From positions 1 through 36,840 of IMG/VR virus record IMGVR_UViG_3300014656_006064: 36,840 nt of DNA; one strand, given 5' to 3'. Positions 1 through 36,840 of this stretch are shown here, piece by piece. The DNA comes from a virus. Lineage: Duplodnaviria; Caudoviricetes. Every line of letters starts with the position of its first letter. Within the stretch, counting starts at the first letter, position 1. Below the pieces are notes generated by a model that saw only the letters and a list, made by a program, of their open reading frames with translations, did no database searches and had not been told where the DNA came from. Both the position numbers and the translations under genes were made by a program.

Positions 1-243
1 CGGAGATACATGGACATGAGCAGGCTCAACGGCATGGTCACCGTCGAGATCCTGGACGCGTAGCCCGCGATAACCGGATGGGGGCGCCGCCGCAAATGTG
101 CGAAAGTATGTTGACGTTATCATCCCCGCCAGTCCGCCAAGGATTGCCGCCAGCAGGCGCGCGCGGTCCCGCTGGTGTTCCGCTTCGATGCCTCGTAGGA
201 TCGCGTCCACGACCCGCTTCTCAGCCGCCTCGCGCTCAATCAT
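1..243 (-). CDS. Hypothetical protein, runs off window edge (MIEREAAEKRVVDAILRGIEAEHQRDRARLLAAILGGLAGMITSTYF...)
   Basis: Manual translation; ATG at 243 overlaps the end of the upstream ORF; no stop before position 1; one hydrophobic segment. Confidence 0.45.
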   Translation of the reverse strand, partial: MIEREAAEKRVVDAILRGIEAEHQRDRARLLAAILGGLAGMITSTYFRTFAAAPPSGYRGLRVQDLDGDHAVEPAHVHVSP

Positions 244-586
244 CCGGGCGGCCTCGGAGTCCGCGTATTGCTGAATCGATAGCGCTAACGAGAATCGCAA
301 TTCGCTTGCTTCGGTCTGTAGTCCTTCCAGCAATCTCGATAGCTTCTCCGAGTCCTCGGCTGATTGAAGCAGCTCGTCCTTGAGACTCGTCCAGGCTGAG
401 TCGAAGCTCTCCCATGGATCGGTCGGCTGACTCTCGGTACTGGCTGAATTCGGCGTTGACGACAGCGATAGCGGCGGCGCTTCTGATGCGCTCGTCTCTT
501 GTCCCCATACGGTACGCGCCGAAAAGAGCGCCACCAAGAGAAAGAGTGCCACAAGCCACCAGGATGACGATTGATCGTGTCTGCAC
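236..586 (-). CDS. Membrane-anchored coiled-coil protein, Rz/i-spanin-like
   Basis: 3' part of ORF 236..1180; GTG at 586 follows a G-rich RBS just after the endolysin stop; N-terminal TM (IVILVACGTLSLGGALFGAY) then helical region; sits directly after endolysin. Confidence 0.55.
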   Translation of the reverse strand: MQTRSIVILVACGTLSLGGALFGAYRMGTRDERIRSAAAIAVVNAEFSQYRESADRSMGELRLSLDESQGRAASISRGLGEAIEIAGRTTDRSKRIAILVSAIDSAIRGLRGRPDD

Positions 587-597
587 ATGGAGCCCCC

Positions 598-1266
598 TTA
601 CATTCCGAAGAGTACTTGCGACGAGTAGAATCGCCGCGGATGGCCGGTCAGGTAGTCGATCCGGTCGCAAATGAAATCGTTGATCCGCTCGACCTTCCGC
701 GCGATCCGCTGTGCAGCGTAGGCCATGAGCGGTTCGCCTTTGAAGCCCTGGCCGTCGCAGTATTCGACCACCTCCGCATCCGCATAAGGATCCGCGTACC
801 CGAGGCCGATCTTCTTCTCGAGAACGAGGTCGAGAGCCGGACAGGTGCGCTCCTGGGATACGATCTCGGTATGGGTGTGCCGGCCGTCTGCTCCTGCGAC
901 CTTTCCAGCGCGGCCCGCCTCGCCGAGGTACATACCGGCGTGGATCGGATAGCCGGCGCGGATCATGTGCATGACCGGCTCGTCGATCTCCTCGAAATGC
1001 CCGATGCGGATGTCGAATCCATATGGAGTCGAGAGGGTGAAGAGGTTCCCGAAACGCTCGGGGTAATCCTTCTTGAAGGTCGCCATGCCGCGGAAGGGAG
1101 AGTACACGGGGCCGGGGCCGCGGTCGACAGCGGCGTGAAGGCGGAGCTCGTCGAATGTTCCATCGAGGCCGAAGTCGCATGTGAAGGCGGCTCCGACGCG
1201 GAATTTCACGGCGGGGAAGTCTAGGCCATTACCGCCGTCACGGACAAGCTCGTCGTACTCTTTCAT
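598..1266 (-). CDS. Endolysin, M23-family metallo-endopeptidase
   Basis: HxxxD (LHAAVDRG), FGNLF..IGHF, AGMYLGEAG and HxH (RHTHTEI) motifs of M23 peptidases; flanked by membrane proteins. Confidence 0.75.
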   Translation of the reverse strand: MKEYDELVRDGGNGLDFPAVKFRVGAAFTCDFGLDGTFDELRLHAAVDRGPGPVYSPFRGMATFKKDYPERFGNLFTLSTPYGFDIRIGHFEEIDEPVMHMIRAGYPIHAGMYLGEAGRAGKVAGADGRHTHTEIVSQERTCPALDLVLEKKIGLGYADPYADAEVVEYCDGQGFKGEPLMAYAAQRIARKVERINDFICDRIDYLTGHPRRFYSSQVLFGM

Positions 1267-1272
1267 GGTATC

Positions 1273-1521
1273 CTACTTTCCGGCGCGGGCTTCCGCCTGC
1301 GCCTGCCAGCCCTTCGCCCCGAGCGCGGCCGCGATGAGACCTGAGCCTGAAGCGGCGAGGCCGAGAGCGATCGTCCCGAGTTCTGGACGGTTCAATGCGA
1401 TCATCGCCCCGGTTGACGCGACGCTCGCGGCAATTAGCGCGGCGCCGGCCCGGAGTGAGACGGCGACCCCGACGCGCATCATGGATACTACGCCAGGCGA
1501 TTCTTCGTATTCGGTAGTCAT
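1273..1521 (-). CDS. Putative holin (two TM segments)
   Basis: Start refined to ATG 1521 (GAGGGGAG RBS, ATGA overlap with upstream stop); 82 aa, two hydrophobic helices, basic C-terminus. Confidence 0.6.
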   Translation of the reverse strand: MTTEYEESPGVVSMMRVGVAVSLRAGAALIAASVASTGAMIALNRPELGTIALGLAASGSGLIAAALGAKGWQAQAEARAGK

Positions 1522-1877
1522 GCTCCCCTCCGCAATAGTTCGTCGAGCTTCGGCTCGATCCGTTCCAAGCGGTCGCATACCGCCTTGAGCGATGCGGCCA
1601 CTTCGATGATTTCGCCCTTCATGTCGTTTCTGGCTTCATAGAGTTCGGCGAAACGGGCATTGTCATGGTTGCGATCTTCGACCACTCGTTCGCTGAGAAC
1701 CTTGAGCTGTTCCTTGGTAGCGAGTCCATCAAGGCATGTCTCAAGCGAGTTCGCCTTTTGTGCCGTATCTTCGACACGGGCCTGTAGTGTACCGACGCGA
1801 ATACCGATGATAACGAGGCTGCCGATTCCGCCGCCTACTCCGATAATAGCCAAGGTGATCGACAGCCACGTTTCCAT
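1518..1877 (-). CDS. Membrane protein with N-terminal TM and coiled coil (holin/antiholin-like)
   Basis: AAGGAG RBS; hydrophobic residues 4-28; heptad-rich remainder; first gene of lysis cassette. Confidence 0.55.
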   Translation of the reverse strand: METWLSITLAIIGVGGGIGSLVIIGIRVGTLQARVEDTAQKANSLETCLDGLATKEQLKVLSERVVEDRNHDNARFAELYEARNDMKGEIIEVAASLKAVCDRLERIEPKLDELLRRGA

Positions 1878-1888
1878 TTATTTCTCCT

Positions 1889-2518
1889 TTACGGGTACAG
1901 TCTGCCGGCGATGACGTACTCGCCGTTGCCGTCTGATCGGGCTTGGGTCTCGAAGATATCCCGCCTGATAATGAATTCCTCTTCGGTTAGCGGATGCTCT
2001 TCGTACAGAATCACGCCGTCGGCGGTGACGAGATACAGCGCGTACTTCTCATAGACAGGCCGCTCATCGACGGTAGGAATGGGGGCGGGCGGGATATTGT
2101 CAACGTACAGGACACCTCCGTCGCATTGGGCCTGATACCGCCATATATCGCGTCGTTCCACAAGGTCGACCCGGGGCCAGTCCAGGTATTCTGAGAGTAT
2201 GGCATGAGTGTCGCGTGTTACGATCCAGGCATCGACGTTCGGGGCTTCCTCGATGGGTATGACCTCCTCGCCCTCGACGAAGAATCGCTGGTCGTCGGTA
2301 TGAGTCGAATTGTAAATATCGACGGACTCCTTGAGAGCGTCAGCGCTCGTTAAGTCTCGGGCACTTGCGATGTACTCCTCGGCTACGATTTCCCATGCGC
2401 TCGTGTAGACGCGGACGTTTGGGACAGGAGCAGGCGGGTTGTCCGGTTCGACTACTGGGGGAAGGGGTTGAGTGCAAGCCGCGAAGGCCAGCACGAGAAG
2501 GAACAGGAACTTACGCAT
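1889..2518 (-). CDS. Lipoprotein with internal ~55-aa repeats
   Basis: Start refined to ATG 2518 (GAGGAG RBS): MRKFLFLLVLAFAA-C lipobox, Pro-rich linker, repeats RRDIWRYQAQCDG / RRDIFETQARSDG. Confidence 0.75.
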   Translation of the reverse strand: MRKFLFLLVLAFAACTQPLPPVVEPDNPPAPVPNVRVYTSAWEIVAEEYIASARDLTSADALKESVDIYNSTHTDDQRFFVEGEEVIPIEEAPNVDAWIVTRDTHAILSEYLDWPRVDLVERRDIWRYQAQCDGGVLYVDNIPPAPIPTVDERPVYEKYALYLVTADGVILYEEHPLTEEEFIIRRDIFETQARSDGNGEYVIAGRLYP

Positions 2519-2774
2519 CGGGGTTCTCCTCGATAGATTGATTTTCGACCACTTCTGCGGTCGTAGGAATGGCATCGGGATCGTCTTCTGTGGCGGCAAG
2601 AGGCGGAAATTCGAAGGGCTTGTCGCCCGAGTACGGCTTCCACGCATCGCCGCCTCTACCTCGGCACTCGACCTCGTACATGCTCCATCGCTCGTATGCG
2701 TCGGGCTGGTTGTCGTAGGATTCGGCGCCTTCGATTTCTTTCGTGGTCTCGTTGTAGATACAAACATGGATCAT
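2511..2774 (-). CDS. Small acidic hypothetical protein downstream of tail fibre
   Basis: AAGGAG RBS, tight packing with neighbours. Confidence 0.7.
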   Translation of the reverse strand: MIHVCIYNETTKEIEGAESYDNQPDAYERWSMYEVECRGRGGDAWKPYSGDKPFEFPPLAATEDDPDAIPTTAEVVENQSIEENPDA

Positions 2775-2786
2775 CTTGGTTCTCCT

Positions 2787-4286
2787 TTATGCGACGTATT
2801 TAACGGCCCATAGATACTCGTGTACGCCGAGAGTTCGCGGGTCGGTGGTTTTGCCGGTGCGGGGGGTGCCGTTTTGGTTGTCGGTGATAATCGTACCAGC
2901 GTTAGTATTGGCGCTGCCTAAAGAAACAGCGGAAACCGCCGATCCAGATGAGGCGTTGTTGGTTTCGACATTCCATGTTACGCCCTGACGTATTAGCGTA
3001 TGCCAGTGCCCCTGTCCTCTATCCATCTTCCTAAACCCGCCGATCACTTCCCCGCCTGCGTCTCCCGCGATTACGCCGACAAAGCCGGACGATTTCCATA
3101 TCCTTGCGTTGGTCGATCCTGCGATCCGATGGGTGTAGACGATAGCGGTCTGCGCTCCGGTAGCTGGCGAGCCTGAAACGGTGGCGACTCGGGTCACGAG
3201 ATTGATCCCGGTTATCGCGTAGCTTATTCCGGCGATATCAAGGCTTCGCTGGGTCGCGGCCGTCGTGAAGTCTGTACCGTTGGCGAAGTTCGCAGGCTCG
3301 CCCGTGTTGAGGTAGTTCGAGACGATAGCGTCCTCGGTGATCGCCTTGAGGAGGGCGTTCGCGGCGGGTGTGTTCGGGAAGGTAACACTCGACCCCGACA
3401 CGGTGACGGCGTGGTCGGTGACGCCGAGTACCTTGGCCTTGATTCCGCGAAGGTAGGGGTTGGCGAGAGGATAATGAGCGAGGGAAATATCTTGGTCGAT
3501 ATTGAGGGGGATGACCGGGTTGTACTCGTCGCCTGACATTGACGAGGCGGCGTAGTCTACCGGAAGAGACTCGGCGATCATGGGAACGAGTTCGCCGAGC
3601 TTGTGGCGGTCGGCGATATTCGCGGCCCAGTTGAGCTTCGGAAGGTCGTTAATATCGTAGGTCAGTCCCTTGCTCTCGATGAAGGCCTTCATCGCAAGAT
3701 GCGCGGCGACGGCTCCCTGTAGCGCGAGGGTGGCCTGAGCCTCGGCCGCGTTCGCATCGTCGAGGACGGCCGCCATGTACGGGCTGACAGGGTACGGCCC
3801 GGCGCTTCCAGCTATGGCTATCGGGTCGCCATTAGCTCCGAAGGCAAGATACTTCGACGCTCTATCTTCCGCGCTCGGCATGTCGGGAGAGTTCGACGGG
3901 TCGGAGACCGGGAAGCGCACGATGCGCCCGACTACCTCGTCGATCTGCTGGGTGAGGGCGACCGATCGGTCGACCATCGTTTCATAGACTTCGGCGGCCT
4001 GAATGCCTCCGTCGATGAGGTCTGTCCCTTGCGACAATTCCATCTCGCGGTATATCGTGAGACGGTTAGCGGTCGGCCATGTTCCGATGCGGGTCAGGGT
4101 TCCCCCGGCCCCCGGGGAGGATACGCTGAAGTCCGATCCCTCCACGAGGTCTACGTCTCCCGAGGAGGTCGAGAGAACCGCCTTGACTTCGGAAGATACC
4201 CAAAACTTGAAACTGAACGGATAGCTCGCTACCGCTCCCCCGGATAGGTCGAACTGTACCTTTGTTGGTGTAGGTCCGAGGCTCAT
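2787..4286 (-). CDS. Tail fibre protein
   Basis: N-terminus resembles the T7 gp17-type adaptor domain (YPFSFKF..DFSV..LTIYRE..DRSVALTQQ); C-terminal QGHWH...GTPRTGKTTDPR fibre-tip motif. Confidence 0.85.
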   Translation of the reverse strand: MSLGPTPTKVQFDLSGGAVASYPFSFKFWVSSEVKAVLSTSSGDVDLVEGSDFSVSSPGAGGTLTRIGTWPTANRLTIYREMELSQGTDLIDGGIQAAEVYETMVDRSVALTQQIDEVVGRIVRFPVSDPSNSPDMPSAEDRASKYLAFGANGDPIAIAGSAGPYPVSPYMAAVLDDANAAEAQATLALQGAVAAHLAMKAFIESKGLTYDINDLPKLNWAANIADRHKLGELVPMIAESLPVDYAASSMSGDEYNPVIPLNIDQDISLAHYPLANPYLRGIKAKVLGVTDHAVTVSGSSVTFPNTPAANALLKAITEDAIVSNYLNTGEPANFANGTDFTTAATQRSLDIAGISYAITGINLVTRVATVSGSPATGAQTAIVYTHRIAGSTNARIWKSSGFVGVIAGDAGGEVIGGFRKMDRGQGHWHTLIRQGVTWNVETNNASSGSAVSAVSLGSANTNAGTIITDNQNGTPRTGKTTDPRTLGVHEYLWAVKYVA

Positions 4287-7200
4287 TGCTTATCTCCTTT
4301 CCCCTCGATGAGGGAGCCTAGATTCTTTGCATACTCTTCAATCGCGAGAGTCGGCATTCCGGTTGCGAGTCCCACGCCCTCGGCGAAGTTCTGCGCGGCC
4401 TTTTCTATATCGCCCTTGCTGAGTGAATCGAATCCCTGAATGATCGCCGAGACCGTGGGGAGGGTGTCCTCGCCGAACGGCAATCGCTTGTCGCCCGAGA
4501 CCATGCGCTTCATGACGCCAGTAAATTCCTGCCCGATGAGCGGGACCGAATCGGTGAACTGGGTCATGGAGTAGAACAGCCATTGCCTCCACCATTCGTC
4601 GGGGTCATCGGGGGGAGGGTCTTTCCCGAGGCTCTTCGCGAAGGCGCCGAGGAGCGTCCCGGCGATGGCGTAGGAAGCAACGATACCGATGGCCTGACCG
4701 TATTCCTTTTCGCGGATGGCCTTCGGGACGCCATGGGCGATGTTGTTGTAGACGGTGTTCAGGGACGAGGTGAACATGAGCAAGATACGTTTCCACTCGT
4801 TCATATCGCGGTAGATAGGGGCTAAGTCTGCGGGGTTCGCGGATGGCTGAGTCTGGAAGGTGATGTCGTCGGCCTTCTTGATCGCGTCTTCTTCTGTCGC
4901 GCCGGCGGCGAGCTCCTTGTCGTAGACGCCTTTCCAGCCTATCGCGACGCTGATTCGGTCGGCGAACTCAAGGCCCTTCATGCCCGTGGTGCCGATCTTC
5001 TTGATGAGCCCTTCCCAGCCTTCCGCGTCCATCGCCTTGATCGCCTCGAATAGCTGGTCGATGGTGCGGGATTGAAGCATTTCGCTCTTGCCTTCGATCT
5101 CCTCGATGAACTTGAGCATGTGGCCCGATCCTATGGCCTCAAAGGCCGCGGCGAGGGTTTCCTTCGGGGCGTAGGCCATGTACGGGAGGGGCGAGGTGAT
5201 AAGCTGCTTGACGACGCTCGTCCAGCGGAACGCGAGGAAGCCGACGGCCTGGTATCCGCGGAGCTTCTTCAGGGCTTTGTCTCCTGGGGTATGGCCGCTT
5301 GAATCGCCGTCGGCGCTGGCGATTGCGCCGATGTACTTGTCGACGTACTCCATGCCGTCCTTGCCGTAGGTCTGTATGATTCCCTCGCGGACGGCCTTCG
5401 ATAGTTGCTGGTTCTGGTAGACCGCGTGGAGCTTCTTCACGTAGGCGCCGTAAGCTATAAGGTGCTCCTGGGTATCCACGGCGTCCTCGAACATGGATAC
5501 GATGTCCATGACGCGGACAGGGCTTTGATGCTCGGGGGCGATGTTGATACGCGCGATGGTGAAGCCGGACTCGGGGTTGACGACGAATCCGTACTTGGCT
5601 TTCATCGAGTCGATGATCGAGTCCTTCTGCGACTCGAAGTACGCGCCCTCGCGGTACAGGGGCGAGTAGTTCTTCTCGGGCTTCATTTCCTCGTTCGTCA
5701 GTTCGATGACGGCCTTGTTCTGCCTGTCGAATTCCGCGCTGCCGAAGCCCTCGGCGATCATGTCGATGATCTCTTTCTCGCCAGTGGTGAGGTTCTGGTC
5801 TATCGCTCTGGTAAGCTTCAGGTACTTGGCGTCGCCGTTGGCCTGCAGGAAGTCGCGGGTCATCTTCGTGCGCTCATGCTCGGAGAATAGATTCCCGTAG
5901 ATAAACGCGGCCCGGCCCTTATCGTTTCGGAGGAGGAGGGAGACGTGAGCGAGGCGCGCGGCGCTCATCGTGACATCGGTCGCGCCCGGGCCGATGCCGG
6001 GAATTGTGATTTTCCGCTGACGCTCCTTCTGCGTCATCTTGAGCTCGCGCATACGGGTCTGCACCTTGCGGAGCCTGCGGACCTTTTCCCGTTGCTTCTG
6101 GCGGCGCGCCTCGTACTCATCCTTGACGAGGAGCTTCGTATTCACTCCTTCAATTCCGTTGTCCAGGAGCGGAGCGAAGTAGCGCATTTTCATCGCCGGA
6201 AGCTCCCAGGTCGCGAAGCCTTCCATCTTCTTTCGGATGGCCTTCTCCTCCTCGGAGCCATGGGCGGCGGGCGCTTTGTACCGCTTGTTCTTTCTGATGC
6301 CGTTCTCGATTTCGTACCGATCCGCGGAGGCCTCCCGGTTCTCCATCATCTTCTTGAGGTCATAGGCCTCTCGGCCTTCCTTGGCGATGCGGTCGATTAT
6401 GGATCGAAGGTCTTGCAGTTCGGCTAGGGTCCACGCGGAGAAGGGCTTATCGTTGATCCGGTCGACGGTCTCGTTCGTGAGGATCTTTATAAGGCTCGGA
6501 GACTCGCGGAGGAGCATCGAGAGCGCGGCCTTCATGTTCTCGGCCTGTACGGTGGTATACCGGGGGACCTTGTGCTTCTTCCCGTCCTCACCGACTACCG
6601 TGTCGTAGGCGCGTCGTCGGCGCTTCTTCCCGGTGTCGTCCTGCTCCTCGATGTACTCCCATTTCTTCGATCGTAGGTATTCCTGAATCGTGAGGATTTC
6701 CTGACGCTTCTCCCATATGATGTTCTTCGCGGGCTTCTTCATGATCGCCCTGCGGTTCGCGTCCCGCTGCGCCCGGAGCTTCGCGGTCGCCCGTATCTCG
6801 GCGGCTACGAAGCGAGCCTGGAATGCGGCCTCCTTACGGGCCTCGTTCAGGGCGGCGAGGTATTCCTTCTTGGCGATCTTCGCGGAGAGCTTGGACTCGT
6901 CGCGCGCGGATCCTAGGGCTTCCACGTAGGCGGACTTCGCGGCCTCGACGCGCTCCTTGGCGGCCTTGACCTTCGCGAGCTCCTTGCCCTTCGACTCGAG
7001 GGCCTTGGCCGCGGTCTTGGATCGGTCGTACATCTTGAGAGCGAAGTCGCTCTCTGCTTCGAGCTTGCCGCCCAGCTTCTCTATCTCGGCCTTCGCGTCC
7101 TCGGATTCCTTCGTGAGGAGTTTCTTGGACTCCTCGAGGCGGCGCACGTAGTCGGAGAGGTAGTCGTCATCGTACTCGCCAGCCTTGATCCGGTCGCGGA

Positions 7201-10200
7201 CTTCCTTATCGCTGATGTTGTTGAGGAGCGCGGTACGCTCGGCGATGGACATATCGGCGTATCGCTCGAGCTTCGGGTCGGGGATAGACTGTAGCTTCTC
7301 GCGCCCGGCTTCGGCGTACTGCGCGAGGTCGAGGTCGCCGGTCAGCTCGGCATAGAGCGCGGCGAATTCTATCTCATTGTGGCGGATATAGGTCAGGATA
7401 GCTTTACGGGTCGAGGGGGAGAGCTTCTTTCCTTGGCCTACGGACTGCGCGGACAGAAGAACAAGCGGGTGATCCGCGAGGCGCCGGGAGAGCTCGACCT
7501 TCCATTCCTCGGATTTCTCGATCTCGGCCTGTTCCTCCTCGTCCATAGCTTGACCCACGTCGAACGCCTGAACCTCGGCGTCCCATATCGAGGCGAGGAG
7601 ATTTTCAACTCCCCCGGCCTTCGCCATGCTCGCGGCGAATTCTCCTCGTCTGGCTTCCTTCCGGGCCTCTACGCGCTTGCCTGCCGCTTCCTCTTCGGCC
7701 TTGGCGCGTACCGCCTCCCAACGGGTGCGATACCAGTCGTCGAGGTCTTTCCCTTCAAGGTCGCCGGGACGGGCCTGCTCGGTAATCCATTCGGAGGTCG
7801 CCTCCTCGTCGGCCTTCCATGCCTGCCAGGTATCGTATTTGGCAGCCTCAGCGTTGATGGACTCGTCGTCGAGCTGGAAGAGGGTCGTATCGTCGAATTC
7901 TTCCTCAAACAAGAAATCGGGCTTGACGCTGCGGATAAGCTCTACTATTCTATTCCTATGGGGTTCATGCCCCACAGAAGAAGCCGCCGCCCCGGATTCG
8001 ATAAGCCGGTCAGCCGCGGCTTCTTTCTTTTCAACTTGCCAGTTCTTGAGCTGGTCAAGCTGTTCTCGGCCTTGATAGACCTGAGTCGTCAAGGTCACAA
8101 ATCTTGGCTCCCCGTCGAGCTCGATCCATGCCGCATAATGTCGAGCCTCATGAATACGCTTAACATCTGGCTTGCGATTTTTCTCCGCATCCAGAAATAT
8201 CGCTTTTTCAACGATCTCCGGCAGGTCTGAAACAATGGCGGCGGTATCGCGCTTGGCAAGGTGTTGGGACACCTTCTTAGCCGCGCTGATCACGAGCTCC
8301 ACCTCGCGCCCGGTATCTCTATTTACGACGTTGCTGAAGGTGCGGAACCTCTCAACCATCCATCGCCGAACGTCAGAAGTAGCCGTGGGAAGCCTGGGGG
8401 TCGTGACTCTAATTGGATCCATTTCCTCGATCCTGCCAACGGTCTCCTCGTCAAGCTGGAACAGTACTACGGCATCTTCCGTCGCTATATTCTCGCTCGA
8501 ATACGGGGCGATGGCTTCACACTGCTCGGGCGACAAGCCCATTCGAGAGGCCGCGTCGCGGGCTTCGATCTCGCCGGCGGTGTTCCAATACATATCAAGA
8601 CCGACAATCCCGGTTTTCCCTTGAAGTTCTTGAATACGTGGAATAATTAGCTGGCGCTCATTCATTAAGGCGTTATACTTTTTCGTGTCGCTTTTCTTAT
8701 CTGCTTCTTTCATGGCAGCATTCAATTCATCAACTAGTTCGTTTAGGCGCTTATATTCATCTCTGAATTGTTTTGGATCGGAGCCACGAGAAAACCCTTC
8801 GATATCCTGAATTGCATGCTGCAGTTCATGGATAATGGTTTTCTTTGCTTCTTCTCGACTTGTTGCACTGATGCGTAGTTCTGCTTCCCGCCCTTTATAG
8901 GTCAAATCGCTAGGAACGGCTCTAGTATACGATCCCCTTGTGGTTGGCTCTGATTCGGTCTTTTCAAAACGGGTAAGTAGTTTTCGTAGTTGAGGGTACT
9001 TCTTGAAGAGAGTCGGGAATACTATGAGGTTTTCTAGTTCATCCCAAGTATCCCCCCAAGGCTTTTTTATCGCCAGGCGGCTATCAGTTTCAAGCCTCCA
9101 CTTCCCGTCGTACTTACCCTTGAACCATCCGGTCGCAAGGCGGATGGTCTCGCTGTCCTTCTCGGACTGCGCCATTTCCTTGGCGACCGATAGGTTCTGC
9201 CGCTCGATATCGTCGAGCTCGGCGCGTTCACCGATGTACTGGAAGAGGATCCGTGGATCGTTTGAATCCCAGGTGCCGCGATTGCCTATAGATTTTATTT
9301 GCTCCGGGTCAAGGGCTACATATTGGTCGTTCGGCCCGCCGGCGATATTGGCATCATAGGTTGTTCCTTTGATCAGGATACCATCATACCCTTCTGACCT
9401 TAGCTTTTCTCGGTAATTTTGAAGCGCCTCCTCTGGGTTCTGTAGAACCATCCCCAGCCCGCCAATATTTGCTTCTCTGGCGGTTTGTCCTGCGTGTTCA
9501 TATATGTCTGTCTTAAACTGTTGGTAGGGGTCGCCATATTGATGCTTGGCAATCTGCCCTTCTATGGTTTTCTTTTTTTGGTGTAGTTTTTCTATCTCGA
9601 CCTTTTTGCTCTCATATTCTTCTTTGGTGATTTTCTCGAATACGAGGGCATTCCACCCATATTGATTCGTGAGGGTTTTCGCCTCGTCAACAATCCCTTT
9701 TATCTGAGCCTCAAGTTCGTTAATCAGCGATTCATTAGGTTCTACGACTTCAAATACTTTGGGGTTCTTGATTGAAAGATAGACCGAGAGGATGTTCGGC
9801 TTTCTGTCTCCATACCAAAGCCCCTGAATAAATCTTTCCGCGAATTCTCTTTGGGGCGTGAACCAGAATCCAACGCCTGCCACCGTGTTAGACTGCCCTG
9901 CCTTTAAGGGGTCAAAAGCTTCAATCTCTGAGGTTGTCCCGTGATACATGACGAGCGGCTTGCCCTCGGAGTCCACGACTTTCGAGTCTCCGAACCAATT
10001 CTTGAACGCCTCGCTGTCTATGGGGTCGGCCTTCTGGAATAGCACTTCCTCCTTGCTCTCCTGCTGTACCGCTATGGCGTCTCTCGGGCCTTCTTGCTCC
10101 TCCGCTATGACCGACGTGCTGGCGGCCTCCTGTAGGGGCGATACGTCGCTCTTGAACAGTTCGTCCATGACCGCCCGGATACGGGGGTCTATGTCTGCTT

Positions 10201-12586
10201 GCTTGAGCACCTTGTCCCATAGGCGGGTGATCCATTCGGCGATGCGCTGGAACACGCCCTTCAAGCGCTCGTCCTTCGCCTCTCCATAGGACAGGTACTT
10301 CACAAGGTCATCGACGAATGCTTCTTCATGCTCGCGCGTCCACTGGCCGCCGACGATGTTATAGGCCTCCTCGAGCTTCATCCCGAGGTCGGTACCGATA
10401 AGCTGCTTGCGGAACATATGGCCGGACTCGTGGACGAACGATACGAAATCCGACTTCTCGGTGGTCATGATGAGGGCCTTCGCATCGCGGACGAATTCCC
10501 CGATGCGAAGCTCCTGGTCGCCCTTCGTGAAGAGGATCCCGGCGCGCTGGCCCTGAGCGGCGGAGACGCGGCCGGTCTTCTCGCCGATGATCTCGGGGGA
10601 GAATTCATTCTTGAGGTATTCATCGAATCCGATGCCCATGGCGTTGGCCCGGAATTCGTGCATGAGGATCGCGGCCTCGCGCTGGACGGGGGTCACGTTC
10701 GGCATCTTGTCGGCGATGACCAGGCGGAGCTTCGCGCGGGCTTTCTCGATCTCCGGGTTCCCGCCCTCGGAGAACCAATTCGCTCCGGTTCCGTGCGGAT
10801 TGGCCGCTGTGAGCCGATCCACGGCGGCGCGGGTACCGTCGGGCGCGCCGTCCGAAGCGGTAATCGGGAGACCCGGATACTTGGCGGCGAGCTCCTGAAT
10901 CGCCTCGTCGCGGACGCCCTCGTAGCCTTTCTTGAATCGGGCGTTGTCGAGGACGATCCCGTCCTCGGTGATCTCGTACTTGAGGTACCCGAGCCGTTCC
11001 TTCGTTTCGGCGTCGCCTACCTTGAGGATGGCCTCGACCTTGCCATCCTCGGAGGATTCGATAGTCTTCTCCTCGGTGTAGAGGGTGCCGGCCTCGGTGC
11101 GCTTGAAGGGTTTGACCTCTCCCTCTGGGGCGGACTCGCGGGTCTCCTTGGCTTTCTTTTGGGCCTTCTCCCATATCCTTTCGAGAGCTGCCTTTCTCTG
11201 CTTCTCCGGTACGTCCTCGACATCCTTCCACTTGGATGCGTTCTCGACGAAGGTCTCGCGGTCAGTGCTGGCCGCATATTCCTTCAGGGCTTTCGACTGT
11301 CTCGCGGCACCCTTGTACCCAATGAATGCCGAGGGGAGACCGTACCCAAGAGAAGCGAGCGCGCCGCCCTTGAAGTTCTCCCATGCGTTCGTGGCAATCT
11401 CTCCCGCCTCCGCTTGGCTCAAGCCTTTGCCCTCGAGTCCAGCGGCGACGTTCTTGATGAGGTCGGACGCAATGGACTGAAGCGCTTCCTCTGCGCCTTC
11501 CTCCACTATCTCCCCGGCATATCCCATGATCGCCGTACCGAGCGCGCCGGCCCTTCCTGAAATCAAGAGCGTTTTGGCGACGTTCCCGGATATGCCCGTG
11601 ATGGCCTCTCCGCCTAGCTTCCCGAGGAGCCCGGGGACGTTTCCAAGGAACGATTCGAGCGTCGCCTGTATCCCGCCCGAGACCATGGCGAGGGGGGAGG
11701 CGATTTCATGGGAAACGCCGTTCTTCCTCATGTCGTAATAATCCAGGGCTTCCATGATCTGCATGGAGGCCATGAAAGAGCCGGTCTTGGAAGCGGCGAG
11801 CGTGAGAGCGGATGCCATAGCGGCCGCTCCAACGGGGGCGGCAAGCCCGAACGTTGCGGCGGTGCCGCCCATAGCCGCGGTCCCCAGGCCTACCGCAGCG
11901 GCGGCGGCTCCGCCGGCTAGAAGCCCCTTCCCCATGACCTGTGCTATGAAGGGGGCGGACTCCGCGCCGAACTTCAAGGCGGTGGCTATTATTCCTCGGG
12001 GGAAGCGATCCTGCATTTTAGCCATTTCGCCATAGAGAGCGTCAATCTTGCGCTCGAGGTCTTTATCTTGCCCGCCCGTGTCCTTCCATCGTTTCGCCAG
12101 CGCGGCGGCGTCCATGGTGAGGTCTCCAACACGGAAGGAGTCGGCTATCGACTCGAAGTGCCCTTTCCCATTCGTGACATTCGGTGACTGAAGCCATGCC
12201 CGAGATATCGACTCGAGATTCGCGCGGGCATTCTCCATCGGGATACCAAGGCGCTGGGAATACATTTTAGCGCTCGCCCAATTCCAGCGCTCCGTGTCTG
12301 GATCGTCGGACAGGGAGATTGCCGAGGAGATGAGCGAATATTCATCATCGGATACAGGAATGCCATACATGGCCCGACGCTTCTGGTCTTCATACTGGCG
12401 TAGGGCCACGGCGTCCTTTTCGACCGAATCGAGAAGCGTGGACCTGGGGGCTTGCCCGCCTGCCCGTAAAGCCTTCGCGTTCGAGTCAACCGCTTGCATG
12501 AGCGACGAGCCGGAAATAGGACTCGGTAAGGGGCTCGGTGCGGCGGGGGTACTAATCGTGTCAGCAAATTCAGGTATGGGCATCAA
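4283..12586 (-). CDS. Giant internal virion/ejection protein, polyvalent (zincin, ART-PolyVal, LPD23 plus metallopeptidase, LPD3-like modules)
   Basis: 2767 aa in T7 gp16 position; HESGH..EE zincin; FKNWFGDSKVVDSEGKPLVMYHGT..GFWFT..GYDGI (ART-PolyVal); TGWFKGKYDGKWRLE plus HELQH..GEIEAR; VVNRDTGREV (LPD3-like). Confidence 0.85.
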   Translation of the reverse strand: MMPIPEFADTISTPAAPSPLPSPISGSSLMQAVDSNAKALRAGGQAPRSTLLDSVEKDAVALRQYEDQKRRAMYGIPVSDDEYSLISSAISLSDDPDTERWNWASAKMYSQRLGIPMENARANLESISRAWLQSPNVTNGKGHFESIADSFRVGDLTMDAAALAKRWKDTGGQDKDLERKIDALYGEMAKMQDRFPRGIIATALKFGAESAPFIAQVMGKGLLAGGAAAAAVGLGTAAMGGTAATFGLAAPVGAAAMASALTLAASKTGSFMASMQIMEALDYYDMRKNGVSHEIASPLAMVSGGIQATLESFLGNVPGLLGKLGGEAITGISGNVAKTLLISGRAGALGTAIMGYAGEIVEEGAEEALQSIASDLIKNVAAGLEGKGLSQAEAGEIATNAWENFKGGALASLGYGLPSAFIGYKGAARQSKALKEYAASTDRETFVENASKWKDVEDVPEKQRKAALERIWEKAQKKAKETRESAPEGEVKPFKRTEAGTLYTEEKTIESSEDGKVEAILKVGDAETKERLGYLKYEITEDGIVLDNARFKKGYEGVRDEAIQELAAKYPGLPITASDGAPDGTRAAVDRLTAANPHGTGANWFSEGGNPEIEKARAKLRLVIADKMPNVTPVQREAAILMHEFRANAMGIGFDEYLKNEFSPEIIGEKTGRVSAAQGQRAGILFTKGDQELRIGEFVRDAKALIMTTEKSDFVSFVHESGHMFRKQLIGTDLGMKLEEAYNIVGGQWTREHEEAFVDDLVKYLSYGEAKDERLKGVFQRIAEWITRLWDKVLKQADIDPRIRAVMDELFKSDVSPLQEAASTSVIAEEQEGPRDAIAVQQESKEEVLFQKADPIDSEAFKNWFGDSKVVDSEGKPLVMYHGTTSEIEAFDPLKAGQSNTVAGVGFWFTPQREFAERFIQGLWYGDRKPNILSVYLSIKNPKVFEVVEPNESLINELEAQIKGIVDEAKTLTNQYGWNALVFEKITKEEYESKKVEIEKLHQKKKTIEGQIAKHQYGDPYQQFKTDIYEHAGQTAREANIGGLGMVLQNPEEALQNYREKLRSEGYDGILIKGTTYDANIAGGPNDQYVALDPEQIKSIGNRGTWDSNDPRILFQYIGERAELDDIERQNLSVAKEMAQSEKDSETIRLATGWFKGKYDGKWRLETDSRLAIKKPWGDTWDELENLIVFPTLFKKYPQLRKLLTRFEKTESEPTTRGSYTRAVPSDLTYKGREAELRISATSREEAKKTIIHELQHAIQDIEGFSRGSDPKQFRDEYKRLNELVDELNAAMKEADKKSDTKKYNALMNERQLIIPRIQELQGKTGIVGLDMYWNTAGEIEARDAASRMGLSPEQCEAIAPYSSENIATEDAVVLFQLDEETVGRIEEMDPIRVTTPRLPTATSDVRRWMVERFRTFSNVVNRDTGREVELVISAAKKVSQHLAKRDTAAIVSDLPEIVEKAIFLDAEKNRKPDVKRIHEARHYAAWIELDGEPRFVTLTTQVYQGREQLDQLKNWQVEKKEAAADRLIESGAAASSVGHEPHRNRIVELIRSVKPDFLFEEEFDDTTLFQLDDESINAEAAKYDTWQAWKADEEATSEWITEQARPGDLEGKDLDDWYRTRWEAVRAKAEEEAAGKRVEARKEARRGEFAASMAKAGGVENLLASIWDAEVQAFDVGQAMDEEEQAEIEKSEEWKVELSRRLADHPLVLLSAQSVGQGKKLSPSTRKAILTYIRHNEIEFAALYAELTGDLDLAQYAEAGREKLQSIPDPKLERYADMSIAERTALLNNISDKEVRDRIKAGEYDDDYLSDYVRRLEESKKLLTKESEDAKAEIEKLGGKLEAESDFALKMYDRSKTAAKALESKGKELAKVKAAKERVEAAKSAYVEALGSARDESKLSAKIAKKEYLAALNEARKEAAFQARFVAAEIRATAKLRAQRDANRRAIMKKPAKNIIWEKRQEILTIQEYLRSKKWEYIEEQDDTGKKRRRRAYDTVVGEDGKKHKVPRYTTVQAENMKAALSMLLRESPSLIKILTNETVDRINDKPFSAWTLAELQDLRSIIDRIAKEGREAYDLKKMMENREASADRYEIENGIRKNKRYKAPAAHGSEEEKAIRKKMEGFATWELPAMKMRYFAPLLDNGIEGVNTKLLVKDEYEARRQKQREKVRRLRKVQTRMRELKMTQKERQRKITIPGIGPGATDVTMSAARLAHVSLLLRNDKGRAAFIYGNLFSEHERTKMTRDFLQANGDAKYLKLTRAIDQNLTTGEKEIIDMIAEGFGSAEFDRQNKAVIELTNEEMKPEKNYSPLYREGAYFESQKDSIIDSMKAKYGFVVNPESGFTIARINIAPEHQSPVRVMDIVSMFEDAVDTQEHLIAYGAYVKKLHAVYQNQQLSKAVREGIIQTYGKDGMEYVDKYIGAIASADGDSSGHTPGDKALKKLRGYQAVGFLAFRWTSVVKQLITSPLPYMAYAPKETLAAAFEAIGSGHMLKFIEEIEGKSEMLQSRTIDQLFEAIKAMDAEGWEGLIKKIGTTGMKGLEFADRISVAIGWKGVYDKELAAGATEEDAIKKADDITFQTQPSANPADLAPIYRDMNEWKRILLMFTSSLNTVYNNIAHGVPKAIREKEYGQAIGIVASYAIAGTLLGAFAKSLGKDPPPDDPDEWWRQWLFYSMTQFTDSVPLIGQEFTGVMKRMVSGDKRLPFGEDTLPTVSAIIQGFDSLSKGDIEKAAQNFAEGVGLATGMPTLAIEEYAKNLGSLIEGKGDKQ
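7923..7951 (+). promoter_or_regulatory. Sigma70-type promoter antisense to the polyvalent gene
   Basis: TTGACG (7923-7928), 17 bp, TATTCT (7946-7951). Confidence 0.7.
7958..8031 (+). ncRNA. Putative ~75-nt antisense small RNA
   Basis: Lies between the promoter and a U-tract; hairpin TGGGG-TTCATG-CCCCA then long stem AAGAAGCCGC/GCGGCTTCTT with inner CCGG/CCGG. Confidence 0.6.
7978..8031 (+). terminator. Intrinsic terminator-like structure
   Basis: 10-bp stem 7978-7987/8016-8025, running into TTCTTTCTTTT. Confidence 0.55.
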
Positions 12587-12592
12587 TAGCTC

Positions 12593-14536
12593 CTACGGGG
12601 CCGGGAATTCGCTTGCGGTCCAGAAATCATCTGATACCGGCGCGATCTCGCCCTTCTTTTTTACCGGAGGCCACGCCAGCTTGACGTTGCCCTGCCATAG
12701 CTCGAGCTTCCCTTCAGGAGCCTTGAAATAGAATGGTTTCTCCGAACCCTTGACGCTGAATCTTGCCTGTGCGGTAATATCCCACGGCCCCTCGGACTCA
12801 TAGGTTTGCACAACGGATTCTATTGGTACGCGGAGTGCTTCCGAGACAATGGCGCGCTGCCTGTCATGGAGCTGGGCGATAGAGGCTCGCGTGTAGGTGT
12901 TCATTCCTATGTTGCCCTGCTGGTCGGTATAGACGAGCGCGGCTGATAGCTCGGGGCTCGCATCGAGCGTCTTCTGTAGGCTCCCGAGCTGGTCGTCGGT
13001 AGAGGCGAACCACCCGGGGATTATGAGGTTCTTACGCAACAGGTCCATACCCTTGCCGGCCACAACATTAACAAGTTGCTTCCCAGCTTGCACGAAGTCG
13101 GTATTCTTCATGTTCGGATTGTCAATCATGGTCTGGTATAGGCTGTCGCGTACTACCGAGGTCAGAAGTGCTCGTTCCTCGGGAGCGAGTTTTAATCCCG
13201 TAATGAACGTGGTGACATCCTTGAACGCCGAGGCATATTCGGGAGATTCGTACTTGACGACTTCTTCGATTGCGGGGCCGGCCTTGTTCGGCGCAATATC
13301 CATGACGCCAGTCAAGAGACGGACAGCCTCGGGATGGTTGATTTCTTTCTTGTAGAACTTCGCCATGACGCCGGATACGTAATTCTCTCCGAACTTGTCG
13401 GAAGCGCCGCTGCTTCCCGATTCTGCCGCTGCCATACGGGTCTGCAAGAGGTCGAGCACTTTCTTTCTCGTCTCCTCGTCGCCACGGAAATACTGGTTGT
13501 CTTTACTGCGAACGTCGGCTATCTGTGCCTCGATGTCGCCCATATTCCAGCGCCCTACAGTGTCGTAGCGCTTTATCTCTCGCTCCCAGTTCTCGGTACT
13601 CTGCATGGTTCGTAGCTGTGACTCGACCGCGGGCCGCATCCATTCGGGGTACTGCTTGGCGATATCCTTGATCGCGGTATCGGCGACGAAGCGCTCGCCT
13701 TTCTTGGCTTCGTCGTAGGCTTGTACCGCGGCGTCGGAAGCGGCGGCGGTTTCGGCCTTGACGGTATTGGCGACGGACGCGCGGAGGGACGCCTTCTCGT
13801 CCTCGGAAAAGCTCGTCGCGTCGATGTCGGCGAGGCCCGCGGAGAGACCGCCCTCGCGCGTGGATGCGATGGCCCGGTTCTCTGCAACGCCTATTCCATA
13901 GGATCGCTGGGCCTTGGAGAATAGAGCCTCCTTGCCTTTCGGGGTCAAGAGGCTCGTTGACTGGATCACGTCGTAGACCGGCGTAATATCCTCGCTACCT
14001 ATCGAGGACTTCATAGCCATATCGACGTTCTGGTTGAAGGCGTCTTGCGCCTCCTTCATGCCCTGGTCGAGAAGCACGTTATTCGCCCATGCGGAGCTTT
14101 CAGCCTGGGACTGCGTGGCCTGGGTCTTGAGCCAATTCTGCACGCGGCCGAATCCGCCGTACTCCTTGGATATGCGCTCGGTCTCCGAGTCGTACAGGGT
14201 TTGAAGCGAGGGGTCGAGCTTGAGGATTTGCCGGCCGTCTTCCTCGATGACGGCCGACGATCCGTTGAGGATAGATTCCTGAACGGCTGTGCGATAGTCG
14301 GACTGGAAGCGGATAGCGTCCTGCTTCCCCTTCTCCATCTTGGACTGTTCTAGGATTCCGTAAACCGATGACGCTACCTCGAAGGCTCCGACGATGGTTC
14401 CGTATACCTCTTGCCTGGTCTCCTCCTTGGCCTTGATCCGCTCGAATTCCTCGGAGAAGTTGGCCTGCCCGGCGGCGCCGAGTCCGCGTATCGCGTTCGC
14501 CTGGGGGGAGTAGTCTACGGTCGGTAGTATGGGCAT
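12593..14536 (-). CDS. Internal virion protein (T7 gp15 position)
   Basis: 647 aa, Ala/Gln-rich helical; synteny between small and giant ejection proteins. Confidence 0.65.
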   Translation of the reverse strand: MPILPTVDYSPQANAIRGLGAAGQANFSEEFERIKAKEETRQEVYGTIVGAFEVASSVYGILEQSKMEKGKQDAIRFQSDYRTAVQESILNGSSAVIEEDGRQILKLDPSLQTLYDSETERISKEYGGFGRVQNWLKTQATQSQAESSAWANNVLLDQGMKEAQDAFNQNVDMAMKSSIGSEDITPVYDVIQSTSLLTPKGKEALFSKAQRSYGIGVAENRAIASTREGGLSAGLADIDATSFSEDEKASLRASVANTVKAETAAASDAAVQAYDEAKKGERFVADTAIKDIAKQYPEWMRPAVESQLRTMQSTENWEREIKRYDTVGRWNMGDIEAQIADVRSKDNQYFRGDEETRKKVLDLLQTRMAAAESGSSGASDKFGENYVSGVMAKFYKKEINHPEAVRLLTGVMDIAPNKAGPAIEEVVKYESPEYASAFKDVTTFITGLKLAPEERALLTSVVRDSLYQTMIDNPNMKNTDFVQAGKQLVNVVAGKGMDLLRKNLIIPGWFASTDDQLGSLQKTLDASPELSAALVYTDQQGNIGMNTYTRASIAQLHDRQRAIVSEALRVPIESVVQTYESEGPWDITAQARFSVKGSEKPFYFKAPEGKLELWQGNVKLAWPPVKKKGEIAPVSDDFWTASEFPAP

Positions 14537-15273
14537 TATTCGCCTCTTTCCGAGCGGGATGCTGCTAATTCTTCTCGACGGGCGGCCGCGGCTTCACGCC
14601 TTGCGGCCTTTTCTGCTTCTGATGTTTCATACGCATCGACCCGCTCCTGTGCGTCTGCTTCGGCGGTAGTGTAGAGTTCGAGGGTTTCATCGAGCATAGA
14701 TAGGCTCGAGCGCAAGACTTCAAGCTGACTTCGCGCCTGCTCTTCCTCGGCGGTGAGGTTTCCGTATAGCTCGGTCCGCGCCATTTCATACCGGCCGCCG
14801 TCCCCGCCGCCGAGCTCCATATCTGCGCCGGCGTAGTCGACGAGCTCCGATTGAGCTTCAGCGGTCAAAAGGCCGGCCGATCCGCCGACGCGACCCGAGG
14901 CGCCCGCGGCGACGTTACCCATGGCGTAGTTGTTTAGGAGCCCGCGGAATTCGTTCCGACTCTGCGCTTCATACGAGTTTTTCGTGAGTTCCGCATAGTT
15001 CGGGAATGCCGAGAGGAACGACTCGTAGGCGGATATGTTGCTGTTTGCCTGCTCTATCGCTACGCTTGTCTCAAGGGCCGCGGTATGGTATGAAAGCGCG
15101 TCGCTCTTGGCTGACAGCGCATCGGCGGCGTCCTCGTTGGCCTGGGCCGACCCCCAGTTTACGAAGTCAAATAGCAGGCCGAGGCCTGCGCCGATCGCCG
15201 TTCCAATTCCCGGAAGGATCGCTGTGCCTATCGAGGCTCCCACTCCGGTACCGCCGAATGATAATCCTGCCAT
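14536..15273 (-). CDS. Internal virion protein (T7 gp14 position)
   Basis: Gly-zipper hydrophobic N-terminus (GASIGTAILPGIGTAIGAGLG), AGASGRVGGS motif, follows tail tube B. Confidence 0.65.
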   Translation of the reverse strand: MAGLSFGGTGVGASIGTAILPGIGTAIGAGLGLLFDFVNWGSAQANEDAADALSAKSDALSYHTAALETSVAIEQANSNISAYESFLSAFPNYAELTKNSYEAQSRNEFRGLLNNYAMGNVAAGASGRVGGSAGLLTAEAQSELVDYAGADMELGGGDGGRYEMARTELYGNLTAEEEQARSQLEVLRSSLSMLDETLELYTTAEADAQERVDAYETSEAEKAARREAAAARREELAASRSERGE

Positions 15274-15276
15274 GAT

Positions 15277-17010
15277 CTATACCTCCTTGATCGCGACGCG
15301 ATAGATAATCGCGAGAAGGGTGAAGGGTGCCGGTTCGGTGTGTTCAAGTTCGAGCGTAGTATCAGGGTCTAGCGAACCGACGATATCCGCGGTCAGGTCT
15401 CCGGTGAACAGGTCGGGAGACGCGCCCCATACCGTTGACCCCGATCGCCAGGTTAGCAGCTTGAATTGGCTCGAGTTTGATGCTCCGATACTTCCTCCGA
15501 GCGAGCGGAAGAGACGGAGAATCGCTTTCTCGATGTTCTTCTGCTTGCCCTGCGACGTGCCGTTCGCTGGAACCTCGGGGCGTAGTGTATGCGCCTTGCT
15601 CGTCAGGGTCAGGCCGATATGTATTTTCGTGACGGCCCGGTCGTAGGTGACGGAGCCTGAAACAACGGTCTTCGGGGGGAGGACGGCGCCGTCTGCCCAT
15701 GCGGTTACGGTCTTGCCTTCAAGGTGCGAGAGCCCCGTGACGGTAGCCGTGGGTGATCCGTACGTGAAGGAAAGGCCACAATCGACGAAATGGAAGTCGG
15801 CCTGAAGCGCGGTGTTGAGGTTGGCGAAACGCATGTACTCGACCGTTCGCGTTGAGCCTCGGAGAATCGACAGCCATACGACATCCTCGTTCGACGTACT
15901 CCCCACGGCGACGGATTCGACGATTGCTTCCTCGGCCATGGGGTGACGAGCCCATGCGACGACGCCGTTCTTGAAGTCGATCGTGCATGATACGAGGAGC
16001 CCGTCCGTGCGGACGAGCCATACAATCGGGTCGGGGTAGGACATGACCTTCAGTTCGACGACGGGCGAGGCAAGGAAATGTTCGGCGTCCTTCGACAGGT
16101 CGTAGTCTACGAATCCGCCGCCCTCCTCGGAGTAGATGAGGGCGTGTAGGCTTGTACCTCCGCGCCCGATGTACAGTACGGTATTCTCGAGGAGCGCGGG
16201 CTGTACGTCTGCGCTCCCGGTGTAGGACACGATATTCATGTCGAAGGTGGCCGGGGTCGGCATCTGGCCGTTATCCATCCATATCGCCCGGTCGGTACCG
16301 ATCAAGAGGCGGCGCTGCCCGATGGCCCAACGGATAGATGTTCCGTTCATGTCCGCCTCTTGTAGGTAGATAGCGTTGTCGGCTGCCGTCCCCATGGTCA
16401 TGTCGGTGAATCGGTCAGCGCCGGTCGCGGCGACAGGAGAGCGCGATAGGAATTCGGATACCGGCTCGGCGTTCGTCCCGGCGAAACCGGCGCGGCCAGC
16501 GTGGAAGAACACGGCGCGGGGATACTTGTCTGTAGCGGCGAACGTCCTGTCCCCGGTAAACGTCGGGGTGGCGATGCTCCATACGCCGCCCGATAGGGAA
16601 ATAGTTCGAGGGGCGAACGACGGATGGACGATCCATAGTATGCCCTTCATGACTCGGCACTTGAGGGCGAACAGGGCCGAAGTATTCCAGGGGGTGACGA
16701 GTTCGGTCGGGCTGCCGCCTCCATCTATCGAGAAATCCTGCTTCCAGATTCGGGCTTTCTGGTCGGTCAGCTCGATAATGTAGTAGTCCCCGGAAGTTGC
16801 AGTCACTTCGATGAGCCGGGCCTTGGAGTTCGAGCGGGTGGTTCCCGCGTAGTTCGTCCCGGAGCGCTTGCGTAGTCCCCCTTGCCTGATGGGAAGGAAG
16901 TTCTGGCACATGCGTAGCCCGGTCTGGTACCGTGGCGAATCGATCCGGCCCTCGAGCAGGGGGGAGACTTCGCCCGATATGAAGTTGTTCTGTAGAAGGG
17001 TCAGGTTCAT
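15277..17010 (-). CDS. Tail tubular protein B / nozzle (T7 gp12-like)
   Basis: NNFISGEVSPLL..R.D..Y..G...NF....GG..KR.GT N-terminus; VVAWARH; FVDCG; GLSHLEGKTV; LFTGD. Confidence 0.9.
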   Translation of the reverse strand: MNLTLLQNNFISGEVSPLLEGRIDSPRYQTGLRMCQNFLPIRQGGLRKRSGTNYAGTTRSNSKARLIEVTATSGDYYIIELTDQKARIWKQDFSIDGGGSPTELVTPWNTSALFALKCRVMKGILWIVHPSFAPRTISLSGGVWSIATPTFTGDRTFAATDKYPRAVFFHAGRAGFAGTNAEPVSEFLSRSPVAATGADRFTDMTMGTAADNAIYLQEADMNGTSIRWAIGQRRLLIGTDRAIWMDNGQMPTPATFDMNIVSYTGSADVQPALLENTVLYIGRGGTSLHALIYSEEGGGFVDYDLSKDAEHFLASPVVELKVMSYPDPIVWLVRTDGLLVSCTIDFKNGVVAWARHPMAEEAIVESVAVGSTSNEDVVWLSILRGSTRTVEYMRFANLNTALQADFHFVDCGLSFTYGSPTATVTGLSHLEGKTVTAWADGAVLPPKTVVSGSVTYDRAVTKIHIGLTLTSKAHTLRPEVPANGTSQGKQKNIEKAILRLFRSLGGSIGASNSSQFKLLTWRSGSTVWGASPDLFTGDLTADIVGSLDPDTTLELEHTEPAPFTLLAIIYRVAIKEV

Positions 17011-17577
17011 CTACCGGGCCTCGTCGTACCAGGGATCCGCTTGTCCCGGCTCGTGACGCCTCGCGTCGGCGGTGATGGCCTCGTTCAGCGCGAGGGCGGA
17101 CTCCTGCGCTATGCGGGCGGCAAGGGCGTCCGACGAGGTGAGCGGGGTCGAGAGAAGGAAGGCCAGGTGGGTCGAGATAGCCTTCTTGAGGTACCCGGGG
17201 AGTATGCTGGGGTCGGCGGGGCGGGCGATGTAGACGAGGTATACCGTCTCCGAATCGGTGAGGATGGTCCATCCTTCGGGGAGGTAGGGGGAACCGTCTG
17301 TCGCGACTGCTATGGTATTGATATGGTCGGTCGGGAGGACGTAGGCGTAGGAATAACCGAAGACGGGGGCGGACGCGGAGCGGGCAAGCTCGATGCGGGT
17401 AGCGATTGACCAGGAGCGCGCGGAGAGGATGTACTCGACAGCCTCCCCGAGAAACGTATTGACGTACTGGGCGAGCTCGTCGCCCGAGGTCAGCGTGTCG
17501 ATGCGCGCCTTGCCGATGCGGCCGAGCGCGCGGTTCGCGATGTCGACCCATGAATTGCCGTACTGCACGTCCGCCAT
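17011..17577 (-). CDS. Tail tubular protein A / adaptor (T7 gp11-like)
   Basis: VDIANRALGRIG...I..L, W..A..R..L, YSYAYVLPTD motifs; synteny. Confidence 0.88.
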   Translation of the reverse strand: MADVQYGNSWVDIANRALGRIGKARIDTLTSGDELAQYVNTFLGEAVEYILSARSWSIATRIELARSASAPVFGYSYAYVLPTDHINTIAVATDGSPYLPEGWTILTDSETVYLVYIARPADPSILPGYLKKAISTHLAFLLSTPLTSSDALAARIAQESALALNEAITADARRHEPGQADPWYDEAR

Positions 17578-17580
17578 AGT

Positions 17581-17889
17581 TTACGCCTTAGCCGCGGCGA
17601 TGGCGGCGATGAGGTCGCCCTTATTCATCTGCGACGCGCCTTTGATCTCGAGCTTCTTGGCCGTCTCGATGAGTTCATCGCGGGTGGGTTCCTTCGGGGG
17701 CTCGCCTTCGTCCGTGGCTTCCGCCGTGGGCTCGCCGGCCAGGTACTCGGCCGCTTCCTTGTCCATCGGCTGAAGGTGGTTGTCGTTCCTGCCCCGATAC
17801 TTCTCGACCTCTTCGGGCGACAGGTCCATGATCGTGCTGGCGCTGATGTACGGGGCGCCGCCGATGTCGACTAGAAACTGGAATTTCAT
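17581..17889 (-). CDS. Small protein with C-terminal Rho-N/HeH-type domain
   Basis: TRDELIETAKKLEIKGASQMNKGDLIAAI. Confidence 0.75.
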   Translation of the reverse strand: MKFQFLVDIGGAPYISASTIMDLSPEEVEKYRGRNDNHLQPMDKEAAEYLAGEPTAEATDEGEPPKEPTRDELIETAKKLEIKGASQMNKGDLIAAIAAAKA

Positions 17890-17911
17890 TCGATCCTCCT
17901 CTGCGAATTAA

Positions 17912-17933
17912 GCCCCCGGATTGCTCCGGGGGC
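17912..17933 (-). terminator. GC-rich hairpin after capsid/cement genes (terminator or stabiliser)
   Basis: GCCCCCGGA-GCAA-TCCGGGGGC followed by weak TTAATT tail. Confidence 0.6.
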
Positions 17934-17939
17934 AGGCGA

Positions 17940-18347
17940 TCAGTTCGGGCCGGCCTCGAGCCAGGCGTTCACGGTCTTGGCCGTAAAGGTGCCGGTGCTC
18001 TTGGGGGTGCATCCGGCGCGGATGTACTGCCGGTGGTCGTTAGGTATCGGCATCTTGACGGAGACGCCGGCCTTGATACCGCCTGCGCACTGGGCGCCGG
18101 TAAGGATGGTCGTCCACGAGGAACCGTCGGCCGAGTCCTCGATGAACGGGATGAACGAGTCGACGGATACGAAATCCGCCGACGGGACGAAAACGGCCTC
18201 GAAGCCCGCCTGCGCCCGGCCCGTCCTGTGGGACGAGAACACGGAGCGGGAGTCGATCGCGCCGAGCTTAATGCTGTTGGCGGCCGATACAGCCGTATCC
18301 TTCGTGGCGAGCGATATGGCGCCGAAATCCAATAGAGCATCACGCAT
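17940..18347 (-). CDS. Capsid cement/decoration protein (Bbp16-like)
   Basis: MRDALLDF..., IEDSADGSSWTT, P...RQYIR, GTFTA..VNAWL; directly after MCP. Confidence 0.8.
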   Translation of the reverse strand: MRDALLDFGAISLATKDTAVSAANSIKLGAIDSRSVFSSHRTGRAQAGFEAVFVPSADFVSVDSFIPFIEDSADGSSWTTILTGAQCAGGIKAGVSVKMPIPNDHRQYIRAGCTPKSTGTFTAKTVNAWLEAGPN

Positions 18348-18358
18348 GGCTTACCTCC

Positions 18359-19336
18359 TTAGGTGAGCGCCGTCTCGGTGTCGAGGATGGACTCCCAGCA
18401 CCGGAAGGGGATGCCGCCGACCGCGGCCACGGGGCCGAAGCCGACGATCTCGCGGAGGTTGTACGCCGCGTTCGTCTTGTTGTAGGCGTTGGCCTCGATC
18501 TGGCCGAGGATCGTCCTATTGGCGAAGGACACGGCGTTCTTGCCGCGCGAGGGAAGCTGGTTCTTCACCTTGGCGAGGTAGACGGACGGGTCGAACAGGT
18601 TCGAAGAACCCGCGGTCTCGATGTTGCAGTAGCGGTTCATCGCCCGCTCATTGCGACATACGATGCCGGCCCATATCTCGTAGTACCTGATCCAGGCCCA
18701 TAGGTCGCCGTCGTCCGCGGGGGTGCGAATGCGCCAGCGGCCACGATCCTCGTTCTTGATGCCGGGCTGTCCGCCCTTCTGGTAGACGAGATAGACGCCC
18801 GCGGGGGTGAACTCGAAAGTCCACACGCTCGTCAGGTCGGAGCCCGTACCGCTGGCGCCCGTGGTGAAAGGCGCGGAGAGAGAGGCGCGGCGAGAAGCGA
18901 AGCCCTTGAAGGCGTCGGGAGCGGAGCCCTGGTCGGCATACATGAGCTGCTTGGCCCAGTCCTGCATGATGCCAGTCAGGTTCATCGCATCCTCGGAGTC
19001 GCGGACGCGATACGCTTCCTCGCCGGTAAGGCCCGCGAGGGCTTTCTCGTCGACCTTTGATTCGGTAGCGTACATCTTGACCGGCTCGGGGATGTAGTCG
19101 CCTTCGCTCGATGCGGAGACGATAGGACCGTTGACCTTGGTAAAGCCGCCAGAACCGAGGCGCTTGGCCTGGAACTGACGGTTATAGTCCTTGTGCGTGG
19201 CGGGATACCACGGGATTTCATCGAGAATATCGAGCTGCTGCGCTATGGCGCCGAGGACATTGGCCTCGCCGTCGTAGCCCGCGCGCTTCGTGATCTCGGT
19301 GAGGGTGAGCATCTTGGTTGCGTCTAGTACGCCCAT
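18359..19336 (-). CDS. Major capsid protein (BPP-1/epsilon15 type)
   Basis: 325 aa; ILDEIPW, SKVDEK.L, FKGFASR, DLTSVW, RYCNIE, GIPFRCWESILDTETAL C-terminus. Confidence 0.9.
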   Translation of the reverse strand: MGVLDATKMLTLTEITKRAGYDGEANVLGAIAQQLDILDEIPWYPATHKDYNRQFQAKRLGSGGFTKVNGPIVSASSEGDYIPEPVKMYATESKVDEKALAGLTGEEAYRVRDSEDAMNLTGIMQDWAKQLMYADQGSAPDAFKGFASRRASLSAPFTTGASGTGSDLTSVWTFEFTPAGVYLVYQKGGQPGIKNEDRGRWRIRTPADDGDLWAWIRYYEIWAGIVCRNERAMNRYCNIETAGSSNLFDPSVYLAKVKNQLPSRGKNAVSFANRTILGQIEANAYNKTNAAYNLREIVGFGPVAAVGGIPFRCWESILDTETALT

Positions 19337-19516
19337 GATGACCTTCCTTGCTTGAGAAGACTTGCGCGGCTGTCTGTTGGGTCTCTTAGCGCCGTCCTGT
19401 CCCCAGTGGGAGGCGGGCTATCTACTACCTACTCGGTTTCGATGCCAGTCAAATCCTGGTCTATTACCGGCGCGTACCGTACAGCTTGCCGCTGTACCGC
19501 ATACGCGGTAGAGAGA

Positions 19517-19588
19517 TTGCGGGGAAGGGACTCGAACCCTTGTTTCCGGTTTATGAGACCGGCGTACTGGCCGCTATACGACCCCACT
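19517..19588 (-). tRNA. tRNA with CAT anticodon (Met/fMet-like), CCA not encoded
   Basis: Cloverleaf: acceptor AGTGGGG/CCCCGCA, D stem GTAT/GTAC, anticodon arm CCGGT-CTCATAA-ACCGG, T arm AAGGG-TTCGAGT-CCCTT, A73. Confidence 0.88.
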
Positions 19589-19697
19589 ACTGGCTCCCGG
19601 CTTCCACGGGATTCATCGGGTTGCTTGACGGGAGGAACCGAACCGTCTCGCTCACGACTTGGACTGGCTATTTTGCAACGGATGAACGGATACCCTA

Positions 19698-19726
19698 TCT
19701 ATAACCGTTCACGCATGAATCGTCAA
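19698..19726 (-). promoter_or_regulatory. Putative sigma70 promoter for tRNA and capsid transcript
   Basis: TTGACG, 17 bp, TATAGA; the -10 is bracketed by inverted repeat TGAACGG (19683-19689)/CCGTTCA (19705-19711). Confidence 0.5.
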
Positions 19727-19878
19727 GAGCTTTTCTTGCCGTACGCCTTCTCGAAGTCCGGCGAGTAGTTCATCGCTGACTTGGTTTCGCCCTGGTGTTC
19801 ATCCGTTTGAACAGTCGCGGGCGGGGTCTCTGCGGGCGCGGGGATTCCCTTGAGGATGTCGTCGAGTAGGTCGCTCAC
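19723..19878 (-). CDS. 51-aa ORF sharing the scaffold C-terminal motif (MSDLLDDILKGIPAPAETPPATVQTDEHQGETKSAMNYSPDFEKAYGKKSS)
   Basis: Manual translation; GGAGG RBS, GTG overlapping scaffold TGA. Confidence 0.7.
   Translation of the reverse strand: MSDLLDDILKGIPAPAETPPATVQTDEHQGETKSAMNYSPDFEKAYGKKSS
19796..19813. promoter_or_regulatory. Palindromic site TGTTCA-N6-TGAACA (copy 1)
   Basis: TGTTCA TCCGTT TGAACA; same motif at 24089 and 36531. Confidence 0.4.
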
Positions 19879-20672
19879 TTGTTGCCTCCAAACTGCCTGT
19901 TGAAATCGTCGGAGTAGTTACCTCCGAACTGCCCCGGCCCCTTCGGTGACGTAGTTTCCTTGCCGTCCACGTAGGGCGAATCGTCGAGCTTCGCGGACAG
20001 CACGGCGATCTTCGCGGCGAAGCGGGGGTTGAAGAGGAGCCCGGAGTCGGCGATCTCCTTGACGAGTTCAGCGTCGCCGATCTCCGTAGCCATGAACTTG
20101 GTCAGCCGGTTCGTGACTTCCTCGGCCTTCTTCGCGTCGCCTCCTACGGTCTCGAGGAGCCGGGCGGGGAAGGTCTTCTGCGTCTCCGCCTTAGCCTGTG
20201 TCTGCGCGTCGGTGCCGGTCTTCACGAGGCCGGCCACGAAATCGAATACCTTGCCGGCCTGTCCCTTGGTGAGACCCGCGGTCACGGCGAGAGTACGCGA
20301 GGCCTCGGTAAGCTTGTCGATGTTCGGAGCTCCCTTGTAGGCGTCCGCGTTGAAGGTGTAGTCCTCGGGCTTCTCGGGTATGCCCATAGTTCTCTTGAAC
20401 GCGGCCATGTCCTCGGGCGTCGCGGTCTTGGGGTCGGGAATGACGACGGCGCGGGCGAGCTTGGCCTCCATGCCGATATGCGCGTCCACGAGGTCGTTGA
20501 GCTTGGCGTACTTGTGGAGCTCCTTCTTGTCCCTGCGGTCCGGGGATACCTGAGTTAGCCACGTCGGGGGGCCTGCGGGTTCGGCGGGCGGGGTAGCCGG
20601 TTCCACGGCCGGGGGCTCGCCGCCTCCGCCTCCGTCATCGGGAGCGTATCGAATCATCAGTCTCGGGTCCAT
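19875..20672 (-). CDS. Capsid scaffolding/assembly protein
   Basis: Pro/Gly-rich N-terminus, KYAKLNDLVDAH, G.PEKPEDY, GLTKGQA motifs; between portal and MCP. Confidence 0.85.
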   Translation of the reverse strand: MDPRLMIRYAPDDGGGGGEPPAVEPATPPAEPAGPPTWLTQVSPDRRDKKELHKYAKLNDLVDAHIGMEAKLARAVVIPDPKTATPEDMAAFKRTMGIPEKPEDYTFNADAYKGAPNIDKLTEASRTLAVTAGLTKGQAGKVFDFVAGLVKTGTDAQTQAKAETQKTFPARLLETVGGDAKKAEEVTNRLTKFMATEIGDAELVKEIADSGLLFNPRFAAKIAVLSAKLDDSPYVDGKETTSPKGPGQFGGNYSDDFNRQFGGNK

Positions 20673-21005
20673 CTATTCCTCCTCTGCGGCGACTATGGCC
20701 GCTCGTTGCTCGCGGAGGTCTTCATCGTCTGCGATCTTGACGATGGCCCGCGCGAAGTTGAAAACATTCAAGGGGTGGGTCGCTCCTATGGAATTCAGAA
20801 GCCGATTCACCTGGGCGATGAGCTGGGGGTTCACGGTGTCGGGATTGGTAGAGTAGTACCCTGCGTCGTCCATCATCTGCGCGATGGTTGCTATCGCGTC
20901 GTCGCTGGCGTAGACATGGCGATAGGTCTGGCGAGTGGTCATGGCCTTGTCGATCTTGATGAGGGCGAGGGCTTTCTCCTCGTGGGTCATCTTCAAGGGG
21001 GTCAT
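20673..21005 (-). CDS. Conserved head-module protein (Bbp19-like position)
   Basis: TYRHVYASDDAIATIAQM pattern; between portal and scaffold. Confidence 0.55.
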   Translation of the reverse strand: MTPLKMTHEEKALALIKIDKAMTTRQTYRHVYASDDAIATIAQMMDDAGYYSTNPDTVNPQLIAQVNRLLNSIGATHPLNVFNFARAIVKIADDEDLREQRAAIVAAEEE

Positions 21006-21259
21006 GGCAATACCCTTGAATCGGTTGTTTTCCCTACCCTCGGCAGTCCGTTGACGCCATCACTCACCCCGTAGGTATTTTCATAGTGCAAATGGTGATT
21101 GCACCCTTGAATCCGCTCGACCGTCGGAACGTCATTCCTGTGCTTGTACTTGTTCACGGCCACGCGTATTTTCCAGTAAAGCAAGTCTCCGGCTTTCTCT
21201 GCCAAGCGAAGTACGAGGGCTATAAAGAATACCCCTATGAAAAACGCAAATGGACTCAC
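21002..21259 (-). CDS. Small membrane protein, lower GC
   Basis: GTGA/ATGA overlaps with both neighbours; hydrophobic N-terminus. Confidence 0.55.
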   Translation of the reverse strand: MSPFAFFIGVFFIALVLRLAEKAGDLLYWKIRVAVNKYKHRNDVPTVERIQGCNHHLHYENTYGVSDGVNGLPRVGKTTDSRVLP

Positions 21260-22944
21260 GCCTGCCCTCCCTTCATCGCGGCCTCGACGGGGCTACCTGG
21301 CTCGACGGCCTTGCCTCCTGCGGAGAGCATGGACGCCTGGGCCTTGGTCGTCTCGTTCTTGAGCTGTTGCGCGGCGGCCATGGCCTGCGCCTTGTCTCTG
21401 GCGTCACGGATGCGCTGCACGTCCACGAGGTCGCGCACGACGCGCCGGTCCTGGTTGTACGCCTCGGCGATAGAGTCTGCGTATGCGTCGAGGTCTACCT
21501 TGTCCATGATCTTCTGGTCGACCTGTGCAACTTGCAGGATCCTCGCCATGAATTCGTCGGTCTCGTTGAGCATCATGTACCGCTTCTGTAGCTGGGTAAG
21601 CGGGCTGATGAGGTCGACGCGGACGTTCTTGCCCTTGAGGCTTTCGGGGATAGGTGGGAGCCGGCCGTAGCGAAGTTCCAGGGCGAAGATGTCCTCGACG
21701 GCGGGCTCGAGGAATTCGACGGTCAGGCGCCCGGACATAGCGGCGAGCATAGCTGCCTGTTCGCCCTTGATGTATGTCGCCTCGGTGGCGGTCTTCACGC
21801 GCTCGAGGTTGGCGGTCAGGGTCAGGAAGAAATCGGTGTAGTACGATTCTCGGATGCTCTTCTGTAGGTCTTGCATCGACGCGATGATACCGTCGAGCGG
21901 GCCGGATATCGGTACGGGCGCGAAGTCGTCGCCGGGTCGCATGAAATGCTTGTAGTTCGGCTCGATGTGGACGCCCTGGGCCTGCATGCCTTCGGTCGCC
22001 TTGATCGGCGGGCGGGCCGCAAGCTGTATGAGCCGGGCGAAATCCTTCTTCTGGCTGTTGGCCTGCAGGATGTTCGAGTACTCGATCATGCCAGGGGAGT
22101 CTACGCCCCATACGTCGCCGTCGAGCGAGCGCGCCCAACGCCAAACGTAGAAGGGCCGGGTCTCGTACCCGCCCTCCATGATCGCCGTGAGCCCGTCCTC
22201 CTCCATGGCGTACAGGCTGTAGAATTCCTTACCGGCGCGCGCCTGGATATCGAGGTCGTACTTGTCCTTCGGCATGATGAACTGTAGATACTTGCGCTTC
22301 TTGGTGTCCTTTTCCTTGAGCGCTTCCTTCACGGCCTGGGGGAGATTGTTCTCCCCGAAGAACCTTGCAGCCTCGAAGGGCGAGAGCCAGAAGTCGCGGA
22401 AGAGGGTATCGACCTCGCCGAATTCATTCTCGGCGATGAGGGTACGCTTCAGGTGCAGGGTGTGATAGATAGGCATAGCGCGGGCTTCGTTGAAGTCGCG
22501 GAACATGATGCCGGTCGCGAAGTCGGCCGCGCTCCTGGTGAACGCGCGGCCCTCCTCGTAGAACGTCGTCCGCGCGAAGTCCAGGGCCATGGCTCTGTCA
22601 GCCTGCTGAAGCCATTCGGCGGCCGGCTTGTCCTTGGCGAGGTCGAGGTCTTCCGGGCGGGTTGCGATCCACGGGACGGTACGGCCGAACGCGGCGGACT
22701 GCATGCCGTTAGCGAATATGTCGCTGGCCTTCTGCGCGCTGTTGTCGTAGTTGTCCTTCTTGCTCGGTAGAGCTTTCTGCCCGGGCGCCGTATCTTCGTC
22801 CCAGTCGGACATGGTGGGATTCACCTTCGGCGCATACTGCTTCCAGTAATCCACGTATGGGCGCCGCTCGGTTATGTACTGCTTCCTGATGTTCGCCAGG
22901 TGCTCGAGGGCGTCCTTGGATATCCTCGGCTTCTGTAGGTCCAT
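21256..22944 (-). CDS. Portal / head-to-tail connector (T7 gp8-like)
   Basis: Start refined to ATG 22944 (MDLQKPRISK); GEVDTLFR, F.V.RW....G.VWG...P, KTATE, L..EFL.P, ISPL motifs. Confidence 0.92.
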   Translation of the reverse strand: MDLQKPRISKDALEHLANIRKQYITERRPYVDYWKQYAPKVNPTMSDWDEDTAPGQKALPSKKDNYDNSAQKASDIFANGMQSAAFGRTVPWIATRPEDLDLAKDKPAAEWLQQADRAMALDFARTTFYEEGRAFTRSAADFATGIMFRDFNEARAMPIYHTLHLKRTLIAENEFGEVDTLFRDFWLSPFEAARFFGENNLPQAVKEALKEKDTKKRKYLQFIMPKDKYDLDIQARAGKEFYSLYAMEEDGLTAIMEGGYETRPFYVWRWARSLDGDVWGVDSPGMIEYSNILQANSQKKDFARLIQLAARPPIKATEGMQAQGVHIEPNYKHFMRPGDDFAPVPISGPLDGIIASMQDLQKSIRESYYTDFFLTLTANLERVKTATEATYIKGEQAAMLAAMSGRLTVEFLEPAVEDIFALELRYGRLPPIPESLKGKNVRVDLISPLTQLQKRYMMLNETDEFMARILQVAQVDQKIMDKVDLDAYADSIAEAYNQDRRVVRDLVDVQRIRDARDKAQAMAAAQQLKNETTKAQASMLSAGGKAVEPGSPVEAAMKGGQA

Positions 22945-22952
22945 GTAACCCC

Positions 22953-23678
22953 CTAGTAGTAGTCTGCGGGCTCCCAGTCGCCCGCTTGCGATGACGCGGC
23001 CGGGATGACCCGTTCCTCGTCCTTGCTCCCTCCCCGGAGAATCCACCATGCCGCCATGAGGAGGCATACCACCATGTCGTCGTGGTCGTCCTCGCTGTCG
23101 GCTTCGTATCTCGTTCGGCCCTTCTCGTTCACCTTGCCACGGAAGGCCATGAGCTGCGCCTTGAAGTCGTCGCCCCAACGCAAGCCCTCGGCGACCCGGA
23201 TGCGTCCCTGCTCGATCAAGAGCTTTCCCGCGGCCACAAGGTCGGCTTTCGGTACGTGGAGCTCTCGGATGATCTTCAATGGCGCGAGCTGGCCGGGGCT
23301 GTTCTTGAATACCGTCCCGAACGGCGCGGTCACTTCCTGGACCTGTCCGCCAGCGGTGAACACGATAGGGATAGGCCGCAAGCCCCTGTCGCGCAAGAGG
23401 TCGACCACGGCCGCGCCGACTCCGGTTCCGTCGACGAGTAGGTCGCATGAGTGGGCCAGGTCTTTATGCTTCATGCGCGACTCGATGATGTCCGCCGTCC
23501 GTACATACGGCACGTTGTTGAACTTGTCGATGGCTACGATGTCGGCATAGACGCGGACGCGATCGGGAGACTTCAATAGGTCGGACCCGTTGACGATCTC
23601 GGCCGTCCGCTTCACGGTGAAACCCGCGGTGAAGTCGCGTTTCTTGGCGATGTCCCATACCGACATGAATTCGTTCAC
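22953..23678 (-). CDS. Terminase large subunit, nuclease domain (separate gene)
   Basis: GTG 23678 overlapping yopX stop; WDIAKKRDFTA, LVDGTGVGAAVVD, HDDMV RNase H-fold motifs. Confidence 0.85.
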   Translation of the reverse strand: MNEFMSVWDIAKKRDFTAGFTVKRTAEIVNGSDLLKSPDRVRVYADIVAIDKFNNVPYVRTADIIESRMKHKDLAHSCDLLVDGTGVGAAVVDLLRDRGLRPIPIVFTAGGQVQEVTAPFGTVFKNSPGQLAPLKIIRELHVPKADLVAAGKLLIEQGRIRVAEGLRWGDDFKAQLMAFRGKVNEKGRTRYEADSEDDHDDMVVCLLMAAWWILRGGSKDEERVIPAASSQAGDWEPADYY

Positions 23679-24073
23679 TTCTCTAACAGCTCCGGGTTTT
23701 CGTGTATGTTTCCGATGACTTCGGTATCTTGATTGAACGTGAGCGCCACACCGATAGTGCAATACTCGCCCCAGCTCCAGGCAACGGGGCTCTCGGCTTC
23801 AACGACGGCGATTTGGTCGAGTGGCCCATACGATCGAACGGCTTTCACGATATCCCCCTCGTAAATTTCCGTACCGTTTTTGTCGTCGATGCCGGTGAAT
23901 TGGCCTACAGTCTTCGGATCGACTTCTATGAAACCATATCCAAAGTCTACGTCACCGAAGTCAAGCCCATTACGAATTGGATGAATAAAAGCCCTCGTGT
24001 CGGTAAACAGAAGATACCCATAGGCCCATTCGCTGCTGTCTAGCGCTCTACCTTTAAACTTAATTACCTTCAT
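23675..24073 (-). CDS. YopX family protein
   Basis: IKFKGR..W.YG, TVGQFTGIDDKNGTEIYEGDIV, EVIGNIHENPELL. Confidence 0.92.
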   Translation of the reverse strand: MKVIKFKGRALDSSEWAYGYLLFTDTRAFIHPIRNGLDFGDVDFGYGFIEVDPKTVGQFTGIDDKNGTEIYEGDIVKAVRSYGPLDQIAVVEAESPVAWSWGEYCTIGVALTFNQDTEVIGNIHENPELLEK

Positions 24074-24088
24074 CCTGTCTTCCTCCTG

Positions 24089-24106
24089 TGTTCACGCGCG
24101 TGAACG
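24089..24106. promoter_or_regulatory. Palindromic site (copy 2) just upstream of yopX RBS
   Basis: Perfect 16-bp palindrome GTTCACGCGCGTGAAC in intergenic DNA. Confidence 0.55.
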
Positions 24107-24129
24107 CTTGTAGAATTTCACAATGCCGA

Positions 24130-25065
24130 CTAATTTTCAAGGTCTGGAAAGATCATTGCCTTGACGGGCGCCAATGCGATGTCGCTGTTCAATGGTTTAA
24201 CGCCTCCCGAGAATATCCGCTCTATCTCGTCATAGCTGAATACCTGGTCTTCTGGTTCAACGAATTCCGCGAGCTGGTTCTGCGCGTACTTCAGGGCGCC
24301 CTGCTTGCTGAGTGCGAATAGCTGCTCCTCGAAATTCGTATGTCTCGGCGAGTAGTACGCCTTGATTCCCGCCTTCGCGCGGCGCACGCGGTACCTTGCT
24401 TCTGGTTCGGCCGGCAAGAGGTTTGTCCTATCGTCAGGGTCCAGCATGAACGGCGCTTTAATCTCGTACCGCTCGAAGTTCTTGTCCGTGAACGTATCAT
24501 GGAAGAACCGCCCGGGGTCTCCGCTCTTGCCATGCGGCGAGGAGATAATAAGCATCCGACATCGGGGGTTTCCGTTGAGCATCGGTATGAGGCAGTCCTC
24601 GAATATCACGTCCATTACGAAGGCGGCCTCGTCTACGATGAGCTTGTGAGGGTTCGGGTATCCACGGGCTGACACCTCCGTCGCCGGTATCACGATGATG
24701 CGCGACCCGTTGGCGAGTTCTATCTGCCTGTCCGATGACCTGACTATCTCCGGGTAGTTCGGATCGTTGAGCATGAAGGCCCGGACGAACCGCATGTCCT
24801 CGACGGCCTGGGCCTCGGTCGGGGCGGTGATGAGCGCGACGGAACCGGGGAAAAATCGCGCCAGGTGACACGGCTCGAAGCCGATCAGGAACGACTTGCC
24901 TCCTCGGCGGGCTCCGTTGATCGATATGAAGCGCCAGTCGCTGGTGATAACGTCCTGCTGCCACTCGTAGGGGTTGAAGCCGATGGATAGCGCGTACTTG
25001 AGCGGAGACAGGGTATAGAGCAAGTCCGCCCGCTCTCTACGGGGGAGGGGGAGGACAGGGGTCAA
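24130..25065 (-). CDS. Terminase large subunit, ATPase domain (separate gene)
   Basis: PYEWQ, Walker A GARRGGKS, APTEAQA, ELANGSRI, Walker B LIVDEAAF, ISSP coupling motif, QLAEFV. Confidence 0.9.
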   Translation of the reverse strand: MTPVLPLPRRERADLLYTLSPLKYALSIGFNPYEWQQDVITSDWRFISINGARRGGKSFLIGFEPCHLARFFPGSVALITAPTEAQAVEDMRFVRAFMLNDPNYPEIVRSSDRQIELANGSRIIVIPATEVSARGYPNPHKLIVDEAAFVMDVIFEDCLIPMLNGNPRCRMLIISSPHGKSGDPGRFFHDTFTDKNFERYEIKAPFMLDPDDRTNLLPAEPEARYRVRRAKAGIKAYYSPRHTNFEEQLFALSKQGALKYAQNQLAEFVEPEDQVFSYDEIERIFSGGVKPLNSDIALAPVKAMIFPDLEN

Positions 25066-25364
25066 TCATGCGCTCCGAATGTTTCGTACAAGGCGAGCGC
25101 TACATGCCCGGCGCTTCCGCCTTGCGACAGGTCGGCGATAGATTGGGCGAGGTCCATAGCCTGCTCTCTGGTAATCTTCGGTAGACTTACGACTTGCTTC
25201 TGAACGAAGAGCGGGCTCTGCCGTCCTTGTAATTCCTTGCCTAAAAATTGAATTATCTTGAGCAATTCCGGTTTCTCGAATTGCTCTATTTGTACTCCCA
25301 TAAACGTTGATACGCCGTCCAATTCTGGGAGCATTGCCTTTGCTTGTTCTAGTTTATAGTCCAT
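25062..25364 (-). CDS. Hypothetical protein, lower GC
   Basis: RBS and overlaps with both terminase genes. Confidence 0.6.
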   Translation of the reverse strand: MDYKLEQAKAMLPELDGVSTFMGVQIEQFEKPELLKIIQFLGKELQGRQSPLFVQKQVVSLPKITREQAMDLAQSIADLSQGGSAGHVALALYETFGAHD

Positions 25365-26034
25365 CTTCTCCCTCCATCTTCGCCAGTTCCTCGACCATCT
25401 TGGCGCGGACCTGCGGATAGCCCTCGGTCGCCTTCACGATGATCGCCTTGATCGCGGTGAAGGTCTGGTTGATGTTCACCGTGACCCCGCCTTCGACCAG
25501 CTTGCCCGCGAGCTTCGCCCGTAGCTCCATCGTCCCCTTGAGGCAGTTCGCGGCCTCTAGTAGCAGCTTCCGGGGGTCGGCATGTCGGTACTTTAATTCG
25601 ACCGGCGACATGCCTTTGTCCTCCATTCGCTCAAGGATCGTCTGTAGGGCTTCCTTGTGGTAGGTCGGCTTCTTCTCGCCTTCCTCCTGGGTTCGATACT
25701 GGACGTTGATCTCCCATGCCCTCGGGAATAGGTCGTACTCGTTCGGGTTTGTAGGATCCTGAAGGTACCGCTCGCAAGCGTCGAATAGCTTCTCGACCCT
25801 CTTGTCCCGCTCGATCAGCTCGTCGATCAGGGTCTTCCCGGCTTCCTTGTCCTGTTCCAGGATCACGGCCGCGGCCTTCTCCATGAGCTTGTCGTTGAGG
25901 TATCTACTGACGCTTGAGACGGTTATGTCATATTGTCGCCCTATGTCTCGAAGCGATTGCTTCCCGGCTATAATGGCCTTGATGATCTTCTGCTTCTGAG
26001 GATGTTCTTCTACAGTCCATTTACGGCCGGGCAT
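25354..26034 (-). CDS. Terminase small subunit (probable)
   Basis: HPQKQKI..AI, HTH SLRDIGRQYDITVSSVSRY, EL.AKLAGKL..G.TVNIN; upstream of TerL. Confidence 0.72.
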   Translation of the reverse strand: MPGRKWTVEEHPQKQKIIKAIIAGKQSLRDIGRQYDITVSSVSRYLNDKLMEKAAAVILEQDKEAGKTLIDELIERDKRVEKLFDACERYLQDPTNPNEYDLFPRAWEINVQYRTQEEGEKKPTYHKEALQTILERMEDKGMSPVELKYRHADPRKLLLEAANCLKGTMELRAKLAGKLVEGGVTVNINQTFTAIKAIIVKATEGYPQVRAKMVEELAKMEGEDGL

Positions 26035-26037
26035 GGG

Positions 26038-26691
26038 TTACGCTTTAACCCTCGGGATGCCGAGTACCCATACCCACGCGTTATCGCTCGCTGGGTACGT
26101 ACAACCGTTGATGCTTTCCCATAGGGCTAAGAAAGCAGCGCGAGGCGTCTTGCCTCTCGGTATATTGTCCCCGCCTAGTACGCCATAGGGGTAACGGTCT
26201 CCGGGGGCTACCTCTGTGATTCCCTCTTGAATCGCGTCCTCGTCGGTTATGTCTAGCAAGCGCTCAACACGGACGGATACAAGGTCAAGATCGATGCGCG
26301 AAGCCCGTCGGGGCATATGGATCGAGGGGCGCCACTTGAATCCTTGACGGGTATCGTCGGCCTTGTAATCCACCCATCCTTGGGGCGCTCCTTCTGGCAG
26401 TCTCCAGGTCTCTCGTACCCATAGCCGATCGCCGGGTTGGCCGTAGGGGCATCCGACAGGTTGCCACGCCCCATCTCTAACCGGCATGTCGGTGTAGAAA
26501 AGAAAATCTCCCGGAGTACGCCCAGGAAACTCCATTGTAGCGCCAGAAGCGCATTCAACCGCCTTGGGCATCGGCATTGCGTTCTCGATGCCCTGCCATC
26601 GTGGATCGACCACCCGCCGCGTCATAGTCTTTCGCCCGTCGAGGATCGCGCGGACTTCCCAGTCTTTACATATAATCGATCGCTCTTTCAT
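26038..26691 (-). CDS. ASCH/PUA-like phage protein
   Basis: VRAILDGRKTMTRR, CPYGQPGDRLWVRETW, WRPSIHMPRRASRI, ERLLDITDEDAIQEG. Confidence 0.85.
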   Translation of the reverse strand: MKERSIICKDWEVRAILDGRKTMTRRVVDPRWQGIENAMPMPKAVECASGATMEFPGRTPGDFLFYTDMPVRDGAWQPVGCPYGQPGDRLWVRETWRLPEGAPQGWVDYKADDTRQGFKWRPSIHMPRRASRIDLDLVSVRVERLLDITDEDAIQEGITEVAPGDRYPYGVLGGDNIPRGKTPRAAFLALWESINGCTYPASDNAWVWVLGIPRVKA

Positions 26692-26969
26692 GCTATCCTC
26701 CGTTCCTTAATCTCCCGGCCCATGAACATAAGGCGATAGCCTTTTTCGCTGTAGCCGATAGTTCCGTTCGCTCTTCTGAAAGCCCTTTTTATAATTGCGG
26801 CATATTCCCCTTCTGTCACCTCTAGTGGCTCGCTGCTCTTCGGAGAGTCCAATATCCTCGTATATACCCGTAAGAAATCAAGATGATCTCTCTCTTCCTC
26901 CGTGAGTATCCCGAGTTCTTCATGGGCTTCAAGTAGGTCTATAGATTCCTGAACAGTTCGGACGCTCAC
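26688..26969 (-). CDS. Hypothetical protein
   Basis: Start refined to GTG 26969 (GGAGG RBS, GTGA overlap). Confidence 0.6.
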   Translation of the reverse strand: MSVRTVQESIDLLEAHEELGILTEEERDHLDFLRVYTRILDSPKSSEPLEVTEGEYAAIIKRAFRRANGTIGYSEKGYRLMFMGREIKERRIA

Positions 26970-27199
26970 GCTATCCTCCACTCCCTGATAGAATCGATCT
27001 CGCTCGCCGTGGGTCTCCCGTAGGTATCGGGTATCCTGATACCGTTCGCCGAGCCATAGGCATAATGAGAGTTCCCCTTCTTGTCCATAACGATTACCGC
27101 GGTAAGCTCTCCGCGAGGCGTGGGCCTCCTGATGATGCTCGATACCGCCCTGCCGGCCTTCGATGCTCTGGCGGCCTCTTCCCATGTTCGATATACCAT
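26966..27199 (-). CDS. Hypothetical protein
   Basis: AGGAGG RBS, operon packing. Confidence 0.65.
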   Translation of the reverse strand: MVYRTWEEAARASKAGRAVSSIIRRPTPRGELTAVIVMDKKGNSHYAYGSANGIRIPDTYGRPTASEIDSIREWRIA

Positions 27200-27216
27200 G
27201 ATTTCCTCCTGTCCGG

Positions 27217-27738
27217 CTATTCGCCGCGCCCTTCCTTGCGAATCCGCTTCAGCTCTGCCCGCCAGTAGACTATCTGCTCAATCATCCATACGCGGTTCAT
27301 CCGGGTCTCGCCGTGAAGCGTGGCTTCGTACTCCATGTGCGAGATAGCTTCCTCGCCGTGAAGTTTGACCAGGTGCGCCCGCATGATGTGCTGGACGCCG
27401 CCGAGGAAGCGGTTACAGTGGGGACACTGGACGCCGAGGTTCTTGAGGTTCCAGCGGGTACCGCGGAAGGCCCTCGAGACGTAATGGCCGTTGTCGTACT
27501 TCTTCCAGTGGCCTACGTCTCCGCACGTCACGCAACGAACGTATCCGCCATCCATTGCTGCCATTCGACGGACGTACTCGGATACTGCTTCGTCGAGTTT
27601 GTCCTCGAGCTCTCCGTGGGATAGGTCTTCTAGCTTCCTCGGGGCTCGCTTCTCCTTCGGAGCGCCGGGCTCTCGCGGTGTCGTGCGCTTGCCGTACCAT
27701 CCCCAGGGAGTCTTTCGATTAAGGTTGCTGTTCTTCAT
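27217..27738 (-). CDS. ninG: NinG/Rap-family recombination endonuclease
   Basis: CVTCG, DNGHYVSR, TRWNLKN...QCPHCN. Confidence 0.85.
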   Translation of the reverse strand: MKNSNLNRKTPWGWYGKRTTPREPGAPKEKRAPRKLEDLSHGELEDKLDEAVSEYVRRMAAMDGGYVRCVTCGDVGHWKKYDNGHYVSRAFRGTRWNLKNLGVQCPHCNRFLGGVQHIMRAHLVKLHGEEAISHMEYEATLHGETRMNRVWMIEQIVYWRAELKRIRKEGRGE

Positions 27739-28567
27739 GGCGTCTCCATTCGTCGAATGTCGATTGGGCGAAAATTAGTTCCGCAATTTGAGGGACGATG
27801 CTATTCCCTAGGCATTTAAGCCTGTCCACCCGAGAGGGTACCCCATGAGCCACTCGACCCACGTCGGGTTCAGTTGCCCACCATTCCCGGCACCCATCTT
27901 GCGAGCTTCCTCGATGTTCTCGCACTTCTCCTTGAGCTGATTCCAGTTCCCTGTGCCTCCGCACATTCCCGCCGTTCGTGGAGTCGGCCATAGACGCTCC
28001 ACCATGTTCGCTGTCAAAGTCCCTCGCCCTCGCTGCGAGTCCGTGAGGCTGTTCTTCGCGTCGTTCACTGTCGGAGTTGCCCACTGGGTAGGCAACAATC
28101 CAGATACGTTCCCGTCTATGGGGCGCTCCGACATCAGAGGCGCGTATATCTTGCCATTCCGCATCGTACCCGAGCGCGGCAAACTCCCCGAGAACTCGAT
28201 CCAATCCTCTGGAAACAAGGGCTCCGACGTTCTCCATGATTGCGTGTCGCGGTCGTAGCTCGCCAACAAGTCGGATGGCCTCGAAGAATAGGCCGCTTCG
28301 CTCACCTGCCAGCCCAACGCCTTTACCAGCGACGGAAATATCCTGGCAGGGGAAACCGCCCGCGATGATCCACTCGCCTTCGGGCAGGTCGGCTCCTCGA
28401 ATGGCGCGGATATCTCCAAGGGCGATGGCATCGGCGAAGCGCTTTCGATAAACGCTGATTGCATAGTCGTCAACCTCCGAAAAATAATGTCGATCGAAGC
28501 GAAGTCCGGCCCATTCTGCGCCGAGAGCGAAGCCGCCGATACCCGCGAACAGGTCGAGAAAGTTCAT
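27719..28567 (-). CDS. C5 cytosine DNA methyltransferase (alpha-type chain)
   Basis: Motifs I (DLFAGIGG), IV (GFPCQD), VI (ENV), VIII (PHRRERI), X (LGNSIVP); motif IX not evident. Confidence 0.92.
   Translation of the reverse strand: MNFLDLFAGIGGFALGAEWAGLRFDRHYFSEVDDYAISVYRKRFADAIALGDIRAIRGADLPEGEWIIAGGFPCQDISVAGKGVGLAGERSGLFFEAIRLVGELRPRHAIMENVGALVSRGLDRVLGEFAALGYDAEWQDIRASDVGAPHRRERIWIVAYPVGNSDSERREEQPHGLAARARDFDSEHGGASMADSTNGGNVRRHRELESAQGEVREHRGSSQDGCREWWATEPDVGRVAHGVPSRVDRLKCLGNSIVPQIAELIFAQSTFDEWRRHEEQQP
27808..28464 (-). CDS. Nested alternative-frame ORF, putative methyltransferase beta chain
   Basis: GGAGG RBS 9 nt before ATG 28464; WATPT/WPTPR and QLNPTWVEWLMGYPLGWT (motif IX-like). 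Confidence 0.7.
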   Translation of the reverse strand: MQSAFIESASPMPSPLEISAPFEEPTCPKASGSSRAVSPARIFPSLVKALGWQVSEAAYSSRPSDLLASYDRDTQSWRTSEPLFPEDWIEFSGSLPRSGTMRNGKIYAPLMSERPIDGNVSGLLPTQWATPTVNDAKNSLTDSQRGRGTLTANMVERLWPTPRTAGMCGGTGNWNQLKEKCENIEEARKMGAGNGGQLNPTWVEWLMGYPLGWTGLNA

Positions 28568-28734
28568 GGCCTTGCCTTCTCCGCTTTCTTGACGAATTCA
28601 TGGATGCACCTCTCGAGCCTATGGGCATGGCCCCGGTACTCGTTGAGTAGGTCGGCGAGTTGACCCTGTTCGACGGGTGTCAGCTTTCCGGCCCTTCCCA
28701 GGATCAGTAGGCGGTCAATCTCGGGGGCGGTCAC
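28564..28734 (-). CDS. Hypothetical protein
   Basis: GTG 28734 and stop both overlap neighbours. Confidence 0.55.
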   Translation of the reverse strand: MTAPEIDRLLILGRAGKLTPVEQGQLADLLNEYRGHAHRLERCIHEFVKKAEKARP

Positions 28735-29315
28735 TGGAATGCCTCGCCGATTGAACAGGTTGGAGCATGAGGGTTCGGGTACTTCGATCCACACTCGGGG
28801 CAGGGTGCGTATACTACGACAGGCGGAGCTTCTCCGTGCATATAGACAAGATGCGCCTCCTTCGGATCGTCGGTGAGGTCACGCCGTACCTTCATGCACT
28901 CGTATACCCAGTCTCCCTTGTCCCACCCGGCAGGGCAGAGACGTTCCCATATATCACCGAATAGTGTCTCGGCTTCCCGTAGCGCCTCGGCTTTTAGGCG
29001 GGCGTCGCGGGCGGTTATGAGGGTGGAGTGCATCAAAAAGCCATCTATAAACCCGCACGCTTTTAGCGCTCTATCACCGTGACCATACTTTGGGCATATA
29101 TCGCTATAGTTCCTTGGCAGTTCCAGCCATCTGTCGCACTGAAATTCTGCCTCGGATCGCAACGCTTCGCCGTCGTCCGCATCCTCGCTCGGCTCCTGCG
29201 GCTTTATCTCGGCGGCAAGCTGGTCGAGGGCGGCGAGGGCTTCATCTACATCTTCGTTATGGTACTTCGCGACATCCAACGCCTCGCGGATCGTCTCGAT
29301 TAGTTTGTTGGTCAT
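28731..29315 (-). CDS. Hypothetical protein
   Basis: 194-aa ORF in operon; C-terminal CPECG..H..C. Confidence 0.6.
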   Translation of the reverse strand: MTNKLIETIREALDVAKYHNEDVDEALAALDQLAAEIKPQEPSEDADDGEALRSEAEFQCDRWLELPRNYSDICPKYGHGDRALKACGFIDGFLMHSTLITARDARLKAEALREAETLFGDIWERLCPAGWDKGDWVYECMKVRRDLTDDPKEAHLVYMHGEAPPVVVYAPCPECGSKYPNPHAPTCSIGEAFQ

Positions 29316-29373
29316 TTCTTCCGTCCTTTAGCTAGGTGCCAGGTTGCGCAGTATAGCCAGCGTAGTAGGGTTA

Positions 29374-29562
29374 TCACGACTTTCTCGCTCTCTCGAGGTA
29401 TCCATGCCTGAGAGAATCAAGCTCCTGCTCTGAAAGTTCCGCCTCTTCTTCGGCGTCAAGGTACTCGTCGATTTCCTCATCAGCCTCTTCCTCGGCGCGC
29501 TCGTCTGACACGACGATCTCCGGGTGCTGAAAGTCGAAGTCCTCTAGCTCTCTTGGGGTCAT
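29374..29562 (-). CDS. Small highly acidic protein
   Basis: GGAG RBS, ATGA overlap; about 24 of 62 residues D/E. Confidence 0.65.
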   Translation of the reverse strand: MTPRELEDFDFQHPEIVVSDERAEEEADEEIDEYLDAEEEAELSEQELDSLRHGYLERARKS

Positions 29563-29897
29563 CGAAGTATCTCCAAAAGGTTCGCCGGGAGTGTCGTCCA
29601 GCCAATGGGCTCGGTAAGAATATCGTATGGTACCGATCCGCCGTAGACGTTGAACAGGAGGAGCCTTTCCTCATCGATACGCTGCGAGCTTACCATCGTG
29701 ACGACTCCCTCGTACTCGTAGACCGAGAGGGCTGGCATATCGAGGGGCGGGTATCCGGTACGGAATTCCATCTGTACGACTAGGTTCGCCGGGGGCGTCG
29801 GTTCGGCTGATAGGCTTAGGATAAACACGGCGATAACGAATCCAACCGTGAAGATTCCGAAGCCGATAAGTACCTGTTCAATGTTTAGCTTTTTCAC
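29559..29897 (-). CDS. Membrane-anchored hypothetical protein
   Basis: N-terminal TM (VLIGFGIFTVGFVIAVFILSL); purine-rich RBS. Confidence 0.65.
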   Translation of the reverse strand: MKKLNIEQVLIGFGIFTVGFVIAVFILSLSAEPTPPANLVVQMEFRTGYPPLDMPALSVYEYEGVVTMVSSQRIDEERLLLFNVYGGSVPYDILTEPIGWTTLPANLLEILR

Positions 29898-30012
29898 GAT
29901 TCTTCCCCCTTCTAGTCTTGGTGTCCGGGACTTTCTTGATCTTGGTTAACCGCATCCAATCAGGTGCATTGTGCTTCCGTTCAGTCGTGTCCGGGCTTGT
30001 TACTTCCGTCAT
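29878..30012 (-). CDS. 44-aa basic ORF (MTEVTSPDTTERKHNAPDWMRLTKIKKVPDTKTRRGKNREKAKH)
   Basis: Manual translation; GGAGGAG RBS; bridges the gap between neighbours. Confidence 0.45.
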   Translation of the reverse strand: MTEVTSPDTTERKHNAPDWMRLTKIKKVPDTKTRRGKNREKAKH

Positions 30013-31021
30013 CCACTCCTCCTAGTTTTGATTTATCCTTGATCCATCCGGCTAGGTTTCCAATTATCGTCGAGGGGTCTATCTGTACGTCAGGCTCGTC
30101 CTTGTTTCGATTGATTTCCGCTTCGATCTCAGCGGCCCTCCTGCGGGCTTTCTCGGCCTTCTCGTCGGCGTCGGGGTCGACGTATTCGCCGGGTTTCAGG
30201 GCGATCTTGCATCGCTCGAAGGGATTGGCGTCCGGCCCGTAGGTCTCGATACCTCCGCGCATGAAGCCCATGAAGGTTACATAGGTCGGGAAGGCCTTGT
30301 GCTTCGGCGAAGAGAAGATCGTCGCGTAGGCATCTATCGCCTCGGCGACTTCCTCGTCGGTATACGCTCCGAGAGTCCGCAAGGCCTCGCCCCGCTGCTC
30401 GGCCGGCATCGACATGGGGAGATACCGATAGGTCGGGAGCCCTGCGTGTCCGTTCCATCGCTGGCGGGCTTTTTCGAGCCGTGAGGAGGCGTTGAGGGCG
30501 GGGATTTCCTGGGGTTCGATTCCTTCCGAAGGGGGAGGAAAAGTACGTCCGGTATCTATCTCTTTCTCTTTCTCTTTCTCTATCTCTAACTCTAACTCTG
30601 GTGTACAGGTCGCGTACATTTCTTGTACATTTGTACACCCCTTTTTTTCCTTTATCCTTGCTCTGTAAGTGTTTACGCGCTCGGCTTCCGTCGAACTTCG
30701 CCCGATTAAGGTTTGAAGATCGGACATAAAAATTATTCCGCCGTCAATAATCTCGACGAGTCCGAGCTTTGTGAAGATATCGACGCCGGTTTTTATGGTG
30801 TCAATCGAGACTCGAAGAACGGTCGAAAGCATGTCGAAATCGTAGGGGAACACGTCCTTGAACATGAGCGCGCCGCCTGATTTCAGGGAGAGCAGGCATA
30901 GCTTGAGGTATAGGTTCTGGTACTGAATTCCGTTCTTCTGACTCTCGAGTATTTTCATTTCCTCGCTGTCGAAGAACGTCTCCCTGACCTTCAGGTAGTA
31001 ATACTTCTTGTTGTCGCTCAT
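29981..31021 (-). CDS. Phage replication initiator (replisome organiser N-terminal domain)
   Basis: MSDNKKYYYLK..FF..EEMKILES..NG..Y..LYLKL; STEAER..YR; ELELEIEKEKE linker. Confidence 0.9.
   Translation of the reverse strand: MSDNKKYYYLKVRETFFDSEEMKILESQKNGIQYQNLYLKLCLLSLKSGGALMFKDVFPYDFDMLSTVLRVSIDTIKTGVDIFTKLGLVEIIDGGIIFMSDLQTLIGRSSTEAERVNTYRARIKEKKGCTNVQEMYATCTPELELEIEKEKEKEIDTGRTFPPPSEGIEPQEIPALNASSRLEKARQRWNGHAGLPTYRYLPMSMPAEQRGEALRTLGAYTDEEVAEAIDAYATIFSSPKHKAFPTYVTFMGFMRGGIETYGPDANPFERCKIALKPGEYVDPDADEKAEKARRRAAEIEAEINRNKDEPDVQIDPSTIIGNLAGWIKDKSKLGGVDDGSNKPGHD
30602..30637. repeat. Iteron-like (T)GTACA x4, putative origin
   Basis: TGTACA 30602, CGTACA 30613, TGTACA 30624, TGTACA 30632; flanked by T-run and TC-rich tract. 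Confidence 0.6.
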
Positions 31022-31030
31022 GCCTTCCCC

Positions 31031-31273
31031 TTAGTCGAATATCGCGCTGGCTATCTTAGCGCCCGGCTTGTAGAAATAAACGCTCTTCTGGTTGTCTATG
31101 CAATTGAATTCCGCCCCGGCTAGCTCGGTGTATTCCCGGGCATAATCGAGTAGCGTCTGCGGATAGGTCTTCCTCCCTGTCCTCTTGGCTATGTCCTCGA
31201 ATAGTCTCCACCCCGATATTGAACCGGCCGCGAGGGTATCAAGGTATTCGAATAAAACCTGCTTAACGCTCAT
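31031..31273 (-). CDS. Hypothetical protein (MSVKQVLFEYL...), no evident RBS
   Basis: Start refined to ATG 31273; the upstream extension corresponds to an RNA structure. Confidence 0.65.
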   Translation of the reverse strand: MSVKQVLFEYLDTLAAGSISGWRLFEDIAKRTGRKTYPQTLLDYAREYTELAGAEFNCIDNQKSVYFYKPGAKIASAIFD

Positions 31274-31274
31274 A

Positions 31275-31315
31275 TGGGGGCCGCGGGAATCGAACCCGCC
31301 TAGCCATTCGCCCCC
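31275..31315 (-). ncRNA. tRNA-like element C (acceptor stem plus T arm minihelix)
   Basis: GGGGGCG-AATGGCTAG-GCGGG-TTCGATT-CCCGC-GGCCCCC-A. Confidence 0.65.
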
Positions 31316-31369
31316 AAAGTGCGCCGATGCTGACGGCGCACTAACGATCAACTAGCTATAGAATCAAGG

Positions 31370-31678
31370 TCAGGTGAACCGGGAATTAACCCGGTTGACC
31401 CTCCCAAGCATTTCGTCTTTGTCGTATAGGCTAAAAACCATGTCGAATCCAAATATGTATGTGTTTGCCTTGTCCTTCGCTGGGATAGGTACGACCGGGA
31501 TGGTCGATCTTTCATCAGCGAGACTCAGCAAGCTGACTACTTCCTCCTTCGCGTTGATCTTGGTCTCTATGATGATGGAACCAAGCGCGGTTCCGTTGGT
31601 CGGCTCGTAAGCCGCCGCTGTTGCTGTCATAGCGACCAGCAGACATGCAAGCAACAGCAGGAGTCTGGCACTCTTCAT
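31370..31678 (-). CDS. Secreted protein with signal peptide
   Basis: GGAGG RBS; MKSARLLLLLACLLVAMTATAAA signal sequence. Confidence 0.65.
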   Translation of the reverse strand: MKSARLLLLLACLLVAMTATAAAYEPTNGTALGSIIIETKINAKEEVVSLLSLADERSTIPVVPIPAKDKANTYIFGFDMVFSLYDKDEMLGRVNRVNSRFT

Positions 31679-31725
31679 GTCAACCTCCGATGGATAGCGA
31701 TAACCAGCCCATACGAGCTAGATTC

Positions 31726-31785
31726 TGGAAGCGGCGGGAGTCGAACCCGTTTTTCGCGCGACTGATAACCGACCAGCCCGCTCCC
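31726..31785 (-). ncRNA. tRNA-like element B
   Basis: GGGAGCG-[GGCTGGT-CGGTT-ATCAGTC]-GCGCGAAAA-ACGGG-TTCGACT-CCCGC-CGCTTCC-A; G3.U70. Confidence 0.7.
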
Positions 31786-31971
31786 AATTAACCCCGGTTC
31801 CACCGCATCGGGGAGTTGCGCACCATTTAACGCCGTAGCCAGGCGGGTTGATCTATGCTCGCGTTTATCCGCTAGGTTTTCCTCAGCCTCAATTCAAGGC
31901 CGCGAGCCGCCCGCTACTTCTTCACCTGGATCGAAGTAGATGCTTCGCCTCTCAGCGCCATGGTAGCAAAG

Positions 31972-32097
31972 TGGAAGCGGCGGGAGTCGAACCCGCTCCC
32001 CGATTCTCACCACGCCTTCACTCTTGCGTGCCTTCGGTCGGGATGACGGCGGAGTGCTTTCGGCACCGCCAGCGTCTACCGTTTCGCCTACGCTCCC
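31972..32097 (-). ncRNA. tRNA-like element A (126 nt; acceptor, D and T arms, no canonical anticodon loop)
   Basis: Acceptor GGGAGCG/CGCTTCC-A, D arm GGCG-AAACGGTAGA-CGCT, extended hairpin GGCG-GTGC-CGAAA-GCAC-TC-CGCC, long extra arm, T arm GCGGG-TTCGACT-CCCGC. Confidence 0.75.
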
Positions 32098-32146
32098 ATG
32101 TCTCCCGGATAACGCGCCGGGCCGCGAGAGGGTCGATCACCTCCCT

Positions 32147-32539
32147 TCACATAGCCGCACTGGCCTCCTGCTGTACCGCTATGGCTTCCTCCTGGCTCTC
32201 GGCCAGTAGTTTAGCCCTGATGGCCTCGTACGCCTCTCCACGGCGTCCTGTGGCCGATTCCTTGCTCATGATCCTCTCCATCGCCTTGAGGGCGAATCCT
32301 TCTACGCTGTCGTAGCCCATAGCCATTGCATAGGCCTCGAGCTCAATCCTCTGCTGCTCATATGTTGGCTGTACGATGATCGGCCTGGGCTTGAATCCGC
32401 TCGTCAAGTGCAAGGCCTCGTATGCGAGAAACCGGGCGAAGGCTGATACGCCATATTTTCCGGTGAAGCCTCTTAGCGCGCCCGCCTCCATGATCCATGA
32501 ATGCACGGGCTGTGGAACAGAGAAGCGGATGTCCGGCAT
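32147..32539 (-). CDS. Putative tandem ribbon-helix-helix DNA-binding protein
   Basis: Start refined to ATG 32539 (TAATG overlap); two strand-helix-G-helix units. Confidence 0.55.
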   Translation of the reverse strand: MPDIRFSVPQPVHSWIMEAGALRGFTGKYGVSAFARFLAYEALHLTSGFKPRPIIVQPTYEQQRIELEAYAMAMGYDSVEGFALKAMERIMSKESATGRRGEAYEAIRAKLLAESQEEAIAVQQEASAAM

Positions 32540-32853
32540 TACTCGACGACCTCCCAATCGTCGGCCAGCATGTCGGTCTGCGAGGCGAGCCACCCGCATA
32601 CCATGAATCCCTGCGCGTCCTTCATGACGATATAGGGCCGGACCTTGATCTCGTCGCCGAGTTCGGCGCCCATGCAACGGGCCGCGTCCATGCTGGCGAG
32701 GACGCCGCGAGGATAGCCGCCCGCCATGGCGATGTGCATACCCTTTCCGTTCCATCCCTGACGGCGAACGAGGCGCCCTTCCTGCATGTAGCTCAAGGCC
32801 GCGCCGAAGCTAAAGCCGGTCGAGCCGTCGGGGGCGATCATGCCATTGTCCAT
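32539..32853 (-). CDS. DUF2829 / Tad2-like anti-defence protein
   Basis: FGAAL..G..V.R.GWNGKGM, PYI.MK..QG, GWLASQTDMLADDW. Confidence 0.85.
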   Translation of the reverse strand: MDNGMIAPDGSTGFSFGAALSYMQEGRLVRRQGWNGKGMHIAMAGGYPRGVLASMDAARCMGAELGDEIKVRPYIVMKDAQGFMVCGWLASQTDMLADDWEVVE

Positions 32854-33377
32854 TATTCTTCTCCTTCCTTCGGCCCGAAGAGGCCGAGGATTCCCTTCTT
32901 CCGGGCGGCCTTGGATGGTTGCTCGGGTTTCATCGGAAGCTCGGGCTGTTCCCGGTCGCCGTTCAGGTATTCGCTGATGCGGTTCTCCACGAGGTTGACC
33001 GCCTCGAGGAATATGTTCTTCTGGCTCTCGGGATCCGGCGCCTCCTCGCCGGGCTTGATGAACGGCTTGCGGCTGACGGCGGGCGGCTGGACCTTGATAG
33101 GATGCTCGCCTTCCGTCTCCATCTGAAGCCTGACCGAACGGCCGTTGTCGTTGTCGGTGAAGCTGATGGTCGATATCGTGAGCCGGAGCTCGCCGAGCTT
33201 GAAGAAATCGCGGGCCTTGAACGCGAGGTCGGCGAGGTCGGTATAGAACCGGCCCCGGGGCTTCTCGTGCGTTCGGAGCGTGGTCTCTTCGGTCTGGTCG
33301 GTCACGTCGTTGTAATTCGAGTACGTCGCTACGACGGCATACTCCCCGTGGTTCACCTGGAACTTGCTTGCTTTCAA
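32853..33377 (-). CDS. Hypothetical protein
   Basis: GAGGAGGAG RBS, TTG start, YLNGDREQPEL tail. Confidence 0.7.
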   Translation of the reverse strand: MKASKFQVNHGEYAVVATYSNYNDVTDQTEETTLRTHEKPRGRFYTDLADLAFKARDFFKLGELRLTISTISFTDNDNGRSVRLQMETEGEHPIKVQPPAVSRKPFIKPGEEAPDPESQKNIFLEAVNLVENRISEYLNGDREQPELPMKPEQPSKAARKKGILGLFGPKEGEE

Positions 33378-33390
33378 TCTTCTCCTCCTC

Positions 33391-33837
33391 CTAATAGTTC
33401 AGGATTATTCCTAGCTCTGAAGCCAGGATCATCGCTTCATCGATACACCATCCGCACTCGACCGTAGACATATCCGTTTCGCTTATGGGCATGGGCTGGC
33501 CATCGACGAGCGATAGGACAATCGTCCCGTCCGGCTTCGTCAAGAAGGGTAGCCCGCGCGCGTACGCCCTTCGCTTGACATAGAGCTTTACGTCGGTGAA
33601 GTCGTTCCCTGTATCCATAGCAATTTGCTGGATCGTCCCGTTCAAGGCGTGGTTCTGTGAATTCTCTCCTGTGGTCCGCGGCTTATGCGGCGTAGAAATC
33701 TCCACGTCGAATAGATGGTCCGGGCACTTCTTAATGAGCGCGATGTACTCGGCCTGTCGCTCTACCGGAACCTGGAACGATACGATTGAGGCGGTACCGC
33801 TCTTGATCCTGGTAATACGCGACAGCTTCAGCTTCAT
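33391..33837 (-). CDS. NinB/DUF1367-like recombination accessory protein
   Basis: RT..SQNHAL.G.IQQIA, SETDMST.E....ID....A..LGI.L. Confidence 0.65.
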   Translation of the reverse strand: MKLKLSRITRIKSGTASIVSFQVPVERQAEYIALIKKCPDHLFDVEISTPHKPRTTGENSQNHALNGTIQQIAMDTGNDFTDVKLYVKRRAYARGLPFLTKPDGTIVLSLVDGQPMPISETDMSTVECGWCIDEAMILASELGIILNY

Positions 33838-33846
33838 CGTGCTTTC

Positions 33847-35265
33847 CTAGAGCTTCTTGAACTTGATGCCGTTCGCGTTCATGAAGCTACCCAAGGCGAT
33901 AAGCATTTCCTTGGTACACTCGACCTCGAACGTTCGCTTGAGTAGTTCTCCCGTCACGGGTTCTGCCGGGGCTCGCACAACCTCGAACGATACGTCTATA
34001 GGCGGCTCGTCTGCTTCCGGAGCCGAGGACGCCGGAGCCATGGGCGCCTGTACTGCTGGAACCGCCAATTCCACCCTAGCCTTGTCTATCGCCGCAAGGC
34101 GGGCTTCGTTGGCCTTGATCTTGTCCGCTTCGGCGAGGGCGCTATCTAGGTTGAGTGTATCGAGATAAAGCGCCCGTGCTTTCGGTTCGCCTACCCGGTC
34201 CAAGACTCCGAGGTCCGAGTTGACCTTCTCGATCTTCGCGGTAATCTCGACTTCTACGTCCTTGATTTTCGTACCCTTATTCAGCCAGGTGGGATTGAAT
34301 ATCTTGTCGAGTGGGAAGAGCTCGCACTTGGTCGACGAGAAGAACGTCTCGATGATCTTCTTCTTCTCGTCCTTCTCTCGCTGCTCGACCTCTTTCACCA
34401 CCCGATCGATAGCGCCGGAGACCTTGCCAATTTCGGATACGATTTCCTTCACTACGTCCTTGAATTCCATGAAGGGCTTGTTGAATTCCTTTTCGAGTTC
34501 GAGGCGCCTGGCGTCGATGGTCTTAGCCGCGTTGTTAAGCTCTGCCTTGGCCTTCTTCGCATCGGCGATATTGGTCTCGCTATAGTTCTCGGCCTTGTAG
34601 CCTTCCAGTTGCTTCTTGACCGTAGCGAGGATAACGCGGGCGTTGGTGGCGAGCTCTCCGGGGGTCTGGTTATAAACCACGAGGTCGAGCGTCGGGGCCT
34701 CGGGCGCTTCTTCGGCCAGCCAGTCCTTAGGAAGGACGCGGCCATTGCGATAAGCTGATATGATATCGTTCATTTGCGCGTCGTTCAGGATCTGAATCGG
34801 TACTCGCACATAGCTACCTGAATCGGGGGTCCAAAACACGTTAAGCTTGTTCATGCCGTCATACATTCGCCTATAGAGGTTTAGCTGAATCGTCCAGTAA
34901 AGAGGCTCCTTGGCGAAGATGGTCTTGATATCATCGAGTTCGTCGTCTGCTAGGATATCGCAAGTGCCTGCATACACGAGGCCGTCTATCTCTCCGAAGT
35001 CCGACCGCTCGGTGACATAGAGCGGAGGAAGCTGCCCTTTGATCCATTTCCCCTCAGGGGTAGCGAAGGTCCTGTTATCTACGTCGGCATGAATTAAGTT
35101 TCCGCGCTTTCGTGCTTTCTCTAGTACGTCTTTAGGAATGCCCGAGAGGTTTTTTCCCGTTACGGCGGAAGCGATCTGCGTTACGGAAGGAAGGATTGTC
35201 TCTGCGCCGGAATCGTCAACGAGCTTGTACTCGTGGACCTTATCGTTATAAGAGAGAGTTTTCAT
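33847..35265 (-). CDS. PD-(D/E)XK exonuclease fused to DUF1351 coiled-coil domain
   Basis: H.Y...PSVTQI, RGNLIH, YAGTCD..DIKT, QLNLY; then AKKAKAELN..ID.RR....EFNKPF..F and NPTWLNKG. Confidence 0.8.
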   Translation of the reverse strand: MKTLSYNDKVHEYKLVDDSGAETILPSVTQIASAVTGKNLSGIPKDVLEKARKRGNLIHADVDNRTFATPEGKWIKGQLPPLYVTERSDFGEIDGLVYAGTCDILADDELDDIKTIFAKEPLYWTIQLNLYRRMYDGMNKLNVFWTPDSGSYVRVPIQILNDAQMNDIISAYRNGRVLPKDWLAEEAPEAPTLDLVVYNQTPGELATNARVILATVKKQLEGYKAENYSETNIADAKKAKAELNNAAKTIDARRLELEKEFNKPFMEFKDVVKEIVSEIGKVSGAIDRVVKEVEQREKDEKKKIIETFFSSTKCELFPLDKIFNPTWLNKGTKIKDVEVEITAKIEKVNSDLGVLDRVGEPKARALYLDTLNLDSALAEADKIKANEARLAAIDKARVELAVPAVQAPMAPASSAPEADEPPIDVSFEVVRAPAEPVTGELLKRTFEVECTKEMLIALGSFMNANGIKFKKL

Positions 35266-36067
35266 TTTCCTTGTTCTCCTTTTCCTCGATGAGCTTCTTT
35301 ACTTCCATCCAGGTTCGTTGGCCGTTCTTTTCGAGCCATAAGGCGTTGGCGTTCTTGACTCTTTGGAGTAGAACGGCCAGGACTTGTATGTCCTTCTTCT
35401 CGGTACCGAGCTCTGCTTCGATTGTGTCGTGGGCGGATTCGGGTATGAATCCTTGCTCGTCATATTCCAAAAGCGCCTTGCATAGTTCATCAACCGATTC
35501 GGGAATCTCGATTACTACGTCCGCTCTTGCCGGCGTCGCGTCTGGTTCATTAGGGACGGCGGGCCTCATCTCCGGCTGTTCGATATCCTGCACCTCCTCC
35601 ACGGTGTACATTCTCGAGAGGCAGGCGGGGTATACTGCGCGAACGCCCTCAGCAATGGTACGAGCGGCAAGCATTTGAGCCGGGACTTTCTGCCACATAT
35701 TCGGGCTTCCGTCTCTGTTCTCCTTTTCCGTATAGCCCGCGGCCTTGGCGCGTTCTATGGTCCAGTCGATGACCACTTCCCCGCCCTGGGGATGGGTGAA
35801 TTTCGCGGATACCTTCTTGTCCGTTCGCTCTAGCCACTTAACCGACCCACCGGCTGACTGGAAGCGCGCAAGCGCAGAGCGACTATTGATTGCCGGCCGG
35901 CCTTTGATAACGTCGTATTCCATGGCCGCGATAGCAGGATGGATACCTTCAGCGTGGGCGATGAGCATGAGCGATAAAAGCTGCTCTTTGGTTTTTCCGA
36001 ACATACCCGAGCGGAACATGGTATCGGCCATCTGTCCCATTTCGGAAAACGGGATTAGCTCGTTCAT
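35246..36067 (-). CDS. RecT/Bet-like ssDNA annealing protein
   Basis: DVIKGRPAI, WTIERAKAAG, WQKVPAQMLAAR....VR..YP....MYTVEE; adjacent to exonuclease. Confidence 0.8.
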   Translation of the reverse strand: MNELIPFSEMGQMADTMFRSGMFGKTKEQLLSLMLIAHAEGIHPAIAAMEYDVIKGRPAINSRSALARFQSAGGSVKWLERTDKKVSAKFTHPQGGEVVIDWTIERAKAAGYTEKENRDGSPNMWQKVPAQMLAARTIAEGVRAVYPACLSRMYTVEEVQDIEQPEMRPAVPNEPDATPARADVVIEIPESVDELCKALLEYDEQGFIPESAHDTIEAELGTEKKDIQVLAVLLQRVKNANALWLEKNGQRTWMEVKKLIEEKENKENENSLL

Positions 36068-36103
36068 AAATCAGTCCTCCGATCGTGCTGCCGGCTTGGC
36101 CGG

Positions 36104-36304
36104 CTATGAATGCAGTTTATCGAGTGGGCGGTATGCCATACATGAGCGCTGATTCCCCGGAGCGCTCAGTAGGAACCGGCCGTCCTTCGGAAGCGATGAA
36201 TAGCGGGTACATCCGCGGCATAGCTCGCATCCGATTGCACCTGAGCATTGCGAGTCGTTATCGATTGGCGGCTCCTTGGTATGATAGACATACGGGGTTT
36301 TCAT
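36104..36304 (-). CDS. Small Cys-rich protein
   Basis: Start refined to ATG 36304 (ATGA overlap); C..GC..C..C.RY..C..Y. Confidence 0.6.
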   Translation of the reverse strand: MKTPYVYHTKEPPIDNDSQCSGAIGCELCRGCTRYSSLPKDGRFLLSAPGNQRSCMAYRPLDKLHS

Positions 36305-36519
36305 ACGATCGCTTCCTTTCTGGTTCTGGTTAGGTACTCGTCGAGGTCGGTACGCTTGAAGAGGAGGATCTTCGGTGCTGGCTTGGTCGCCGCAATGGCC
36401 TCGGCCGATGCGAGACCTCGAAGGTAGGACTCGGAGAGTCCGCAGTACTCCGAGGCTACGTCTGCGCGCATCCATTCGGGCCAGGGGCGAACGGGCTGAA
36501 CGGCGGATTTATTTGTCAT
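36301..36519 (-). CDS. Excisionase-like helix-turn-helix protein
   Basis: WMRADVASEYCGLSESYLR..I...K....LLFKRTDLDEYL; ATG 36519 with GGAG RBS. Confidence 0.8.
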   Translation of the reverse strand: MTNKSAVQPVRPWPEWMRADVASEYCGLSESYLRGLASAEAIAATKPAPKILLFKRTDLDEYLTRTRKEAIV

Positions 36520-36610
36520 CGCGCTCCGCCTGTTCACGCGTTTGAACGCTCACGGCCTCAGTTTCGAGGACCGATTCAGCCCATTTGGCGAGGGCTTCAA
36601 GGTCTATCAT
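36509..36610 (-). CDS. 33-aa ORF (MIDLEALAKWAESVLETEAVSVQTREQAERDDK)
   Basis: Manual translation; ATGA overlap with upstream stop. Confidence 0.45.
   Translation of the reverse strand: MIDLEALAKWAESVLETEAVSVQTREQAERDDK
36531..36548. promoter_or_regulatory. Palindromic site (copy 3) just upstream of xis-like RBS
   Basis: TGTTCA CGCGTT TGAACG. Confidence 0.5.
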
Positions 36611-36840
36611 ACCGATACCCCGCTCGCGGCCCGGATCATTTCGGCTCTAGTCTGCAGGGACTCTATGACTTCCTTGAAGAGCGCTTTCCCTTGATCGTTT
36701 AGAAGGTCGACGAACTGAGGGAAGTAGCTGGCCTGGGCTTTCTCGAAGTCCTCATCGTTGGACGTAACTTCATTGATGAGCGATATGACCGCCTCGATGG
36801 CGAATTCCATCGTCTCGCGCTCGGGGGTCTTTTCGATCAT
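36607..36840 (-). CDS. Hypothetical protein, probably 5'-truncated by window
   Basis: ORF begins at the window edge. Confidence 0.55.
   Translation of the reverse strand: MIEKTPERETMEFAIEAVISLINEVTSNDEDFEKAQASYFPQFVDLLNDQGKALFKEVIESLQTRAEMIRAASGVSV

What the first reader, a model, noticed from the sequence alone, without database searches (positions are those of the whole stretch)
7923..8031. Complete antisense sRNA gene hidden inside the polyvalent CDS at the end of a putative toxin module
Seen on the + strand: TTGACG-17-TATTCT, likely +1 near 7958, a short hairpin, a 10-bp stem and a U-tract. All of this keeps the minus-strand ORF open; the odd peptide KKEAAA..AAASS..RIVELIRSVK is simply its reverse complement. 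It lies inside the LFQ-bounded LPD3-like cassette, so it would travel with that domain. Inference: each toxic module may carry its own RNA antidote, either cis-antisense silencing of the late mRNA in the lysogen or a protein-binding (type III-like) antitoxin. I know of no description of this arrangement, but could not search.
Basis: partly seen in the sequence, partly recalled or inferred. Interest (0 to 1): 0.88.

Follow-up and report, generated by a model that had tools for sequence, protein, structure and literature searches.

The report
Antisense RNA gene behind phage RNase
On the opposite strand of a giant phage virion-protein gene, directly behind a predicted RNA-cutting domain, lies a promoter-hairpin-terminator unit that is conserved across distant phages and rewritten to suit different host promoter types, so it is likely a small RNA gene that keeps that domain in check.

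Summary
On this locus alone it is weak; homologues decide it. Two relatives (52% and 38% protein identity) keep promoter and both hairpins with compensatory changes. Across 54 LPD3 modules an antisense promoter follows the domain in 44 (34 of 275 control windows), promoter plus terminator in 28 (9 of 275). In Bacteroidota loci the promoter is Bacteroidota-type, with fixed synonymous codons (AAA 21/21, GAT 21/21); stem arms co-vary. The unit also follows PBECR2/3 domains and lies in 3' UTRs of stand-alone genes. The LPD3 model resembles BECR RNases (Z 5.6-5.9, middling). Best reading (0.45): a type I-like cis-antisense RNA that destroys leaky late mRNA right behind the RNase domain. Rival (0.3): an RNA that binds the RNase; a G(A/U)UA loop is kept in two reading frames. 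No transcript, toxicity or rescue was shown. Not found in nine topic searches of the literature; this scan met the same design before on other DNA (four notes).

The parts
4283..12586 (-). Giant polyvalent protein gene (2767 aa) in the virion-gene block of a temperate podovirus-like provirus; modules bounded by LFQ
   Evidence: role as injected internal virion protein inferred from position and PMC5512222
7874..8455 (-). LFQ-bounded cassette: LPD3 domain plus the linker that carries the antisense unit
8075..8383 (-). LPD3 domain (PF18798), predicted BECR-like RNase fold
   Evidence: model pLDDT 92; best structural matches Z 5.6-5.9
7923..7928 (+). -35 hexamer TTGACG
   Evidence: TTGACG in L001, TTGACT in L088
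7946..7951 (+). -10 hexamer TATTCT, 17 nt from the -35
   Evidence: identical in L001 and L088 while the spacer differs
7958..8031 (+). Predicted sRNA of about 74 nt; start and end inferred
   Evidence: no transcript data
7959..7974 (+). 5' hairpin, variable in size among relatives (27 nt longer, in frame, in L001)
7977..8026 (+). Interrupted 3' hairpin (11 + 2 + 4 bp, TCA bulge), terminator-like; loop 7996-8005 holds GATA at 8000-8003
   Evidence: 58 of 61 nt identical in L001
8021..8031 (+). U-rich tail, the reverse complement of the E-K-K-E codons at the end of the domain

Best explanation
A conserved antisense promoter-hairpin-terminator unit lies directly behind the LPD3 domain and likely makes a ~75-nt RNA that would pair with the phage's late mRNA at that spot and trigger its cleavage, keeping a predicted RNase from being made in the lysogen. 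Shown: the unit, its conservation, its covariation, its host-type promoters and its link to LPD3/PBECR domains. Inferred: a host housekeeping promoter makes the RNA constitutively; the duplex is cut by RNase III; the cut leaves a stop-less message whose product ends in the RNase domain and would be tagged for proteolysis; late lytic transcription swamps the RNA; the same RNA could hit the mRNA of a superinfecting phage carrying the same cassette. Because the RNA gene is inside the cassette, the brake moves with the domain when modules are shuffled. That the unit is a real sRNA gene: about 0.88; that it acts this way: 0.45.
For: Three-member clade keeps promoter and two-hairpin fold, with 3 of 17 terminator pairs changed on both sides. 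Promoter in 44 of 54 post-LPD3 windows against 34 of 275 control and 6 of 54 sense-strand windows; with terminator 28 of 54, 9 of 275, 0 of 54. Synonymous codons fixed to spell the promoter. Cognate stem arms pair at -22.7 against -11.4 kcal/mol for swapped arms, 14 loci. Promoter type differs inside a supported LPD3 clade. Same unit in 3' UTRs of stand-alone LPD3 and PBECR genes, the layout of B. subtilis type I pairs that overlap at their 3' ends and use RNase III (PMC6562991, passages). RNA length and fold vary widely across the family, as expected if complementarity is what counts. Prophage antisense RNA against late genes has precedent: STnc6030, OOP (PMC7067206, passages).
Against: Single-locus statistics are weak. 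The RNA covers only the sequence 3' of the catalytic domain, far from any ribosome-binding site. One ORF can carry two such units (L005, L019, L035, L041), redundant if the aim is to destroy one mRNA. An unpaired G(A/U)UA loop is kept in 14 of 17 hairpins in two reading frames, which plain antisense does not need. The model does not protect the cell when the protein is made in bulk late in infection. 10 of 54 modules lack a promoter and 26 of 54 fail the promoter-plus-terminator test. Host match is imperfect: Bacteroidota-type promoters in two bins labelled Firmicutes and Azospirillum (L018, L019) and a sigma-70 type in one genome of the Bacteroidota sample (L064). LPD3 toxicity and RNase activity are only predicted.
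Confidence: 0.45

Rival explanations
1. The RNA binds and inhibits the LPD3 RNase itself (type III-like antidote or substrate decoy). It would protect the producing cell, the lysogen and a newly infected cell once phage DNA is transcribed, while cells that destroy the DNA would be left with the injected RNase.
For: One unit per RNase-type module, two in some ORFs; seen behind LPD3 and PBECR2/3 but not directly behind ART-PolyVal; G(A/U)UA loop in 14 of 17 hairpins, two codon phases, about 3 expected under synonymous recoding; it resembles GAU/GUU anticodon loops (recalled) and one top fold match, CdiA-CT Kp342, cleaves tRNA-Ile(GAU) (PMC9086364 passages); 3' hairpin 58 of 61 nt identical between window and L001 against 47-61% in the domain; a domain in mid-ORF has no room for a downstream immunity gene as MuF toxins have (PMC5576092 passages).
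Against: Loop motif was picked after seeing the data, the loci are related, and it is absent in L088, the third member of the window's clade, and in other LPD3 clades; a conserved loop also fits kissing-loop antisense pairing; high window-L001 identity runs 29 nt past the terminator (25 of 29), so recombination may explain it; no tandem repeats as in ToxI (ToxI repeats from abstract of PMC8860590).
Confidence: 0.3
2. The RNA is made but acts elsewhere (trans regulator, guide or cofactor of the domain), or is aimed mainly at rival elements carrying the same cassette.
Against: Longest perfect match elsewhere in the window is 11 nt; tight linkage to the domain end in all contexts seen.
Confidence: 0.13
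3. No functional RNA: the hairpin works in the mRNA (pause or processing site) or the pattern follows from a conserved linker peptide.
For: The sense strand folds as well; recoding null is weak at this locus; no transcript seen.
Against: Fixed synonymous codons, two different promoter consensuses, strand asymmetry (0 of 54 on the sense strand) and the same unit in non-coding 3' UTRs.
Confidence: 0.12

Closest known systems
B. subtilis prophage type I TA pairs txpA/RatA, bsrG/SR4, yonT/SR6 (PMC6562991, passages)
   Same: Convergent sRNA overlapping the 3' end of a toxin message in a prophage; RNase III route.
   Different: Their toxins are small proteins with own genes; here the partner is a predicted RNase domain in the middle of a 2767-aa virion protein and the sRNA gene is written into linker codons.
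Lambda OOP and BTP1 STnc6030 (PMC7067206, passages)
   Same: Phage antisense RNAs against the 3' part of a gene or late genes; STnc6030 overlaps a DNA-injection gene and excludes superinfection.
   Different: STnc6030 is 786 nt; neither is tied to a mobile nuclease domain or recurs across phyla with host-type promoters.
Type III TA (ToxIN, TenpIN; abstracts)
   Same: RNA partner of an RNase.
   Different: Those antitoxins are repeat RNAs that bind the toxin; here a single antisense-strand hairpin, binding untested, and a different predicted fold.
Polyvalent proteins with PBECR/LPD domains (Iyer et al. 2017, PMC5512222, passages)
   Same: The host gene is one (ART-PolyVal, LPD23, LPD3).
   Different: The paper's main text has no occurrence of 'antisense' and leaves LPD3 without a function; its FTP supplement was not seen.
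MuF toxin-immunity pairs (PMC5576092, passages)
   Same: Virion-borne toxin domains of temperate phages needing self-protection.
   Different: Protection there is a small downstream ORF, not an RNA.

Membership tests
Cis-encoded antisense sRNA gene | Promoter and intrinsic terminator on the strand opposite a gene, conserved at nucleotide level | tested here: met
Cis-encoded antisense sRNA gene | A discrete transcript | tested here: inconclusive
   no run listed; NgncR_132 could not be mapped to a domain
Type I toxin-antitoxin | sRNA complementary to the toxin mRNA, e.g. 3' overlap | tested here: met
   by position; also in stand-alone genes
Type I toxin-antitoxin | Protein is toxic and the RNA lowers its mRNA or translation | not testable with these tools
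   needs expression and rescue
Type I toxin-antitoxin | Toxin usually a small hydrophobic peptide with its own gene (abstract PMC6563280) | tested here: not met
   soluble alpha/beta domain inside a 2767-aa ORF
Type III toxin-antitoxin | Antitoxin made of tandem RNA repeats | tested here: not met
   single unit, no repeat family there
Type III toxin-antitoxin | RNA binds the toxin protein | not testable with these tools
   no protein-RNA test available
BECR-fold RNase (for LPD3) | Helix plus 4-5 strand core matching solved BECR toxins | tested here: inconclusive
   top three: 7m5f_C Z 5.9 rmsd 2.9 (83 aligned), 6cp9_A Z 5.6 rmsd 3.6 (89), 3u97_A Z 5.6 rmsd 3.4 (75); middling; Foldseek no E<=0.001
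BECR-fold RNase (for LPD3) | His in the N-terminal helix as in PBECR (PMC5512222) | tested here: inconclusive
   consensus SH in A6 and SQH in the window, but absent in L088; no superposition of active sites made
Rfam families | Match to a covariance model | tested here: not met
   none at E<=1 at this place or in 14 loci

The most novel reading that the evidence does not exclude
Phage RNase modules (LPD3, PBECR) are self-contained toxin-antidote cassettes in which the antidote is a small RNA encoded on the back of the linker codons and binds the enzyme through an anticodon-like G(A/U)UA loop. The RNase is injected with the virion and is neutralised only in cells that let the phage DNA be transcribed: an RNA-based poison-antidote against hosts that destroy incoming DNA, and a kin-immunity code among prophages.
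Probability: 0.25. Interest if true: 0.92.

Novelty: new variant of a known kind. Interest (0 to 1): 0.74.

Why it matters
Polyvalent proteins carry many predicted RNase domains with no evident immunity partner. A small RNA gene built into each such cassette would explain how they are tolerated and shuffled, gives a direct test of what LPD3 does, shows that 'conserved linker motifs' in these proteins are promoters read backwards, and points to a large unannotated sRNA class: one search returned 2117 proteins matching one LPD3 region.

Tried and rejected
No RNA holder was listed for the window; no evidence either way. Phage Mu gp30 (MuF-C) has no such unit; the next gene overlaps its stop. No close relatives in phages or plasmids collections, in the 'longer' protein search, from alignment A5 or in 351 genomes of the G003 phylum beyond one distant hit. 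First fold (6 rows, pLDDT 58) gave Z<=4.6. Foldseek gave nothing at E<=0.001. A + strand ORF (7626-8075, 149 aa) spans the unit but was not pursued: the promoter lies inside it. A sliding synonymous-null scan timed out and was replaced by a smaller one. Complex prediction was not used (no RNA partner possible). Literature: (and 106) gave no listing that describes this arrangement; most subscription papers, bioRxiv supplements and the Iyer FTP supplement were not seen.

Full report
Context. The window is a provirus record with terminase, portal-like, capsid and tubular tail genes on the minus strand. The 2767-aa ORF 4283-12586 follows them and holds ART-PolyVal, LPD23 and LPD3 domains, separated by four LFQ motifs. 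The finding lies in the linker between the LPD3 domain (8075-8383) and the closing LFQ (7874-7882).

Observation. The RNA folds at z about -5 against dinucleotide shuffles, on either strand. With the peptide fixed, 174 of 1000 recodings under ORF codon usage and 13 of 1000 under uniform usage fold as well, the promoter appears in 2-3%, and the window ranks eighth of 915 antisense windows of the ORF by raw energy. One locus alone would not carry the claim. No Rfam match.

Close relatives. L001 (52% protein identity) keeps TTGACG and TATTCT with a changed spacer, has 58 of 61 terminator bases identical against 140 of 297 and 60 of 99 in the domain, and a 5' hairpin 27 nt longer, in frame. L088 (38%) has TTGACT-17-TATTCT, a different 5' hairpin and a terminator with 3 of 17 pairs changed on both sides (16 of 500 shuffles reach this, three rows only). 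Proteins P0003 and P0004 keep the NR(I/L)V-x-L-x-R-x-VK ending.

Family test. I gathered LPD3 loci from viral contigs, genome contigs and three phylum samples: 58 modules, 54 after dropping truncated and near-identical ones. In the 309 nt after the domain, the antisense strand has a promoter in 44 of 54 and promoter plus terminator in 28 of 54; control windows of the same loci give 34 and 9 of 275, the sense strand 6 and 0 of 54; at a stricter threshold 35 and 23 of 54 against 18 and 4 of 275. Caveats: thresholds and the Bacteroidota pattern were set after viewing the loci (widened for L027), and about a third of the modules come from one Bacteroidota clade.

Host-type promoters. In Bacteroidota-labelled loci the unit starts with TTG...TATCTTTG, matching the -33/-7 consensus (consensus recalled). 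In the 21 modules with a KD motif (of 27 picked by motif), Lys is AAA in 21, Asp GAT in 21, the preceding codon ends in C in 19, against 58%, 57% and 18% upstream; the later Gln is CAA in 25 of 25 (52% upstream). Related modules in the phylum sample around a Treponema bin and in a Pasteurellaceae bin read TTGACA or TTGCAG-17-TATCAT/TATCTT/TATCGT. A starred clade joins L027 (Bacteroidota type) with L010, L031 and L041 (sigma-70 type) (one tree, no clade test). Exceptions: L018 and L019 (Bacteroidota type in bins labelled otherwise), L064 (sigma-70 type in the Bacteroidota sample), L021 (degenerate box). The peptide signature of this promoter occurs in 69 of 199 post-LPD3 windows and 0 of 3135 others in a redundant protein set.

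Structure. For 14 loci of the largest clade, each 5' arm pairs best with its own 3' arm (mean -22.7 against -11.4 kcal/mol; best partner in 13 and 11 of 14; no permutation of 100000 reached it). A two-hairpin subgroup has 8 of 23 pairs with double changes. The apical loop holds G(A/U)UA in 14 of 17 hairpins, in two codon phases, about 3 expected (post hoc, related loci, absent in L088 and other clades).

Which domains. The unit lies in non-coding 3' regions of stand-alone LPD3 genes (L048, L064; cultured phage BgManors32) and in frame in phage CF418P1. By eye it follows 6 of 10 PBECR2/PBECR3 matches viewed (of 13 found) and none of 6 ART-PolyVal ends directly (of 8 found; L066 has one about 70 codons further on, past a stop; L070 has a promoter-like match without terminator). 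Mu gp30 lacks it. The window's LPD3 model (pLDDT 92) matches two CDI toxin entries and BrnT best, at Z 5.6-5.9, with many RelE/ParE chains below: suggestive of a BECR RNase, not proof.

Mechanism. The stand-alone form has the layout of 3'-overlapping type I pairs (PMC6562991, passages); the polyvalent form is the same with the frame kept open. I therefore favour cis-antisense decay of leaky late mRNA (0.45); RNase III, tagging of the truncated product and swamping in lytic growth are inferred. Direct inhibition of the RNase (0.3) explains better the one-RNA-per-module rule, the apparent RNase specificity, the kept loop and protection during bulk synthesis. Nothing here separates them; rescue of a recoded gene would.

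Expression. No run was listed. The MS11 antisense transcript NgncR_132 (PMC4176332, supplement file 2 parts 1 and 57 of 131 and one search) could not be tied to an RNase linker.

Novelty. Iyer 2017 (passages), a 2026 BECR classification preprint (passages), PMC11980606 and Jamet 2017 do not mention the arrangement in the passages searched; nine topic searches listed nothing on it. Earlier notes of this scan describe the same design on other DNA; they are unchecked and not used as support. What this locus adds from my calls: a separate LPD3 clade, the promoter-type switch with codon-level counts, the arm-swap test and the loop motif.

Noticed in passing
window 31969-32097 (-): tRNA-like RNA with a long insert; Rfam tmRNA match 27.5 bits, below the cut-off of 47; ARAGORN does not call it. 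A further hairpin-rich stretch follows to about 31780.
   Followed up: partly
window 19515-19589 (-): tRNA with CAT anticodon between scaffold-like and major capsid genes.
   Followed up: no
window 10042, 9247, 8464, 7882 (-): Four LFQ motifs bound the ART, LPD23/peptidase and LPD3 modules; relatives use LFQ, LYQ or LFE. Possible processing or recombination sites; the modules at 8000-10000 have lower GC.
   Followed up: partly
window 24130-25364 (-): The terminase large-subunit match covers only a 311-aa ORF, with an abutting 100-aa ORF upstream; may be split.
   Followed up: no
L066, about 70-100 codons after ART-PolyVal: A complete promoter-hairpin-U unit in a linker holding a stop codon and no recognisable RNase domain: possibly an orphaned RNA gene.
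   Followed up: no
L043 versus L045: Near-identical LPD3 domains; L045 continues in frame with the antisense unit, L043 stops early and lacks it, with a different ORF following.
   Followed up: no
L035, L044, L017, L027, L041: Some units hold two stacked hairpin modules of different origin under one promoter (e.g. the CCCGA-loop-TCGGG module shared by L035 and L044), suggesting RNA modules shuffle too.
   Followed up: no
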